Below are positions 1 to 64,000 of a DNA stretch of 64,000 bases, piece after piece (the stretch's first letter is position 1; the number at the start of each line of letters is the position of its first letter). The stretch is from a phage, in sequence record PZ445515.1, one strand, 5' to 3'. The notes beneath the pieces were generated by a model that was not told the DNA's origin, ran no database searches, and saw only the letters and a program-made list of their open reading frames with translations. The position numbers and the translations under genes are program-made.

Positions 1-747
1 CAGATTATTTGGTAAATTTACTTTAGAACCTTTAACAAATACCAGACGTGAAGCACCCTCCGCCTTAAACGGATCTACTATACCATCAGTAAATAACGGA
101 TCTGCAAAATAATGGAGCTGTACGGAAGAGTAATAAGCTAAGTCGGCAATATCAAAGCCGTACTTTTGTCTACTACTTTCATTGATAGATGTAAATAAGA
201 ATTTGATTTGACCCTGAGTTACTTTAACATTAGATTCTAGTATTAAGTGCATTCGGATACCTGGTTTTAGCCCAGCCGAAGACGATGCATGAGCGATAAA
301 CCCTGCATCAAGAGGAAACATATCCTCACTAATACTATTTAACATCCTAATAATATGTCGAGCCATGCCAACAAGATCAAACTTGTTACAACCACCTGTA
401 TCTACAATACCATCCACGTCCATTGCAATTATATGACTTGGATTAGATACATTAAAGTTGCCCTTCTTACGTCGCACATTATTTTTAGGTGCAAGACATC
501 GACCTCGTACCGCAACGATATGAGGGTCAGACGTTAAACGTCTCATAAGAGGAAGCATTTCTACTAGGGTTTGAGGATCAACTTCATCAATTACATCAAA
601 CTTGAAGGGCATTGAGGCTGGTTTACCTTCAGGATGCTTTGAGGAAAATCTTTTAGCAAAAAGATAGTCTTCTGCTTTAACTTCTCGCCAATTGCCTGTG
701 GCTAAATCGCGATGAAATCCTGCATGACCTTGTAGGATTGAGAACAC
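1..747 (-). CDS. hypothetical protein (partial; 3' end lies beyond window start)
   Basis: Minus-strand frame open across the whole interval; GTG at 747 preceded by AGGAG 7 nt upstream; no family recognised. Confidence 0.45.
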   Translation of the reverse strand, partial: MFSILQGHAGFHRDLATGNWREVKAEDYLFAKRFSSKHPEGKPASMPFKFDVIDEVDPQTLVEMLPLMRRLTSDPHIVAVRGRCLAPKNNVRRKKGNFNVSNPSHIIAMDVDGIVDTGGCNKFDLVGMARHIIRMLNSISEDMFPLDAGFIAHASSSAGLKPGIRMHLILESNVKVTQGQIKFLFTSINESSRQKYGFDIADLAYYSSVQLHYFADPLFTDGIVDPFKAEGASRLVFVKGSKVNLPNNL

Positions 748-1366
748 AACAATACTCCTGTGTTGGAAATAAAATAAGTTTTCTTTAGGACTATTCAGAA
801 AGAATAGAACAACTGTTACTGTCAATTTCTCAACAAATTAATCGCAAATACTGAAGGGGGGTGGCAACTTCCACTTTCACGCTGCGCTGCTGCTTTGCTA
901 TATCGCACAAATCCTTGAGGATGGCCGCTAAGCCAGATTTGCTCACCTAATGCTTCATATACTAGCTCATACTAGATGCAATATAACTTACAGAATCACG
1001 TCTCGGAGTTTTTCACTCCTCCCATCTCACTTCACAACCACCTCATACTAGGTTGCTTCGAGGCCTTACCAGGGTTCCTATGGGACGCAGATCGCTAAGT
1101 ATTCTATTAACTATTTGTTTAAAAACTAACACGTAACAGTTAAAACAACCCTTAATGGGGCAGCCTAACTGTTCCGTATCGCGGATTGTAAACAAGAAAA
1201 ATTAGCAAAATCAATTTTTACTAATGTCTCTCAATTCAATATAAATATTATATCAAGATTTTGGGCATCCTGCAAGTAAAATTTTCCGGATGGTGCTATC
1301 ATTGGTCTTGAGTACGGATAAAACCGAGCCAAAATGACTCGGTAATCAGAGTTCAGCTAATAAAAA

Positions 1367-1759
1367 TCATTCATCATTTAAGCCTGGAACATAAATCCCA
1401 ACACGGTTTAATTGTTCTTTAGCTTCTTTGAGAATATCTGGAGTGTACTCCCAAATATCATCTTCCACCTGTAAAAGATGGGGCGAACAACCATCATCCG
1501 ACACACGACATATGGCCAAACCACGTGGGTGGAACAAAGAGAAATTTAGGGCAACAATTAAACCCATAGCAGACAACTCATTCCAATCCAACTCCCATTC
1601 CCCCGCGTAGCCGGATAGGAAAACACCAACACAGGGATCATCTATTTGCTGCTCCGGAAAAGTGAAGGAGGCTTGTCTTACCCCCAACCAACGTTGTAGC
1701 AGCTTCTCCGCACGTTTCACCAAACTAGGATCAATCTGACGCCAATATACTTGTTCCAT
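1367..1759 (-). CDS. hypothetical protein, paralog of adjacent 1769-2197 gene
   Basis: 130 aa ORF; shares W-x-ELD-x-MGL-x-ALN-x-LF-x-P and C-terminal IPGL motifs with neighbour. Confidence 0.6.
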   Translation of the reverse strand: MEQVYWRQIDPSLVKRAEKLLQRWLGVRQASFTFPEQQIDDPCVGVFLSGYAGEWELDWNELSAMGLIVALNFSLFHPRGLAICRVSDDGCSPHLLQVEDDIWEYTPDILKEAKEQLNRVGIYVPGLNDE

Positions 1760-1768
1760 TCTGCCTCC

Positions 1769-2197
1769 TTAAGCAGTTAAACCTGGGATCATATACCCGA
1801 AACGTCGAAGTTTCTGAATCCCCTCATTTACTTCTTCCGGTGAGTAAGACCAACCATAACGTTCATTAACCTGAAAACCAGGAGATTCACTAGTTTTATA
1901 GTTAACAACAAGGCGATGCTTAGCAGGCATAAACAGCTTATAATTTAACGCAAAAACTAAGCCCATTTCGTCTAACTCTTTCCAGCCCACAATCTCTTCA
2001 AGACCATCCTCTACCTGCACAATTAAACCAATACAGGGGGCCTCATCAATATCATCTTTAAAAGCAAAGGAGATTTCGTTATTCTCACACCATATTTTCA
2101 AGGAGTTAATAGCCTCATTATACAGGCTAGCCGGTAGAGTACGCCAAAAGTTAACCAAAATTGGGTTAGCTTCTTTAGAGAATACATTATTGAACAT
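1769..2197 (-). CDS. hypothetical protein, paralog of adjacent 1367-1759 gene
   Basis: 142 aa ORF; tandem duplicate of upstream gene by shared motifs. Confidence 0.6.
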   Translation of the reverse strand: MFNNVFSKEANPILVNFWRTLPASLYNEAINSLKIWCENNEISFAFKDDIDEAPCIGLIVQVEDGLEEIVGWKELDEMGLVFALNYKLFMPAKHRLVVNYKTSESPGFQVNERYGWSYSPEEVNEGIQKLRRFGYMIPGLTA

Positions 2198-2199
2198 AT

Positions 2200-2706
2200 T
2201 TACACCTTAAATTGTTGTAGGGCTTTACACATTTCAAGATCTGGACTAAATTCTAGCATATAGCTAACAGCCATTAAATCTTGAAGATTTATTCCAGTTC
2301 TACCGTTGACTATAACCGTTGGATACTGGTACATCATAGCACCAGCGTCATCCAGAACACACCAATGTTTGAGCTTATGCTTTTCAACGAAGCGAAGAAC
2401 AGAATTACCCCTAGATAATCCACCCCCAGTAAAATCCGTTGTACCAAGAAAACGATCGATAAGACCTAATCCGGTCATAATCTGAACGTTCTCCATCTCA
2501 TTCCTGACAGAGAACCATGAGGATACTCCAACAATCATTATCGGAGAAGGACGAATAAAGTCCTGAAAAGCCTTGAGAAGCGGTTTGAAAACCCAATCAC
2601 TTCCAAAGAAAATCTTTTCGTCATCAGGTGCATGATGGTGGGAGATGCTCGAATTGAGCACCCCATCAATATCTAGAAAAATAATTGGAGTATTACTTAT
2701 TTCCAT
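2200..2706 (-). CDS. HAD-superfamily phosphatase-like protein
   Basis: 168 aa; HAD motif I FLDIDGVL near N-terminus and VLDDAG motif IV-like. Confidence 0.5.
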   Translation of the reverse strand: MEISNTPIIFLDIDGVLNSSISHHHAPDDEKIFFGSDWVFKPLLKAFQDFIRPSPIMIVGVSSWFSVRNEMENVQIMTGLGLIDRFLGTTDFTGGGLSRGNSVLRFVEKHKLKHWCVLDDAGAMMYQYPTVIVNGRTGINLQDLMAVSYMLEFSPDLEMCKALQQFKV

Positions 2707-2902
2707 TTTTGTTCCTTTCTAAGAACGTATCATACTCAACCGTATCAACATATATAACACCATAGTCATCGGATTTATAGTCCATCTCCCACAGCTCACA
2801 GCGATAGCACCAACTACCATCCGCCCATACAAATATATCATCGGGGTGTGTATATACAGATTTAACTATGGACATATCTGTTTCCCTTGCTTCTCGACAC
2901 AT
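2693..2902 (-). CDS. hypothetical small protein
   Basis: 69 aa ORF bridging HAD and Sir2 genes with short overlaps. Confidence 0.3.
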   Translation of the reverse strand: MCREARETDMSIVKSVYTHPDDIFVWADGSWCYRCELWEMDYKSDDYGVIYVDTVEYDTFLERNKNGNK

Positions 2903-3698
2903 AAGGTCTACCCTCTAAATGAGCTTCTACACGAGCAATAAAATCAGGGTCACTGAAAGCATCTACCGCACCTTTACTCCAGTAAGGGATACCGCGTTCC
3001 TCCAGCTGGTACATCTCACTACGAGTCATACCTTGATAGCCCGGTTCCGCTGCGAGGGCACTATCATAGTAGTTAACAACCATAAGTTTCGCAGCAGTCA
3101 AACTAAGAACAGGAAATAATTCCCAGTAGAAGTTAATTACTTGGTTAGAGCAACCAACCACAATGATCATATCTTGACTGGTAATACCATCAAAAACATT
3201 ATACATTTCTGCGTATGCAGGAGCATGCTCTCCAAAGAAGATTACATTAGGTTTAACCCATTTATAATCATCTGGATCAATAGAATTGTATCCTACATCA
3301 ATAATCCGTTTATTGCTACTATTGTAGCTATCAGCTACAACAACCTCTTTTAAATATCCGTGAATATGCAGAATGTCACTATGTGGAACGCCAGCACGCT
3401 CAATAAGGTCATCAACGTTGGTAGTCAAGTTTACTATTTGACCTGGATATTGTTTATACCATTCACCAATACGCAAATGCGCAAGATTGGGTTCAACAGT
3501 TTTTAGCTCTTCACGACGCTTGTTGTAAAACATATGGGTTTTATGATAAAAATTACCACGAAAGGCATGAATATTACATACTTCTTCTAGATCATAGTCA
3601 TCCCACAATGCTTTACCACTAGCAGTATCAGTACGGAAGGCTCGTACACCACTTTCAACACTCAAACCTGCACCACTAATAATAATTAATCTACGCAT
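2862..3698 (-). CDS. Sir2-family (sirtuin-like) NAD-binding protein
   Basis: 278 aa; N-terminal GAGLSVESGVRAFR matches sirtuin GAGIS-SGIP-FR motif, later HIHG; no Zn CxxC pairs seen. Confidence 0.6.
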   Translation of the reverse strand: MRRLIIISGAGLSVESGVRAFRTDTASGKALWDDYDLEEVCNIHAFRGNFYHKTHMFYNKRREELKTVEPNLAHLRIGEWYKQYPGQIVNLTTNVDDLIERAGVPHSDILHIHGYLKEVVVADSYNSSNKRIIDVGYNSIDPDDYKWVKPNVIFFGEHAPAYAEMYNVFDGITSQDMIIVVGCSNQVINFYWELFPVLSLTAAKLMVVNYYDSALAAEPGYQGMTRSEMYQLEERGIPYWSKGAVDAFSDPDFIARVEAHLEGRPYVSRSKGNRYVHS

Positions 3699-3912
3699 TT
3701 TTCACCTGTTCTCTGAAGTTTTGCCCAATACTGTCTAATAGCTCAGCTAATTCTTTATTGCCTTTCTCCATTAAGGTATTAGCAATAACTTCTAGCATAG
3801 TAGCGCAGGATTCAACACCATCCTTATAGCCAGTTTCCCAGTGCTGCATTAATGCGTTTTCCAAAGCAGCGTTTAAACCCTTATCTGGTAGCATCGGCTT
3901 CGAGAATGCCAT
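3691..3912 (-). CDS. hypothetical protein
   Basis: 73 aa ORF in operon-like array, start/stop overlap with neighbours. Confidence 0.45.
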   Translation of the reverse strand: MAFSKPMLPDKGLNAALENALMQHWETGYKDGVESCATMLEVIANTLMEKGNKELAELLDSIGQNFREQVKNA

Positions 3913-4105
3913 AAAGTTTCTCCTCTAGTTCCATGATACGATTTTCATAAGAGGCACGCAACTTTTCAATTGCCAGCGCACGCACTGTAACCTCATTAGA
4001 ATTAATAGCTAATTGGGCCAGATCTTCCGTTTCCATACGTCCGTTGTAAATTAAGCGATATTTAAGGTGTTTTACATTCTTAGTCATTATTAAACTCCAC
4101 TGCAA
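3881..4105 (-). CDS. hypothetical protein
   Basis: 74 aa ORF, coiled-coil-like, overlaps neighbours. Confidence 0.45.
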   Translation of the reverse strand: MQWSLIMTKNVKHLKYRLIYNGRMETEDLAQLAINSNEVTVRALAIEKLRASYENRIMELEEKLYGILEADATR

Positions 4106-4460
4106 CTGTTTCTAGGTCTTCGTCAGAAAAACTAGAGTATATATCTTTAAGATACTGTTTAATACTCCAAGTAATATCTTCGTACCCATTGGGGCTACGT
4201 TGGTATACTTTTAACACTCTATTATACACAAATTCAAGATTACATTTTACTTCATCTCTGTCTTCATCAAACAAGCAATATGGATTATAAGGTGATACAT
4301 CTAGATTTGTTCCCACCCAATCGCCAATAATGGTAGGGTATGCAACACCCTCTATATGCGAGTAATCACCTGTGGCAGCAAAGACAGCCTCAGCAATATC
4401 ATCCACACCCAGATGGAAACCACCACAAGTAGATTCAACTATATAGGGCTTTAATTCCAT
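4080..4460 (-). CDS. hypothetical protein
   Basis: 126 aa ORF downstream of nrdD; no radical-SAM CxxxCxxC so not NrdG. Confidence 0.5.
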   Translation of the reverse strand: MELKPYIVESTCGGFHLGVDDIAEAVFAATGDYSHIEGVAYPTIIGDWVGTNLDVSPYNPYCLFDEDRDEVKCNLEFVYNRVLKVYQRSPNGYEDITWSIKQYLKDIYSSFSDEDLETVAVEFNND

Positions 4461-4528
4461 ATCTTTCTCCTCTCAAATTTATAAATCTATTATATATAAA
4501 TTTTTGGCTGAAAGCAAATAAAATAAAA

Positions 4529-4553
4529 GCCAGGTCGACTAGCAACCCGGCTG
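4529..4553 (-). terminator. putative rho-independent terminator after nrdD
   Basis: Imperfect hairpin agccagg/cccggct followed on minus strand by T-run. Confidence 0.35.
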
Positions 4554-4559
4554 ATTAGC

Positions 4560-6434
4560 TTATTTAGCTCGAATATCCTGATGTTTCACCCTGCCCATAA
4601 CCTCATGCTGTTTGCCTGGGTTAAATGGACGAGCACCTGGATTTCCAAGATACCCACAAACTCGACGAGTTACTTCAAGAGTTTCGGGGTCGTGATTACC
4701 ACAGATAGGGCACTTAAACCCGTCTTCGGATGCTATTGTTTCACCTAAGAATCCACATTTACCACAAGAATCTACTGGAGTATTAATACCGAAGTAATGA
4801 ACCTTACTAGCAGCATAATTAATAACCCATTCCAGTGCATCTGGGAATCGTTTCATATCCGGTAGTTCTACATAGGAAATACATCCACCAGAAGCAATAG
4901 GAGTAAAGTTAGATTCATAATCAAATTTCACATTGGGAGCAACTTTACGTTCTACATCAAGGTGGTGCGAGTTAGTGTAGTATCCTTTAGACAGAATATC
5001 TTCATGCTCTGGGAAATATTCACGGTCTAGACGACAAAAACGGTCACATAGGGATTCTGATGGTGTAGCATACAGGCTATAACCTAACTTAGTTTCTTCC
5101 TTCTTCTGATCGACTCTATCCCGCATGTACTGCAATACACGCTGAACAAACTTGATGCAGGTCTCGGACATTGTGTCTACATCTTTGCCAAACATGAACT
5201 GTAGCATTTCATGGCAACCAATATACCCTAGAGATACAGAAGCACGGTTATAGAAATGATCGAATACATATTCATCAGGCTCCAAGCGCAGTCCAAAGGC
5301 TCCTGACATATAGAGGATGGGCGCAGCTTTAGCTTGAATGTATTTTAAGCGATCAACTCTCCACTCCAATGCTTTTAACGCTGTATCCACACGTAGCTCA
5401 AGTAAATCAAAGAATAGGTCAATATTTCCTTCAGCTTCGATAGCAATTCTAGGCAAGTTTACAGAAACAACACCTAAGTTATTACGACCGGCAGTTTCAC
5501 CATCTTCTGTAGCAGCTAAGAATGAACGGCAGCCCATAGAAACTTTATAGTCACCAGTAACTTCCACAACCTTATCATAGCTGATATAATCTGGATACAT
5601 ACGTTCAGCAGTACATTTCATAGCTAACTTCTTGATGTCATAATTAACATCTCCTGGTTTCATGTTAACGCCATCACGAAGTACAAATACCAGTTTCGGG
5701 AAGATAGCTGTACGTTTATTGATACCTAAGCCATCCATGCGTACTTTCAGTATTGCTTTCTGTACTAGACGTGCTTCCCAAGAAGTTCCTAGACCAAAAC
5801 CAAAGGTAATAAATGGACTCTGACCATTAGAGTTGAACATGGTATTGATTTCATATTCTAGACCCTGACAGGCATCATAAACTTCTTTTTCAGTCATCTC
5901 CGTAGCCATTACTGATGCTTTGGCCTCATCTTTAGTCCAACGTTTTGCAAACGCATGATTTTTGTCATAGGATTTACGAACATAAGGAGCTAATACTTCA
6001 TCAAGGCGATCCACGGAAGTACCACCATACTGATGGGAGCTAACCTGTGTGATAATCTGAGCTGTAATAGCTGCCGCAGTAGTGATAGAGTTTGGAGTGC
6101 TAATTTCAGCATTACCAACCTTCATACCATTCTTCAACATATCTTCCAGAGCTACCAGACAACAATTAGTCATGCCTAATGCAGCATAATCAGCATCATG
6201 GAAATGAATATCCCCAATCATATGAGCATTTCGAATCTGAATTGGCATTTCTTCTAGAATCAGATACTTACTCAATTCACCTGCAAGCATATCCCTCTGT
6301 GTAGGGAAACGTTCTGAGGGTTTATTGGCATTATTAAACAGCAGCTCTTCATCTGCTGACCCTTCGATAATCTCTTTGCAGTTTCTAATTAACGCCTGCA
6401 TTTCTTTATACTTTAGTTCTTCATTGCGATTCAT
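4560..6434 (-). CDS. nrdD: anaerobic ribonucleoside-triphosphate reductase (class III)
   Basis: 624 aa; C-terminal glycyl-radical motif RVCGYLG, Cys-rich C-terminus, overall NrdD-like. Confidence 0.9.
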   Translation of the reverse strand: MNRNEELKYKEMQALIRNCKEIIEGSADEELLFNNANKPSERFPTQRDMLAGELSKYLILEEMPIQIRNAHMIGDIHFHDADYAALGMTNCCLVALEDMLKNGMKVGNAEISTPNSITTAAAITAQIITQVSSHQYGGTSVDRLDEVLAPYVRKSYDKNHAFAKRWTKDEAKASVMATEMTEKEVYDACQGLEYEINTMFNSNGQSPFITFGFGLGTSWEARLVQKAILKVRMDGLGINKRTAIFPKLVFVLRDGVNMKPGDVNYDIKKLAMKCTAERMYPDYISYDKVVEVTGDYKVSMGCRSFLAATEDGETAGRNNLGVVSVNLPRIAIEAEGNIDLFFDLLELRVDTALKALEWRVDRLKYIQAKAAPILYMSGAFGLRLEPDEYVFDHFYNRASVSLGYIGCHEMLQFMFGKDVDTMSETCIKFVQRVLQYMRDRVDQKKEETKLGYSLYATPSESLCDRFCRLDREYFPEHEDILSKGYYTNSHHLDVERKVAPNVKFDYESNFTPIASGGCISYVELPDMKRFPDALEWVINYAASKVHYFGINTPVDSCGKCGFLGETIASEDGFKCPICGNHDPETLEVTRRVCGYLGNPGARPFNPGKQHEVMGRVKHQDIRAK

Positions 6435-6684
6435 TATACTCTCCTTCTCTAACTAAGACTACTATTATAACTCATTCGAGGGCGGATGTCAACAATATTT
6501 TACTATAAAGTTCTGTAACATGATCTGAGTCAAAAAATTTTATTTGCCAATCTCTATTAAAAATTGTATAATCACGCACTCGTGCACGCGATATAAAATG
6601 ATTATCTAGTATCACACATCTCACGTTAAAAGCAAGCAAATTTTTTATTTAAATGCAATATCATAGGCTTATTTAAAATTGTAG

Positions 6685-6713
6685 TTGCTTTTTACTGTAT
6701 ATATTGGTATAAT
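6685..6713 (+). promoter_or_regulatory. sigma70-type early promoter
   Basis: TTGCTT -35, 17 bp spacer, TATAAT -10. Confidence 0.55.
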
Positions 6714-6786
6714 ATATTTGTAAGTTGATAAACAAGATCTTTTTGTTGATCCTCTGTTAGCGAAGTACACTATAGGAGTGTTATTT

Positions 6787-7539
6787 ATGGGAAAAGCACG
6801 TCAAAAAAGAGAGAACCGCAATGGTTCAAGAAAGCGTGGCAACAAGTATGAGAATAACGTAATTCAGGCTGATTTTTCTAATGATTACGCTAACCCAGTT
6901 GCTAAATCCCTAGTAGGTAAAAACCGCGAGCAAAAATCATATATCAATATGATCAAGAACAACACAGTGACTGTGGGCATCGGTGAGCCAGGTACTGGTA
7001 AAACCTTTATTCCGTCCGTTCTTGCAGCTCAGGAACTCGTAGACATTCACTCAGATATTGAGCAAGTGATCCTCGTACGTCCTAATGAACCTCTAGGTAA
7101 GTCTCTTGGTATGCTTCCTGGTGATCTAGCAGAAAAGCTAGAGCCTTGGTTGGAGCCAATAGCTGATGGTATGAAATGGGCCATCGGCGATCATGCCTAT
7201 AAGGGATATGTCGAACGTCAGAAAATTAAATTTTTGGCTGTCGAACATGCTCGTGGCAGAACTTTCAACAACTCCTATGTAATTGTCGATGAAGCTCAGA
7301 ATATTTCCGTTGAGGCAATGATTTGTCTTCTAACTCGTGTAGGGCAAGACTGCCGTTTAATTATCTGCGGAGATATAGCTCAGAAAGACATTAAAGGTGA
7401 CTCAGGTCTAGCACTCCTTATGGAAGTCTATGAGAAATACGAAAATGCCCCATTCTCAATGATCGAATTGATTGATAACGTTCGTTCTGTTGAGTCTAAA
7501 GCATTCTATGACATCTTTAAAGACATGGGGAAGGTGTAA
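6787..7539 (+). CDS. phoH: PhoH-like ATPase
   Basis: Walker A GEPGTGKTF and DEAQN Walker B; ATG at 6787 after GGAG. Confidence 0.85.
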   Translation: MGKARQKRENRNGSRKRGNKYENNVIQADFSNDYANPVAKSLVGKNREQKSYINMIKNNTVTVGIGEPGTGKTFIPSVLAAQELVDIHSDIEQVILVRPNEPLGKSLGMLPGDLAEKLEPWLEPIADGMKWAIGDHAYKGYVERQKIKFLAVEHARGRTFNNSYVIVDEAQNISVEAMICLLTRVGQDCRLIICGDIAQKDIKGDSGLALLMEVYEKYENAPFSMIELIDNVRSVESKAFYDIFKDMGKV

Positions 7540-7540
7540 T

Positions 7541-7762
7541 ATGGGAAACGTCGTTCATCTGAGCCGTAAAACTAAAATACATCGTACTTCACTGAGTGCT
7601 GCTAATATGATTACACGTAAGGAAGGGGAAGAAAGTCCTAAGACAACCCTAGCGTGGAAAATTGTAACCTCAAATCCAAATAAACCATTCAATTATAACG
7701 AGTTGAGCACCTCCATAGATATTCTATTAAAAGAAGTAGCTAGAACTAAAGTAATTGAATAA
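7541..7762 (+). CDS. hypothetical protein
   Basis: 73 aa ORF, ATG immediately after phoH stop. Confidence 0.45.
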   Translation: MGNVVHLSRKTKIHRTSLSAANMITRKEGEESPKTTLAWKIVTSNPNKPFNYNELSTSIDILLKEVARTKVIE

Positions 7763-7904
7763 GCTAAAAAGCTAGACTGGTAATATACAGGGCCTGGGTA
7801 TGAAAATACTCGGGCCTTTTCTATCAGAAAATTTTATTTGCCTAATGACCGATAATAAAGTAGAATATTCCTTAAATCCTGATAACTATAAAAAGGAAAG
7901 CCAA

Positions 7905-10235
7905 ATGAGCCATCGCATTGAAAAAGTAATTAAACGTGACGGTACTGTAGAAGACTTTGCTCCTGAAAAAATCAATGGTTGGGCAGAGTATGGTTGCAAA
8001 ACAGTTGATGTAAGCTGGTCAGCCATTACTATGGCTGCTCAAAAAACTCTGCCTAAAGGGGTTGTAGATTCCGACACTCTGATGGATGCATTAATTAAAG
8101 CTGCTGAAAGTCTTATTAAAGATAATCCAGCATACGATGTGCCAGCAAAGGAATTACGTCTTGCGCAAATGCGTAAACGCCTTTATGACTCTTTCGAACC
8201 ACCTTCTTTACGCTTCTTCCATGACCACATGGTTAGCGTAGGTGCATGGGAAGACATGAGTGCATGGATTACCGATGAGCAATTTGAAGCTCTGAATCAG
8301 GTTATCGACCATGATCGTGACCGTCTTTTTACTAGTGGTGGGCTGAAGCAGTTCTTTGATAAGTATTCCCGTCGTAATATAGCCACTGGTGAAATTTATG
8401 AAACCCCGCAATTCGCCTACATGGGTATGGCAATGGCGATGTTATCTCAACCTAACTGGACAATTCTAGATGCAATCGACCTCTACAACGCAATGTCGCT
8501 CCACAAAATCAACGTTCCTACGCCGCCACTGGTTGGTCTGCGCTCTAGTGACCGTGGATTTGCTAGTTGCTGTCTCGTGGATTCCACTGACACGTTGGAT
8601 TCAATCGACACCGCCGAGCACATCGTCTTCAAAATGGTCGCAGCCAGAGCGGGAATCGGGTATCATCTTGAAAGCCGATCAATTGCTGATCCGGTGCGAA
8701 ATGGGGCATTCCCGCATTCCGGAAAACTGCCGTATTATCGACACATTGACCGCTCAGTAAAGGCCAATACTCAGCAAACTCGTGGTGGTTCTGCTACAGT
8801 GTCTTATCCATACTTCGACCCTGAAATCATTCAATTGATGCAGGTTAAGCAACAACGTGCTACAGATGAGAATAAAATCGATAAGATGGATTATTCTCTG
8901 AGCTTTAACAATCTTTTGTTAAAACGTTATCTTAAAAACGAAGATATTACGCTAATGTCATACTTCTATGCTCCAGAAGTTCATGAAGCGTTTTATAGTG
9001 ATGACGAGGCTAAATTTGAAGAAATCTACGTGGCAGCGGAGAAACGTGTGGCATCTCTTACAAAGATCGACCACGAAGGAAAAACAGTTCCTGCAGCTCC
9101 TAAAGTCTCTGCAAAAGAAATCCTAGATACTTGGCTACGTATCCGAATGGAAACAGGACGTATGTATGCTCACCACATTGGGGAATCTAATCGTCACGGT
9201 AACTTCCTTGATCCGATCCGTATGACAAACCTTTGTGTTGAAATTACTCAGCCTACACGCCCGTTCCATCACATTACAGAGCTGTACAAGACAAAAGAGC
9301 AGCTTGATCAAATGAAGCCGGAGGATATTGGTGAAGTATCTCTGTGTAACTTAGGTGGTGTTGTACTTGGACGCATGGAATCTCTGGCTGAGTGGGAAAA
9401 AACTTGCTACATCCTTCTGAAATTCGTTGATACAATTATTGAAATTCAGGATTATCCGTTCCCAACTATGGAATATACGGCTAAGAAACGTCGTAATGTC
9501 GGTATTGGCCTAATGAACGCAGCAGGTGCAATGGCAGCAGAAGGTCTGGCTTACGAAGGTATTGAAGCTCGTAACTGGATCCACCGTGAGGCTGAAAAAC
9601 TGTCTTACTTCCTGCATAAAGCCTCTGTACGCCTGGCTAAGGAACAGGGTGCATGTGAGTGGTTTGATCGTACTAAACCATCTAAAGGAATTCTGGTAAT
9701 CGACACGTACAAGAAAACTGTTGATGAGCTGGTATCCGTAGGTCTAGAAATGGACTGGGAGTCTCTGCGTGCAGATATTCTGAAATATGGTATGCGTAAC
9801 TCTGTTCTGACTGCTCAGATGCCGGGAGAAAGTTCTTCTGTTCTGTTAGGTGTTACTAACTCTATCGAACCACCTCGTAAGATTGTATCTATCAAGGGTA
9901 GTGCAGTAAATAAAGTAATTGCAATTGCTCCAGGTGCAACCGATTGGGAAACGTTAATGAGCTATAAATTGGCTTATGATGTAGATCGTATCGAGTGGAT
10001 CAAATGGGTAGCAACTATGCAGAAATTCTTCAGCCAGTCTGTTAGTACTAATATGTACTACGACTACACCAAGTTTGAGAATGAAATTATTCCTGGCCCA
10101 GTAGTAGTTCGTGATTTCATGACTGCTGTTAAATACGGGTGGAAAACTTGGTATTATGCTAACTTCAACACCGCAAATGGTGGTGGTGCTGGAGAAGAAG
10201 CAGCTGGTTGTGCATCAGGCGGTTGTACTATTTAA
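7905..10235 (+). CDS. nrdA: ribonucleotide reductase class I large subunit
   Basis: 776 aa from ATG 7905; N-terminal ATP-cone (VIKRDGTVEDF), C-terminal CxxGGC tail. Confidence 0.9.
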   Translation: MSHRIEKVIKRDGTVEDFAPEKINGWAEYGCKTVDVSWSAITMAAQKTLPKGVVDSDTLMDALIKAAESLIKDNPAYDVPAKELRLAQMRKRLYDSFEPPSLRFFHDHMVSVGAWEDMSAWITDEQFEALNQVIDHDRDRLFTSGGLKQFFDKYSRRNIATGEIYETPQFAYMGMAMAMLSQPNWTILDAIDLYNAMSLHKINVPTPPLVGLRSSDRGFASCCLVDSTDTLDSIDTAEHIVFKMVAARAGIGYHLESRSIADPVRNGAFPHSGKLPYYRHIDRSVKANTQQTRGGSATVSYPYFDPEIIQLMQVKQQRATDENKIDKMDYSLSFNNLLLKRYLKNEDITLMSYFYAPEVHEAFYSDDEAKFEEIYVAAEKRVASLTKIDHEGKTVPAAPKVSAKEILDTWLRIRMETGRMYAHHIGESNRHGNFLDPIRMTNLCVEITQPTRPFHHITELYKTKEQLDQMKPEDIGEVSLCNLGGVVLGRMESLAEWEKTCYILLKFVDTIIEIQDYPFPTMEYTAKKRRNVGIGLMNAAGAMAAEGLAYEGIEARNWIHREAEKLSYFLHKASVRLAKEQGACEWFDRTKPSKGILVIDTYKKTVDELVSVGLEMDWESLRADILKYGMRNSVLTAQMPGESSSVLLGVTNSIEPPRKIVSIKGSAVNKVIAIAPGATDWETLMSYKLAYDVDRIEWIKWVATMQKFFSQSVSTNMYYDYTKFENEIIPGPVVVRDFMTAVKYGWKTWYYANFNTANGGGAGEEAAGCASGGCTI

Positions 10236-10243
10236 TAAAAACA

Positions 10244-10268
10244 AGGAGATCTTCGGGTCTCCTTTTTC
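10244..10268 (+). terminator. rho-independent terminator
   Basis: Hairpin aggagatc-ttcg-ggtctcct then TTTTTC. Confidence 0.7.
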
Positions 10269-10281
10269 TTTGAAATTTTAC

Positions 10282-10310
10282 TTGCTAATCGCTACCAGAT
10301 TTGCTATAAT
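10282..10310 (+). promoter_or_regulatory. T5-type early promoter
   Basis: TTGCTA -35, 17 bp, TATAAT -10. Confidence 0.6.
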
Positions 10311-10341
10311 ATTCCTGAAATAGTGAGAAAGAGGAAAATCA

Positions 10342-11487
10342 ATGACTACTTTACTAAACCTGAATTGGGATCATACTAACGCCGACCTTTTCCTGGGAGA
10401 TTCTCTCGGTATCGCAGATTATGTACGTGTAGCACATCCAGAACTAGAACGTCTGGCACTTCTGCAGCGCTCTCAATTTTGGACTGAAACTGAAATCAGT
10501 CTGGAAGCAGATAAGAAACAATGGCCTAATCTCCCACGAGAAATTCAGGAAATTACACTCCTGAACTTAGCATGGCAAACTCAAACTGATTCCTTTATCA
10601 GTCGTGCCCCTGAAGCAGCTATTATGCCGCTTGTAAGTCGTCCAGAATTGGAAGGTATGCTCAAACAGTGGAGCTATTTTGAAGACCTGCATAGTCGTGC
10701 TTATAGCAATATTATTCGTAATGTGCTGACTGATCCAGCAGAATTTATTGATTCTGTAACCAAAAACCAAGAAGCATTCGCGCGCATCGCTGATTCTGTT
10801 GAACTATTCGATGAACTGTACCAGTTAGGTCAGTATTTCATCGCAGTACGCGATCATCGTGGCGACAATACATATCCAGAAACTGAGTTCCCTGAAGTTA
10901 AACGTGAAACTCAGGCTAAACTATTAGACGCTTACTTTGCGATCTATGGTCTGGAAGCAATGCAGTTTTACGCATCCTTTGCATGTACCTTTGCATTAGC
11001 AGAGAACGATATTCTGCAAGGTATTGCTAAAAATCTGCAATTAATCGCTAAAGATGAAGCTCTGCACACTCAGATGTCCAAAGCAATCATCCAGATTATG
11101 TTTCAGCAATTTGACAAAGATCTGGTAGATGAAGCAGTGGCTAAAGCACCAGCACAGCTCCTGAAAACTCTGAAAACTGAAATTGAATGGGGTCATTTCA
11201 TTTTCAAAGGTCGTAGTCTGATTGGCTTGAATGCAGAACTTCTAGAAGAATATCTGTATTTTGTGGGACGTAATGCATTTATGCACATCGGTGTAGAATG
11301 GCCTAGTCATTTACCAGTAATCACCAAAAACCCTATTCCGTGGATTATGAACTGGTTGGATACTACTTCTCTACAGCCTGCTCCACAAGAAATCCAGATT
11401 GGTGCAGCCTACCGTGTAGGTCAGGTAACTGAGACCTCTACTGATACTCTGAAAGATCTGGGTAATGAATTTGGAGATTTCTTATGA
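10342..11487 (+). CDS. nrdB: ribonucleotide reductase class I small subunit
   Basis: 381 aa; R2-like diiron motifs incl. EALHTQ; follows nrdA. Confidence 0.9.
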   Translation: MTTLLNLNWDHTNADLFLGDSLGIADYVRVAHPELERLALLQRSQFWTETEISLEADKKQWPNLPREIQEITLLNLAWQTQTDSFISRAPEAAIMPLVSRPELEGMLKQWSYFEDLHSRAYSNIIRNVLTDPAEFIDSVTKNQEAFARIADSVELFDELYQLGQYFIAVRDHRGDNTYPETEFPEVKRETQAKLLDAYFAIYGLEAMQFYASFACTFALAENDILQGIAKNLQLIAKDEALHTQMSKAIIQIMFQQFDKDLVDEAVAKAPAQLLKTLKTEIEWGHFIFKGRSLIGLNAELLEEYLYFVGRNAFMHIGVEWPSHLPVITKNPIPWIMNWLDTTSLQPAPQEIQIGAAYRVGQVTETSTDTLKDLGNEFGDFL

Positions 11488-12017
11488 TTACAGCAATGTA
11501 TGCAGTTGGGCCGAATGGGGAGTTCGGCCTCCGCGGTAAACTTCCATGGGGTTCCTTCAAAGAAGAACTAGATGCTTTCTATTCTCAACTGGACGTGTTG
11601 AATCCAGATAACATCATCATTGGTGCGGGTACTTATTTAGCTCTTCCATACGCCGTTAGAGAACGTATGATTGGAGCTTCTGACCTATTTATTCGTGCTG
11701 ATCGTCCACTGCCAGATGATATTACACATGATATTTACACCCCAATTTCTAAGATTGGGGATGCTTTACCTACATTTCTGAAAGATCAGCAGACAGTAGT
11801 TCTAGGTGGTGCTAACCTTCTTCTAGAAATGTATCAATATGGTCATATTGAAAGTGCTTTTGTATCCACAATCTTTAGTAATCAAAAACTAGAGGCAGAT
11901 GTATATCTGGATAATACGATTCTAGATTACAACTATGAATCTACTCGTTTAGTTTACGCAACTGGCGCAAACAGTGATAACAGCCTGCGATTTGTACAGG
12001 AATTGGTTACTTATTAA
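11484..12017 (+). CDS. frd: dihydrofolate reductase
   Basis: 177 aa; GLRGKLPWG...ALPYA resembles phage/bacterial DHFR; sits between nrdB and thyA. Confidence 0.75.
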
Positions 12018-12871
12018 TGGATCAGTATATAGAAGTTGGAAAACGTATTCTATCAGAAGGTCAGTGGGTAACGAATCCCAGAACAGGGGTTCGTTGCCTC
12101 ACCATTATTGATGCAGATTTTACTTTTAACGTAGGTGCAGGTGAATTCCCACTTATTACTACTCGTAAGGCGTTTGCAAAACAAGCAATAATGGAAATGA
12201 TTGGGTATCTACGTGGGTATGATTCAGCAGCACAATTCCGCGCTATTGGTGTTAACACATGGAATGCTAATGCAAATGAAAACTTAGCTTGGCTAGACAA
12301 TCCATACCGTAAAGGTGAGGATGATATGGGACGAGTCTATGGTGTTCAAGGACGTCAGTGGACTAATTCCGATGGTCTTATGTTTGACCAACTAGCCAAG
12401 ATTTATCATAATCTGAAAAAGGGCATTGATGATCGTGGGGAAATTCTAACCTTCTGGAATCCGGGGGAGTTCTCAAAGGGTTGCTTACGTCCATGTATGC
12501 ATACTCATCAGTTCTCTATTTTGGGAGATACATTATATCTGAACTCTTTCCAGAGATCTAATGACTTCCTGTTAGGCCAAGTATTTAACATGGTTCAGTG
12601 CTATACGCTTCTAGCATTAATGGCACAGATTACAGGCCTTAAACCAGGGATTGCACGCCAGAAGATTATCAATCTTCATATCTATGAGGATCAGTATAAT
12701 GTTTTGATGGAGCATAAGCAATTTGATCGTGAACCCTTTGCACCTCCTACTCTAGAAATCAATCCAAATATCCGAACTCTGGAGGATGTATTGACCTGGG
12801 TAAATAAGGATGATTTTACTGTTCGTGGTTACGAACACCATCCTGCTATTGCATATCCATTCACTGTGTAA
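12017..12871 (+). CDS. thyA: thymidylate synthase
   Basis: 284 aa; catalytic [10 protein letters not shown] (PCH motif) and conserved ThyA core. Confidence 0.9.
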
Positions 12872-12875
12872 TTTA

Positions 12876-12900
12876 AATAGCCCTTCGGGGCTATTATATT
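12876..12900 (+). terminator. rho-independent terminator
   Basis: Hairpin tagccc-ttcg-gggcta followed by T-rich run. Confidence 0.65.
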
Positions 12901-12910
12901 TAAATTTCAT

Positions 12911-12939
12911 TTGCTTATTTAGTGAAATTTAAATATAAT
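12911..12939 (+). promoter_or_regulatory. T5-type early promoter
   Basis: TTGCTT -35, 17 bp, TATAAT -10. Confidence 0.6.
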
Positions 12940-12965
12940 ATATTTTATAGATTGGAGATACACAT

Positions 12966-13169
12966 ATGGGACTCTTTAGAAAGAAAGTTTATTTAACAGA
13001 AAGCCAAGAGCACAAACTTCTTACTCTATCAGAACATTATCATTTACCCTATGACTACTTTGTAGATAGAGCAATAGAGGAACTCTTAGATAGGGAATTA
13101 GCGGCTATAAAACCTAACCCTCCCATCCCACCAAAAACCAGAAGTGTAGCAGAAGGTGAAAAGCCATGA
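12966..13169 (+). CDS. hypothetical protein
   Basis: 67 aa ORF behind promoter. Confidence 0.5.
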   Translation: MGLFRKKVYLTESQEHKLLTLSEHYHLPYDYFVDRAIEELLDRELAAIKPNPPIPPKTRSVAEGEKP

Positions 13170-13447
13170 TTTCAGCCAAAGAAGCCCAAGAACTTGCAGG
13201 ATTAACAGAAGTACCCGCTTTTCTAAAGTTTATAGAAGAAAAGATTGTAGAAGCTGCTAAGTCTGGAAATACAGAAGTAATTATTCGAGATAATCCTTAC
13301 GCTAGGTGGCTATATAATCCTAGAGAAATGCCAGGAGCCGCTAAATCGGTACTAAAAACCTTATCGGATAAGGGGTATCATCTCTCTCAATACTACCGAG
13401 AAGCCGCCTTTGTAGACATGGGTCTTAAAATTAGTTGGGAGGTATAA
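13166..13447 (+). CDS. hypothetical protein
   Basis: 93 aa ORF, ATGA overlap with upstream gene. Confidence 0.5.
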   Translation: MISAKEAQELAGLTEVPAFLKFIEEKIVEAAKSGNTEVIIRDNPYARWLYNPREMPGAAKSVLKTLSDKGYHLSQYYREAAFVDMGLKISWEV

Positions 13448-13923
13448 TGTCGGTTTTCCACATTTACACAGATGGTGCTTGTAAGTCTAATCCAGGTCCA
13501 GGTGCTTGGGGTTTTATTGTCTATGATGATAACGACGATCGTTTAGGTTCTAAATCTGGTTATAATCCTAAAACTACAAATAATGAGATGGAACTCACAG
13601 CTATCGTAGAAGCCCTACGTTGGTCTGTTAAAAAAGATAATAGACCAATTGCTATCTATACTGACTCTGCTTATTGCAAAAATGGCATGGAAAGTTGGAT
13701 GTTTTCTTGGCAAAGGAAAGGCTGGAAGAAAGCAGATGGTGAAGTTCCTCTTAATCTAGAACTTTGGCAGGAAGCATTTAAATTAACACAGCAGTATATC
13801 AACTTTCATAATACTAACCCTACCTTTATTAAGGTTAAAGGACATTCTGGTATTAGTGGTAATGAGGCTGTAGACGCCTTATGTAATACAGTTATTACTG
13901 AAGCTGAAATGGCTGAGATGTGA
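13447..13923 (+). CDS. rnh: ribonuclease H
   Basis: 158 aa from ATG 13447; IYTDGACKSNPGPGAWG and downstream E/D/H/D motifs of RNase HI. Confidence 0.85.
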   Translation: MSVFHIYTDGACKSNPGPGAWGFIVYDDNDDRLGSKSGYNPKTTNNEMELTAIVEALRWSVKKDNRPIAIYTDSAYCKNGMESWMFSWQRKGWKKADGEVPLNLELWQEAFKLTQQYINFHNTNPTFIKVKGHSGISGNEAVDALCNTVITEAEMAEM

Positions 13924-13944
13924 TAAATAAATTAAAAAATTCTC

Positions 13945-13973
13945 TTGCTTAAAGCCCTATAATTTAGTATAAT
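13945..13973 (+). promoter_or_regulatory. T5-type early promoter
   Basis: TTGCTT -35, 17 bp, TATAAT -10. Confidence 0.55.
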
Positions 13974-14000
13974 ATTCGTATTGAAAGTGAGGAGGGCTTT

Positions 14001-14285
14001 ATGCGGATCTATAACTCAAATTCATTAGGATTTAAACCATTGAGAAAACGTGCACAATCACCTCGTCAAATAAGAAAGGCTAATATTGGCGAGCCAGAAA
14101 CACGTCTTCCACCTCCTCCAGAACAACGTTTAGTTTATTTGGACGAAGAATTAGCGGAACGCGAAAGAAAAGCTCAAGAAGAGATTGAGCGTAAGAAAAT
14201 GTGTACTGCTCCAGCCTACTCCAAAGGGGCTTATCAGTATATCTATACAGCCGAGGAGGCTAAAGATGCGGGGCGTAAAAAATGA
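14001..14285 (+). CDS. hypothetical basic protein
   Basis: 94 aa ORF. Confidence 0.5.
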   Translation: MRIYNSNSLGFKPLRKRAQSPRQIRKANIGEPETRLPPPPEQRLVYLDEELAERERKAQEEIERKKMCTAPAYSKGAYQYIYTAEEAKDAGRKK

Positions 14286-14731
14286 AGATTACTGAATTTA
14301 AAGGTACTTATAGTTTCTTATCTAACTTTTATTTATCACCAATTACTTTCGAATATCTAAATGAGATATGGCATGCTGATACTGTAGAACATGCTTTTCA
14401 GGCTATGAAATCCGACCAAAAAGATGATGTAGCTCATGTACTCCGCTCCCTAAATGCAGGAGTTGCTAAACGTAGAGGACGTAAATTAACCCTACGCTCT
14501 GACTGGGATAAAGTAAAAGATGATGTAATGCTAGAGCTTTTACGATTAAAGTTTGCAATTCCTGATTTAAGAGATAAACTGTTAGCAACAGAAAATGCAA
14601 CTTTGATCGAAGGAAATACCTGGGGAGATACATATTGGGGTGTTTGCCGAGGCATCGGGGATAATACTTTAGGAGTCCTTTTGATGCAAGTAAGGTCTGA
14701 AATTAAAAGAAGCTTACAGTTAATAAATTAA
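14282..14731 (+). CDS. NADAR / YbiA-family protein (N-glycosidase-like, possible ADP-ribosyl hydrolase)
   Basis: 149 aa; motifs LSNFY, EHAFQAMK, EGNTWGDTYWG, GDNTLGVLLMQVR match YbiA/NADAR core. Confidence 0.8.
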   Translation: MKITEFKGTYSFLSNFYLSPITFEYLNEIWHADTVEHAFQAMKSDQKDDVAHVLRSLNAGVAKRRGRKLTLRSDWDKVKDDVMLELLRLKFAIPDLRDKLLATENATLIEGNTWGDTYWGVCRGIGDNTLGVLLMQVRSEIKRSLQLIN

Positions 14732-14738
14732 AAATTCA

Positions 14739-14768
14739 TTTGCTAAACGCTTCAAATTCTCGTATAAT
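14739..14768 (+). promoter_or_regulatory. T5-type early promoter
   Basis: TTGCTA -35, 18 bp, TATAAT -10. Confidence 0.6.
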
Positions 14769-14806
14769 ATACTTCATAAATTGATAAACAAAAAGGAAAA
14801 CAAATA

Positions 14807-15322
14807 ATGGCTAAGCAGAAAAACGCAAAAACTCAAGCAGCCCCGGCAGTTAAAACTTTCCCGCAGACCGAGGCTAATCGCAAAGCTCGTCTGGAACGTC
14901 ACCTGCGTAAGCATCCTACCGATGCTCAGGCTGCGCAAGCATTGAATAATCCGGCTCCGATTCGTAAGAAGCCTAAAGCTAAAAATGCCACCCGTAAATC
15001 CTACAAAATGGTTATGTATGTAGAAAATTACGGCCACAAATCTGTCCCAGTATCTTTGAGTTTCAACGCTGGGGCTGAATTGTTCTCTCGTAATGGTATG
15101 TCTATGAAAGACTACGAGAAGGCAGTTAACCAGAAGCGTAAACCAACAGCAGATGTATTGCGCGATACTCGTGGACAGTTTGGTTCTGTTAAGCCAAATA
15201 TCTTTGGCGTAGAGTATAGTAAAGATAATGTTCGCGCTCTGTGTTACGGTGTAGGCATTAAGTTCACTGGTGATTCTGCTCGTAAATCTGCTAAACCAGC
15301 TCGCAAGCGTAAAGCGAAGTAA
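14807..15322 (+). CDS. hypothetical highly basic protein (possible nucleic-acid binding)
   Basis: 171 aa, K/R-rich N- and C-termini. Confidence 0.55.
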   Translation: MAKQKNAKTQAAPAVKTFPQTEANRKARLERHLRKHPTDAQAAQALNNPAPIRKKPKAKNATRKSYKMVMYVENYGHKSVPVSLSFNAGAELFSRNGMSMKDYEKAVNQKRKPTADVLRDTRGQFGSVKPNIFGVEYSKDNVRALCYGVGIKFTGDSARKSAKPARKRKAK

Positions 15323-15387
15323 TAGATAAATAGGGGCAGAAGCCCCTACAATCCACTAATTCTCTAACTAATCAAGGATATTTTTTT

Positions 15388-15603
15388 ATGTTCTCTAAGA
15401 AACCACGTTCTGTTACTGAAATCGTTGCTTCCTTTACCACTATCACTGATGAGCTTCAAGCTCGTATTGAGGCTGATCAAAAAATCGCAGCTGATATTCA
15501 GAAACAGCAGGAAGAACTCGCTTTAAAGTTGGCTGAAACCAACAAGAGTGAAAAATCTGCCCAAACTATTATGGAAAATATCCTTAAACTGCTGGGCAAG
15601 TGA
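15388..15603 (+). CDS. hypothetical protein
   Basis: 71 aa coiled-coil-like ORF. Confidence 0.5.
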   Translation: MFSKKPRSVTEIVASFTTITDELQARIEADQKIAADIQKQQEELALKLAETNKSEKSAQTIMENILKLLGK

Positions 15604-15610
15604 TTTAAAT

Positions 15611-15634
15611 CAGGGGGCGAAAGCCCCTCTTATT
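15611..15634 (+). terminator. rho-independent terminator
   Basis: Hairpin gggggc-gaaa-gcccc then TCTTATTT. Confidence 0.6.
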
Positions 15635-15644
15635 TGGAGAAACT

Positions 15645-15881
15645 ATGCGTAATTTTGTGGCAAAGAATGATTTTAACCGTGCTACCACCCATAAGTCAGC
15701 TAGGGATTATACACGACTTTCTAGTCATGAGGTAATGGATACCTGTTATGAAGAGTTGGAAGGTAGTTGGGATGAATGGCCCGACTTCTCTATGGAAGAG
15801 AACTGGGATGTCAGTGAGGATATGCTCCCTGGTTTTAAAGACCCCAAGAAGTGGGAGTCTATTAAAGAGACAGCTCTTTAA
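15645..15881 (+). CDS. hypothetical acidic protein
   Basis: 78 aa ORF. Confidence 0.5.
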   Translation: MRNFVAKNDFNRATTHKSARDYTRLSSHEVMDTCYEELEGSWDEWPDFSMEENWDVSEDMLPGFKDPKKWESIKETAL

Positions 15882-15909
15882 TAGTTTTCTACACAATAAA
15901 GGATAACTT

Positions 15910-16611
15910 ATGAAAGTAAAACCATTTGGTATGCTAGATATTGAATCTCTGGGAACTCCAGGAGATTGTGGTACTACTCATATCGCAATGCCTTCTTTCG
16001 CTTTTGTGGCTATGCATGGAATTGATAAAGACCCTGATCTAGTATTTGTTACTTTGGATGTACAAGATCAGCTTAATTCTGGTGCTAAAGTTACAGCATC
16101 TACTCTAGCATTCTGGATGGATCAAGCTAAAAATAGCCCGTCTGCTATTCACATTATGGAAGCTATGAAGGAACGTAATCCAAAACTGATTGCCTTCCAA
16201 AATGGTAAACATCATTGCACTAATAAATTTGGCTCAAACTATGCTGCCTTCTCTATGGCTCAAAATATTATGGAGTTGGCTCTAGGCGAAAATGCTTTGT
16301 ATTATGGTAATGGCCCAGAGTTTGATATGACTATCTACTCTGCAAACACATTCCATGCTGGAACCAATGAAGAGGTAGTTCCGTGGAAATTCTGGAATTT
16401 GGGCAATGTTCGATCTCTTCGTAATCTCTGGATGCAAGCTGATTATAGTTACAAAGATCTAGAGGCTGAAGGTATTAGCTGGGCAAAAGCTAAAATGGAG
16501 AAGATGGACACCATTCGTTATGGGATCTATCCGGTTAAGCATGATCCTGCATTTGATGCCTTAGTTGAAAGCTATTGTGTTGCAGCTATGATCGAAAAAA
16601 TGAAAATTTGA
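15910..16611 (+). CDS. putative DEDD-type 3'-5' exonuclease-like protein
   Basis: 233 aa; MLDIESLG (exo I-like) and HDPAFDA (H-x4-D exo III-like); assignment tentative. Confidence 0.35.
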   Translation: MKVKPFGMLDIESLGTPGDCGTTHIAMPSFAFVAMHGIDKDPDLVFVTLDVQDQLNSGAKVTASTLAFWMDQAKNSPSAIHIMEAMKERNPKLIAFQNGKHHCTNKFGSNYAAFSMAQNIMELALGENALYYGNGPEFDMTIYSANTFHAGTNEEVVPWKFWNLGNVRSLRNLWMQADYSYKDLEAEGISWAKAKMEKMDTIRYGIYPVKHDPAFDALVESYCVAAMIEKMKI

Positions 16612-16612
16612 T

Positions 16613-16641
16613 TTGCTTCCGGCTCCAAAATTCTGTATAAT
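16613..16641 (+). promoter_or_regulatory. T5-type early promoter
   Basis: TTGCTT -35, 17 bp, TATAAT -10. Confidence 0.6.
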
Positions 16642-16681
16642 ATATTCATAAATTTGAGAAAACAATAAAAGGAAAACAAAT

Positions 16682-16864
16682 ATGCCAGTATCTAAAAATG
16701 TTCGTAAAAATGGTAAGAAAGCTACTCGTAATCTGGGTATCCGTCGTATGGCTGAACGTCAATCAGGTGTCCAGAAAATCTTTGATCTGCTAAATCGTGC
16801 TAATCCTAAAATTGATAACAGTAACGATACTGTTCTGCGCACTCTGCTGGCAATTGGTCTGTAA
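16682..16864 (+). CDS. hypothetical small basic protein
   Basis: 60 aa ORF. Confidence 0.45.
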   Translation: MPVSKNVRKNGKKATRNLGIRRMAERQSGVQKIFDLLNRANPKIDNSNDTVLRTLLAIGL

Positions 16865-16917
16865 TAGACCAACTTTAAACAAATTCAAATCTCAAACCTC
16901 ATATAAGGAAACAAATA

Positions 16918-17556
16918 ATGACTACTCGTATTTCTAAAACTCGCGCTCTAGCAACTATCAAATCTCTGGAAGCTAAAATCCGTAAAGCTACTGAACAGCA
17001 GCTTCTGATCGCTGTTGGTGAAGGTAAGGATAAAAACCAGGTTGTAGTTGGCGCTGCAATCGAAGTAGCTGATCTGTCTACTCGTATTAAGACTGATTTC
17101 CAGTCTCTGCTGGATATGATGTCTCAGCGTGATCGTATTAAATCTGCTCTGATTAAGAGCAATGCAGAAACAATCGTTGAGATCGGTTCTCGTAAAATGA
17201 CTGTTGCGGAAGCAATTGAAGCTAAGCGTTCTATGGAGCTTAAAGCTCAACTGCTGGCTAACATGCGTAAGCAGTTCCATGCCGCTACGGTTAAGTTTAA
17301 TACGCAGAAAGCACAGTTTGATGCTAAATATGAGCGTTTGCAGGATAGCATGGCTACCCGTGATAAGAAAACTTCCGAAGATGAAGTTAAAATGCAACTC
17401 AACCTGCTGGAACTCAAGAATACTCCATTCTTGATTGATCCGCTGGAACTGGAGAAGTTGATTAAGCAGCATGACGAGGAATACCAGGACTTTGCAACAA
17501 ATGTTGACTTTGTTCTGTCCGAGTCTAACGCCTCTACCTTCATTGAAGTAGAGTAA
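16918..17556 (+). CDS. hypothetical protein
   Basis: 212 aa ORF with RBS; antisense ORFs in same interval judged spurious. Confidence 0.6.
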   Translation: MTTRISKTRALATIKSLEAKIRKATEQQLLIAVGEGKDKNQVVVGAAIEVADLSTRIKTDFQSLLDMMSQRDRIKSALIKSNAETIVEIGSRKMTVAEAIEAKRSMELKAQLLANMRKQFHAATVKFNTQKAQFDAKYERLQDSMATRDKKTSEDEVKMQLNLLELKNTPFLIDPLELEKLIKQHDEEYQDFATNVDFVLSESNASTFIEVE

Positions 17557-17938
17557 TAATTTAAAAGCTAGTAAATCGGTAGACGAAAGCCCAAGCATCT
17601 TACCTCGCAGCAGCGGTTGAAATACGAGGTTAAATAAGACCGCTGACCATACTATAAAGTATAATCTATTGGAGATTATGTTTATTACACCAGCCTTTTA
17701 AGCTGACACGTAAGAACAAAGCGTCGTTGATATTACCGACACAACTTCAAAGATCAACATTTAAGTATGAAAGCTGAAAAGTTTAAAGAACTCAAACTTC
17801 TAAACTTCTAAAGCTAAAAGATGCAAAGTATTCGTTGATGATTCAAACCCTAGATCAAAGGTACATGGCTCATAAGATATGGCCTGTGGCGCCTCTAGGC
17901 TGTTTATCGGTTTACTAGTTTCACAATTTAAAAATGTA

Positions 17939-17968
17939 TTTGCTAATTTACTAAGTTATCTGTATAAT
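17939..17968 (+). promoter_or_regulatory. T5-type early promoter
   Basis: TTGCTA -35, 18 bp, TATAAT -10. Confidence 0.6.
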
Positions 17969-17998
17969 ATATTTTTAAATTGATGAAACGAGGCTATT

Positions 17999-18316
17999 AT
18001 GACTTTTCATATTTTGATTGATGATGTGCGTAATCTTCACGGAATGGACATTATCATTCGAACCCCAGAAGCCGCTGTAGAGTTTCTGAATAAAACTGAT
18101 ACCACCGGCCATTTCGTTTATATGGATAATGACTTGGCTGTAGATGGTATGGAAGGTTATCAAATTCTTCGTTTACTCTTAGAATTTGGGCAGAGACCAA
18201 AGAAAGTGGTACTAGTAACCTCGAACCCAGTAGCTAAGCAAAATATGCGTAATGATTTGCTTGACTTAGGGTATAAAGAAAATCCCAATCGTGTTGAATA
18301 TGATTGGCAGGAGTAA
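17999..18316 (+). CDS. hypothetical protein with receiver (CheY-like) domain resemblance
   Basis: 105 aa; ILIDDV...MDNDL...LVTSNP pattern resembles response-regulator receiver fold; tentative. Confidence 0.3.
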   Translation: MTFHILIDDVRNLHGMDIIIRTPEAAVEFLNKTDTTGHFVYMDNDLAVDGMEGYQILRLLLEFGQRPKKVVLVTSNPVAKQNMRNDLLDLGYKENPNRVEYDWQE

Positions 18317-18321
18317 AAAGA

Positions 18322-18771
18322 ATGAAGGCAGCTTTGCTTTTAGTAGCTGCCCTTACCTTCAGCTTTAGTAGTCAGGCATCGCACGATGCAAAAGAAATAG
18401 ATTGCATTGCTAAAAATATCTATTTCGAAAGTCGTGGTGAGGGCATAAAGGGAATGACGGCGATTGCACATGTTACTAAAAACCGTGTAAACTCCGGTAA
18501 ATTCCCAGATTCCTACTGTAAAGTAGTATATCAGTCTAACCAGTTCTCTTGGGTATCTAAGAGACCAAAAGTTGATAAAACTGATGAGGCTTGGCAAACC
18601 GCTAAGAATTTAGCTAGAGTGATATACTACGTTGATTTACCACAAGATCCTACATATGGAGCACTATACTTCCATAGTGGTAAAGATAAACCTTACTGGA
18701 CAAAGAAGTTTAAGAAAACAACTAAGATTAAGGGACATACATTCTATAAACCTGTTGTCACTAAAACTTAA
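18322..18771 (+). CDS. secreted cell-wall hydrolase (SleB/CwlJ-like)
   Basis: N-terminal signal peptide; IAKNIYFESRGEG...AIAHVTKNR...FP-SYCKVVYQSNQFSW matches hydrolase_2 family. Confidence 0.6.
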   Translation: MKAALLLVAALTFSFSSQASHDAKEIDCIAKNIYFESRGEGIKGMTAIAHVTKNRVNSGKFPDSYCKVVYQSNQFSWVSKRPKVDKTDEAWQTAKNLARVIYYVDLPQDPTYGALYFHSGKDKPYWTKKFKKTTKIKGHTFYKPVVTKT

Positions 18772-18778
18772 AAATTTA

Positions 18779-18808
18779 CTTGCTTAGCTACTTAAATTTC
18801 TGTATAAT
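18779..18808 (+). promoter_or_regulatory. T5-type early promoter
   Basis: TTGCTT -35, 18 bp, TATAAT -10. Confidence 0.6.
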
Positions 18809-18838
18809 ACTTTCATAAATTAATGAGAGGAAGCGAAA

Positions 18839-19010
18839 TATGAAATCAGTTGTAATTATTGGTGTTAACACTCGCGGTATTCGTACTACGAAAACTGTTA
18901 AAACTTCTAACGTTGCTGAAATAACTACGAACCCTAAAAAGTTTGATTTCGCCAAAGTCTCAGCAGTTATGACAGAACAATCTTTTAACCAAGCATTGGG
19001 GATGAAATAA
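18839..19010 (+). CDS. hypothetical small protein
   Basis: 56 aa ORF with RBS GAGAGGAAG; stop overlaps next ATG. Confidence 0.4.
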
Positions 19011-19444
19011 TGGGTGAAAATATTCTAATGACCCTTCGTGGACTACTTAGTCTAGCACGTACTCACGGTGATAAGGAACGGGCACTTAATCTTCAGACCA
19101 TGATTGGTGATCTGCAACGTATTGATAAAGACATTGTTACTCGAACCGAGTTCGTAGCCTATCTGAAAGCTCAGATTAAGGCTCTAGAAAATGCAAAACA
19201 ACGCGCTATTAAAGTTGGTATGGAAGTTCCTACTGATGTAGACTATGAGCAACTGCTTTATTCCATGCTGCAAGAGTATCAGCCAAGTCAACTGACTGAG
19301 GTTCAGATTCGTGAGTATTTTGCAGAACTGGTTAAATTAAACCCAGGTATTACCAAAGCTCTATTAATGAAAACTATTAAGGCAGAATTTCCCGGACGTT
19401 ATGACGGTAAAACAACTGCTTTGATTGCTAGTGAATTTTTCTAA
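19010..19444 (+). CDS. hypothetical protein
   Basis: 144 aa ORF. Confidence 0.55.
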   Translation: MGENILMTLRGLLSLARTHGDKERALNLQTMIGDLQRIDKDIVTRTEFVAYLKAQIKALENAKQRAIKVGMEVPTDVDYEQLLYSMLQEYQPSQLTEVQIREYFAELVKLNPGITKALLMKTIKAEFPGRYDGKTTALIASEFF

Positions 19445-19452
19445 AAATTCAT

Positions 19453-19481
19453 TTGCTAAATGCTTATAAATTCTGTATAAT
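19453..19481 (+). promoter_or_regulatory. T5-type early promoter (no ORF follows)
   Basis: TTGCTA -35, 17 bp, TATAAT -10; followed by about 800 nt without ORF. Confidence 0.6.
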
Positions 19482-19704
19482 ATATTCATAAATTAGGGAA
19501 CAGCGAGCCGATTACGCTGAGTGCAGAATCCCAACCGGAGCGCATTGAATAGAGTCGGTGGGTTAGTTGTAAAACTAGTACACAGGGGGCGGCAATCCCG
19601 GTTAGTGGCTAGAACGTGTAAAATGAGGCGTCTGAAACCTCTCCCCTAAACTCTTCTCTGATTTATAAATAGTGGGGTGTGGAAATCACTTATGTAGTAA
19701 CACT

Positions 19705-19776
19705 GCCGTCCTAGTATAATTGGTATTATCAAGCCGTAACTGGTGGAAGATGTAGGTTCGAATCCTACGGTCGGTA
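19705..19776 (+). ncRNA. tRNA-like element (no encoded CCA, poor D/anticodon arms)
   Basis: T-arm gtagg-TTCGAAT-cctac and 6/7 acceptor pairing, but no 3' CCA unlike all other tRNAs here. Confidence 0.3.
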
Positions 19777-20278
19777 AGAACTGGATAACTGATGCTTTTA
19801 ACATAAAAGCTTCCGAGGTTAGTTGCGCACTGCCTAAACCACGCGGTAGTTGGTTCCAGACTAACCAACCAGTCTGCTGAATAGTTTTATTACGATTTAA
19901 CTATGTCCAGGCTAAAGAAGAACTTTAGAAGGTATTCTAGGATAGTGAAGTTCTTTCTCCATATCGGAGTAGTTTTTCAAGCTATCCACAAAGTGGGAAA
20001 TGCTGACATGAGAGATGTCACTAATGGTGCACAATAGCACAGGTAATTCGCGATAACTCCTGTTGAGTAGCAGCAAAAGGTGGGAAGTCATGACCCCAAG
20101 CCTAACCGAGTCCTCAATATACCGCAGGACATAACCACTAAGTCACCCTGACTTAAACTGGAAAATAATAGACGTTACTGTATTTTGTCTTGAAATACTT
20201 AATGAGTGAGACTTATGACTCTCCCGGTATCGTCTGTATTTTTAAGAGTTTTTACGAGAGTTCTTAAAAATACTTAAA

Positions 20279-20350
20279 CGGGGTGTAGTCTAAGGGAGAG
20301 GCAGGAGTCTTCTAAATTCCTTTATGCAGGTTCGAATCCTGTCACCTCGG
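20279..20350 (+). tRNA. tRNA-Arg (anticodon TCT)
   Basis: Acceptor cggggtg/cacctcg, anticodon loop CTTCTAA, T-loop TTCGAAT, CCA encoded. Confidence 0.8.
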
Positions 20351-20387
20351 CCAATTTTATTAACTGTAACTAAAACAAAGGAAATAT

Positions 20388-21335
20388 ATGTTTGCTACTA
20401 AAAATATGAAAGAACTGACTTCTGAGCAGAAAGTAATTCGTACTATTAAACGTTGGGGTATTGGTGCTGTAGTTGGTTTAGCAGGTTTAATCCTAGCTTT
20501 TAATTCATATACTATTGTTTCTGATGGTACGGTTAAAACCCAAACATTCCTGGGTAAAGTAGACCCTAATCCAGTATTGCCGGGCTTCCATCTTGTAAAC
20601 CCGTTTGCATCTTTCGATACTTTTAGTACAAAAGATATTGCTGTAAAATTAGATAAACTTCAGGTTCCTAGCCAGGATAAGTTTAAATCCACTGTTGACC
20701 TGACTGTTATGTTGCAGTTTGATGGTTCTAAAGCACCGATTAACCGTATTAACGCAGGTACTCAGGATCAGGCACTAGACAAGTATGTAACTGAAAAATT
20801 ACTGTCTACTATTCGTGAGTTTGGTAAGTCTGTACCTAAAGCACAAGATTTATTTGATGCTAAAATTCAGGCTCAATTGCAAACTGCAATTCAACAGGAA
20901 GTTGAAGAGTATGCGCGCCCATATGGTTACACAGTTAAGCAGGTATTCCTTCAGGATATTACCTTGCCGCCAGTAATCATGGAACAGGTACAGAATACCA
21001 AAGTTCGTGAAGAGCAAGTTAATGCTGCGAAAGCTGAACTTGCTCGCGTTGAACAGGAAGCACAGCAAAAAGTTAAACAAGCAGAAGCAGATCGTGAAGC
21101 TCGTAACAACCAAGCTATTGCTAATGAACGTGACGCAGATGCTAAACTGTACGCAGCTAAGAAAGAAGCTGAAGCTAACGCCGCATTGCAACGTACCATT
21201 ACTCCTGAAATGATTCGTTGGAAACAACTGGAAGTTGAAATGATCCGTGCTCAGAAGTATCAAGGTGGTGTACCTCAGACTGTGGTAGGTACTGGCTACG
21301 ATGGTCAAATGATCATGGATATGCGTAACAAGTAA
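20388..21335 (+). CDS. SPFH/band-7 (prohibitin/HflC-like) membrane protein
   Basis: 315 aa; N-terminal TM helix, SPFH-like core, C-terminal A/E/Q-rich coiled coil. Confidence 0.55.
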   Translation: MFATKNMKELTSEQKVIRTIKRWGIGAVVGLAGLILAFNSYTIVSDGTVKTQTFLGKVDPNPVLPGFHLVNPFASFDTFSTKDIAVKLDKLQVPSQDKFKSTVDLTVMLQFDGSKAPINRINAGTQDQALDKYVTEKLLSTIREFGKSVPKAQDLFDAKIQAQLQTAIQQEVEEYARPYGYTVKQVFLQDITLPPVIMEQVQNTKVREEQVNAAKAELARVEQEAQQKVKQAEADREARNNQAIANERDADAKLYAAKKEAEANAALQRTITPEMIRWKQLEVEMIRAQKYQGGVPQTVVGTGYDGQMIMDMRNK

Positions 21336-21358
21336 TAGTTACACGTAATCTTCGAACC

Positions 21359-21394
21359 AAGCCCGCGTTTCCTACGAGAGCGCGGGCTTTTCTG
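21359..21394 (+). terminator. rho-independent terminator
   Basis: Hairpin gcccgcg...cgcgggc followed by TTTTCTG. Confidence 0.7.
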
Positions 21395-21411
21395 TATTTA
21401 AGGCAAAAGAA

Positions 21412-21447
21412 AAAGCCCCTTACCTTTCGGCAGGGGCTTTTGTTTTT
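21412..21447 (+). terminator. bidirectional rho-independent terminator
   Basis: Hairpin agcccct...aggggct flanked by A-run upstream and T-run downstream; between convergent genes. Confidence 0.65.
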
Positions 21448-21654
21448 GGTTTAGAACCATACTCTCGGTGTACAGCAACCACCCATACGGGAGGCCAATC
21501 TTGACTGAAAATCTACTCTAGGGGGCAGGATAAGAGTAGGCTTAAAGGCAAAGGGATTGAACGCCGGTATTTGCGTAAACATTGCTGGAGAGCAACAACG
21601 TGCTACAGGCACTGGGCAGCACGAAACAGATTTTCTGCAACACATATTTCCTCC

Positions 21655-22071
21655 TTAGGAGTTACTACCCCCATTTTGAGCTTTTGCAACTTGGCTTTGG
21701 CAGAAGCTATTAAACTTACCCATAAGTGATACAAGCTGTTTCCCATCCTCTGTCTTTGCGAAGTCTTCGAAAAGGGCTAGTACTGCCTGTCCTTCCGCAG
21801 AAACCTGCGGTTGTTGGGTTTGTTGCTGAACTTGCTGCTGAGGCACCTGTTGCTGCATTTGTTGAGGCATTTGCGACTGCCCGCTCATTTGCTGCATCAT
21901 TTGCATAGGACTCACACTTCCAGGGTTTTGCTGGAGTTGTTGCTGCATCTGTTGCGCTTCTGCTAAACGCTGTTGCAACTGTTGTAAGTAGGGGTTATCC
22001 AGACCCGGAATGGGCTGCTGGGAGCCCATACTTTGATTAAGTCCGTTATTTACAAAACCATATTTACTCAT
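21655..22071 (-). CDS. glutamine-rich low-complexity protein
   Basis: 138 aa; central Q-rich tract QQMQQQLQQ...QQVQQQTQQPQ; opposite strand to neighbours. Confidence 0.5.
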   Translation of the reverse strand: MSKYGFVNNGLNQSMGSQQPIPGLDNPYLQQLQQRLAEAQQMQQQLQQNPGSVSPMQMMQQMSGQSQMPQQMQQQVPQQQVQQQTQQPQVSAEGQAVLALFEDFAKTEDGKQLVSLMGKFNSFCQSQVAKAQNGGSNS

Positions 22072-22092
22072 AATGGGCTCCTCCCCTTAATA

Positions 22093-23082
22093 TTAAGCCG
22101 GCAGTTTAGCCTGCAGACCAGCCAGAGTCTGAGTGATAGCACCAAGACTTAAAGCGATTTGATTAATTACCTGACCGTTAGCACCGCTACCCGCAGCGAT
22201 TGCTTCACGTAGGCGACATGCGTCTAACTCATCCTGGATACGCGCAGTAGTTACACCAGCGATCGCAGTCTGAAGTTCACAGCAACATTCAGCGATCTGA
22301 CGTTCCAGAGAGTTCTGGTTAGCACACATCTGAGCCTGAACAGCGGCAAACTGGTTATTAGTTTGTAAAGTCTGCTGGAAAGCGATCTGTGCAGAATCAA
22401 ACTTATCTTGTGCACGAGCTATCTGGTTAGCTGCGAAAGATTGATCAATCTGGCGAGAAAGATCGAACTGACCCTGAATAACGTTGCGAGTTTCCTGGCA
22501 GATCTGATTAGACAGATTAGCACCTGTACCGTAGATCGTAGTTAGTACAGACTGAGTATCACGGCTCTGGTTTTGGGTTGTCTGGCTAAAACCATTGTTA
22601 ACTGCGCTTAAAACAGCTCCAGTACCCTGGTTAGCCTCTGTACGAGTAGTGTTGATAGCTGCTAGAATACTAGCGGTATCTTGGTTCTGAAGTACTGCAT
22701 CAACTGCGGTACCTTCACCAACTACACCACGTCCACCGAATCCACCGAAACCACCGAATCCGCCGGTTAATAGAGCACCGATTAGGATAGCTCCGAATAG
22801 TCCCATACCTTCACCACCGAAAGCACCTGCGTTTGCTGGGTAACCACCCAGTAGGCCAGGGAAGCCACTAGTGAATACGTTTACTGGTTCTTGCATTTTA
22901 TGTTTTCCATATTTATGACAATGTTCATCATCGTCATCTTCTTCTTCATCATCGTGTTCACGATGTTTTTCTTCGTAGGCTCTGACCTTCTCCCACTTTT
23001 TCTTATCTGATTCCTCGTGACGGTGCAGTTCTGCTGCAACGCTAGCGACGGTCTCAGGACTCTTAGCTACTTCTTCTGTCAT
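22093..23082 (-). CDS. low-complexity protein (acidic tract, Gly-rich repeat, Q/N/T/A-rich domain)
   Basis: Start at internal ATG 23082 with AGGAGG RBS; EEEDDDDEH, GGFGGFGGFGG, then long Q/N/A-rich region. Confidence 0.5.
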   Translation of the reverse strand: MTEEVAKSPETVASVAAELHRHEESDKKKWEKVRAYEEKHREHDDEEEDDDDEHCHKYGKHKMQEPVNVFTSGFPGLLGGYPANAGAFGGEGMGLFGAILIGALLTGGFGGFGGFGGRGVVGEGTAVDAVLQNQDTASILAAINTTRTEANQGTGAVLSAVNNGFSQTTQNQSRDTQSVLTTIYGTGANLSNQICQETRNVIQGQFDLSRQIDQSFAANQIARAQDKFDSAQIAFQQTLQTNNQFAAVQAQMCANQNSLERQIAECCCELQTAIAGVTTARIQDELDACRLREAIAAGSGANGQVINQIALSLGAITQTLAGLQAKLPA

Positions 23083-23289
23083 ATTTTGACACCTCCTAGT
23101 ATATAGAAAATGTGTGTCTCTTTGATCACTCATCCATAACATATACTTTACACTACCCCAGCGAAAATGTCAAGGGGTCTTTAAAAATTGCCCCCGGATT
23201 TTTAGTGGGGTCACAAATTTTGGTCCTCCCCACTTATCTGCTACCCTTAAGTGCCCTATGATTTTCCTCTAAAAAGTTAAAAAATTTGA

Positions 23290-23318
23290 TTGCTTGAATG
23301 CTAAATTCTCTGTATAAT
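23290..23318 (+). promoter_or_regulatory. T5-type early promoter
   Basis: TTGCTT -35, 17 bp, TATAAT -10. Confidence 0.6.
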
Positions 23319-23348
23319 ATATCTATAAATTTGAGAGAGGAACCAAAT

Positions 23349-23867
23349 ATGAATGTTGATGAGCTAACACAGCACCTCTTATCCAGAGGATTTGATACAG
23401 ATAAATATCATTGCTGGTTAAGTCCGGAAGGATGGCTAACAGTCCCGTTGTATGACTTCTCCGGGATGTTGCGAGGCTATCAGACGTATAATCCTTCTGC
23501 TCCAAAAGGTCATGGTAAGTGTCCCTTTGAAGCTAAATATTTTACTTATTCTACTACCCAGTGTGTATGGGGACTAGAAACTCTCAATGGAGATGAAAAA
23601 GTAGTATTGATCGCTGAATCTGTATTTAAGGCAGTTGCGCTACATAACGCTGGTTATCCAGCCCTGGCAATGTTAGGTTCTTCTCCAGGAAAAGCGTTAT
23701 TAAAGCAACTGAAATTATTACCTTTTAAATTGGTAGCTGTCGGAGACAACGATCCTGCGGGTGAAAAATTTGCTAGAAAATTAAACGGCTTTGTTTCTCC
23801 CGTAGATGTGGATGAGATGTCTACCGAAAACTTGAAAAATTTTCTTGCTATGAAGCTAAATTTCTAA
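23349..23867 (+). CDS. hypothetical protein with Toprim-like motif
   Basis: 172 aa from ATG 23349; VVLIAESVFKAV...VGDNDPAGEKFA resembles Toprim fold; tentative. Confidence 0.35.
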   Translation: MNVDELTQHLLSRGFDTDKYHCWLSPEGWLTVPLYDFSGMLRGYQTYNPSAPKGHGKCPFEAKYFTYSTTQCVWGLETLNGDEKVVLIAESVFKAVALHNAGYPALAMLGSSPGKALLKQLKLLPFKLVAVGDNDPAGEKFARKLNGFVSPVDVDEMSTENLKNFLAMKLNF

Positions 23868-23873
23868 TATAAT
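23845..23873 (+). promoter_or_regulatory. T5-type promoter overlapping CDS end, driving tRNA cluster
   Basis: TTGCTA -35, 17 bp, TATAAT -10. Confidence 0.5.
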
Positions 23874-23888
23874 ATATCTTATAAATTC

Positions 23889-23974
23889 GGAAGAATAGCA
23901 TAACGGTATTGCAGCAGATTGCTAATCTGTCGGTTTGAAATATAGCCTTGTGGGTTCGATTCCCACTTCTTCCG
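23889..23974 (+). tRNA. tRNA-Ser (anticodon GCT)
   Basis: Acceptor ggaagaa/ttcttcc, anticodon loop TTGCTAA, long variable arm, T-loop TTCGATT, CCA encoded. Confidence 0.8.
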
Positions 23975-23983
23975 CCAAATTCT

Positions 23984-24058
23984 GGTTCTCAAGCTCATAT
24001 GGTATGAGCACCCGGCTCATAACCGGAAGGTACGTAGGTTCGAATCCTCGGGGAGCCA
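23984..24058 (+). tRNA. tRNA-Met/Ile2 (anticodon CAT)
   Basis: Acceptor ggttctc/gggagcc, D-stem gctc/gagc, anticodon loop CTCATAA, CCA encoded; T-stem imperfect. Confidence 0.7.
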
Positions 24059-24081
24059 CCAACTTAATTAGGGGATTACAA

Positions 24082-24270
24082 GTGGAATTATACATAGTTT
24101 ATGTTGTATTTATTCAAGATAGAGAATACCCGGATGAATATAAAAAAGGATATAGGTTAGCCAGAGCTACCTCTGAGGCCCAAGCTATGGATAAAGTGGC
24201 AGATTATATGATTATGGTAGAAAACGTATACTATATCGACTCCCTTGAAGCCTCAAAAGTAATTGACTAA
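24082..24270 (+). CDS. hypothetical small protein
   Basis: GTG start after AGGGGA; longer ORF-track version would overlap two tRNAs. Confidence 0.35.
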   Translation: MELYIVYVVFIQDREYPDEYKKGYRLARATSEAQAMDKVADYMIMVENVYYIDSLEASKVID

Positions 24271-24279
24271 GGAGACTAT

Positions 24280-24465
24280 ATGTCCAAGTTTCAAGAACTC
24301 AAGCAAGAGCTAGAAGAATGTGCCTGCCCTGAGTGTAGGGGAATTGGTGAAAGTTCTGATGCAGAAGCAGGAGATACTTTTTGCAATATCTGGATTTGTT
24401 CAAATTGCAACGGTACAGGTATTAATCCTAACTGCGGTGTTTCCCTAGATATTGAACGAGGATAA
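24280..24465 (+). CDS. small Cys-rich (zinc-ribbon-like) protein
   Basis: 61 aa; CPEC...CSNC pairs. Confidence 0.5.
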   Translation: MSKFQELKQELEECACPECRGIGESSDAEAGDTFCNIWICSNCNGTGINPNCGVSLDIERG

Positions 24466-24566
24466 TACCTGTGAAACTAAAAGATTATTATATTGGTTGG
24501 TTTGTGGGACTAGTAGTAGGATTTTCACTAGGCTATAATATGTATCAACTAATAAACTGATTACAT

Positions 24567-24640
24567 GGGGGTGTAATCGAATTGGTATAGGTACTGGACT
24601 TAAAATTCAGGTTTTGTGGGTTCGAATCCCACCACCCCTA
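24567..24640 (+). tRNA. tRNA with anticodon TAA (Leu-type anticodon, short variable arm)
   Basis: Acceptor gggggtg/cacccct, anticodon stem ctgga/ttcag loop CTTAAAA, T-loop TTCGAAT, CCA encoded. Confidence 0.65.
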
Positions 24641-24658
24641 CCAACTTAAGGAAATAAG

Positions 24659-24826
24659 ATGTATAGACATCCACCTCCGCCAACACGTCGTTCTAGAGAA
24701 GTTATCCTCATGGAATTGACGAAAAACTTCAAGGCAACTCTTGAAGATAGAGATCTAGGCACAGATGAAGACATTGATTTTATTTGTAGACTATTAAACA
24801 TGAAACTGGAGAAACAACATGGCTAA
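24659..24826 (+). CDS. hypothetical small protein
   Basis: 55 aa ORF right after tRNA; stop overlaps next ATG. Confidence 0.4.
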   Translation: MYRHPPPPTRRSREVILMELTKNFKATLEDRDLGTDEDIDFICRLLNMKLEKQHG

Positions 24827-25025
24827 TCCCGAAATTACCGCACAACGTTTCATGCTTAAAGGCATGATTGCTGAGGCAGGTATGACTCAAGAGGTTGCAG
24901 ACTTTCATAAGCAATTTCTTGATATTATAACCCTAGCTAAAGAGACAGGAGAAAGAGAACACGGAGCAGCAATTATGGCTATATCTCTTATTAGCCTAGA
25001 CTTAGCTGAAGAATCTGGAGTTTAG
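24819..25025 (+). CDS. hypothetical protein
   Basis: 68 aa ORF. Confidence 0.5.
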   Translation: MANPEITAQRFMLKGMIAEAGMTQEVADFHKQFLDIITLAKETGEREHGAAIMAISLISLDLAEESGV

Positions 25026-25055
25026 CTCCTCCAAACAGAATTTTTAAAAATGTAC

Positions 25056-25085
25056 TTGCCTTTTGCTTTAAATTTCTGGTATAAT
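25056..25085 (+). promoter_or_regulatory. T5-type early promoter
   Basis: TTGCCT -35, 18 bp, TATAAT -10. Confidence 0.5.
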
Positions 25086-25115
25086 AGTTATATAAATTGA
25101 TGAAGGAGTTAACGA

Positions 25116-25391
25116 ATGCAAAATCGTGTTATAGCAACTGGTATTGAAAGTGCAATCTGTAAATCCTGGGAAGGCTGGGAAGGTGAGATTGAATGGCTTT
25201 ATTTCTACGATGTAGAACTTCTGCCGGAAGTTAAAGCTAAATGTATTGAAGCTGGCATGGCTCCAGATGCAAAAGCTGATATTGATATTTCAATGTCTGA
25301 ACTTAAAGGTCGTGTAATTACTGTTAGTGATGAGGGCGAAGAAGTTTTCGAACTTCCATTCTCCTTAACTGTCGCTCCTAAGTTCGACTAA
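25116..25391 (+). CDS. hypothetical acidic protein
   Basis: 91 aa ORF. Confidence 0.5.
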   Translation: MQNRVIATGIESAICKSWEGWEGEIEWLYFYDVELLPEVKAKCIEAGMAPDAKADIDISMSELKGRVITVSDEGEEVFELPFSLTVAPKFD

Positions 25392-25427
25392 CTAATACAG
25401 CACTGAGCAAGTTCTTTAAAATTTGAC

Positions 25428-25456
25428 TTGCTCAGTGCCATAAAACTTGATATAAT
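25428..25456 (+). promoter_or_regulatory. T5-type early promoter
   Basis: TTGACT/TTGCTC -35, 17 bp, TATAAT -10. Confidence 0.55.
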
Positions 25457-25519
25457 AGTTATCTAATTTGGAAACATATCTAAAAGTGTTTAAACTAGTA
25501 TTTGAATACTTTTAAATAT

Positions 25520-25607
25520 GTTGGATTAGTATCGTAGAGGTAGCGAAGCAGACTGTAAATCTGCCGACTCGGAAGGGTCTCGGGTGGTTCGACTCCATCA
25601 TCCAACA
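25520..25607 (+). tRNA. tRNA-Tyr (anticodon GTA)
   Basis: Acceptor gttggat/atccaac, anticodon stem gcaga/tctgc loop CTGTAAA, long variable arm, T-loop TTCGACT, CCA encoded. Confidence 0.8.
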
Positions 25608-25617
25608 CCAAATTTAA

Positions 25618-25691
25618 GTCCTGTTAGACAAACTGGTAAAGTCACTACCCTTTCAAGGTAGGATTTGCGGGTTCGATCCCCGCACAGGACG
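25618..25691 (+). tRNA. tRNA-Glu (anticodon TTC)
   Basis: Acceptor gtcctgt/acaggac, anticodon stem ctacc/ggtag loop CTTTCAA, T-loop TTCGATC, CCA encoded. Confidence 0.8.
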
Positions 25692-25699
25692 CCAATTCC

Positions 25700-25776
25700 T
25701 GCATTCCTAGAGTGTTACTGGACAGCATGTCGGTCTCCAAAACCGTACGGTCTAGGTTCGAGTCCTAGTAGGTTTG
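25700..25776 (+). tRNA. tRNA-like, probable tRNA-Trp (anticodon CCA); 5' boundary uncertain
   Basis: Anticodon arm cggtCTCCAAAaccg like E. coli tRNA-Trp, T-arm ctagg-TTCGAGT-cctag, CCA encoded; acceptor pairing not found. Confidence 0.4.
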
Positions 25777-25785
25777 CCAAAATTT

Positions 25786-25857
25786 GCACCTTTAGCTGAG
25801 ATGGATTAGCGCTTGCCTGAAGAGCTTGAGAGGTTCGTTCGATACGAACAGGGTGCA
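25786..25857 (+). tRNA. tRNA (anticodon probably GAA, Phe)
   Basis: Acceptor gcacctt/agggtgc, T-arm gttcg-TTCGATA-cgaac, CCA encoded; anticodon stem imperfect. Confidence 0.6.
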
Positions 25858-26142
25858 CCAAATTGAGGGAGCTGCTGATGCACCCTGAAAACTTCTTTAT
25901 TTACTGCGCGGATAAGTTGCTGAAACGTAGAATTAACAAAGTCTATCATTATCGTGCTAGTCAACAGCCTTATGTATACGCTTTTGACGGTGATCACATT
26001 CCATTAGAACAATTATCCTGTGATTACATGATATTGAAGAACTTTGACGAGACAAAGATCTCAAGCGTTCATAATCGACAGAATCCCTTAACGTGGAAAT
26101 ATAAGAAGAAAAAGAAAGGCATCAAATTTTTAAAAAATGTAG

Positions 26143-26171
26143 TTGCTTAGTTTCCAAAAGTTCTGTATAAT
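26143..26171 (+). promoter_or_regulatory. T5-type early promoter
   Basis: TTGCTT -35, 17 bp, TATAAT -10. Confidence 0.6.
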
Positions 26172-26219
26172 AATTACATAAATTGAACTGGAGAAGCAAC
26201 ATGACAGAACAAGATAAAT

Positions 26220-26292
26220 CGACCGTTGGCTGAATGGCTTAGGCGAAGGATTGCAAATCCTTTTTATGTGAGTTCAAATCTCATGCGGTCGT
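26220..26292 (+). tRNA. tRNA-Cys (anticodon GCA)
   Basis: Acceptor cgaccgt/gcggtcg, anticodon stem aagga/tcctt loop TTGCAAA, T-loop TTCAAAT, CCA encoded. Confidence 0.8.
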
Positions 26293-26297
26293 CCAAT

Positions 26298-26438
26298 TTG
26301 CTGAAAGAGTTGTTAAATCAATTCAGGCACGCGTAGGAACACTGTCTCCGTAATTGAAAGATGAGGCACGGTTTGGAGAGGTATGCCGCTACACGCTACG
26401 GTGCTAACTCCGTCTAGGTGAAAATCCTAGTCAGCAAT
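26298..26438 (+). ncRNA. tRNA-like / stable-RNA candidate (about 140 nt)
   Basis: 7-nt ends ttgctga/tcagcaa complementary, T-arm-like ctagg-TGAAAAT-cctag at 3' side; no CCA; too long for tRNA. Confidence 0.25.
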
Positions 26439-26447
26439 ATAAATTTA

Positions 26448-26527
26448 GGGTCGTTAGCCAAGCGGTTTGGCGGTGGACTGTTAATCCATGTCGAAAGACA
26501 ACGTAGGTTCGAATCCTACACGGCCCG
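26448..26527 (+). tRNA. tRNA with anticodon GTT (Asn-type) and unusually long variable arm
   Basis: Acceptor gggtcgt/acggccc, D-stem gcca/tggc, anticodon stem gtgga/tccat loop CTGTTAA, T-loop TTCGAAT, CCA encoded. Confidence 0.65.
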
Positions 26528-26632
26528 CCAAATTCTGTGTAGAGTTAAGTAAACCGGTAGCCAACCAGCTATCATTGCTGACATCGAATTCAGTCACAGA
26601 TACCATTTTCATTAATAACTGAGGAAACAAGC

Positions 26633-26818
26633 ATGTCCAAGAATGTAATTGCACAGCTAGAAGTTCATCGTGATAGCACTATCAACAATATTGAAGTTGA
26701 GAAGAAATACATCGAAGAACTTAAACATGATATACTAGTAAGTCTCAACCGTCTTAATGTACGAAAAAAGTTTCTTAAAGAACTTAATGCAGCTATTGAA
26801 AAACTCAAAGCTGAGTAA
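26633..26818 (+). CDS. hypothetical small coiled-coil protein
   Basis: 61 aa ORF. Confidence 0.5.
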   Translation: MSKNVIAQLEVHRDSTINNIEVEKKYIEELKHDILVSLNRLNVRKKFLKELNAAIEKLKAE

Positions 26819-26827
26819 ATGAATTAT

Positions 26828-26901
26828 GCGACCGGGGCTGGCTTGGTAATGGTACTCCCCTGTCACGGGAGGGAATGTGGGTTCAAATCCCATCGGTCGC
26901 G
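26828..26901 (+). tRNA. tRNA-Asp (anticodon GTC)
   Basis: Acceptor gcgaccg/cggtcgc, anticodon stem ctccc/gggag loop CTGTCAC, T-loop TTCAAAT, CCA encoded. Confidence 0.8.
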
Positions 26902-26930
26902 CCAAATTAAACTAGTACGAGAAATATGCT

Positions 26931-27278
26931 ATGATTAATGCTAAAGAAGAATTGTTACTTGCCTTAAAGAATATTAATTCTGAAGTTAAGTGTATTAAGA
27001 TAGAATTCGGTTATTATGGGGACAAAGAAGTTTGGGTGTTACCCGTAGGTTATACAGAAAAAGATATTGAAGATTTTCTAAATAATCTAGACTTTAAATA
27101 TGATTCTGGTTTCGGTGGGCAATTGCTTTATGGTAACGTGTGGTTTACTGATGGAACTTGGTTAGAACGTGGTGAATACGACGGTTCTGAATGGTGGGAA
27201 TATAAGGCTACACCAGCAATCCCAGAAGAATGCCGAACAATTAATGGTGAAGTAGATAATACTTTACGGTTAAACTAA
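26931..27278 (+). CDS. hypothetical protein
   Basis: 115 aa ORF. Confidence 0.55.
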   Translation: MINAKEELLLALKNINSEVKCIKIEFGYYGDKEVWVLPVGYTEKDIEDFLNNLDFKYDSGFGGQLLYGNVWFTDGTWLERGEYDGSEWWEYKATPAIPEECRTINGEVDNTLRLN

Positions 27279-27670
27279 TAAAATTTCAGTGCAGAACACG
27301 GAGCTAGCAATTCGGAAGTGCTGACTCATGATAAGCTGCCTATGTACTTGCGAAGCGGTCGTGTCCAAGACTCGGACTCTTGCACTGAAAACAATCAAAC
27401 ATTCTAGCGTGGTTGATGGGGAAACCAGCTTGGCGAGGGCAGAAGCTCGTTCGATTCGAGTGAAAGAATGGTTCTCGTAAGTCCGCACAAGTGATAACAG
27501 GTTCGAGTCCTGTCTAGAATGACACTATAAAGTTTACTTATTATGTAGGTTCCGATAGATCGGCGGGTCTATTCTGGCACTTAAGAGAGGTCTCGCAAAC
27601 TTCTTTGTCAGCCGTGGGGTTGGTAGCCTCCAGGTGGCCTACACAATAAGTAAATTTATTAAAAATTCAT

Positions 27671-27699
27671 TTGCTATTATGCTTAATTCTCTGTATAAT
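27671..27699 (+). promoter_or_regulatory. T5-type early promoter
   Basis: TTGCTA -35, 17 bp, TATAAT -10. Confidence 0.6.
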
Positions 27700-27731
27700 A
27701 TACCTTATAAAGTGTTGAGAAGGAAAGCAAA

Positions 27732-27929
27732 ATGAAAAAAGTTTTACTGCTGTCTGTATTCCTACTTACTGGTTGTTTTAAACTTGACTCAACCATTAAT
27801 AAAGAGTATGAATTTGCTAAAAATTTCTGTGGCGGAGAGAGTAATATAAAGAATTTCTACATATATAGTACAATTCCTAGTACCGTTTATTGTGTAGACG
27901 GACGAATTATTAATATTCCTCCACAATAA
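27732..27929 (+). CDS. small putative lipoprotein
   Basis: 65 aa; signal peptide with lipobox LLTGC. Confidence 0.5.
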   Translation: MKKVLLLSVFLLTGCFKLDSTINKEYEFAKNFCGGESNIKNFYIYSTIPSTVYCVDGRIINIPPQ

Positions 27930-27938
27930 AAGAATTAA

Positions 27939-28011
27939 CAGTGCGTAGCGCAGTTGGTAGCGTGGGAGCCTTGGATGCTTCGGGTCGCAGGTTCGAGTCC
28001 TGCCGCACTGA
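27939..28011 (+). tRNA. tRNA-Pro (anticodon TGG)
   Basis: Standard 73-nt cloverleaf: acceptor cagtgcg/cgcactg, D-stem gcgc/gcgt, anticodon loop CTTGGAT, T-loop TTCGAGT, CCA encoded. Confidence 0.85.
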
Positions 28012-28020
28012 CCAAACAAT

Positions 28021-28095
28021 TGCGGGTTAGATCTCTGGTAGAGATCGCTAGTCTCATAAGCTAGAAAGAGGTAGGTTCGATTCCTGCACCCGCTT
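28021..28095 (+). tRNA. tRNA-Met/Ile2 (anticodon CAT)
   Basis: D-stem gatc/gatc, anticodon stem ctagt/gctag loop CTCATAA, T-loop TTCGATT, CCA encoded. Confidence 0.75.
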
Positions 28096-28118
28096 CCATT
28101 TTAATAGAGGATTTCGAA

Positions 28119-28286
28119 ATGAAAGTATTTCGATTAGTAGTAAGTGACAAACGGTTAGGTAAGAATACATCAAAATCCTTACTCGCTCATTATGGTAAAA
28201 ATTGGGATGAAGTAATGGTAGAGTTTAGTACTAATCACCCTTACTTAAAAGTCCACTCTATTAAAGAAGTGTATAATGGTTACTAA
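28119..28286 (+). CDS. hypothetical small protein
   Basis: 55 aa ORF between two tRNAs. Confidence 0.4.
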   Translation: MKVFRLVVSDKRLGKNTSKSLLAHYGKNWDEVMVEFSTNHPYLKVHSIKEVYNGY

Positions 28287-28287
28287 T

Positions 28288-28363
28288 AGATCGCTAGCTC
28301 AATAGGTTTAGTAGCATCCGACTTTTAATCGGAAGGTTCTGGGTTCGAGTCCCAGGCGATCTA
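28288..28363 (+). tRNA. tRNA-Lys (anticodon TTT)
   Basis: Acceptor agatcgc/gcgatct, anticodon stem tccga/tcgga loop CTTTTAA, T-loop TTCGAGT, CCA encoded. Confidence 0.8.
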
Positions 28364-28384
28364 CCAATTTCAAGAAAAACGCAG

Positions 28385-28413
28385 TTGCTTAATGCTTAAT
28401 TTCTTGTTATAAT
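28385..28413 (+). promoter_or_regulatory. T5-type early promoter (drives non-coding block plus tRNAs)
   Basis: TTGCTT -35, 17 bp, TATAAT -10. Confidence 0.6.
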
Positions 28414-28430
28414 ATTTATATAAATTGATG

Positions 28431-28650
28431 AGGAGAAATCCTCATCATAGTTCACTAAGGTATTAGCTCGACCTAGGACTGGCTGCCAAAAAGCACGATC
28501 CCTACGATTCGGGAGAAGTTCTAGATTAGTCCACTAGATTCAGTGGCAACTGAATAGTGTATCGGGTTTGCGAGATGACGCGGTTCCTTCCGCTCGAAGC
28601 GAAGGTGCTGTAGTTACGCCGAGCTAATAGCCTTAGTAAACTAAATAATT
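28431..28650 (+). ncRNA. candidate structured non-coding RNA
   Basis: No ORF; hairpin gatgagga...tcctcatc at 5' end; 10-nt complementary pair tattagctcg/cgagctaata enclosing about 150 nt. Confidence 0.3.
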
Positions 28651-28651
28651 T

Positions 28652-28727
28652 GGGGAATGGGTCTGCATGGAGTGGACACCTCGCTTGCACCGAGGACATC
28701 AGAACGGTTCGATTCCGTTATTCTCCA
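28652..28727 (+). tRNA. tRNA-Ala (anticodon TGC)
   Basis: Acceptor ggggaat/attctcc, anticodon stem cctcg/cgagg loop CTTGCAC, T-loop TTCGATT, CCA encoded. Confidence 0.8.
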
Positions 28728-28735
28728 CCAAATAC

Positions 28736-28809
28736 GCGTGATTGATGGAATTGGCATACATACCGTCCTTAGAAGTCGGGTTTTGAGGGTTCGAATCCCT
28801 TGTCACGCA
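28736..28809 (+). tRNA. tRNA with anticodon TAG (Leu-type anticodon, short variable arm)
   Basis: Acceptor gcgtgat/gtcacgc, anticodon loop CTTAGAA, T-loop TTCGAAT, CCA encoded. Confidence 0.65.
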
Positions 28810-28924
28810 CCAAATTTGATGGTCAGAGTAAATTAAACCTACTATCTCGGTTGAGCTGTTTTAATGGGTTCGAATCCCAGCGAGGCGTAACTGCCTGGTG
28901 TGATAGAGGCATCATCTTGTTATT

Positions 28925-29012
28925 GGAAGAGCAAATCGAATTGGTGACGAAAACCGCTTGGAAAGTGGCTGACTGGTAAAACGGCTTGAGAGTTCAAATC
29001 TCTCCTCTTCCG
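28925..29012 (+). tRNA. tRNA-Ser (anticodon GGA)
   Basis: Acceptor ggaagag/ctcttcc, anticodon loop TTGGAAA, long variable arm, T-loop TTCAAAT, CCA encoded. Confidence 0.75.
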
Positions 29013-29027
29013 CCAAACAATTTATAT

Positions 29028-29119
29028 GGTAGGTCAATCCAATGGCTGGCGCTGGACTCCGACTTGAAATCGGTTGATCGTAGTGATACGGTGTAAGGGT
29101 TCGATCCCCTTACCTACCT
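29028..29119 (+). tRNA. tRNA-Ser (anticodon TGA)
   Basis: Acceptor ggtaggt/acctacc, anticodon loop CTTGAAA, long variable arm, T-loop TTCGATC, CCA encoded. Confidence 0.75.
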
Positions 29120-29488
29120 CCAAATCCTGAAGTATGCCGGAATCGGTAGACGGGGCTGCCTAAAAGGTTTATAGGGAACATCCACTCCCTGCAACATACC
29201 TCATAAAGCGGCTGAGATAAATGGTCTATCTCGTGAAGGTTCAAGTCCTTCTGCTTCTTGATACACCAATGGCTCAAAGTGTAACGGTGCTATTTGATGC
29301 GCTTAGTAAGACTTCCCCGACATGCGTTCGGGAGTAAGCTGCTAAGACTAGAGTAGAAGAGTTTCTGAGAGCCGCCACAATTGAAAATTCGTACTCGTCT
29401 TGAGCTGCGTGCAATAGGAGATAACTTGATTAGTATTCTAGAACATGCTAATTGAGGAAGGTTTCGCTAACCCTGCGAGTTTTCAATT

Positions 29489-29562
29489 GTGGCTATATCA
29501 TAATTGGTTAATGATCCTGATTGTGAATCAGGCCTATGTGGATTCGAATTCCACTAGCCACC
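29489..29562 (+). tRNA. tRNA-His (anticodon GTG)
   Basis: Acceptor gtggcta/tagccac, anticodon stem cctga/tcagg loop TTGTGAA, T-loop TTCGAAT, CCA encoded. Confidence 0.8.
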
Positions 29563-29590
29563 CCAAATTAACTTAAATAGGAAATAAAAT

Positions 29591-29785
29591 ATGGCTGATT
29601 TCTGCAAACAATGCTCCATTGATATGTGGGGTAAAGATACTGGTGATCTTTCTGGTTTGATTACAGAAGCTGAGGTCAAAGAAGGTTATGGTGCAGTTGT
29701 GATTTGCGAAGGATGCGGCGTTATTCGTGTTGATCATGAAGGCAAACGTTTGGAAGAATCTGAGCCAACAACAATTTTTCCGTAG
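29591..29785 (+). CDS. small Cys-rich (zinc-ribbon-like) protein
   Basis: 64 aa; CKQC...CEGC pairs. Confidence 0.5.
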   Translation: MADFCKQCSIDMWGKDTGDLSGLITEAEVKEGYGAVVICEGCGVIRVDHEGKRLEESEPTTIFP

Positions 29786-29797
29786 AATAAAAATTAT

Positions 29798-29870
29798 TGG
29801 GATGTAGATCAATTGGCAGATCGTCGGCCTCTGACTCCGAAGGTTCCACGTTCGATCCGTGGCATCCCAG
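29798..29870 (+). tRNA. tRNA-Gln (anticodon CTG)
   Basis: Acceptor tgggatg/catccca, anticodon loop CTCTGAC, T-loop TTCGATC, CCA encoded. Confidence 0.8.
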
Positions 29871-29879
29871 CCAAATAAT

Positions 29880-29952
29880 TGGAGAGTAGTGTAACGGTTA
29901 GCACAACGGCCTTTGACTCCGTTAATGGTAGGTTCGATTCCTCCTTCTCCAG
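29880..29952 (+). tRNA. tRNA-Gln (anticodon TTG)
   Basis: Acceptor tggagag/ttctcca, anticodon loop CTTTGAC, T-loop TTCGATT, CCA encoded. Confidence 0.8.
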
Positions 29953-29962
29953 CCAAACAATA

Positions 29963-30036
29963 AGCGGTTAAGCACACGGGTTGTGCCGCAGGCCTTCCAA
30001 GCCTCGCTGAGTAGGGTTCGATTCCCTCTAGCCGCT
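29963..30036 (+). tRNA. tRNA-Gly (anticodon TCC)
   Basis: Acceptor agcggtt/tagccgc, anticodon loop CTTCCAA, T-loop TTCGATT, CCA encoded. Confidence 0.8.
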
Positions 30037-30055
30037 CCAACTTTAAGGAAACATT

Positions 30056-30307
30056 ATGCACGTTTTTGAGTTTCGTAATAAAAGTACCGAAAAACGAGTT
30101 ATTGTTATTGGAGAAACATACCGAGCATACGAACAAACTGACGGCTCTGTTATCCTGAATGATGAGAAAGGAGGTTTTAGCTTTTATCCAGAAGAACCTT
30201 ATGAAGAGTTTCGAAAACAATTTAACCTAGACTGGAGAAAGCATTTAAACACTGTTGCTTCATCTGTAGTATTGCCAACTACCAGTACTGTACTCTCTAA
30301 TGGCTGA
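30056..30307 (+). CDS. hypothetical protein
   Basis: 83 aa ORF. Confidence 0.5.
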   Translation: MHVFEFRNKSTEKRVIVIGETYRAYEQTDGSVILNDEKGGFSFYPEEPYEEFRKQFNLDWRKHLNTVASSVVLPTTSTVLSNG

Positions 30308-30464
30308 TAACCTAAAAGTCAAGATCGATAAACAAAAGAAACGTGTAGAAGTAGAGATTGGTGAAGAACGTGTAGCCTTCACCTTTGAATTTCTACAACA
30401 AATGGCAATGGCGGTTATGACTGATAAGTCTCCTGTTATTGAAAAAGAAATCCCGTTGAAATAA
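30300..30464 (+). CDS. hypothetical small protein
   Basis: 54 aa ORF, ATG overlaps upstream stop. Confidence 0.4.
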   Translation: MADNLKVKIDKQKKRVEVEIGEERVAFTFEFLQQMAMAVMTDKSPVIEKEIPLK

Positions 30465-30472
30465 CGGGTTCT

Positions 30473-30556
30473 GCTGGGTTGGCAGAATGGTTGAATGCAC
30501 CTGATTTGTAATCAGGAGGAGTAATCCCGTTACAGGTTCGAATCCTGTGCCCAGCA
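30473..30556 (+). tRNA. tRNA with anticodon TGT (Thr-type) and 15-nt variable arm
   Basis: Acceptor gctgggt/gcccagc, anticodon stem cctga/tcagg loop TTTGTAA, T-loop TTCGAAT, CCA encoded. Confidence 0.7.
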
Positions 30557-30573
30557 CCAACTTAAGGACTATT

Positions 30574-30741
30574 ATGTTTAAATTATTAGTAGTTATCTGG
30601 TATAGTCAATCAAATAGAGCGAATACCTCCCACGTTATAGACTTTAATACTAAAAATGAAGCTGAAAAAGCATATTCTAATTTAATAGAACGTAATAAAG
30701 AATCTCGTAGTATAGTTTATGAAGTGACTAAACTTTATTAA
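30574..30741 (+). CDS. hypothetical small membrane protein
   Basis: 55 aa from ATG 30574; hydrophobic N-terminus. Confidence 0.45.
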   Translation: MFKLLVVIWYSQSNRANTSHVIDFNTKNEAEKAYSNLIERNKESRSIVYEVTKLY

Positions 30742-30748
30742 AAATTCA

Positions 30749-30778
30749 TTTGCTTTCTCTCTTATTTATTGTTATAAT
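30749..30778 (+). promoter_or_regulatory. T5-type early promoter
   Basis: TTGCTT -35, 18 bp, TATAAT -10. Confidence 0.6.
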
Positions 30779-30808
30779 ATTTATATAAATTAATGAGAGG
30801 GAAGCCAA

Positions 30809-31102
30809 ATGAAACGTTATCTTTCTGTTGTGTTCCAAACTGGTGGTCAACGCTATACCTATGAATTTCCTGGCTCTTGGAAGATCAAAGAAGGTGATCA
30901 AGTAGTAGTGTTAACACCGCGTGAGGGTTTTAAGGTAGTAACGGTTAAGCAAGTATTTCCAAAAGAGCATGAACCAGCTAAAGGCATTCGCTATAAGATG
31001 ATTCATGGTGTAGTTCGTCAAGTACCACGAGCGGAAGTCGAAATCAAAGTAGATAAAGATGGTAAACTTAAATATACCTCTTGCTTAGACGAGTTGCTAT
31101 AA
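30809..31102 (+). CDS. hypothetical protein
   Basis: 97 aa ORF. Confidence 0.55.
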   Translation: MKRYLSVVFQTGGQRYTYEFPGSWKIKEGDQVVVLTPREGFKVVTVKQVFPKEHEPAKGIRYKMIHGVVRQVPRAEVEIKVDKDGKLKYTSCLDELL

Positions 31103-31308
31103 TGAGGATTACTTTTACAGAAAAGATCATGAGTAATGGTGTTATGATCATTACCGCATGGGATGGTAATCAGTGGTGTAGTGTTTCAGGTATTAAGCCT
31201 GAAGAACAAACACTAGAAAATATCTCAAAGATTAAGCGAAGAATGGCAGAACGTGCACGACTTCCAGGTGCACCTAGAAATGGCAAACGTTCTGCTGCAA
31301 AATGTTAA
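31081..31308 (+). CDS. hypothetical protein (start 31081 or in-frame ATG 31102)
   Basis: 75 aa ORF overlapping upstream gene end. Confidence 0.45.
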   Translation: MLRRVAIMRITFTEKIMSNGVMIITAWDGNQWCSVSGIKPEEQTLENISKIKRRMAERARLPGAPRNGKRSAAKC

Positions 31309-31309
31309 T

Positions 31310-31383
31310 GCTTCGGTAGCTTAGCGATCTAAAGCACTCGGCTGATAACCGAGAGATCGGGGGTTTAAATCCCTCCCGGAGTA
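31310..31383 (+). tRNA. tRNA-Ile (anticodon GAT)
   Basis: Acceptor gcttcgg/ccggagt, anticodon stem ctcgg/ccgag loop CTGATAA, atypical T-loop TTTAAAT, CCA encoded. Confidence 0.75.
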
Positions 31384-31400
31384 CCAAATTAAGGTTATGT

Positions 31401-31559
31401 ATGGAAGATATTGATAAACTTGCAAAAATATTTGCTGAACTTTCTGATATAGAAGTCTCAGAGAACTCTAGAATAGATATGTTTATTGACCAATATAGAG
31501 AAGGACTTATCAGTAAGAAAGATCTTCTAGATCTAACCTATAAAGAATTAACTAGTTAG
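31401..31559 (+). CDS. hypothetical small protein
   Basis: 52 aa ORF; TAG stop overlaps 5' end of next tRNA. Confidence 0.4.
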   Translation: MEDIDKLAKIFAELSDIEVSENSRIDMFIDQYREGLISKKDLLDLTYKELTS

Positions 31560-31626
31560 TTGGCAGAGTGGTTATGCACCTCCTTCATACGGAGCGACTA
31601 CAGTGGTTCAAATCCACTACTAACTA
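31554..31626 (+). tRNA. tRNA-Met (anticodon CAT)
   Basis: Acceptor agttagt/actaact, anticodon loop TTCATAC, T-loop TTCAAAT, CCA encoded. Confidence 0.75.
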
Positions 31627-31666
31627 CCATTAAAAGAGCTAGAGATAGCTAACTTTAGGAGCAGCT

Positions 31667-31861
31667 ATGTTAACAATTAAAATAATGTCAGCCAAGAATG
31701 GGGAACAGATTCATACAGGCAAAAGTGTAAGCTTTAATCCTAGAAATAAAAGATTGGCTATAGTTGGAGTAGACCAAGCCATCTTTTTAAAAGAAGATGA
31801 AGTAGCATATGTCATGAACCAAACTGGTAAGACAGTTTCCGTATACTATGGAAAAGTATAA
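31667..31861 (+). CDS. hypothetical protein
   Basis: 64 aa ORF. Confidence 0.5.
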   Translation: MLTIKIMSAKNGEQIHTGKSVSFNPRNKRLAIVGVDQAIFLKEDEVAYVMNQTGKTVSVYYGKV

Positions 31862-31903
31862 AGAATAAATAGCTGAGCCAAATTCTAACATCGGGGAGAT
31901 CTA

Positions 31904-32272
31904 ATGAAAGCATATCAAAATCTTAAATCTGGCGTAATTAACCTTGTTCATGAAAATCAGATTATTCAGCTATACTCCGACAACGGTGAACTTAAACAGA
32001 AAGTTCTAGTTGAAGATCTAGAAGGTATCACACCACAATTCGATCCCGAAGCCTTCCGTGAAGTCAAAGTGGAAGTCGCCCCTCAAATCGAAGGTGGTCA
32101 GCACCTAAATGTCAATGTGTTAAGCTGTGATCAGCTTTTGGATGCGCAGAAACATCCTGAAAAATATCCTCAGTTGACCATCCGTGTCTCTGGTTACGCT
32201 GTTCGATTTAACGCACTGACTCGTGAACAACAGAACGACGTTATTAGTCGTACATTTACTCAGGCGATGTAA
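31904..32272 (+). CDS. grcA: autonomous glycyl radical cofactor (GrcA/YfiD-like)
   Basis: 122 aa; [10 protein letters not shown]...[23 protein letters not shown] matches YfiD/PFL C-terminal glycyl-radical domain. Confidence 0.8.
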
Positions 32273-32353
32273 TGGGGTTTGGGTACGATTTCTCCGAACT
32301 ACGTGAGGTAGTCGAGCAAACTCCGTTTATCTCCCAAGTTTTAGGAGAAATGT

Positions 32354-32668
32354 GTGGATCGAGCATTAAGACGCCATCACCGGCAACGTGTGAAGAACAA
32401 CCGCAAGAAGTATTGGACAGTCTTTCCACATGAAGAAAGCCCTAAGCGGTTAGGTATTATCACTACTACTCCTTGCATCTGTTCTTGTTGGATGTGCGGG
32501 AACCCTCGCAAATATTATAAGAATAGTAAAGCAGGCATGAAAATTTCGGAGATTAGGAAAATGGAAGCAATGATTATGGGCATCTCAAATGATGAATTTG
32601 ATGGCTTTGTAGGATTCGGAGAAGGAATCAGCTCAGGCTATTCCGAAGATGAACGCCCCGATCTGTAA
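32354..32668 (+). CDS. hypothetical Cys-rich protein
   Basis: 104 aa, GTG start after AGGAG; CICSCWMC cluster. Confidence 0.45.
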   Translation: MDRALRRHHRQRVKNNRKKYWTVFPHEESPKRLGIITTTPCICSCWMCGNPRKYYKNSKAGMKISEIRKMEAMIMGISNDEFDGFVGFGEGISSGYSEDERPDL

Positions 32669-32677
32669 TTAATAACA

Positions 32678-32713
32678 AACCCCAGCTATTGAATAAGTAG
32701 TCTGGGGTTTTTC
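32678..32713 (+). terminator. rho-independent terminator
   Basis: Hairpin aaccccag...ctggggtt followed by TTTCTG. Confidence 0.65.
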
Positions 32714-32789
32714 TGTATAAAGGTACATAATATATGTATAATAAAATTCATCCACATTAGGTTAATTTAAAAGACTTAATGGAGGTAAT

Positions 32790-33137
32790 ATGAGCCGTAC
32801 TTATCGTAAACAATCTGGTGATCAGTGGTGGAAGTCTAAAGAACACTTCTCTCAAGAATATTCTTTCTTCAAAGAAAATGGCTACTGGATTCGTGTTATT
32901 TATGCCAAATCCTGGGACGACATCAAAAAAGAAATGAAGGAAGCAACCATTCGTAATGAGAAAAAGGATGGTTATAACTGGAATTCCATTAGTAAGAATG
33001 TTAAGTGGCACTCTAATAAAATGGTTCGTCAAGGGAATCGTCAAGAACTTCACCGCGTGATGAAAGATCCAGAAAATTACGACTATAATCGCGATCATGA
33101 CATGCGTAAGCGTGGGTTATGGTGGTGCTATGACTAA
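32790..33137 (+). CDS. hypothetical protein
   Basis: 115 aa ORF with RBS GGAGG. Confidence 0.55.
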   Translation: MSRTYRKQSGDQWWKSKEHFSQEYSFFKENGYWIRVIYAKSWDDIKKEMKEATIRNEKKDGYNWNSISKNVKWHSNKMVRQGNRQELHRVMKDPENYDYNRDHDMRKRGLWWCYD

Positions 33138-33154
33138 ATTCTGAAATAATTCAT

Positions 33155-33183
33155 TTGCTAAACCTCTCTTTTCTTGCTATAAT
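33155..33183 (+). promoter_or_regulatory. T5-type early promoter
   Basis: TTGCTA -35, 17 bp, TATAAT -10. Confidence 0.6.
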
Positions 33184-33213
33184 ATGTTTATAAATTGATG
33201 AGAGAGGTTTGAA

Positions 33214-33495
33214 ATGAAAACTCGTCTAGACTGTGCTGTTCATGTTCTTGAGCATGATGTTGCTGGAACCTGTATGTCTTACCACGAAGCAGGTCGTTTA
33301 ATTAAAGAACGTGTGGCAGATGTGTGCGGATTGAAGATTACTGCTGAGGAAGCTGATGATCTTTTAGGTCAAGCACTGGAGAAAACCGAAATGTTCCTCT
33401 GCGATTCTTGTTCTTGGTGGTGTGAAGCTCACGAACGTTCTTTCAATGATTATGATGTATGTCGTGATTGTAGTGGGGAGGATGAAGATGAATAA
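33214..33495 (+). CDS. hypothetical Cys-rich acidic protein
   Basis: 93 aa; CDSCSWWC...CRDC; acidic C-terminus EDEDE. Confidence 0.5.
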   Translation: MKTRLDCAVHVLEHDVAGTCMSYHEAGRLIKERVADVCGLKITAEEADDLLGQALEKTEMFLCDSCSWWCEAHERSFNDYDVCRDCSGEDEDE

Positions 33496-33787
33496 GTTTA
33501 TTATTGCACTGATGATCTCCGCAGTTAGTTTCGGTTCTCTGGCGTCTACCAAAGTTTCTATGAAAAATGGTAATGTTAAAGTCCAACAGAACGGCATTAT
33601 TACCGAGTATGGTAAAGTTCGTGATGTTAAGGAACGTAATGGTAAAGTAGAAATCTATACTAATAAAAACTTCTCTACTCCAGCCATTACTATTAGCAAA
33701 CGCGGTGAAATAACCACCCAACGTACTAATAGCTCCAGTTCTTTTACTTGTCGTTATGATTGCGACTTTGAAGGTGAAGATGAATAA
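33488..33787 (+). CDS. hypothetical secreted protein
   Basis: 99 aa from ATG 33488; N-terminal signal-peptide-like segment; C-terminus EGEDE. Confidence 0.5.
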   Translation: MNKFIIALMISAVSFGSLASTKVSMKNGNVKVQQNGIITEYGKVRDVKERNGKVEIYTNKNFSTPAITISKRGEITTQRTNSSSSFTCRYDCDFEGEDE

Positions 33788-34175
33788 TTTAGACCCTAGA
33801 ATTAAATTTGCAATTACAGAAATCCAAGATCAAATTGATGAGGATTTCACTGTTTGGTCAAGGTCTGGTAATGGAGAATATTGCCAGCTTTATAGTATGA
33901 AAATGGGTATCTCAATTGAGCTTAATATCAACCCTGAAGGTAGAGTAGAAGCCCAACCCATGTTCAGTGTTCCAGGCTTCTCTGGATTTGTTGCAGGCAT
34001 AAAATTGTGTCTACCAAATAACCATCTTCATCGAGTTATTTGTCAGCTAGAGACTATTAAGCATTTCTTGCCAGAAGATAACATTAATGACTACTACCAC
34101 GAAGTTGTAGCAGCTCATATGATGAAAGAATCTAAACGTCGGAGAGAAGAACGTGAAAAGACTAAACATCAATAG
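33780..34175 (+). CDS. hypothetical protein
   Basis: 131 aa from ATG 33780. Confidence 0.5.
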   Translation: MNNLDPRIKFAITEIQDQIDEDFTVWSRSGNGEYCQLYSMKMGISIELNINPEGRVEAQPMFSVPGFSGFVAGIKLCLPNNHLHRVICQLETIKHFLPEDNINDYYHEVVAAHMMKESKRRREEREKTKHQ

Positions 34176-34449
34176 CACAGTGCAGATTCCAGCAACTAAG
34201 GATGTTTTAACATTCCTACGGAGTGAAAACGCTCAGTTTTGGCATGATCATGTTGTAAAGAACGGTAGTACTCCAGATGTAGTTGCCTTTGCTAAAAAAC
34301 GTATCGAAGAATATAAAGATCCAGAGATTAAAGATGGGATGATTACTATGCAATTGTGGGTAGCCATGAATACGTTTGGACCTACTATGAGTCTAGGAGT
34401 TACTCCACTGTTTACTAATATTCTAATTAATGAAAAGGATCTGAAATGA
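34153..34449 (+). CDS. hypothetical protein
   Basis: 98 aa ORF. Confidence 0.5.
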   Translation: MKRLNINSTVQIPATKDVLTFLRSENAQFWHDHVVKNGSTPDVVAFAKKRIEEYKDPEIKDGMITMQLWVAMNTFGPTMSLGVTPLFTNILINEKDLK

Positions 34450-34730
34450 TTATCTCTCCATTTGCCCTTTGGTTCGTCATTGGATCTATAGTAGCTATTT
34501 ACAGCTTGGTTGATGATCTGTATATTTCTAAGAATAAAGATGTAATATTATACGTTATACATAAAACTCGACCGTTAGATCTGCCTCCTCTTGATGATAA
34601 AACATTACTCAGATGTGCTAGATCTATGATATTTATTGTGGATATTCTTCTAGGCCCAACATCTGTGTTTTTCTTTTATAGAAAGACTCGTAATATGAAA
34701 AAATTTAAAGCTGAAATGCAGAATACCTAA
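34446..34730 (+). CDS. hypothetical membrane protein
   Basis: 94 aa, two hydrophobic segments. Confidence 0.5.
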   Translation: MIISPFALWFVIGSIVAIYSLVDDLYISKNKDVILYVIHKTRPLDLPPLDDKTLLRCARSMIFIVDILLGPTSVFFFYRKTRNMKKFKAEMQNT

Positions 34731-34840
34731 AGAACTCGCGTAGGACCGAGTTGCGTCACCTGCAACTGTTACGGATAAGGGAGTCGTGCCCCTTAGTGCG
34801 GTAAGTGGTGAGGTGGCTGCTAGCCATAACTGGAGATAAT

Positions 34841-35185
34841 ATGACTATATTACTAATTCTTGTTACAACTTGGTTTTTAATCGGTGCTGGATATGCGATA
34901 GCTATTATTAGACATTTGGATGAACATTCTGCTGAATGGTTTGTTAAGTATCTACGTATTGATGATCAAGAACAGAAGTTTAAAGATGAAAAGCAGAAAA
35001 AAGCAGTAAATAATATGACAGCCAAAGAATGCTTGTTCTACATGCGTATTGTAGGGTTCTTTGGACTATTAGTTGCTGGCCCAATTGGTTCTACCATTGC
35101 TCCATATAAAGAAACAGTTGCCGACATCAAATTGTGGAGAAACGCAGGGGTACTACGCAAAGCTAGAGAAACTAATATTACATAA
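34841..35185 (+). CDS. hypothetical membrane protein
   Basis: 114 aa from ATG 34841 after GGAGA; TM segments. Confidence 0.5.
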   Translation: MTILLILVTTWFLIGAGYAIAIIRHLDEHSAEWFVKYLRIDDQEQKFKDEKQKKAVNNMTAKECLFYMRIVGFFGLLVAGPIGSTIAPYKETVADIKLWRNAGVLRKARETNIT

Positions 35186-35228
35186 GATTGATACTAAATC
35201 AACTTACTAGCAAAAGCAAATAATGACA

Positions 35229-35265
35229 AAGCCCAGCCTGCACTTTTGCGACTGGGCTATTTTTA
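35229..35265 (+). terminator. rho-independent terminator
   Basis: Hairpin agcccag...ctgggct followed by ATTTTTAT. Confidence 0.6.
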
Positions 35266-35278
35266 TAATAAAATTTTA

Positions 35279-35307
35279 GTTGCTTAGATGCCCAAACTTT
35301 TGTATAA
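35279..35307 (+). promoter_or_regulatory. T5-type early promoter
   Basis: TTGCTT -35, 17 bp, TATAAT -10. Confidence 0.6.
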
Positions 35308-35339
35308 TATGTTTATAGATTGAGGCAAGAGGATTAAAT

Positions 35340-36038
35340 ATGAGGATTATTTCTAAGTTCGCCGATGTGTATGACTTGCAGAACAGTTTGTTCGACCCAG
35401 ATCGTGTTTGGGAACGTAAAACTGAAGAGTTGCTGGTCAAAGTAACCGATGATGCAGAAAAGAACATTGTGCATACTCGCCAGGTATTTCGTGATGGTTC
35501 GCTATCTTTCCGTGGTGATTTCGAATATTTTGTAAACCCACTATTTGTTGCAGGTGAAGTTTACTGGTTACACGAGCTGTACTGCTGGCATCCAGCATTT
35601 AGCTTCAAAACGTTCAACCTCGACACTATGTTCGATAAAATGGAAGAGATGGGATTGCATGCTCGCTCTTATTTAATGGATAAGAGTCGCGGAGATGTTC
35701 GTGAAACAATGCGTGATTTGCTCGCGGAAGCAAAACCTAAAGCAGAACGTATCTTATCCGAACTGCGTGTACCGATTGCATATGTGAAAGGTATTAAAAA
35801 GAACGATAACGATGATGTTCGTAACTTCGTGATTCAGACTAACATTCGTTTCCATCAATCAGGTATTCCGTGGCAGGAAATTGAAAGTAACTTATACCGT
35901 TTACACCAAGTTCTCGAACAGTATATCTTTGGAGTACTAGGAACTGGTGAGCCTGATATGATTAAAGTATCAGATAAAGACAGGTTAGCAGCGCATGGAT
36001 TTGATACAAAAACTTCTTTCAGGAATATGGCACGGTAA
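35340..36038 (+). CDS. hypothetical protein
   Basis: 232 aa ORF. Confidence 0.6.
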   Translation: MRIISKFADVYDLQNSLFDPDRVWERKTEELLVKVTDDAEKNIVHTRQVFRDGSLSFRGDFEYFVNPLFVAGEVYWLHELYCWHPAFSFKTFNLDTMFDKMEEMGLHARSYLMDKSRGDVRETMRDLLAEAKPKAERILSELRVPIAYVKGIKKNDNDDVRNFVIQTNIRFHQSGIPWQEIESNLYRLHQVLEQYIFGVLGTGEPDMIKVSDKDRLAAHGFDTKTSFRNMAR

Positions 36039-36444
36039 GTGGTATATCCTGGGAGCAGGTCTAGCGATAGGCATCGGATTCGGTGCTTATCACTTAGTAG
36101 ATAAAGTGGAGACTTTAGCGGGAGATCTTGCAGTAGCTACTAAAAAGATCTCTTCTCTAGAGACTTCCCTTAATAAGGTGAAAGCTGAAAGTGAACTTCG
36201 TGAGACTAGAATGAATCAGTATTTCACGATGAATAATATTTCTCAAGCAGATCTAGACAAAAAGATTAAGCAGCTAGATAAAGCTCTTAGTCGTCAAGAT
36301 GTTATCGCTGCAAAACCTGGATTGGTAACATTGATTGCTAAAAAGCAGAATAAAGAGTTCGAGGAAAGATTAGCGTGTTTAACTGGAAACTTGGAGTACT
36401 GCTCGCAGCCACAATCACAATCACAGGCTGTGCAGAAGAAATAA
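35995..36444 (+). CDS. putative i-spanin-like protein (N-terminal TM plus coiled coil)
   Basis: 149 aa; single N-terminal TM helix, periplasmic coiled-coil region; next gene is an overlapping lipoprotein. Confidence 0.4.
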   Translation: MDLIQKLLSGIWHGKWYILGAGLAIGIGFGAYHLVDKVETLAGDLAVATKKISSLETSLNKVKAESELRETRMNQYFTMNNISQADLDKKIKQLDKALSRQDVIAAKPGLVTLIAKKQNKEFEERLACLTGNLEYCSQPQSQSQAVQKK

Positions 36445-36728
36445 AACCAGAGCCATCTCATGAGTTAAAGCAAGCTCATGTAGACTGGCCTAAAGGACTT
36501 CAACCTTGTAGCTTTGACTTTAAGTTTGAAAAGAAATTAGCTACAAATGGAGAAGATGGCGTAGTAGTTGTTATACCATACAAAGATTGGAATGCAAAAG
36601 CAAAATGTGAGGAAGCAGTTTACTCTTACATTTCACGACTGACTGGTATGGTCTGCTTCTATCGTCAAGATTTACAAGAAAAACGTTGCTTAGTTTACTA
36701 TCCACCAATTAACAATAGGAAAGATTAA
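36375..36728 (+). CDS. putative o-spanin-like outer-membrane lipoprotein
   Basis: 117 aa, GTG start; signal peptide with lipobox ITGC; 5' end overlaps upstream gene in another frame. Confidence 0.4.
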   Translation: MFNWKLGVLLAATITITGCAEEIKPEPSHELKQAHVDWPKGLQPCSFDFKFEKKLATNGEDGVVVVIPYKDWNAKAKCEEAVYSYISRLTGMVCFYRQDLQEKRCLVYYPPINNRKD

Positions 36729-37480
36729 TGTCAGTATTAGTCGGTTTACATGGTGAAGCTGGTTCGGGAAAAGATACCGTTGCAAAATTAATTATCGATT
36801 GGTGTAATGACACGTATCCAACGTGTTTATCTCGTCGTTATAGTTTTGCTAAGCCCGTTTATGAACTTGCATCCGTAATCCTCGGTGTAACTCCAGAGTT
36901 TCTAGGAGAGCGCAGGGGAAAAGAGATTGACCAATGGTTTACGGTCACACAATCTCAGTTGGAACGAGCCAGGGATGTGTGGTTTAAGTACGGTATCGAT
37001 AAGTTTGAAGACTTCTCGTACGTTTGGCCTATTTTTGAGGAAAAATATCTTAATCCTCAACAACTTATATCAGAGAATAAAGAAGACGGTCTTTATAGCT
37101 TATTTATTTCTCCGAGAAAAATGTTACAGCTCGTAGGGACAGAGCTAGGAAGGCAGCTGGTGCATGAACGCATTTGGCTCATAATTCTGGAGCAATCCAT
37201 CGCTAAAGACGACCCAGATGTCGCCGTAATAACAGATGTTAGATTCCCCAATGAAGGAGAGTTACTCAGAGAAACAAACCATTTAGATATGGATTCTTTG
37301 ATAGTAAATGTAGTACCCGCTGAGCAGAAGTTCACTATTAAATCAGATCATCCATCTGAAAGTGGTATTCCTGCAAAATATATTACTCACGAATTAGTTA
37401 ATAAATTCGATGGTATCAATAACCTTAAACTAGAAGTTTATAACTTCTGTGACTTAGAGCTAGAACCACTAGTTGGATAA
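36728..37480 (+). CDS. dnk: deoxynucleoside monophosphate kinase
   Basis: 250 aa; P-loop GEAGSGKDT; size and position as in T5-like phages. Confidence 0.7.
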   Translation: MSVLVGLHGEAGSGKDTVAKLIIDWCNDTYPTCLSRRYSFAKPVYELASVILGVTPEFLGERRGKEIDQWFTVTQSQLERARDVWFKYGIDKFEDFSYVWPIFEEKYLNPQQLISENKEDGLYSLFISPRKMLQLVGTELGRQLVHERIWLIILEQSIAKDDPDVAVITDVRFPNEGELLRETNHLDMDSLIVNVVPAEQKFTIKSDHPSESGIPAKYITHELVNKFDGINNLKLEVYNFCDLELEPLVG

Positions 37481-37492
37481 TCAAGGATCACT

Positions 37493-38092
37493 ATGACTAA
37501 TAAAAAAGAAGAAAAGACTAACCTGTTTCACTCCATTCGCCAATCTAATGAGTATACCTTTTTCTTTGATGAAGAATTAGGCCCGCCGGATGAATACCGT
37601 GATTTATCAATGGTACTTATGCAAGCAAATGAGGACGACGAAATTAATCTGATGATTAATGGCCCTGGTGGTTATGTTGATACTGCTGCACAGTTATCTA
37701 ACTTAATTGCTAATTGCCGTGGAACAGTTATAGGACATCTGGTTGGTCCTAGTGCTTCTGCTTACTGCACAATTTTCCTATCCTGTCATGGGTGGGTAGT
37801 ACATCCACATGCTACGCTAATGGGACACACGTTCTCTGGCGGATTCTGTGAGAAGGGTCAAGAAATCAAGAAAGCCTATGAATCTTACAACAAGTTCGTA
37901 GAAGATATGATGCTAGATGTCTACTATCCGTTTTTCTCAATAGACGAAATCGATGAGATGGTAAAAGACAACAAAAATATCTATCTAGATAGCAAAGAAA
38001 TCCATAAGCGTATTGAAATCTTGGCAAAATATCGATCTGAGCAGTATAATAAAGCCCAGTTACCTCAATCAGAGGAGCATAAAGAAGAGTAA
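37493..38092 (+). CDS. ClpP-like serine protease
   Basis: 199 aa; INGPGGYV, GPSASA (Ser) and VVHPH (His) resemble ClpP catalytic motifs. Confidence 0.6.
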   Translation: MTNKKEEKTNLFHSIRQSNEYTFFFDEELGPPDEYRDLSMVLMQANEDDEINLMINGPGGYVDTAAQLSNLIANCRGTVIGHLVGPSASAYCTIFLSCHGWVVHPHATLMGHTFSGGFCEKGQEIKKAYESYNKFVEDMMLDVYYPFFSIDEIDEMVKDNKNIYLDSKEIHKRIEILAKYRSEQYNKAQLPQSEEHKEE

Positions 38093-38100
38093 GTAGTTTT

Positions 38101-38133
38101 AAGCCAGGGTTTAACGACCCTGGCTTTTCTTTT
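38101..38133 (+). terminator. rho-independent terminator
   Basis: Hairpin aagccagggt...accctggctt followed by TTCTTTTAT. Confidence 0.7.
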
Positions 38134-38196
38134 ATCTAAAATTCTTCTTGACAACGACAAAATTTTGTGCTCCAAAGAAAATCTTTAAAAACACAT

Positions 38197-38224
38197 TGTA
38201 ATTTTCCTCCAAAATTAGTATAAT
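38197..38224 (+). promoter_or_regulatory. sigma70-type promoter upstream of lysis genes
   Basis: TTGTAA -35, 17 bp, TATAAT -10; also TTGACA at 38148. Confidence 0.4.
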
Positions 38225-38248
38225 GGTACTGGTTAGAGGAGGTTACAA

Positions 38249-38905
38249 TTGGAAAAGTTCTTACAATTATTAACGGTACTGCTCCAAGAAGCGAAAGATC
38301 CAGCATCGCTTCTTAAACGTCTGCTAACTATCTTAGTTGCTGTCATTATTTTCTTATTTGTTAGTAATACTAGCGAGGTGATGTCATTCTTAAAGACTTT
38401 CTCCACGTCTGCGGTTCTACAGGATGTTCAAACTCAAAGGATAGATAACTTTCCTAATGTAGCTAGAGAAAAGAGCATGGTACTCTTTTCTCAAACGGGT
38501 GCGGATGCTGTTTTTGTAGTCAAGTATAAACCCGATGCCATTAATGATTATTCTAACATTATTGCATGGGAAAGCAATGCGCAATTAGATAGGGCTGACT
38601 TGGCCGATAAAGCAGTAAATAAAACGTCTGAGCTATACAGACGTCACTTAGAGGGCTTTAACTACGCATCGGATTTAAGTGTAAGAGTAAATAAATATAC
38701 GGGGTTAAATATACCTGCGTTTAAGAACGTTACTTTTAATTACATATACACTTGTCCATATTTCAATCTAAACAATATCTATGCTGGATATATTGGTATT
38801 GCTTGGAAAGATAATCCTGTAGATGCAGCCGATTCTGAGAAATTTAAGGAATATTTAACAAAGCTCTGTTCCCCACAACAGAGATCTTTAGGTAGATCAA
38901 TATGA
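38249..38905 (+). CDS. holin (T4 T-type, single TM with large periplasmic domain)
   Basis: 218 aa; one N-terminal TM helix; immediately upstream of endolysin with 4-nt overlap; TTG start after GAGGAGG. Confidence 0.7.
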   Translation: MEKFLQLLTVLLQEAKDPASLLKRLLTILVAVIIFLFVSNTSEVMSFLKTFSTSAVLQDVQTQRIDNFPNVAREKSMVLFSQTGADAVFVVKYKPDAINDYSNIIAWESNAQLDRADLADKAVNKTSELYRRHLEGFNYASDLSVRVNKYTGLNIPAFKNVTFNYIYTCPYFNLNNIYAGYIGIAWKDNPVDAADSEKFKEYLTKLCSPQQRSLGRSI

Positions 38906-39315
38906 GTTTTAAATTTGGTAAAAATAGCGAAAAACAATTAGCTACCGTTAAGCCAGAGCTACAAAAAGTAGCTCGTAGAGCTTTAGAATTATCTCCATAT
39001 GATTTCACGATCGTACAGGGTATTCGTACAGTAGCACAAAGTGCCCAGAATATTGCTAATGGTACTTCATTTTTAAAAGATCCTAGTAAAAGCAAGCATA
39101 TTACTGGGGATGCCCTTGATTTTGCTCCATACATTAATGGCAAAATTGATTGGAATGATTTAGAAGCATTTTGGGCAGTTAAAAAGGCTTTTGAACAAGC
39201 GGGTAAAGAACTAGGCATTAAACTTCGTTTTGGTGCTGATTGGAATGCTTCGGGAGATTATCACGACGAAATAAAACGTGGTACCTATGATGGCGGTCAT
39301 GTCGAACTAGTTTAA
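38902..39315 (+). CDS. endolysin, L-alanyl-D-glutamate peptidase (M15 family)
   Basis: 137 aa; SKHITGDALD matches S-x-H-x-x-G-x-A-x-D zinc-binding motif; size as T5 endolysin. Confidence 0.85.
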   Translation: MSFKFGKNSEKQLATVKPELQKVARRALELSPYDFTIVQGIRTVAQSAQNIANGTSFLKDPSKSKHITGDALDFAPYINGKIDWNDLEAFWAVKKAFEQAGKELGIKLRFGADWNASGDYHDEIKRGTYDGGHVELV

Positions 39316-39326
39316 TTAATAACTGA

Positions 39327-39349
39327 GGCGGGAATATTCCCGCCTTTTT
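39327..39349 (+). terminator. rho-independent terminator
   Basis: Hairpin ggcggga-atat-tcccgcc followed by TTTTTA. Confidence 0.75.
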
Positions 39350-39392
39350 AGGCAAAGGGGGCTTTAATAATTTTTGAAGATAGGAGAAAGCC

Positions 39393-39809
39393 ATGTTTGC
39401 AGAACTATTCACTATGATGCTGCTAGGTATCTGGAAAATAAGTCTAGTAGTATTCGTTTTAATGATAGTCTTTACTATCATTGCATTAACTACCCGAAAT
39501 AGCTTATTAATAAAGGTTATTCACGGACTAGAGTATATAATTATGGGTTCATTCGGCGTTTGTAAATGCAATTGCCATAGAGATACGAAATATTGTTGGT
39601 TATGGATGGAACTAGAGAATCCTATATCCATAGCTTTGGCTGTTTCATTCGGTATGATTCTTATGGCCCTTACTCTAGCATTAATACCTTTGATGTTAGC
39701 TGGGGGAGTTACAGCGTATTTCACCCTTTTCTCCCCGATACTTATGTACTCAATTTACCCAATAACTATGTATCTAGTTAGGAAAAAATTTATACATGCA
39801 GTAGATTAA
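39393..39809 (+). CDS. hypothetical membrane protein
   Basis: 138 aa, several hydrophobic segments. Confidence 0.5.
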   Translation: MFAELFTMMLLGIWKISLVVFVLMIVFTIIALTTRNSLLIKVIHGLEYIIMGSFGVCKCNCHRDTKYCWLWMELENPISIALAVSFGMILMALTLALIPLMLAGGVTAYFTLFSPILMYSIYPITMYLVRKKFIHAVD

Positions 39810-39822
39810 GATAAAAAAGTAG

Positions 39823-39851
39823 TTGACTTTTAGCCCTAGTTATTATATAAT
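39823..39851 (+). promoter_or_regulatory. T5-type early promoter
   Basis: TTGACT -35, 17 bp, TATAAT -10. Confidence 0.6.
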
Positions 39852-39884
39852 ATATACATAAATTAGTTAAGAGAGGTATATATT

Positions 39885-40316
39885 ATGTCTGATCGTTTCT
39901 ATACTCAAATGGCGGAACATTTTCGTATACCACATTACGAGCTAAACATTGTACTCCGTGATCATGACTCTCCTGAGTACAAAAAGCTCGAAAAGAAAGC
40001 GGAAAAATCTATTGATACAAAGGTAGGTGCATCTATGTCTAAGGGCAAAAAGTTAACTCGTCTTGATCTTAATAAAATTTTAACTGAACTTTTGGGTACT
40101 GATATTGAAGGTGCTAAATTACCGCTTCTTGTACTAGAGACTATGATTAAAAAGGTCAAAAATAAAGAATATAAGAAGGTAGAAGTCCCGGAAGGCAGAT
40201 TAAAAGCTCCTTATCAGGAAGCATTAACCGAGTGTTTGGGTGTAAATCTTGATCTGAGCACCGCAACCGTAAAAACTATGAAAAACTTCTTAGAGGCCAT
40301 TAATAACTATGAGTAA
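39885..40316 (+). CDS. hypothetical protein
   Basis: 143 aa ORF. Confidence 0.55.
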   Translation: MSDRFYTQMAEHFRIPHYELNIVLRDHDSPEYKKLEKKAEKSIDTKVGASMSKGKKLTRLDLNKILTELLGTDIEGAKLPLLVLETMIKKVKNKEYKKVEVPEGRLKAPYQEALTECLGVNLDLSTATVKTMKNFLEAINNYE

Positions 40317-40599
40317 ATTAGTATACCTATTAAAAGGTTCCACTTGCAATCCTTGCAAAATGTTTGAGCCAGTATTTGATAAAGTAGTCAATGACTATAA
40401 TTTGGAAATCCATAAAGAGACTGATAATACAGAATTAATGCAGAAATTTGGTGTGCGCCAAGTTCCTGTAGTAGTTCTGGCAGATCGCTTACCTAATGGT
40501 CGAGTAGAAGCTAACCATATTTTGATTGGACGTCAGCTTCGTAAAGAAACTATGCACGAAGCTATTAAAAATTTCCTGGATGATAATCCAGAGGACTAA
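40309..40599 (+). CDS. thioredoxin/glutaredoxin-like redoxin
   Basis: 96 aa; CNPC active-site motif near N-terminus. Confidence 0.6.
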   Translation: MSKLVYLLKGSTCNPCKMFEPVFDKVVNDYNLEIHKETDNTELMQKFGVRQVPVVVLADRLPNGRVEANHILIGRQLRKETMHEAIKNFLDDNPED

Positions 40600-40605
40600 T
40601 AAACA

Positions 40606-40636
40606 AAGCCTGATCTTAGCAGATCAGGCTTTTATT
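40606..40636 (+). terminator. rho-independent terminator
   Basis: Hairpin agcctgatct-tagc-agatcaggct followed by TTTATTTT. Confidence 0.75.
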
Positions 40637-40640
40637 TTAC

Positions 40641-40668
40641 TTGCTTTTTGCTAAAATTTTGGTATAAT
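40641..40668 (+). promoter_or_regulatory. T5-type early promoter
   Basis: TTGCTT -35, 16 bp, TATAAT -10. Confidence 0.55.
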
Positions 40669-40779
40669 ACTTATATAAATTGATAAGAGAGCCATTAATA
40701 TGCTTACGCCACCTATCTTTGCAGGGATTTTAGCCATATTAATGGACATCTTTGCCACTCAAGAAATAGGAGTATTACG

Positions 40780-41157
40780 ATGAACTATGCATATCTAATT
40801 ATTAATAACAATGTAGTTTGTGGTACTCGCGCCGTTGAGATGGGTATTACAGAAGAAAAGTATAAGTCACTTCCAGAAAAGGAACAACAATATTATGTTG
40901 AAGAAGCTGCTTGGGAATATGCTGATGTTTATCCCGAACAGCGTGAAGATCGCGTTACTATTGTTGTCTCTTTGGGGCTGGTTGGCTGTGATACCGAAGT
41001 TGATACAGACCTAGAGACTTTAGAAGAGTGGGGAGAATTAGACATTTCAGCTAAAAACTCTTTAATCCGTGAGGCTTTTTGGGAAGCAGTTGACTGCCAT
41101 GTTGTCTTTGAGCCTAACGATGAGGAAGCTGAGAAGCATACTAACCACTGGAGATAA
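40780..41157 (+). CDS. hypothetical acidic protein
   Basis: 125 aa ORF. Confidence 0.5.
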   Translation: MNYAYLIINNNVVCGTRAVEMGITEEKYKSLPEKEQQYYVEEAAWEYADVYPEQREDRVTIVVSLGLVGCDTEVDTDLETLEEWGELDISAKNSLIREAFWEAVDCHVVFEPNDEEAEKHTNHWR

Positions 41158-41408
41158 TTAAATGTTAGCGGAACAAGCAAAACGTTTAGCTAGGATAAAT
41201 AGAGCTGCAATTCTTAAGAGCAGAAAGAAACCATATAAGTATGTTAAAAAGAGAATAGTTTCTTCTGTGGAGATTGGGGTTCTTTTGTACAGTTTAATCG
41301 TGATGAAATTAGTTATGAAGCTATAAAAGCCCTCTATAAAGAGGGTTATACTCTCCAACTATCTAATGAGTATGGCACAACTATTTTAACTGTTATTTGG
41401 GAATAATT

Positions 41409-42272
41409 ATGAAAAAAGAATTTAATGTACATAAAACTCTAGTAGTGCCAGATGATGCCAACTTGTTTTTCGTTGGTGATATTCATGGATGCAATGATTT
41501 GCTGGAAGATGCGTTGAAATTAGCTGGGTATAATAGCAAGAAAGATTGCTTAGTATGTGTTGGTGACTTAATTGACCGAGGCACACAAAACCTACAAGTT
41601 TTAGCCAAATTCCTGTATAATCCACATTTTATCAGTGTCCGTGGTAATCACGACCAATTTATGATTGCAGGAGATTGGGCTAATTGGATGTATAACGGTG
41701 GTATATGGGCTATGGAAGAGCTGGATGCAGACACCATTAAAAATATCGCCGAAGATATGGCTGAAAAAATGCCAGTATTCCTAACTGTTAGGCATCGTGG
41801 TAAGAAGTATGGTGTTGTTCATGGTGGTGTACCTTTTACGTACAAAGAATGTGGTAATGAAGTAGAAACCCCAGTATGGGATAATCTTATTGCACAAGTA
41901 GAAGCAGCTAAGGAAGACCCACATGACCATCCTGGATACCATATTGAACCATATTTATGGGATCGAGATGTAATCCAAGAAATAGGCTTCTACTTGTCCA
42001 AAAATGGTGAGGAACACCCGTATTTCCAGCGTTATTCAGGATTTAAAGAAAAATATATGGTAGAAGTGCCAGAAGTTAAAGGGGTAGATTTCGTGTTTCA
42101 TGGGCATACTGGAGTACCTTACCCACTTCTTTATAAAAACCGTGTTTACCTTGATACTGGCGGTGTTTTCAACGGGCAGTTGACGGTTGCGCAAGTTAAT
42201 GATGAAACGGGCAAAATCACCACATTTACTACACTCCGGGAAGATAGCTGTGGTGTACAGAGGATTCTTTAA
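41409..42272 (+). CDS. Ser/Thr protein phosphatase (calcineurin-like metallophosphatase)
   Basis: GDIHG, GDLIDRG, GNHD metallophosphatase motifs; ATG 41409. Confidence 0.75.
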   Translation: MKKEFNVHKTLVVPDDANLFFVGDIHGCNDLLEDALKLAGYNSKKDCLVCVGDLIDRGTQNLQVLAKFLYNPHFISVRGNHDQFMIAGDWANWMYNGGIWAMEELDADTIKNIAEDMAEKMPVFLTVRHRGKKYGVVHGGVPFTYKECGNEVETPVWDNLIAQVEAAKEDPHDHPGYHIEPYLWDRDVIQEIGFYLSKNGEEHPYFQRYSGFKEKYMVEVPEVKGVDFVFHGHTGVPYPLLYKNRVYLDTGGVFNGQLTVAQVNDETGKITTFTTLREDSCGVQRIL

Positions 42273-42571
42273 TGAATGATAGAATGAAAGAAGTACGAGA
42301 AGAATTACGAGCAATGCGTATTGATGCCCTTCGTTGGAGGGCATTAGTTAATGCTTTCGTCAAAGGAGATACGGGGGTAATATATTCTGGGATAGCAGTC
42401 AATTTTTGTTTTAATTCTCCTACTGAAATAGAGGTAGAAACAAGGCTTACTACCTATCTTAATGAGGTAGACCTTAAGGAAGGAGAGACTTCCGAGGAGT
42501 TTAAAACCAAAGTGTTAACCTCTTGGGTTGATAGTTTAATACAGAATAAGGAAAAGAGTAATGAAAGTTAA
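42272..42571 (+). CDS. hypothetical protein
   Basis: 99 aa ORF. Confidence 0.5.
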   Translation: MNDRMKEVREELRAMRIDALRWRALVNAFVKGDTGVIYSGIAVNFCFNSPTEIEVETRLTTYLNEVDLKEGETSEEFKTKVLTSWVDSLIQNKEKSNES

Positions 42572-43151
42572 ATTCTGGTCAGACTTGCACCTAGACCACC
42601 CTGGAGCGTTACGTTTCCGTCCGTGGTTTAAGAACATGAAAGAGCACGATGAGTATATTCTAGATACTTTGTCCAAGCATATTGGTAAACGAACAAAACT
42701 TATTTTGCTAGGAGATATTGCAGTAGGTCGTGAAGGTCTAGCTAAATTAAAGTCGGTTATCCACAATGTTCCTAATCAACTGATTATGGGTAATCATGAT
42801 GCAGAACGTCAGGGACTGAGCATTAGGGACTTGGCGGAAGTTTATGACGATATTCAGGCTCTAGGTAAACAGACTGGAGGTGGCAAAAAGTTTTGGCTAT
42901 CTCACTGCCCTTTGCACCCTAATGAACTTCGTGGCAAACTAAATATTCACGGACACGTACATACTACTTCTCTACGTGATCCACGTTATATCAATGTCTC
43001 ATTTGAAATGAGTAAAACTCCAATTCCACTAGAAGATATTGTGTCTGGTAAGTTTACTAGTTACGATAGAGTAGTTAATTGTACTACCGGCGAGGTATTA
43101 CAAATAGGGGAAGACGTAGCTGCTGTATTGCGTGGTGATATAAATGTCTGA
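42561..43151 (+). CDS. metallophosphoesterase (calcineurin-like)
   Basis: 196 aa; SDLHLD, GDIAVG, GNHD, GHVH motifs. Confidence 0.7.
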   Translation: MKVKFWSDLHLDHPGALRFRPWFKNMKEHDEYILDTLSKHIGKRTKLILLGDIAVGREGLAKLKSVIHNVPNQLIMGNHDAERQGLSIRDLAEVYDDIQALGKQTGGGKKFWLSHCPLHPNELRGKLNIHGHVHTTSLRDPRYINVSFEMSKTPIPLEDIVSGKFTSYDRVVNCTTGEVLQIGEDVAAVLRGDINV

Positions 43152-43258
43152 GTATATAGCTGAGGCTATTATTAAACGAATTATACAAGCGATAGCAATA
43201 CTTATAATCATTTGTATTGCTATTGGTACAGGATTAGGCATTTTAATTAAAAGTTTTA

Positions 43259-43288
43259 TTTGCTAAAATGCCTAAGTTTCTGTATAAT
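43259..43288 (+). promoter_or_regulatory. T5-type early promoter
   Basis: TTGCTA -35, 18 bp, TATAAT -10. Confidence 0.6.
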
Positions 43289-43318
43289 TACTTTATAAAT
43301 TGATGAGAAGGAATCAAA

Positions 43319-43750
43319 ATGAACAAAGTTGATAAAGCTCTAGTTTTCGCAGCAGCAGATAAGTTTGAACAAGTTAAGGCAACTTTCCGAACCTTGTTCC
43401 AGTCTTACGTTCAAGATAAGTCTAATCCTATCTCTGAACGTTTGATGGTCTGGGAATGCCGTGCTTGCAATGCCCTATTAATTGCGGATTATCGTAGCGA
43501 TATAGATAAAGATCTGTGCGAAATTCTTATCGCTGAGGAAGCAGAACGTTATCAGTTAATCTCTTTCCAAGATTTGGCGGAGCATATCATCCCTGATGAT
43601 CTTTGGGACAAATACTACGGTGATCCTGAAGATGAAGGAATGACTCCAGAAGCATGTATTGAGCTGATCTGCAAAGATCATCCTGAAATTGCAGAGAAAT
43701 TTGAAAAGGTTTTTGCTTCTGAGTTCTCCGGCGTTGTTAACGATTGGTAA
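43319..43750 (+). CDS. hypothetical protein
   Basis: 143 aa ORF. Confidence 0.55.
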   Translation: MNKVDKALVFAAADKFEQVKATFRTLFQSYVQDKSNPISERLMVWECRACNALLIADYRSDIDKDLCEILIAEEAERYQLISFQDLAEHIIPDDLWDKYYGDPEDEGMTPEACIELICKDHPEIAEKFEKVFASEFSGVVNDW

Positions 43751-43767
43751 GTAATTAAAAAATTCAG

Positions 43768-43796
43768 TTGCTTTAAGCCTTAAAATTCTGTATAAT
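43768..43796 (+). promoter_or_regulatory. T5-type early promoter
   Basis: TTGCTT -35, 17 bp, TATAAT -10. Confidence 0.6.
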
Positions 43797-43828
43797 AAGT
43801 TCATAAATTAATGAGAGAGGAAATTCTA

Positions 43829-44080
43829 ATGGAAAACATGACTAAAAATGAAATGGCTAACGTTCTGGCAATTCTCCTCGACATGCAGGGTTTTGAGGGT
43901 CAGCTCATGAAGATGTCTATTCCGGCAATGAAAAAGATGTATGATTCTCTGAATAAGAATGCTATGGCGTTCAACCTCGCAAAACAGGAAGCACGTTTTG
44001 CGAAAGAGCATCAGGCAACTGCCGAACGTCGTGCAGCATCTTTTGAGCGTGAAGTTAAGCAACTGAAAGGTAAGAAATAA
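43829..44080 (+). CDS. hypothetical protein
   Basis: 83 aa from ATG 43829 after GAGAGAGG. Confidence 0.5.
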   Translation: MENMTKNEMANVLAILLDMQGFEGQLMKMSIPAMKKMYDSLNKNAMAFNLAKQEARFAKEHQATAERRAASFEREVKQLKGKK

Positions 44081-44505
44081 TGACTAATGGCCAATTTTTC
44101 TATACTATAGCAGTTAACTCGCTGCTTTCTTTAGCAATATCGATTGGTGTTACCGACTATATACTTAATCAACGTGACGAAGTGAAGGAAGTTGTAATAG
44201 AGGAACATATCAGTCCAGAAATTAAAGCTAGGGCAGAAAGCAATAAGTTACTATCAAAACATAAAATAATGCTTGCAGAAGCAGACCTTGTGCTCAGGCA
44301 AATAAAACTAGATGAAGCCTTATCTAAAGATTCTGGGGTTGAAGTAGTAGATGCCTACAAAATGGAAGATTCAATTGAGGCCAAACTTCAAATTGAAGAG
44401 GGTAAGAGATTTTGTAGAGCAGTTAACGGATCTTTAGTCAAGATTAAATTCTACGAAACTGTAAGCCCCTACATTAAATGTAGTAATGGAGTAACGGACA
44501 AATGA
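44080..44505 (+). CDS. hypothetical membrane-anchored protein
   Basis: 141 aa, N-terminal TM. Confidence 0.5.
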   Translation: MTNGQFFYTIAVNSLLSLAISIGVTDYILNQRDEVKEVVIEEHISPEIKARAESNKLLSKHKIMLAEADLVLRQIKLDEALSKDSGVEVVDAYKMEDSIEAKLQIEEGKRFCRAVNGSLVKIKFYETVSPYIKCSNGVTDK

Positions 44506-44783
44506 TTATAGAAATTCTTATTGGACTGCTAGTGCTTATGACACTAGCAGCGATTGGTGGGGTTATTGGTATTGTAAGCATACGAAAAAATATGGAGAGT
44601 ATGCGTATTACTAATAGTGGACTCCACTGTCGCTTAATAGAACAAGAACAAGATATTGAGCTAACGCAAAGACGCTCAGATATTCTAAAAGAAAAACTAA
44701 ACAATATTGAAGCAATAGCTGGGAATACAAAACTACCTAATAAAGTAATGCGTGCACAGATAATTACGGAGATTAAAAAATGA
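44502..44783 (+). CDS. hypothetical membrane protein
   Basis: 93 aa, N-terminal TM. Confidence 0.5.
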   Translation: MIIEILIGLLVLMTLAAIGGVIGIVSIRKNMESMRITNSGLHCRLIEQEQDIELTQRRSDILKEKLNNIEAIAGNTKLPNKVMRAQIITEIKK

Positions 44784-45025
44784 TGATGTTTATTCTCGCA
44801 TTTTATTTAGTTGTGGTTGGTGTACTAGTTACTAAGTACCATACATGGACACCAAAGAATGTAGCTAAGGTAGCATTATTTGTTATTCCAGTACCTTTTA
44901 TTATCTTTTCTATGTTACTGGTAATGCTAATCGGTAAAGTAACAAAAACCGATGTTAAACGTATTGCTGATGAATTGCAACAGTCTTGTGATATGGTAGA
45001 GGATATTATTAAAGATGAAGCTTAA
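44780..45025 (+). CDS. hypothetical membrane protein
   Basis: 81 aa, two TM segments. Confidence 0.5.
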   Translation: MMMFILAFYLVVVGVLVTKYHTWTPKNVAKVALFVIPVPFIIFSMLLVMLIGKVTKTDVKRIADELQQSCDMVEDIIKDEA

Positions 45026-45341
45026 TTTTAATGAATTAAATACCTTACATGAGATATTACAGTTTGTGAATAATAATATTAGTATTCCAGATGATACATT
45101 GGAAGTTCTCATGATAATTGAGAAAAAGGTAGGAATTGAGATTGAGGACTCTTGGAAACCACTTTCTGTATTAACACCACTTAATATGAAAGTGATAGTT
45201 AAAAATATTGATACTGGTGAAGAGTGTGAAATGATTCGTAAAGAACTAGCTGATAGTTATTCACCAAAGTCTGTAGTAATGTATCATGATGACACACCTA
45301 AGATCCTACAGACAGCTAATTACGTATGGCGTCTCCCATGA
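45015..45341 (+). CDS. hypothetical protein
   Basis: 108 aa ORF. Confidence 0.5.
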   Translation: MKLNFNELNTLHEILQFVNNNISIPDDTLEVLMIIEKKVGIEIEDSWKPLSVLTPLNMKVIVKNIDTGEECEMIRKELADSYSPKSVVMYHDDTPKILQTANYVWRLP

Positions 45342-45440
45342 TTGATTTAGTACCAATTACTGCGGGGCTACTAGCACTATTAGTGCTCGCAGTTTTTATT
45401 ATTGTGGAGCAGGCCAAAGTAATAAGGAGACTTAAAAACA

Positions 45441-45641
45441 ATGATAAAACGTCTTGTTTATCAGGCACCAAAGATTGTAACTGAGTATTTTGTATTACTG
45501 CCTCAGATTGTATTTCTAACAGCATTATTTAATATACTTTTTCGACATCTAGGAATAACGGAAAATATCTTCTACACTTCTAAACTACTTCCTTTTATGT
45601 ACGAAGGCATCATCGTGGCAATTAACGGAGTTCGTAAATGA
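45441..45641 (+). CDS. hypothetical membrane protein
   Basis: 66 aa ORF. Confidence 0.45.
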   Translation: MIKRLVYQAPKIVTEYFVLLPQIVFLTALFNILFRHLGITENIFYTSKLLPFMYEGIIVAINGVRK

Positions 45642-46099
45642 CAGCACTACAACAACTACAGAATTACTGGTTTGATAACCAATTTAACGATCTCTTTATC
45701 CAGTTATTTGTCGAAACGAACGGACGTTTCAACTACCGATTCTTTAATAAGTTTCACGAAACAAAATTCTCCCATACAGAAATTAATGCAGCTATCCAAG
45801 ATTTAACTGGTTCTAAAGTAATTCAATATCGTGAAGTAGATTTTACACCAGATTGTTTTGGGTTTGAATTGTTTAAGAAAGCGTATAAATTTGGTAAGTT
45901 TGAGGATGCTCGTCAATGGGTTCATGATTTCTGGTATAATACCGATATTGTTCCTAGTCGTGTACTGATTCTTAACTGGATTGCTAAACAACATCCACCT
46001 AAAGCTCAATCGGCTTTCTTACCAACTGACACAGGAAACCTCTACCATGACAGAAAAGAAAAATCCATTGCTGGAGCAGATGAAGGAATGGGAGAGTAA
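45638..46099 (+). CDS. hypothetical protein
   Basis: 153 aa ORF. Confidence 0.55.
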   Translation: MTALQQLQNYWFDNQFNDLFIQLFVETNGRFNYRFFNKFHETKFSHTEINAAIQDLTGSKVIQYREVDFTPDCFGFELFKKAYKFGKFEDARQWVHDFWYNTDIVPSRVLILNWIAKQHPPKAQSAFLPTDTGNLYHDRKEKSIAGADEGMGE

Positions 46100-46418
46100 T
46101 ATTGAATCTGGTCTAGTAGACGGAGAAGATATTGTTAACTCTATGTTGGAAGTAACAATAGATAATATTAACCCTATTTTGGCCAGTGAAACCTCAGATC
46201 TTATAGGACTTTCTAGTACTTTCGATTCTTTAGCTAAATTAGCTTTAGATAATGAAGAGATAACCAAAGAAGATCTCGCCTCAGCTATGAATATGGCTAT
46301 TAACGCTTACATTGGCAAACGTACCGATGAACTGGACAAACAAATCAAAAAGCGTGATATAACGTTAAATCTTATGGAAACGGCCACTATTTTAAGAAGT
46401 GGTAAACAACTCCACTAA
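46047..46418 (+). CDS. hypothetical protein
   Basis: 123 aa from ATG 46047; overlaps upstream gene end. Confidence 0.45.
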   Translation: MTEKKNPLLEQMKEWESNIESGLVDGEDIVNSMLEVTIDNINPILASETSDLIGLSSTFDSLAKLALDNEEITKEDLASAMNMAINAYIGKRTDELDKQIKKRDITLNLMETATILRSGKQLH

Positions 46419-46423
46419 TTCTA

Positions 46424-46456
46424 GAGGCCAGGACTTAATTGTTCTGGCCTTTTGTG
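46424..46456 (+). terminator. rho-independent terminator
   Basis: Hairpin aggccagga...tctggcct followed by TTTGTGTTT. Confidence 0.65.
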
Positions 46457-46472
46457 TTTCAAGGAACTTAGT

Positions 46473-46670
46473 ATGAAAACATTAGATAACTACCTAAAGG
46501 CTAGATATAGCCCTACGGAAGATCAATCTGCTGTAACCTGTGAAATAAGCAAAAATAAAACAGTACGATTAGCTCAAAAAGGTGGAGGAACATCCCCCAA
46601 TATTATTTGGCTATCCGAAGAACAAGCAAAAGACTTATACTGCAAACTAAATAAGTTATTTAATAAGTAA
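46473..46670 (+). CDS. hypothetical protein
   Basis: 65 aa from ATG 46473. Confidence 0.45.
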   Translation: MKTLDNYLKARYSPTEDQSAVTCEISKNKTVRLAQKGGGTSPNIIWLSEEQAKDLYCKLNKLFNK

Positions 46671-46671
46671 C

Positions 46672-47118
46672 ATGCGTGATAAAATAAATGAATTATTAAT
46701 CGAGGAAGCTAACAACTTCCCAATAAATAGGTTTATCAAATCGGATGGGTCTATTAATAGAACCAAGATTAAGCAGCTACATCCCGACTTTCAACAAGAA
46801 GCACTAAATATTATATTTATCAAGAAAGCTGTTGCAGTTCATGGAGCTTTCTTTGGATATGAGCATGTAAATTATAAAACAATGCAACAGCAAGTCGAGA
46901 TCTATTGTCCAGATCATGATGGTTATTACTGGCAAACTGCTAGATCTCATTTAGAAGGGCATGGTTGTCGACTGTGCGCACACAAGGTTGTGCAGCGTGT
47001 CACGGATTATGGAACTTATACCGTACCAGCATGTTATCATAAATTTGTAATTGACGATAATCATATAGTTTGGTATAATAAGTTTTCAAAGTTAAGAATG
47101 GAGATAAATAGTGAGTAG
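46672..47118 (+). CDS. hypothetical protein with Cys/His metal-binding cluster
   Basis: 148 aa; CPDHDG...HGCRLCAH cluster; HNH-like possibility not established. Confidence 0.4.
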   Translation: MRDKINELLIEEANNFPINRFIKSDGSINRTKIKQLHPDFQQEALNIIFIKKAVAVHGAFFGYEHVNYKTMQQQVEIYCPDHDGYYWQTARSHLEGHGCRLCAHKVVQRVTDYGTYTVPACYHKFVIDDNHIVWYNKFSKLRMEINSE

Positions 47119-47401
47119 CTATATTATATGGTCAAATCCATTAGCAGCACTTAGTAACAAACTATTTAAAACAACATGGGGCTATAATGAAATAGAATTA
47201 AGCAGCCGCCCCATACCAAATACATGCTCTCTAGTCCCAGATCTGTATAAAGTAGTAATAAATAACGTAGAATATTTGGTTGACGAATTTGACAGAAGGT
47301 ATATACTAGAGTGCATTTATGATAACAATACATCAATGAATGAATTGATAGATCATGCCCAAATGTGTGATAAAAGCTGGATGTTAGTATGGAAATCATA
47401 G
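47111..47401 (+). CDS. hypothetical protein
   Basis: 96 aa ORF, GTG start. Confidence 0.4.
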   Translation: MSSYIIWSNPLAALSNKLFKTTWGYNEIELSSRPIPNTCSLVPDLYKVVINNVEYLVDEFDRRYILECIYDNNTSMNELIDHAQMCDKSWMLVWKS

Positions 47402-47622
47402 CAATTATTTTAGTAGTTATGTTATTCATCGTAGTACTTGTATCTTTTGCTATTATGCGTAGAGCCAGAGAATTAGCAGAAGATGTAGTAAAATTACGTG
47501 GTGAGGTAGCGGGGCTCAAACTACAACGTGAAGCTCTCAAGCTATTCGTAGCTCAAGGTAGTGTAGAGCATACAGCAGAAGACTTCATCGTATATCTTAA
47601 ACGTTACATGGGAATCAAATAA
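47389..47622 (+). CDS. hypothetical membrane protein
   Basis: 77 aa, N-terminal TM. Confidence 0.5.
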   Translation: MEIIAIILVVMLFIVVLVSFAIMRRARELAEDVVKLRGEVAGLKLQREALKLFVAQGSVEHTAEDFIVYLKRYMGIK

Positions 47623-47807
47623 TGGAAACTCTTTTTCTTTTAATGCTCGTAGGTTCTCTGTTACTAATACTAGCACTTCTACTAATCTGCAACATTCTTA
47701 ACAACAAGAATCTAGAGTTAAAGTGTGAGAACCAAATCCTTAACCGTGAACTTAAACAATATAATCTAGCAGCCCATAAACTGTTAGACAAACTGGAGAA
47801 TAAATAA
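47622..47807 (+). CDS. hypothetical membrane protein
   Basis: 61 aa, N-terminal TM. Confidence 0.45.
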   Translation: METLFLLMLVGSLLLILALLLICNILNNKNLELKCENQILNRELKQYNLAAHKLLDKLENK

Positions 47808-48421
47808 TGTTTACACAACAGCCTATTCAAGTAGTACCAGACCATGAACTGAACACATGGGATTACAGCTTTAAAGATTTAACTGCTACTGTACAATTCA
47901 AATCTATGAAGCTAACATTTGCACACACCGACCTTAAAGCCTGTAAAGATCTTGAGAGTAAGCTCGAAGATGCTCGTAAGATTTTTGGCACGGCTCGCAT
48001 CCCGGCTGATAACCTGATTAATGCACTAATAGACGCTGGTTATAAACTCGTGAAGACTGAGGTGAACCGTCCTAGTGCTCCAGTAACTATTCGAGATTCA
48101 TGGCCGTCCGGACCAATCGCAATGCTGAATAACTCCGATAAAAGATTAATGTCGGATATGCACAATATTCCTTGTGGGGGTGTGGTAAGTAGTACGCAGT
48201 CATATAAGTTTGTGGAAGATTACGGCCCATCTGTACAGCTAAAACATACTCAAGAAGCTTTTGAATCTGATATGCGAAGCGTAGCACCTGCGGATGCTGG
48301 AGTTTCTAGGAGTTCTGTTTGTACTATTCATTTTAATAATCCTGGTAAACATGGAAGTTTAGAGGATGCTATTATGGAGGCGTTGGGAGCTGCTATTAAT
48401 GAAGATAAGAGAGGTAGCTAA
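47807..48421 (+). CDS. hypothetical protein
   Basis: 204 aa ORF. Confidence 0.55.
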   Translation: MFTQQPIQVVPDHELNTWDYSFKDLTATVQFKSMKLTFAHTDLKACKDLESKLEDARKIFGTARIPADNLINALIDAGYKLVKTEVNRPSAPVTIRDSWPSGPIAMLNNSDKRLMSDMHNIPCGGVVSSTQSYKFVEDYGPSVQLKHTQEAFESDMRSVAPADAGVSRSSVCTIHFNNPGKHGSLEDAIMEALGAAINEDKRGS

Positions 48422-48498
48422 TCCTCTAATACATGAGCCTCTACGGAGGCTCTAAAATAAAAAGAAGGTCATCCAGACCTTAAAAATGGGAGATAATA

Positions 48499-49383
48499 AT
48501 GTATAACTTTAAAGATAAACTAAGACAAAACGCTGGTAAAACAAAACCTAAGGAAAATAATAGTGTTCCTGATGCTAAAGTACTTCCATTTCCTGAACTA
48601 ACCCAGGAAGAAAAAGATAAACTAGCATTTATGTTCGATGCACTTATAGGATTAAGTGGACGACTGTACTCCACCCTTAGTATTAATGAGAAACGTCTAG
48701 TAGAGATGTTTTGTAAACGTTACCAAGTTACTTCAAAAGGCAACGCCCATAAAGAAGGTGAAAAAGCATTCACAGTCTTAAAAATCAGTGCATATGCACA
48801 TCGTTTCTTAGTTTATGGGTTACAGATGGAATACTTCACCATTCCACCATTTAAGTCATTTCACATCTTTGAAGATGAACGAATGAATATTGATGATCTC
48901 TATGGAGATACATACAAGTACTCAGGAAGTCCATTCCATGATGCATTAAGAAGCTATCCTACTAGTTATTTACCAGTTAGGGCATCACAGGGTAAAGCTA
49001 GCATCTTTGCGGTATACTCAGGATCTAAAGCATCGGATCTAGAAACTTATATATTTAAAGAGCGTAAATCTGTGCTTCCAGATGAAGCATTATATAATAA
49101 TCCATTGCTTCCAGAAAAAGAACCCGAGAAAATTGATGTAACCCCACCAACCCCATCTGATTCTCAATATTTAATCTACGAAAAACAAGTTAAGCTATCT
49201 CTAGAGATTGGTTTAGTCACACCGCTTGCTGCAGCATTCATCAATAGATACCTAGAAATTCCTAACGAGTTCCACACACGTTATAATACGAACATTCAGA
49301 TAACAGATGAACTAATTGCACTAGCAAAAGATACACCTACTGACACTGAGGCGTACCAAAAAGCATACCAAGAGTTACTGTAA
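48499..49383 (+). CDS. hypothetical protein
   Basis: 294 aa ORF; last early-region gene before repeat block. Confidence 0.6.
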   Translation: MYNFKDKLRQNAGKTKPKENNSVPDAKVLPFPELTQEEKDKLAFMFDALIGLSGRLYSTLSINEKRLVEMFCKRYQVTSKGNAHKEGEKAFTVLKISAYAHRFLVYGLQMEYFTIPPFKSFHIFEDERMNIDDLYGDTYKYSGSPFHDALRSYPTSYLPVRASQGKASIFAVYSGSKASDLETYIFKERKSVLPDEALYNNPLLPEKEPEKIDVTPPTPSDSQYLIYEKQVKLSLEIGLVTPLAAAFINRYLEIPNEFHTRYNTNIQITDELIALAKDTPTDTEAYQKAYQELL

Positions 49384-49919
49384 GATCCTGCATGTCTCGG
49401 TGCACAATACCTGTACCGAGACTCAAATACAAACTCTCGTTGACAGATAGCTAAATGTATGTTATCATAACTCTATGAGTTAATAGAATTAACCATTTAG
49501 AGTTGCCACACAGAAGGTGTGGTGGTTCAGTAATTTAAAATTACTAACTTGTAGCGGAGGATACGGAGCGACAGGACAAGTTAATAAGTAATTTAATATA
49601 AATTGCTAGAAACATCACGAGACCTTCTGGCGGGGGCAAAGCTCTATATGAGAACCCTGGGGGATCTTATATTTAAAATAAAAGTAAAACTTTTGACCAC
49701 ATAATTTACATTCAAGATGATACACCTGTTGCCGCTCATCTGCTAGGATGGCACAACACTTTCCTAGAAACTCCAGAGTTCTCACGAAATACTCACTCTT
49801 TCTAGGGCGGTTCTCCTAAGTTTCTAGGAACATATACTAGGCGGTTTAATACAGGGCGGTTATGGGGAGGGCGGTTATTTCTAGGAGACATTTTTTGAAA
49901 ACACATTTCCAGAAATTAC

Positions 49920-50520
49920 TGTCGGATTTGCACATTGTGTTTCTAGAAATTTATGGTCGGATTTGCACAATTGCCTAAGTTTTTAGGAACATATAATCTC
50001 TTGAAAATGGCAGCATTATTTCGGGCCGAAGGCCCATGATTGCCTGAGTTTTTAGAGCCACAGAAACTTTCACTTGTCAAGCTATTTTGCCCCATTTAGC
50101 TAATAAGATTTTACTTTATCTGCACTAATCTCAAATTAACCCAAATCTTCTCAACTCTTCCCCAAAATCCCCGCAAATCAGGTGCTACGCACCAAACATG
50201 CGCCCCTCTCGCAGTTCCCTCAAATTTTTCTCGATCTCTCAACTTCTCCCCAAACTCTTACAATCACACACTCTCCAATCGAAGTCACAAAAATCTTGTC
50301 GGATTCGCACAAATAAACCCATGTCGGATTTGCATATATTCTAGTTAATTCCACAGGATTGATGCGCAGCATCGGATTGCTGGAGTTTTTAGGAAAATTC
50401 ATTGTCGGATCCGCACATTATAAAAATTTTTCGGGTCGGATTTGCACACTACCAAAAATTGTCGGATTCGCACATACACGCCCACGCGTAATCCATGGGG
50501 GCAAATGTCGGATTTGCACA
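49920..50520. repeat. array of 8 direct copies of 15-bp motif TGTCGGATTTGCACA (injection-stop-signal-like repeats)
   Basis: Copies at 49920, 49955, 50297, 50322, 50403, 50434, 50460, 50506 with 1-2 substitutions; no ORF. Confidence 0.8.
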
Positions 50521-50559
50521 AAAGCGCAGGGCAATTGCCCTGCTTGCCTGAATACGAAT

Positions 50560-50750
50560 GATAATGAGAATCATTCTCATTTAAAAAGCGGAATGTGAAT
50601 GATAATAATTCGCATTTAAGAATGGAAGTGAGAATTATTCAGGAAGTGAAACGATTCTCATTTAAAAAGTGGAATGATTATTAGTTAGATAGTGAAATGC
50701 GAATGATACTGATTCGTATTTAAGAATGGAAGTGAGAAACACTATTATTT
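50560..50750. repeat. tandem approx. 90-bp repeat pair with palindromic cores
   Basis: Units alternate gagaatcattctcatttaaaaagYggaatg and gaatgata...ttcgYatttaagaatggaagtgagaa; extra copy near 51059. Confidence 0.7.
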
Positions 50751-50753
50751 AAG

Positions 50754-50846
50754 TTATCCACAGACTTATCAACAGCACGATTTGACTTGACAAAATCCTA
50801 GCCATTTTGAGGCGTTATCAACAGACTTATCAACAGCTTATCCTAC
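50754..50846. promoter_or_regulatory. DnaA-box cluster I
   Basis: Perfect TTATCCACA at 50754 plus TTATCAACA x3 and TTATCCTAC within 90 bp. Confidence 0.6.
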
Positions 50847-51414
50847 TGTATAAATATACAGTATTCCTATGCAGTGAATAATTCTAATATACAGCTAAAA
50901 CGCTCTCAAACGCATTCTAACGCGTTTAATTTTGTTGGGGATACTAAAACACGGGTAAAATTGGAGGAGGCTTAGAAATTAGTTAGCGAGCTAACGATCA
51001 CACAAGGCGACACGTAACACCCTAATCATTAGCAGGCTAACCATCGCGGGCGCGGTTAAATGAGAATCATTCTCATTTGAAAATTGGGGGCACTCCCTGA
51101 TAGTTGCGCCCCGTGATTATTAGTCTGGTAGTCGATGCGTGATTTTTTCCTCCTCCCCGTAGGAATCCACCAAATACTGATAATAACCATCGTGATCATA
51201 AATCACTTTATCATATTCGCCACGCTCGACCGCTTGCCGATTCTCCGGCGTATCTGGCACGTAAAAACATCAACCATTGTACTGATCTTGGTTACAACTA
51301 TTTTATTACTCATAATAACTCCCTAGTAAATATATTTTTGCCAATAGTGGCGAATGTTATCGCCACCAGCGGAATCATTAGCGGCCTTACTATTACCAAC
51401 GAAAATATATAATC

Positions 51415-51774
51415 TCATTGCGCCACCTTTCGAAACGCTGTTTCAATACTATCCGCAGTGGATTGAATATATGCGCCTTTCATTATCAGGCGCTCGGTAC
51501 ATACCTTGCGGAAAATATTAATAAAATCATCTTCATTTTCTGCAATTAATGCTTCACCCATAACCTGAACGTCACAAGATGCAAAGGTCAAAAATTGAAA
51601 CGCTAGTTCACGGGCAACGACCGCATTAATTTTATAATGTGCCTTGCCCTCATAAATATTAATAACGCCCTTATAAGCTGGGGAAAGCTGATTTAAATAG
51701 TTTGCTAATAATGCTGGGCGGCAATTAGCAACAAAACGATTGCCTTCATAAATTATCATTTGCATAGCTCCCAA
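51415..51774 (-). CDS. hypothetical pre-early-region protein
   Basis: 119 aa ORF, last gene of leftward operon. Confidence 0.55.
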   Translation of the reverse strand: MGAMQMIIYEGNRFVANCRPALLANYLNQLSPAYKGVINIYEGKAHYKINAVVARELAFQFLTFASCDVQVMGEALIAENEDDFINIFRKVCTERLIMKGAYIQSTADSIETAFRKVAQ

Positions 51775-51878
51775 ATAGTTCCGCCGATGATCATTAGCTG
51801 ACTAATAATTATCAGAATAAAACCAATTGAAGGCAGGACGCCCCAAAAACGAAAAGCCGTTTTAATTTGCTGAATCAT
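51759..51878 (-). CDS. hypothetical small membrane peptide
   Basis: 39 aa hydrophobic ORF overlapping neighbours. Confidence 0.3.
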
Positions 51879-52005
51879 TTGTTAGCCTCCCGATTAGATA
51901 GCCAGATAAAAGCATAAAGATCCCCAATGAAATGGGGTCATTTTTAAATAAGGTGGCGATAAAACCGCCAGCCATTGCAAGGATAATAACAATAACGCTT
52001 TTCAT
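51862..52005 (-). CDS. hypothetical small membrane peptide
   Basis: 47 aa hydrophobic ORF. Confidence 0.3.
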   Translation of the reverse strand: MKSVIVIILAMAGGFIATLFKNDPISLGIFMLLSGYLIGRLTNDSAN

Positions 52006-52214
52006 AGTACCCCACGAAACGCAGCGTAAAAGGTGGCAAAGTGTTTAACTGTTTCAGCTATCACGTTGCCGCGCTTATCAAATTTTTTCTCGGTAACACG
52101 AAAGGCATTTTTGTTACGTGCTACATATTCGATTTTACAATCTTCCCGCTCGAACGTGTTAACATCCACCAGCTTAAAGCCTTTCGAACGTGCAAGGGAA
52201 ACGTTGCGGATCAT
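52002..52214 (-). CDS. hypothetical protein
   Basis: 70 aa ORF with AGGAGA RBS. Confidence 0.5.
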   Translation of the reverse strand: MIRNVSLARSKGFKLVDVNTFEREDCKIEYVARNKNAFRVTEKKFDKRGNVIAETVKHFATFYAAFRGVL

Positions 52215-52216
52215 TT

Positions 52217-52366
52217 TTATTCTCCTTTACTAGTCATGCAGCCCAGCAGATAAGAAAACGCAGCAATGCCAGCGCCAATAATAACGGCGTGAACGCCAAA
52301 AGCTATTGCAAACAACGATAAAATAGCGCCCAAGATACCCGCCAGAATAGCTCGAAAAATAACCAT
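52217..52366 (-). CDS. hypothetical small membrane peptide
   Basis: 49 aa hydrophobic ORF with AGGAGA RBS. Confidence 0.35.
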   Translation of the reverse strand: MVIFRAILAGILGAILSLFAIAFGVHAVIIGAGIAAFSYLLGCMTSKGE

Positions 52367-52413
52367 TTTTTATTCTCCTAGTCAGTGGGGGATATAATAT
52401 CCCCCGTTACTAA

Positions 52414-52644
52414 TTACATTAAAACAATTTTTGCAGCTTGTTTTTTAGTACAGTGTTCCGCTTTCAGCGTGTCCAGCAAAAAGCCCGCCGTTTGCTGATC
52501 GATTTTATCGGCGTTGTATAGTTCTTGGATGGTGTTATAAGTTTTAGCAATGCCGAACTCCTGCACCATTTCATGAATAATGGCGCGGTTAGATACCCAG
52601 CCTTGAGCGGTGAACAGATGAGTAGCAGAAGAGTAAGCAACCAT
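52414..52644 (-). CDS. hypothetical protein
   Basis: 76 aa ORF. Confidence 0.5.
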   Translation of the reverse strand: MVAYSSATHLFTAQGWVSNRAIIHEMVQEFGIAKTYNTIQELYNADKIDQQTAGFLLDTLKAEHCTKKQAAKIVLM

Positions 52645-52747
52645 TTTAAGCCTCCAAATTTTTGGGAAATTTTTAATCCACCGTTTTGGTGTAAAGGCAT
52701 TATAACAAAAAAGCCACCATAAAAGGCGACCTTTACAAAACTTTACA

Positions 52748-53242
52748 TTAAACTACTTGTAAGGACTCAACATTGAAACATCGTTTCAATTCGTCATGCA
52801 AAACAGCGTATTCCTCCCATCGGGTATTATCAGGAATATAAACAAGCTGTTTTAATCGATTTGCGTATATTACCGCTTTGTTACCAACTATCTCGACGCC
52901 GCCATATTTAATAATTAATTTCATGACGGAATTAATAGGATCGCCGCCGTTTACATATGTGCCGGATTTACTTAGCTGATAATGATAAAGGCTTGCGTAT
53001 ACGTTTTCATTTTCATACCATTCGCCAGTATCCTCGTCTTCATAGCCATCGCTACCAAAACGAGAAGCATTATCAATAGCCATTTCATGAGCGAAAGCGT
53101 CCAGATCCGTACCAGCAGGAACAAAATATTCCTCGGTGTTCCCTTCCCCGCAATAGCCAGTATGGCAATCGACTAAAATGATCATATCGTGTTTAGCCGT
53201 GCTTACTTCCCCTAGCGAGAAGCCGTATTTTTCATCAGCCAT
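52748..53242 (-). CDS. hypothetical protein
   Basis: 164 aa ORF with RBS. Confidence 0.55.
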   Translation of the reverse strand: MADEKYGFSLGEVSTAKHDMIILVDCHTGYCGEGNTEEYFVPAGTDLDAFAHEMAIDNASRFGSDGYEDEDTGEWYENENVYASLYHYQLSKSGTYVNGGDPINSVMKLIIKYGGVEIVGNKAVIYANRLKQLVYIPDNTRWEEYAVLHDELKRCFNVESLQVV

Positions 53243-53307
53243 TAGTTAGCCTCCTATTAATTAACAAGGGAATAGTAAAGCGGGGTAACAATCCCCGCTA
53301 AATATTA

Positions 53308-54318
53308 TTACTCGCTTTCGGTGTTAGTGGTAAAAGTAGAAATATCGATACCTTTTACCATTTCATCAATCATTTCAGCGATGTTAAAACTTTGCACCAT
53401 TTCTAACATTGCCGCTTCCATAGCCGCCCCTGCTACCGCTTTCGCTTTCTGGTTAGTCGGTGCGTACTGGTCAACCGCTACACTCAGCAGGTTAGCAATC
53501 ACTACTCGACCAATAGGCGTATCGATATAACCTTTGATCATGAACGGTGCTTTTTTAGCCGCTACTTTCGTGATTTGAGTTAATGCAATCTTACCCGCTT
53601 CCAGTTTTGCAGCGTTTACAGCAGCGGATTTATTAGCGGCAACGATGTTAGCAATCTTGGTCATGGTATTTTTTCCTTTGTTTTCAGTAGTTTGAGTATT
53701 AACGTTTTGAGTGTTAGAATTTACAGCATGGTTTTCTACGCTGTCAATAATCTGATCTTCATCTTTCCAGAAAGAAAAACCAGCGCTTTCTATATCCCCA
53801 TCATAAATATATGGGTATAGCTCCCGTGGTAACAAAAAATTACCATCGCCATCAAAAGCCATTATAGCGGTATATTGAGATCCGTCGTTATCCGGCTTAT
53901 GCCATCCAGCAGGTAAATACTTCCAGATAACATCTAAAAATCCCTCAATGCTAGAAAGTCCATTTATCAGATCAAGCCCAATAAGCTCGAAACCATTTAT
54001 ATTAAATGATTGACGGCCTGAATTGCTATGATACGCAACAATATTATTGCCCTGCGCAATAATAAAATCGGCATCCGGCCCCGCTCCCCTGCCTGTAAAG
54101 ATATGGCAATCCCGATTATATAAAACAAGCGTTGCCCCTTGTTTATATAACGGCAAAAAACCATCCATATCATAAGCGTCATAATCATCAAAAAAGTTTT
54201 GATGAATAGTTTCAGCCTTGTTAATAAAATGTTTAATGCTGGTTGACTTGCTACCATCCAGCAGGTTGCGCAATGCACCTTTTAAAACGGTGGCATTATC
54301 AGGTTTATACAGCCTCAT
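53308..54318 (-). CDS. hypothetical protein
   Basis: 336 aa from ATG 54318 preceded by GAGGGAGG; first gene of leftward operon. Confidence 0.55.
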   Translation of the reverse strand: MRLYKPDNATVLKGALRNLLDGSKSTSIKHFINKAETIHQNFFDDYDAYDMDGFLPLYKQGATLVLYNRDCHIFTGRGAGPDADFIIAQGNNIVAYHSNSGRQSFNINGFELIGLDLINGLSSIEGFLDVIWKYLPAGWHKPDNDGSQYTAIMAFDGDGNFLLPRELYPYIYDGDIESAGFSFWKDEDQIIDSVENHAVNSNTQNVNTQTTENKGKNTMTKIANIVAANKSAAVNAAKLEAGKIALTQITKVAAKKAPFMIKGYIDTPIGRVVIANLLSVAVDQYAPTNQKAKAVAGAAMEAAMLEMVQSFNIAEMIDEMVKGIDISTFTTNTESE

Positions 54319-54600
54319 TTGTTCGGCCTCCCTCGTTAATCGGTGAGTGAATGATATAGATATTTGTTCACTAGGGGCAAGAAAAAAGAAAATGTTTTTT
54401 ATTCCTTGCCTAGCGCCTAGTTTTATGCTAACCGCGCAGCGGTGCAATAAAGAGCAAAACACGGCGAAGCCACCAGGGCGACGGGTGAAGGCTTTACTTT
54501 AATATTACCCCACCGCATTTAGTTCGTTAGAAAGCGTTTTAGGCCGCTTGAAATTGATTGCAGTTGTTAACACTACCTTTTTACCCTGTATATTTATACA

Positions 54601-55020
54601 GTAGGATAACCTGTGGATAAGTCTGTGTAAAAGTCCTTATATCGCCGCCTATCGTGTCAAATTATTTTGTGCTGTGGAAAACATTGTGGATAACTTAAAT
54701 GATAGTGGTTCTCACTTAGACCGATGATTTCTTATAGTTATTATTTCTCATTAATTTATATGTATATTATATATCATGAAATAGTTAGTTAGCTAATGAG
54801 ATTTTCCGTGATTAATAGTCTGCTAATAATTTAAGCCGTTACAATCCACCAGCATGATTATCATCCTAGCAATTATTAGCCTGCTATCTTTCTGATGCAT
54901 ACTAACAAATAAAAGTCAATTAATTTATTTTATAAAATAAGTAGTTATCCACTGGAAAATAAAAGTCAAGTGGATAACTAGGAAAATTTCATTTTTGCTT
55001 TTGGGGATAAGTTATCAACA
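54601..55020. promoter_or_regulatory. DnaA-box cluster II in divergent intergenic region
   Basis: TGTGGATAA at 54612 and 54685, TTATCCAC 54945, GTGGATAAC 54970, TTATCAACA 55012; very AT-rich. Confidence 0.55.
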
Positions 55021-55423
55021 AGGCTAGAATGCGTCTAAAACGCCCTAGAACGCGATGAAGTTTTTAGCCATCCCATCATAAGGGGGCACGCCGTTTATCG
55101 CTGCCACGAGCTTTTTAGATTTTGTCAAGTAGGGCAAAGCAAATATAAATGAAAAAATTACTTGCCTATTTGCTTTATTTTGTGGTATTCGCGCGCCCGT
55201 TTCTTTTAATTTTAGGCCGTCGCCGCACGCCATTCGGTGGATCATGTCTTTACGTTTCTTTACAAAAATAAGGTTGCGCCATTTTTGGTATTTGCTATTA
55301 TTTATCTCGTAGGGCGGCAATGACGAACTACACGGCGGGAAGTTTACCGCCACGCTCTTTAAAAATTGGGTATATCTTAAAGCCTATCGGCGGTAAACTT
55401 ATCTATTATAAGGAATCGACGAT

Positions 55424-55627
55424 ATGAAACAAACTTTATTGATCACTGGTAAACCTAGCAAGGCACTGGATAGCGAAACTAAAAAATTGTTGACAGTAGC
55501 GCAAAGATCGGTAAAATACCGATTCACGCAGTACAAGAAAGGCCGCCAGCAAGGTTTAGAAATGATCTGGCGAAACATTATGATTGACTTGAAAGAAAAT
55601 CATAAAAAACTGCAAAAAATTGTTTGA
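55424..55627 (+). CDS. hypothetical protein
   Basis: 67 aa ORF. Confidence 0.45.
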   Translation: MKQTLLITGKPSKALDSETKKLLTVAQRSVKYRFTQYKKGRQQGLEMIWRNIMIDLKENHKKLQKIV

Positions 55628-55853
55628 CAACCTAGCCGATAGGTTTTAAGATGTACCCAGTTCGATAAGAGCGATAACTTGATAAAATTTGACGGTCGGT
55701 GCTTACCATAATGCGCCCCGCCCCCTAACGGGATATAGCGGCCTACATGGAGTTCTTTAAATTGATTAAACTGGCGAGCGGATTGTTACTTATTACCTGC
55801 TACCTTCTAGCAGGTAATGCGGAACAATCCCCTAAATAACTGGAGTTTATATT

Positions 55854-56105
55854 ATGCAAAACGTTATTACCGCGCCTAAAATTGGTCAATCCGTCTTTAT
55901 TCCTTTCGTTACTAAAACGGATGAATTAACCGGAAAAGCCGAACGTATTAAAGGTGCGGCGCTTATGCCGTTCGATACAATCGACGCGGTATATGCTGAA
56001 AATGAACGCAGTAACAACGGCAAGCCGATTTATAACGTTCGCGTTAAATCCGGCGACGCTGTAAAAGTTATCCAGCGTAACGAAAAATGGGAAGCGGTGG
56101 CATAA
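55854..56105 (+). CDS. hypothetical protein
   Basis: 83 aa ORF with RBS. Confidence 0.5.
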   Translation: MQNVITAPKIGQSVFIPFVTKTDELTGKAERIKGAALMPFDTIDAVYAENERSNNGKPIYNVRVKSGDAVKVIQRNEKWEAVA

Positions 56106-56377
56106 AAATAACCTTCTTTAACTGGTATAAGCACCGCCACAGGTGAACATATCAAGCTACCGTGGCAATTGTGAGCGGCAAATAAAGCGGCTTAAATAGC
56201 GGCTAATATATTCTAAATAGAATAGCTTTAAAGTGTTAACCGAATATACTTGAACTTGCGCGGCGGGTAGTTATTTCTAGAATAACTGAACTCAAGACAA
56301 TATTAGTTGAAAGTATATTCTGATTAACATTTAGTTAATCATTAAATCCCTTAAATTAAACAAATAGGAGTTACATC

Positions 56378-56785
56378 ATGACTAACGCAAAAACCGCAAA
56401 ATTCGCATGGAATGAAGAAAACACTCAGAAAGCTGTTACCATGTACCAGCAGTTAATCAACGAAAACGGTTTAGATTTTGCAAATAGCGACGGCCTGAAA
56501 GAGATTGCAAAAGCAGTAGGCGCGGCCTCCCCCGTATCCGTTCGGTCAAAATTGACCAGTGCAAAAGCCTATCAAAAAAGCGATAAGCCGCGTAAAGTTG
56601 GCGGCGGTAGCTCTGTGCGTAAAGCTCACTATGTGCGAGTAATTGCAAAACACGCTATCGATTCCGGTATTATCAAAGACGCCGATGATCTGGCAAGCCT
56701 TGAAAGTGCTAAACTGGAAACGCTGGACGCGGTGGCGCAACTGTTAGGCGTTGCCGATGAAGTAAAACAAGCCGCAGGCGAATAA
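56378..56785 (+). CDS. hypothetical protein
   Basis: 135 aa ORF with RBS AGGAG. Confidence 0.55.
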   Translation: MTNAKTAKFAWNEENTQKAVTMYQQLINENGLDFANSDGLKEIAKAVGAASPVSVRSKLTSAKAYQKSDKPRKVGGGSSVRKAHYVRVIAKHAIDSGIIKDADDLASLESAKLETLDAVAQLLGVADEVKQAAGE

Positions 56786-56875
56786 TAGTTATACCTTGCC
56801 CCCTCACTAGAAGGGGGCAATAATATAACTGTTTAGCGATAGTTATTTTCTTCCCTTAAATCAGGAGTTTTAAAA

Positions 56876-57073
56876 ATGGTTTTCTTTCCTACTGAATCTT
56901 TAATTCTAGGCTTATTTATTATGGCGGCCTCGTTATTGTTCGCTTATTTTCAAAATGATTTAGATTCGTATTATTTTAAACGTAAATCTAAATTAGCAAA
57001 GCGTTTAGGTCTGATTTGTTTTATTGCCGCCGTTGCTTGTGGTGTTAGTTCTAGCCTAGTGCCTTTAAATTAA
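56876..57073 (+). CDS. hypothetical small membrane protein
   Basis: 65 aa, two TM segments. Confidence 0.45.
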   Translation: MVFFPTESLILGLFIMAASLLFAYFQNDLDSYYFKRKSKLAKRLGLICFIAAVACGVSSSLVPLN

Positions 57074-57163
57074 TGTTGCAAATTATAACGCCTATTATTC
57101 AAGGCGTTATATTTGGCAATATTGCCATTATTAATCTAATCCCTTTAATGGAGTTTTATTACT

Positions 57164-58834
57164 ATGATTATTTCCGCAGAAAAACAAACCGTTATCCTGA
57201 AAATGGCCGCTGACTTTAATTTCTATGGTAAACGTCTGCGCGCTACTAAACTGGAAGTCTGCGACGATATATCAAAAGCGGTCTACGATACAACGAAACA
57301 TTCAACCGCTATCTGCGACTGGCTGGAAGCAAATAAACCAGTTAAACCAAAAGCGGCAAAAGTAGCAAAAGCCATTAAAAACGATGAGCGCCCCGAAGCG
57401 GCGGGGATTGTTTCTAGTACCGTGGAACAGTGGGAAGTAAAACAAGGTAAACGCTTTATTATTACGTCGATTCAGAATAATACTTTCCCGCATAAAAACT
57501 TTTTAGCATCACTGGAGCAATTTGCTAAATATATCGGTGCTGATTTGCTTGTTTCTAAGTATATTTATAATAAAAACGGATTCCAAAATGGAGAAGGTGC
57601 GGATGGAATCAAATATGATTCCGCTTTTGATAAATATATTTGCAGCAAAAACGTGTTTTTAAATAACCGCCGTTTTGCTTTCATGGCTGAAATTAATGTT
57701 TTGCCAACCGCAGATTATCCGCTTTCAGGATTCGCAGAAACTGCAACCGCGCTCAATATTGAGGGGCTTGCGATTGGTCACGCTAAAATTACCGCTGAAA
57801 GTGTGCCAGCTTTAAAAGGTGAAGTAGTGCGCCGCATGTATTCAACCGGAACGGCAACCCTCAAAAACTACATTCAGCAGAAAGCAGGACAAAAAGCGGA
57901 AGCACTGCATAACTTCGGCGCGCTGATTGTTGAGTTCGACGAGGACGGGGAATTTTTTGTACGCCAGCTTGAAACAATGGACGAAAGCGGGGTGTTTTAT
58001 GATCTGAACGTTTGCGCTACTCCTGCCGGATGCTATGAAACATCGGGGCATGTTTTAGGCTTGCAATATGGCGATATTCATGCGGAAAAATTAGATGAGG
58101 AGTGCGCCGCCGCATCTTGGGGGCATGGCGATACTTATGGGCTTGTGGATATTCTTAAACCAAAATATCAGTTTGTACATGACGTGCATGATTTTACATC
58201 CCGCAACCATCATAACCGCGCATCCGGTGTATTCCTAGCAAAACAGTACGCCGCAGGACGTGATAAAGTTCTGGATGATCTTATCGACACGGGGCGCGTG
58301 CTGGAATCAATGGAACGCGATTTTAGTCAAACGATTATCGTAGAATCTAACCATGATCTAGCGTTATCCCGTTGGCTTGATGATCGTAATGCTAACATCA
58401 AGGACGATCCCGCGAACGCGGAACTATATCACCGCCTGAATGCTGCAATTTACGCGGCAATCGGTGAACACGACGAAACGTTCAACGTGCTAGATTATGC
58501 CTTGCGTAACGTCGCAGGTTGCGAGTTTAACGCCATTTTCCTGACCACTGACCAATCTTTCAAGATTGCAGGCATTGAATGCGGCGTACACGGTCACAAC
58601 GGCATTAACGGGAGCCGTGGCAATCCTAAACAATTTAAGAAATTGGGCAAGTTAAACACGGGGCATACGCATACCGCCAGTATTTACGGCGGCGTATACA
58701 CCGCTGGCGTAGCGGGTAGTCTGGATATGGGTTACAACGTTGGCGCGTCAAGCTGGACGCAAACGCATTTAATTACCTATGCAAACGGCCAGCGCACTTT
58801 GATTGACTTTAAGAATGGTAAATTCTTTGCGTAA
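57164..58834 (+). CDS. A1: pre-early protein A1-like (metallophosphatase-fold, host takeover)
   Basis: 556 aa, same length as T5 A1; GDIH, GHGD, SNHD, GHTH metallophosphatase-like motifs; followed by A2- and dmp-like genes. Confidence 0.7.
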   Translation: MIISAEKQTVILKMAADFNFYGKRLRATKLEVCDDISKAVYDTTKHSTAICDWLEANKPVKPKAAKVAKAIKNDERPEAAGIVSSTVEQWEVKQGKRFIITSIQNNTFPHKNFLASLEQFAKYIGADLLVSKYIYNKNGFQNGEGADGIKYDSAFDKYICSKNVFLNNRRFAFMAEINVLPTADYPLSGFAETATALNIEGLAIGHAKITAESVPALKGEVVRRMYSTGTATLKNYIQQKAGQKAEALHNFGALIVEFDEDGEFFVRQLETMDESGVFYDLNVCATPAGCYETSGHVLGLQYGDIHAEKLDEECAAASWGHGDTYGLVDILKPKYQFVHDVHDFTSRNHHNRASGVFLAKQYAAGRDKVLDDLIDTGRVLESMERDFSQTIIVESNHDLALSRWLDDRNANIKDDPANAELYHRLNAAIYAAIGEHDETFNVLDYALRNVAGCEFNAIFLTTDQSFKIAGIECGVHGHNGINGSRGNPKQFKKLGKLNTGHTHTASIYGGVYTAGVAGSLDMGYNVGASSWTQTHLITYANGQRTLIDFKNGKFFA

Positions 58835-58888
58835 TTAAATTATTCCCCTAGCGGCTTGAAATATAGCCGCCATTACAGGAGTCAAAAA

Positions 58889-59146
58889 ATGAAAGTTACA
58901 TTACCCAAAACATTGGACGAAAAAGCATTCATTTCACCGGATGAAATGGAATCCGATAAAGTTTACAGCTTCGGGCCTATCCTAGCCGCCAAAACTAATA
59001 CGGATGGCATTATTTCCATCGATTATCGTGATAATGATGTTGTTCCTTTTGATGACGATGGCGCTTTTTATGAGTGGCTAAGCGATAATAATTTACCCGT
59101 AAACGGTGAATTAACGCCGTACCAGATGCAAATTATTATCAAATAA
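58889..59146 (+). CDS. hypothetical protein
   Basis: 85 aa from ATG 58889 after ACAGGAG. Confidence 0.5.
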   Translation: MKVTLPKTLDEKAFISPDEMESDKVYSFGPILAAKTNTDGIISIDYRDNDVVPFDDDGAFYEWLSDNNLPVNGELTPYQMQIIIK

Positions 59147-59185
59147 ATTAAACCCCCTTATTAAACTAATTGGAGTTTTATAAAT

Positions 59186-59578
59186 ATGAAAAAGCAAAAT
59201 ATTCCATTCGATCGCGCTCAATCCTCAATTGTTCTGGTTTATTCTAATGGCGAACGTTACCACGTCGAGGCGGGGCACGTTATTGATGAATTGTTAGATT
59301 TCAATGACGCCTTGCAGGTTACAACATTTGCATATATGCAGGGCAAACTAACCAGCCATATTAAAGCAAAAGGCGTTTATGTTGACACGATGAAACAAGA
59401 AACAATCATTATTGACGCGGTAAAATCTGGTCTAGCCTTTGCAGTTGTCGCGCCTTGCCCCGCTTGCCTTGATGATCAATTGATCAGTGCAAAAGTATAT
59501 ACTTGTGCGGGGATTCGTTCCAGCGTATCAGGTGAAGATGTTAGTTTTATCGCTGATGCGTTGGCTTATGGTCTTTAA
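59186..59578 (+). CDS. A2: pre-early protein A2-like
   Basis: 130 aa ORF immediately downstream of A1-like gene, as in T5. Confidence 0.5.
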   Translation: MKKQNIPFDRAQSSIVLVYSNGERYHVEAGHVIDELLDFNDALQVTTFAYMQGKLTSHIKAKGVYVDTMKQETIIIDAVKSGLAFAVVAPCPACLDDQLISAKVYTCAGIRSSVSGEDVSFIADALAYGL

Positions 59579-59657
59579 TAGTTGATTTATTATTACCCGC
59601 TTATAAATAGCGGGTAATGCTGAATTAATCTAATCCCTTAAATGGAGAACGTAACAA

Positions 59658-60392
59658 ATGAATAAAGCTATTATGAATATTTCCCGCAGCTTCCCGCATA
59701 TTTCCCGCGTCATGATTTGGGATTTAGACGGCACTATCGTTAATTCTTTCCATCGTGTAGCGCCTTGCTTTGATAATGAGGGCAATTTAGATTTAAATAA
59801 GTATAAGAATGAAGCGTGTAAACATCATTTAATAATGCAGGATACTTTATTACCATTGGTTGAATACATGCGCCAGTGCATGAATGACGCAAATACTTTA
59901 AACATTATTTGCACCGCTCGACTAATGAGCAAGTCGGACTATTATTATTTGCGCAAACAAGGCTTGCGCGGTCGTGGTAATAGTAATATCCGCGTGTTTT
60001 CCCGTGATACACTGCATAAATATTTTGAGGCTGATAAAGTTAGCGAAATATACCACAGCAAGGACGCAGTATATAAATCTTATTATTTTGAATTATTTAA
60101 ACAACTATATCCGAACGCTGATTTTACAATGATTGATGATCATAAAGGCGTGCTATCGGCGGCGGCATCATACGGATTTAAAACGCTGGACGCGCAAGCC
60201 GTTAACGATATTCTATCAATCGGCGTGGCATTAATAGGTGAAACCTTTATTGATGAATCCCTCGATGATGATAATGATTATCAATTCCTAGCTGACCGTT
60301 TGAAATTATGTTGGGAAGGTATGACCGAGGAAGAACGCGCAGAATATAGTTGCAGCCCGCAACAATATATTGAGAAATTAAAAGTTGCGTAA
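59658..60392 (+). CDS. dmp: 5'-deoxyribonucleotidase (HAD family)
   Basis: 244 aa; HAD motif I IWDLDGT and later DD motif; position next to A1/A2. Confidence 0.65.
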   Translation: MNKAIMNISRSFPHISRVMIWDLDGTIVNSFHRVAPCFDNEGNLDLNKYKNEACKHHLIMQDTLLPLVEYMRQCMNDANTLNIICTARLMSKSDYYYLRKQGLRGRGNSNIRVFSRDTLHKYFEADKVSEIYHSKDAVYKSYYFELFKQLYPNADFTMIDDHKGVLSAAASYGFKTLDAQAVNDILSIGVALIGETFIDESLDDDNDYQFLADRLKLCWEGMTEEERAEYSCSPQQYIEKLKVA

Positions 60393-60409
60393 TAATTAAA
60401 GTTAAAATA

Positions 60410-60446
60410 GTTTCATCCTGCAATTAAAATGGTTGCAGGATGAAAC
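60410..60446. terminator. bidirectional hairpin terminator
   Basis: 14-bp stem gtttcatcctgcaa/ttgcaggatgaaac between convergent dmp and minus-strand operon; T-run on minus side. Confidence 0.6.
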
Positions 60447-60556
60447 AGTTACCCTGCTAATAGTAACGGGGGTGGCGGTTAGCAGACTAAGTATTCTCCC
60501 CCAACCCACTGGACACACCTCCATGTGTAATCTTATGAAATTTGGCAAAAGTCAAA

Positions 60557-60802
60557 TTAGCGCATAGAATGGTCATCAAACCTGTGTTCTGGTCTGAACT
60601 CACGGAATCTCTTCCGCGACGCCCGAGATCCGTCCGACCACTCCCGCTCAAACTCCGCACGTTTCTCGTCAAACTTCCGCTCCCTTTCCGCAATCTCCCG
60701 CGATACTTCCGCAATATATTTACGATGCTTGTTGATTGCCGCAGTTGTCCCGAAAACTCCCGCAAGTATCCCGATAATAAAAGCAATTACAATACTAAAC
60801 AT
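60557..60802 (-). CDS. hypothetical membrane-anchored protein
   Basis: 81 aa, N-terminal TM then charged tail. Confidence 0.5.
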   Translation of the reverse strand: MFSIVIAFIIGILAGVFGTTAAINKHRKYIAEVSREIAERERKFDEKRAEFEREWSDGSRASRKRFREFRPEHRFDDHSMR

Positions 60803-60989
60803 CTAATTCCCTCTCAATTTGCAGAATACGGGTGCTATCACAACGTTGCAGTAGTACTAACTTTTCTAGAATAACTTGTTGTTGTTTCACCTGAGCTTCT
60901 AGAGTTTTTAGGCGGAGATACACGATACGAGAGACAATGAGGATTACCCAGACTAATATTACTATTAGTGTAATTCCCACTTCCATCAT
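60795..60989 (-). CDS. hypothetical membrane protein
   Basis: 64 aa, N-terminal TM. Confidence 0.45.
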   Translation of the reverse strand: MMEVGITLIVILVWVILIVSRIVYLRLKTLEAQVKQQQVILEKLVLLQRCDSTRILQIERELDV

Positions 60990-61093
60990 TTACGTTTCTC
61001 CGATAGTAAGGTTTCGATTCTAGCTAAGTGATTATCTAAAATACATTGTCCAATAATCACAATCCCCAGTAATGCAATAATTACCCATTCCAT
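60986..61093 (-). CDS. hypothetical small membrane peptide
   Basis: 35 aa hydrophobic ORF, ATGA-type overlaps both sides. Confidence 0.3.
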   Translation of the reverse strand: MEWVIIALLGIVIIGQCILDNHLARIETLLSEKRK

Positions 61094-61221
61094 TAAATCC
61101 ACCCCGCCATAGCTGCTAACCAAAAACCTACGAAAATAAAGAATAAGATAGTTCCGAATCCAAAACTATTTATCCAGCTATCATATACCTCTCCACGTCT
61201 GGTCTTTCTTTTATTTGACAT
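61093..61221 (-). CDS. hypothetical small membrane peptide
   Basis: 42 aa ORF, basic N-terminus then TM. Confidence 0.3.
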   Translation of the reverse strand: MSNKRKTRRGEVYDSWINSFGFGTILFFIFVGFWLAAMAGWI

Positions 61222-61398
61222 ATCTTTCTTGCTCCAATAAATATGATATTTTAAATTATTTTATAATTTGTGCATAACCAACCATGCTTGTGACTTCCTA
61301 GAAGGACTTCTACTTTTCTTACATAGTGGTTTCTGCCAATATACCATCCAAAAAATAAAAAATTTAGTTTACTTGGATGTCTTTTTGCTTTATACTAA

Positions 61399-61665
61399 TT
61401 ACAGGTAGTTAGATTGCTCTAGTTTAAATTTACAATCACCATATTTAAGGTCAAACTGACTGAGATCCCACCATCCAAACTTAGTACGGAGCTGTACTAC
61501 TGGGAAGCGATCTCCCTTAATACGAACTTTTTGAACCTTGAGGCCGTAATGTTCTTCTCCCGCACCACCAAAAGATTTTACAAATCCAGTACAAAATGGT
61601 TTGGGAGCAGGTGCACAACCAGATAACATAACTGCGGCAACTAGTGCAATCACAAACTTTTTCAT
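61399..61665 (-). CDS. llp: Llp-like lipoprotein (receptor-blocking superinfection-exclusion candidate)
   Basis: 88 aa; signal peptide with lipobox LSGC; divergently adjacent to pb5-like gene as in T5 llp/oad. Confidence 0.6.
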   Translation of the reverse strand: MKKFVIALVAAVMLSGCAPAPKPFCTGFVKSFGGAGEEHYGLKVQKVRIKGDRFPVVQLRTKFGWWDLSQFDLKYGDCKFKLEQSNYL

Positions 61666-61750
61666 ATTTATCTCTCCATTTCTAATTTATGAGTATATTA
61701 TAGCAAAATAGAGAGATGAAAGCAAATACATTTTTATAATAGGAGATTAT

Positions 61751-63508
61751 ATGGGTTTTTTCGCTGGAAAATATAGCGATGGTAAGACCGTACTATCTTT
61801 AAATACTGAATCTGGTGGTGACATTAACCGTCACTATAGTCCAAATAATAATAGTATTTTTCATAGTGATATGCCATTTGTCCTAGTTGATGGTACCTAT
61901 GAGGCGGGACTAGGTAATGCTGGCAACGGCTTTTTTGTATGTCAAATGCCCGCTGACATAATAAATATTAAATCTAATGATCCTGGTAGAGTTATACTAA
62001 CTGCTATTGAGATAAATGGTACTCACAGAGCTTTTCTTAATGGTACTCAGAGTAAGGTAGGTCAAACTATAGTTGCTACTCAGGCAGATCCTTTTAGATC
62101 TTTTGCTAGCGTTTCCCAGACTAGTGGATTTGCATTTGGTAATAGCCTGGCATCCGGGACTTATAATTATAACCCATCTATAGGACATGAAGAATCTATC
62201 TCTAGAAATGGTACTGGTGGAACTACCCTACATAGTACTTATCATGGTATAGTTAGGCCAGGTGCAGGAGCTCCAGTAGGTATTACTGTTGCAGAGGCCT
62301 TTGCACAGTTAGGATTCCCTACTAATAGTAGTACAGTACCTATAGATGGTAATAACCAATATTACTGGGACCCGGGATGGATGTCTCCTTTAGGGTCAGC
62401 ACACAGAGGGCACGATTGGTTTTATGTTTGTAACTCTAACATACGTGGGTATGGTGGGGTAAGACAAGGTCTTCCTGGTAGTGTAAATACTATGTACCAC
62501 GATGGGGGTAACAGATTTGTTTGCAGGGGTTCTACAACTAATTTAGCTAACCAATCTGGTAACGCTACAATATTACAGGATTGGTATAACATAACTCCTA
62601 CTAAAGTTATTTGGTACGTTTTGAATTTAAGATACTCAAATGGTGGTATGAGTATCTCTGGTAATCCTTTTACGGGTTCAGATATTCTTATATCTCCTTC
62701 TAATTTCATAATTAAAGGGGTTAGTCTTCCCAATACGGGTTATAAGTTTATTAATCAGAACGCTTTCGGTAACTTAGGTTATAGACCAGATATGGAATAC
62801 ATTGGAAATAACGCAGCATACACTGGGGCCTTTGGGGATACCACTGCAAGATGTGAACTTGTAGGTTCTAGTAATGGGAGTTTATGGTCTCCTGTGGACT
62901 ACGGAGGGGCTAAGTCTCAAATTAGTATTTACAAATTCGGAGCTGGTAAGCAATGGTACGTAAACTCTAATGATAATACTATCGGTAATGAACACGGGGT
63001 TGTTTGGGGGCCTTCAGCAGTTCCACTACGACTTTTTAGCGGAAATGTTGGTAGTTCTTACATGGGGGATGATATTACTCCCAGCTATCCAGGAACTGGA
63101 GATAGATACGTTGGTTTATCAACTATTGGGCTAGGTATACCGAGTGGCAATGCTACAGTAATTCTTACCACTGAAGTTATATCAGGTAACCTTAACTGTG
63201 CAGGTGTTCCTGCTAATACATGGAATAACGGTGTGTTTCAAGTGCAAGGAAGAAGAGCATATAGTTATAGTAATGGAGACGCGATATTCCACCAGATTTT
63301 AACATTACCAGTAGGGTATTTAGTACCTTTTCATACTACATCTGCTTTTAGATACACACCTAACAATGCCCTAAGTAGAAATAGTTTTATATATACTGCT
63401 AAAAATCTAGGAAATGGAAATGTAGAGTTAGGGGTAGTTATGCACGTAAGTTTAGGTAGCGCAGTTTTCCTACCTAGACTAAGAGTAACAGTTCAACGCC
63501 TTACCTAA
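61751..63508 (+). CDS. oad: receptor-binding tail protein pb5-like
   Basis: 585 aa, G/N/S/T-rich; AGGAG RBS; paired with llp-like lipoprotein gene. Confidence 0.55.
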
Positions 63509-63518
63509 AGGAGGAAAT

Positions 63519-64000
63519 ATGGCAAATGATGTATTAGTACCAGATCTTATGTCCCCTGAAGGGATGGATGTAATTGAAGCTTATTTACAGTGTGGGAGTG
63601 ATGTGCCTTCTGCCGCACGTAGTCTTGGAATGTCAGAAACTGCTTTTCGAGATATTATGAATCGTAGTGAAGTTAAGAATTACTTGAACGATATTTTTAT
63701 GGAGAGTGGATTCCGTAACAGAGATCGTTTGTTTGGTGTTCTAGATGAAGTTATTAAACGTAAGCTGGAGGAACTGGAAGAAACTGGCATGGGTTCTGAC
63801 CAGGATATTATGGATATTCTCTGGAAAGCACATAAAATGAAAATGGAAGAAATGAAAATGATGGTAGAACTGGAAAAAGTAAAGGCAGCAGCCCGTACTC
63901 CCGCTAACCAGACCAATATCCAGAATAACATTATTGCTGGAGCTGGGGATCAAAACTACATGGACTTAATTACTTCCCTGGCTACTGGAGGTAAGAAGTA
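63519..64000 (+). CDS. HTH DNA-binding protein, possible terminase small subunit (partial, runs off window)
   Basis: N-terminal HTH-like segment [16 protein letters not shown]; RBS AGGAGG; no stop in window. Confidence 0.35.

Follow-up and report, generated by a model that had tools for sequence, protein, structure and literature searches.

Gene organization of the locus

Two divergently oriented genes lie at the locus, one (llp) for a small lipoprotein and the other for a 585-aa receptor-binding protein (RBP), and their coordinates in the window (the whole 64,000 nt stretch of phage DNA that was analysed) are given in Table 1, along with those of the associated features. A preliminary description had reported an 88-aa lipoprotein gene transcribed away from a 585-aa gene; its coordinates are exact, and the spacer is 85 bp long. 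It had also likened the pair to llp and oad of phage T5, and this arrangement was recovered, with homology to T5 pb5 over the full length of RBP and a slot between llp and terS, as in T5. The pair is ordinary and already described, being the cassette for host recognition in a T5-like phage (Tequintavirus). The DNA of the window, and with it the llp/RBP region, is 100% identical to that of Escherichia phage T5_ev212 (LR597659), where the same two genes carry the annotations "receptor-blocking protein" and "receptor binding protein". Both ORFs are genuine genes and chance ORFs are excluded; homologue records among phages number about 400 for the lipoprotein and about 540 for RBP, and in both genes by far the most differences from close relatives are synonymous.

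Table 1. Positions of genes, protein regions and expression signals at the llp-RBP locus, in window coordinates.
Feature	Position	Strand	Basis
Four small ORFs (81, 64, 45 and 42 aa) between llp and the terminal-repeat boundary	60557..61221	-	ORF list
llp, 88-aa precursor of a putative receptor-blocking (superinfection exclusion) outer-membrane lipoprotein	61399..61665	-	ORF and homology
Signal peptide (residues 1-16) and lipobox LSGC (residues 14-17)	61615..61665	-	LPAM_1, sequence
Intergenic control region, 85 bp, divergent	61666..61750		Read from sequence
Shine-Dalgarno GGAGAG, 6 nt 5' of the llp ATG	61672..61677	-	Read from sequence
Candidate sigma-70 llp promoter (-35 TTGCTT, 17-nt spacer, extended -10 TGcTATAAT)	61697..61725	-	Relaxed manual scan
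Shine-Dalgarno AGGAG, 5 nt 5' of the RBP ATG	61741..61745	+	Read from sequence
Receptor-binding tail-tip protein, pb5/Oad/Hrs homologue, 585 aa, 'AKFV33-type' BtuB-class allele	61751..63508	+	Homology
Main hypervariable region of RBP, aa 101-275, including T5 L1/L2 equivalents	62051..62575	+	Binned identity
Second variable region of RBP, aa 476-550, including T5 L4 equivalent	63176..63400	+	Alignment
Terminase small subunit gene (terS), runs past the window end	63519..64000	+	T5_ev212 annotation, sequence

Divergent from llp and directly upstream of terS/terL, the RBP gene is in the position expected for a Markadamsvirinae genome. Since terS is co-directional and begins 10 nt past the RBP stop codon, RBP appears to head the late terS/terL block. 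The order small ORFs-llp-RBP-terS-terL is common to T5, BF23, DT57C, SPC35, SPLA5b and Cit2, and the T5 homologues of the four small ORFs (T5.159-T5.162) are annotated as single-transmembrane proteins. The module had been placed directly at the terminal-repeat junction, which does not hold: the boundary given in the BF23 and SPC35 records falls at 60514-60515 of the window, 884 bp past the llp stop codon, and the four small ORFs lie between. In a DNA comparison with T5, no similarity was detectable from about 61257 to 63491, the flanks being 89-95% identical, and homology to T5 resumes at 63492 with 95% identity. Identity to the four compared BtuB-type relatives is back to 96-97% at 63500.

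The spacer between the two genes is 93-99% identical to those of BF23, DT57C, SPC35 and SPLA5b, and is partially conserved even in T5. A consensus match within it is a candidate promoter that may drive llp. Its -10 element (TGnTATAAT) is conserved in BF23, DT57C, SPC35 and T5, and the BF23 and T5 records have putative promoters annotated at the equivalent position. A stricter consensus scan for promoters and terminators found nothing in the 85 bp, nor any excess over shuffled sequence; it missed the candidate llp promoter because the -35 hexamer matches at only three of six positions. No convincing intrinsic terminator was found downstream of llp.

The receptor-binding protein and its variable regions

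RBP matches phrog_4815 across residues 1-585 (E = 3.7e-274) and the solved structures of T5 pb5 (PDB 8b14_B and 8a8c_B; E = 5e-50), while Pfam and NCBIfam searches returned no family. The pb5-family similarity anticipated in the preliminary description is therefore present, the length of 640 aa that it gave for T5 pb5 is correct, making RBP 55 aa shorter, and the richness in G, N, S and T that it remarked on is real (39.5% in total, against 21-25% in two neighbouring proteins). In T5, pb5 is found at the tail tip, and DNA ejection is triggered when it binds a TonB-dependent transporter (PMC9586334); by homology, RBP would occupy the same place and trigger ejection in the same way.

Sequence divergence within RBP is concentrated in two regions. 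Over aa 101-275, binned identity to BF23 and SPC35 is mostly 28-50%, with a conserved island at aa 126-150 (72%), and to DT57C it is 48-88%. Using the receptor-inserting loops defined for T5 pb5 (PMC9586334), the tip of L1 (Gln115) aligns with residue 114 of RBP and the tip of L2 (Phe170) with residue 168. In the second region, 7 aa that are present in BF23 and SPC35 are deleted, and T5 L4 (residues 570-590) corresponds to about residues 530-540. In these alignments, loops L1, L2 and L4 of T5 thus coincide with the patches of high variability.

The hypervariable segment is shared by about 105 phages at 94% identity or more. Over the full length, the RBP of SPLA5b, also 585 aa, shows 96.9% identity, differing by 18 substitutions and by no indels; the two genes differ at 140 synonymous and 18 non-synonymous sites, and the substitutions within the variable region include residues 153, 178, 198, 203, 216, 244, 271 and 272. 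Mosaicism is also evident, as aa 1-100 and 326-400 resemble SPC35 and Bas34, not DT57C, and llp is separated from the main part of the RBP gene by a recombination breakpoint. A breakpoint of the same kind has been proposed for DT57C (PMC4728585).

Receptor class

By sequence, RBP groups with the BtuB-verified class (BF23, DT57C, SPC35, EPS7, phiR2-01 and SPLA5b), apart from the FhuA and FepA classes. Its identity to the RBPs of BF23, DT57C, SPC35 and phiR2-01, all experimentally BtuB-dependent (PMC8624392, PMC4728585), is 57-73.5%, compared with about 35% globally, or 28-30% by tblastn, for those of T5 (FhuA) and H8 (FepA). In the alignment to the pb5 proteins of T5, BF23 and DT57C proposed in the preliminary description, the values are about 35%, 68.2% and 73.5%, respectively. 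As in the BtuB class, RBP is paired with a BF23-type Llp (100% identical). Infection evidence comes from SPLA5b, which carries the same allele: plating of this phage is lost on btuB deletion and btuB is a TraDIS susceptibility gene (PMC10949491), the receptor in those experiments being Salmonella BtuB and not E. coli BtuB. The window RBP thus almost certainly binds BtuB and not FhuA, in keeping with the earlier suggestion that its receptor might differ from that of T5. AKM_ECS is also experimentally BtuB-dependent, but it carries a different Epseptimavirus RBP allele (69.5% identical) and so supports the class assignment only.

Two database leads were set aside. The phage named 'vB_SenS_S124' (RBP 71.8% identical) is not the FepA phage S124 but another one, whose RBP and Llp are both of BF23 type; the true FepA reference is H8, with an RBP only 28-35% identical to that of the window, and the draft H8 record showed no lipoprotein gene beside its RBP gene. 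The host deletion reported for JLBYU40 was considered as a possible fhuA deletion, but it is pstSCAB-phoU and uninformative on the receptor.

The low identity of aa 101-275 to BF23 and SPC35, and the breakpoint between llp and the RBP gene body, could be taken to mean that diverged loops have switched RBP to FepA or another TonB-dependent transporter, leaving the lipoprotein as a leftover from a BtuB-using ancestor. We consider this very unlikely. DT57C has diverged similarly from BF23 and yet uses BtuB (PMC4728585), SPLA5b with this very allele is BtuB-dependent (PMC10949491), and the FepA binder H8 is far more distant, at the identity given above. Differences between llp and its relatives fall almost wholly at synonymous sites, and the gene is under purifying selection in all lineages with the 585-aa RBP allele, which is unexpected for a useless remnant.

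A smaller chance still is given to RBP binding FhuA like T5 pb5, with the BtuB-type lipoprotein 'decoupled' from it. RBP is a pb5 homologue, and FhuA has appeared in print for the same allele twice: gp108 of fp01 was docked onto FhuA (PMC9961651), and FhuA was inferred for Cit2 (PMC12980165). Both are in silico assignments, and neither paper contains a receptor experiment. They apparently assign FhuA because "T5_ev212/ev219" was taken for T5. The Cit2 RBP is 96.9% identical to that of T5_ev212, but its identity to genuine T5 pb5 (NC_005859, 640 aa) is no more than 30.6-36.2%, and since the '96.9% identity to T5' of the Cit2 paper could be reproduced against T5_ev212 alone, its 'T5' comparator was apparently mislabelled. 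The argument for fp01 leans on similarity to 'T5_ev219', whereas the paper's own figure against real T5 pb5 is 31% (PMC9961651). Two further points speak against FhuA: SPLA5b, whose RBP is a 96.9%-identical version of this allele, depends on btuB, and the neighbouring lipoprotein has the same sequence as the BtuB-blocking protein of BF23.

The lipoprotein Llp

The llp product begins with MKKFVIALVAAVMLSGC. Its lipobox is encoded at 61615-61626, with Cys17 as the predicted lipidated residue, and the LPAM_1 match in Pfam scores 23.9 bits (cut-off, 20 bits). Predicted mature Llp has 72 aa, a mass of about 8.3 kDa and a pI of 9.3. The residue at +2 is Ala, and sorting to the outer membrane would be expected because there is no Asp at this position. 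Apart from the lipoprotein signal, Pfam and NCBIfam searches detected no family.

Llp is 100% identical to the 'receptor blocking protein' of BF23 (WLW40760), the two genes differing by eight synonymous and no non-synonymous changes, and 98.9% identical to the Llp of DT57C. Its proposed likeness to T5 Llp holds, although only remotely. Both proteins match phrog_1119 (E = 1.8e-26 for the window Llp, covering profile positions 1-78 of 78; E = 1.1e-19 for T5 Llp), and hhalign related them with 90% probability (E = 1.5e-6), the aligned part taking in the signal peptide, but global identity is about 28% and their similarity was not detectable by pairwise comparison. Searches of the PDB with Llp, by sequence and by profile, matched no solved structure, T5 Llp included, and a single-sequence AlphaFold model of the mature protein (pLDDT 47.8) was too poor for a fold search. 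The cysteines of mature Llp are at positions 1, 9 and 62, in parallel with 1, 11 and 58 in T5 Llp, where Cys11 and Cys58 form an intramolecular disulfide (PMC9586334). Cys9 and Cys62 are invariant in every BtuB-type Llp examined, and they are placed such that they may form a T5-like disulfide.

When DT57C llp was expressed, DT57C-type phages and BF23 plated more than 100-fold less efficiently and T5 was unaffected, and the BF23 protein has likewise been reported to block the receptor of its own phage (PMC4728585). Going by this literature on near-identical proteins, the window Llp probably blocks BtuB, the receptor of its own phage. That it is instead a generic Cor-type excluder acting on the receptor of other phages (FhuA, as with Cor of phi80, N15 and T1), an idea that owes its appeal to the name 'Cor superinfection exclusion protein' of the best PHROG match and of RefSeq records, is barely credible, as the PHROG name is a family label only and T5 Llp matches the same PHROG, the NCBIfam Cor equivalog (NF047972) scores 15.8 bits against a cut-off of 31 and aligns with residues 1-35 only (the signal-peptide region), so that Llp does not file as a lambda-type Cor equivalog, and the DT57C protein excluded BF23-type phages with no effect on FhuA-dependent T5.

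Proposed mode of action

Taken as a whole, it is highly likely in our judgement that RBP at the fibre tip binds BtuB and that the paired Llp blocks BtuB after infection. RBP would sit at the end of the central tail fibre and bind irreversibly to BtuB, the TonB-dependent vitamin B12 transporter, which would trigger DNA ejection. Its variable patches, as counterparts of the T5 pb5 loops that are pushed into the receptor lumen, may mediate this binding. Transcription of llp would proceed divergently from a sigma-70-type promoter, presumably early. After export and lipidation at Cys17, Llp would be delivered to the outer membrane's inner leaflet. By binding BtuB there, it could close this receptor to phages of the same class, which would prevent superinfection and keep progeny from being lost to cell debris. 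As T5 Llp does with FhuA, it most likely blocks the receptor from the periplasm, with the plug jammed and the extracellular loops folded inward; periplasmic plug-jamming has been shown for T5 Llp and FhuA only (PMC9586334).

The loops or epitopes with which the 585-aa allele contacts BtuB may differ from those used by BF23 and SPC35, with the invariant Llp still excluding all of these phages by acting on the conserved periplasmic plug. This is put forward tentatively, as something we rather doubt. If true, a btuB missense mutation that confers resistance to one allele should leave the host sensitive to the other, and the locus would represent a natural arms race fought only on the outer side of a single receptor, from which the exclusion protein is decoupled.

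An RBP and a receptor-blocking lipoprotein are textbook T5-like phage biology, and GenBank already annotates these very genes as such. What is useful in practice is the receptor assignment of the 585-aa allele, where the evidence favours BtuB. The allele is carried by about 100 sequenced phages of Escherichia, Salmonella, Shigella and Citrobacter that have been proposed for biocontrol, and the assignment bears on cocktail design, in which shared receptors and Llp cross-exclusion are to be avoided.

Comparison with known systems

The hrs(oad)-llp module of BF23 is like that of the window in gene order, orientation, the 85-bp control region and its slot near the right terminal repeat. Its Llp is the identical protein and its RBP belongs to the same class, but is a different allele (595 versus 585 aa, 68.2% identity, with 3-aa and 7-aa indels). 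This module and its BtuB receptor go back to Mondigler et al. (1996, 2006), as related in PMC4728585 and PMC10644984. The window's own 585-aa allele is found in SPLA5b and Cit2, each 96.9% identical over the full length and with the same Llp type, and in AKFV33 and fp01, which are 98.3-98.9% identical in the variable segment. Isolation hosts differ; SPLA5b is a Salmonella phage and AKFV33 an E. coli phage.

In DT57C and DT571/2, which use BtuB (Golomidova et al. 2016, PMC4728585), a near-invariant llp lies beside a mosaic, divergent RBP gene, as in the window. Among relatives studied by experiment, DT57C comes closest in the RBP variable loops (48-88%), and its RBP is 73.5% identical overall. 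The oad (pb5)-llp module of T5 (8b14, 8a8c; PMC9586334) shares the architecture, the genomic position and full-length RBP homology. T5 Llp is also like the window Llp in its phrog_1119 match, parallel lipobox and cysteines, and presumably in its action. T5 differs in the low identity of its RBP (about 30-35%) and Llp (about 28%), and in having FhuA rather than BtuB as its receptor. More distant are the Cor proteins of T1, phi80, N15 and lambdoid phages, the exclusion activity of which is described in PMC9586334. As is predicted for the window Llp, these are small outer-membrane lipoproteins that inactivate a TonB-dependent transporter, and they carry the same PHROG label, but they differ in their target, FhuA, and in genomic context.

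The llp and receptor-binding protein genes

The two ORFs of the preliminary description, a lipoprotein gene (llp) and a divergent gene for a receptor-binding protein (RBP), were both recovered with unchanged coordinates, and are separated by 85 bp. Gly, Asn, Ser and Thr make up 39.5% of the RBP, compared to 21–25% of the neighbouring A1 and dmp proteins. Across window positions 61200-63700 the DNA matches Escherichia phage T5_ev212 (LR597659, Tequintavirus) at 100% identity; this phage stems from a survey of coliphages in the infant gut (PMC6969025). In that record, the terS, terL and portal genes come after the pair, which is labelled "receptor-blocking protein" and "receptor binding protein", so the finding is already annotated in the public record. 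Short ORFs within or antisense to the RBP gene (61997-62188, -; 62422-62733, -; 62970-63134, +) or overlapping the 3' end of llp (61268-61408, +) are annotated in no related record, and are most likely spurious.

Features of the llp-RBP region and adjacent repeat (window positions)
Feature	Position	Strand	Description
A1	57164-58834		556 aa, pre-early
Two further ORFs			96 and 130 aa, pre-early; A2-region ORF in the 57164-60392 block
dmp 5'-deoxynucleotidase	59658-60392		244 aa, pre-early
Four small ORFs	60557-61221	-	81, 64, 45 and 42 aa; between llp and repeat boundary
llp	61399-61665	-	88 aa, begins MKKFVIALVAAVMLSGC; Shine-Dalgarno GGAGAG (read from sequence)
Candidate llp promoter	61725 to 61697	-	-35 TTGCTT, 17-nt spacer, extended -10 TGcTATAAT; relaxed scan
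RBP ORF	61751-63508	+	585 aa; Shine-Dalgarno AGGAG (read from sequence)

Receptor class of the RBP

The proposed membership of the pb5 family is borne out by a whole-length match to PHROG 4815, "receptor binding tail protein" (E = 3.7e-274), and by matches to the solved T5 pb5 chains 8b14_B and 8a8c_B (E = 5e-50). In T5-like phages, RBPs divide into three deep classes. The window protein is only about 35% (global alignment) or 28–30% (tblastn) identical to T5 pb5 (640 aa, FhuA) and the H8 RBP (637 aa, FepA), while its identity to the RBPs of BF23, DT57C, SPC35, Bas34 and phiR2-01 is 68.2%, 73.5%, 73.3%, 70.5% and 57.0%, respectively. BtuB is the reported receptor of BF23, DT57C, SPC35, EPS7 and phiR2-01 (PMC8624392; PMC4728585; PMC8594841). 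The decisive link to BtuB comes from Salmonella phage SPLA5b, whose 585 aa RBP is 96.9% identical (18 substitutions, no indels) and for which btuB was the TraDIS susceptibility gene and its deletion abolished plaques (PMC10949491). The doubt raised previously about FhuA as receptor was thus well placed.

The 585 aa allele was first described, without a receptor assignment, in the AKFV33 paper (PMC3326045), and two later papers assigned it to FhuA. For fp01, the case consisted of 95.6% identity to "T5_ev219" and docking onto FhuA; the same paper gives just 31% identity to the real T5 pb5, and nowhere mentions BtuB (PMC9961651). For Cit2, a figure of 96.9% identity to "T5 (NC_005859)" was published (PMC12980165). 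We find the Cit2 RBP (L011, the Cit2 sequence, 1294-3051) to be 96.9% identical to the T5_ev212 RBP of the window; with the pb5 of NC_005859 (L012, 4428-6350) it shares only 30.6% identity when counted over alignment length, or 36.2% over aligned pairs. The remaining figures of that paper were matched exactly using alignment-length identities (SPC35 71.8%, BF23 66.8%, DT57C 73.2%). To judge from these values, a "T5_ev..." protein evidently served as comparator, which makes the published "decoupling" of RBP from Llp a probable artefact. The names T5_ev212 and T5_ev219 seem to have been mistaken for T5.

The lipoprotein Llp

The llp product has an LSGC lipobox at residues 14-17, scores 23.9 bits against Pfam LPAM_1 (cut-off 20 bits), and falls short of the curated model for lambda-type Cor. 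Its identity is 100% to the "receptor blocking protein" of BF23 and to the Llp of Bas34 and Cit2, 98.9% to those of DT57C (a single residue differs) and SPC35, and 67% and 52% to those of EPS7 and phiR2-01. Expression of DT57C llp lowered the plating of DT57C-type phages and BF23 more than 100-fold and left T5 unchanged (Golomidova et al., PMC4728585), and blocking of BtuB by BF23 Llp was reported by Mondigler et al. (2006; cited in PMC4728585).

Older papers term the BF23 and T5 lipoproteins non-homologous. In pairwise comparison this is correct, as global identity between the window and T5 proteins is 28%, and a tblastn search with the window Llp returned no T5-type matches. We nevertheless regard the two as probable remote homologues, because both match phrog_1119 over their full length (E = 1.8e-26 and 1.1e-19, respectively), hhalign gives a probability of 90%, and Cys1, Cys9 and Cys62 of the mature window protein parallel Cys1, Cys11 and Cys58 of T5 Llp, in which Cys11 and Cys58 form a disulfide (PMC9586334). 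In the draft of FepA-dependent H8 (AC171169; L010, 34700-37500), no recognisable lipoprotein ORF was seen divergently upstream of the 637 aa RBP, and tblastn with window-type and T5-type Llp gave no match in the RBP-bearing half of the genome.

Mosaic structure

The DNA of llp and the spacer is 92–99% identical to SPLA5b, SPC35, BF23 and DT57C. Within the RBP ORF, identity falls to 50–75% as far as about 63450, starting near 61800 against BF23 and DT57C and near 62000 against SPC35, and returns to 96–97% at the RBP stop codon and terS. Compared to T5, there is no detectable DNA similarity from about 61257 to 63491, and the flanks are 89–95% identical. The RBP is a mosaic protein: residues 1-100 and 326-400 (window 61751-62050 and 62726-62950) show 96–100% identity to both SPC35 and Bas34. 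Residues 101-275 and 476-575 resemble DT57C more (48–88%) and are mostly very unlike BF23 and SPC35. Such SPC35/Bas34-like segments in an otherwise unlike protein indicate recombination breakpoints inside the RBP gene, besides one between llp and RBP.

The length difference between 585 and 595 aa forms is due to indels of 3 and 7 aa. Variation is greatest at residues 107-117, 165-207, 238-257, 487-493 and 535-540, patches that cover positions aligned to loops L1 (Gln115), L2 (Phe170) and L4 (570-590) of T5 pb5, the loops that enter the FhuA lumen (PMC9586334). The differences in llp are almost all at synonymous sites. Taken together, variable loops and a near-invariant Llp suggest a simple picture in which recombination diversifies the loops of the RBP, which would be turned towards the variable extracellular face of BtuB, and in which Llp targets a conserved portion of the receptor and remains unchanged.

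Transcription and the terminal repeat

A consensus promoter scan of the llp-RBP spacer found none. The -10 element of the candidate from the relaxed scan is kept in BF23, DT57C, SPC35 and even T5, and putative promoters are annotated at the corresponding spot in the BF23 and T5 records. By analogy, this candidate would be consistent with early expression, as reported for T5 llp (Decker et al., 1994, according to a citing source). The RBP gene is probably part of a late transcription unit, since terS, with terL next, begins 10 nt past it.

The module had been placed directly at the terminal-repeat junction. It is indeed the final functional cassette ahead of the repeat, yet the boundary lies 884 bp away: the annotated right boundaries of BF23 and SPC35 correspond to 60515 and 60514. 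That of DT57C corresponds to 60392, so that the DT57C record disagrees with the other two by about 120 bp. Positions 60400-60499, on the edge of the repeat, are G-rich and vary locally, with only 54% identity to SPLA5b. To the left are the pre-early (first-step-transfer) genes of the repeat (57164-60392), which are 85–90% identical to those of BF23, DT57C, SPC35 and T5. The T5 homologues of the four small ORFs (T5.159-T5.162) are annotated as single-transmembrane proteins. This segment is plastic, with about 60800-61000 missing in SPC35 and a homing endonuclease inserted in Bas34. LR597659 ends (position 108546) at window 60692, inside the 81 aa ORF (60557-60802, which it annotates as partial), at a distance of 177 bp from the homologue of the repeat boundary; the window spans this cut. 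Ending mid-ORF near the boundary, the record is an arbitrarily cut, collapsed-repeat assembly, its ends not being physical ones.

Proposed mechanism and comparison with known systems

On the account with the best support, the tail-tip RBP would bind BtuB and trigger ejection. Llp, made early, would be lipidated at Cys17 and, having no Asp at +2, be sorted to the outer membrane, where it would inactivate BtuB, excluding BtuB-dependent superinfection and protecting progeny. T5 Llp sits on the periplasmic face of FhuA, trapping a non-native plug and folding EL7/EL8 over the pb5 site (PMC9586334); given the remote homology and identical genetics, a similar mode of action may extend to BtuB. The preliminary observation is confirmed, and its interpretation as an llp/RBP pair is supported. 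The module is a known, already annotated BtuB-type RBP/Llp cassette, for which experiments have been made on identical or near-identical proteins, and all that is gained is that the receptor of a widely distributed RBP allele can be assigned more clearly.
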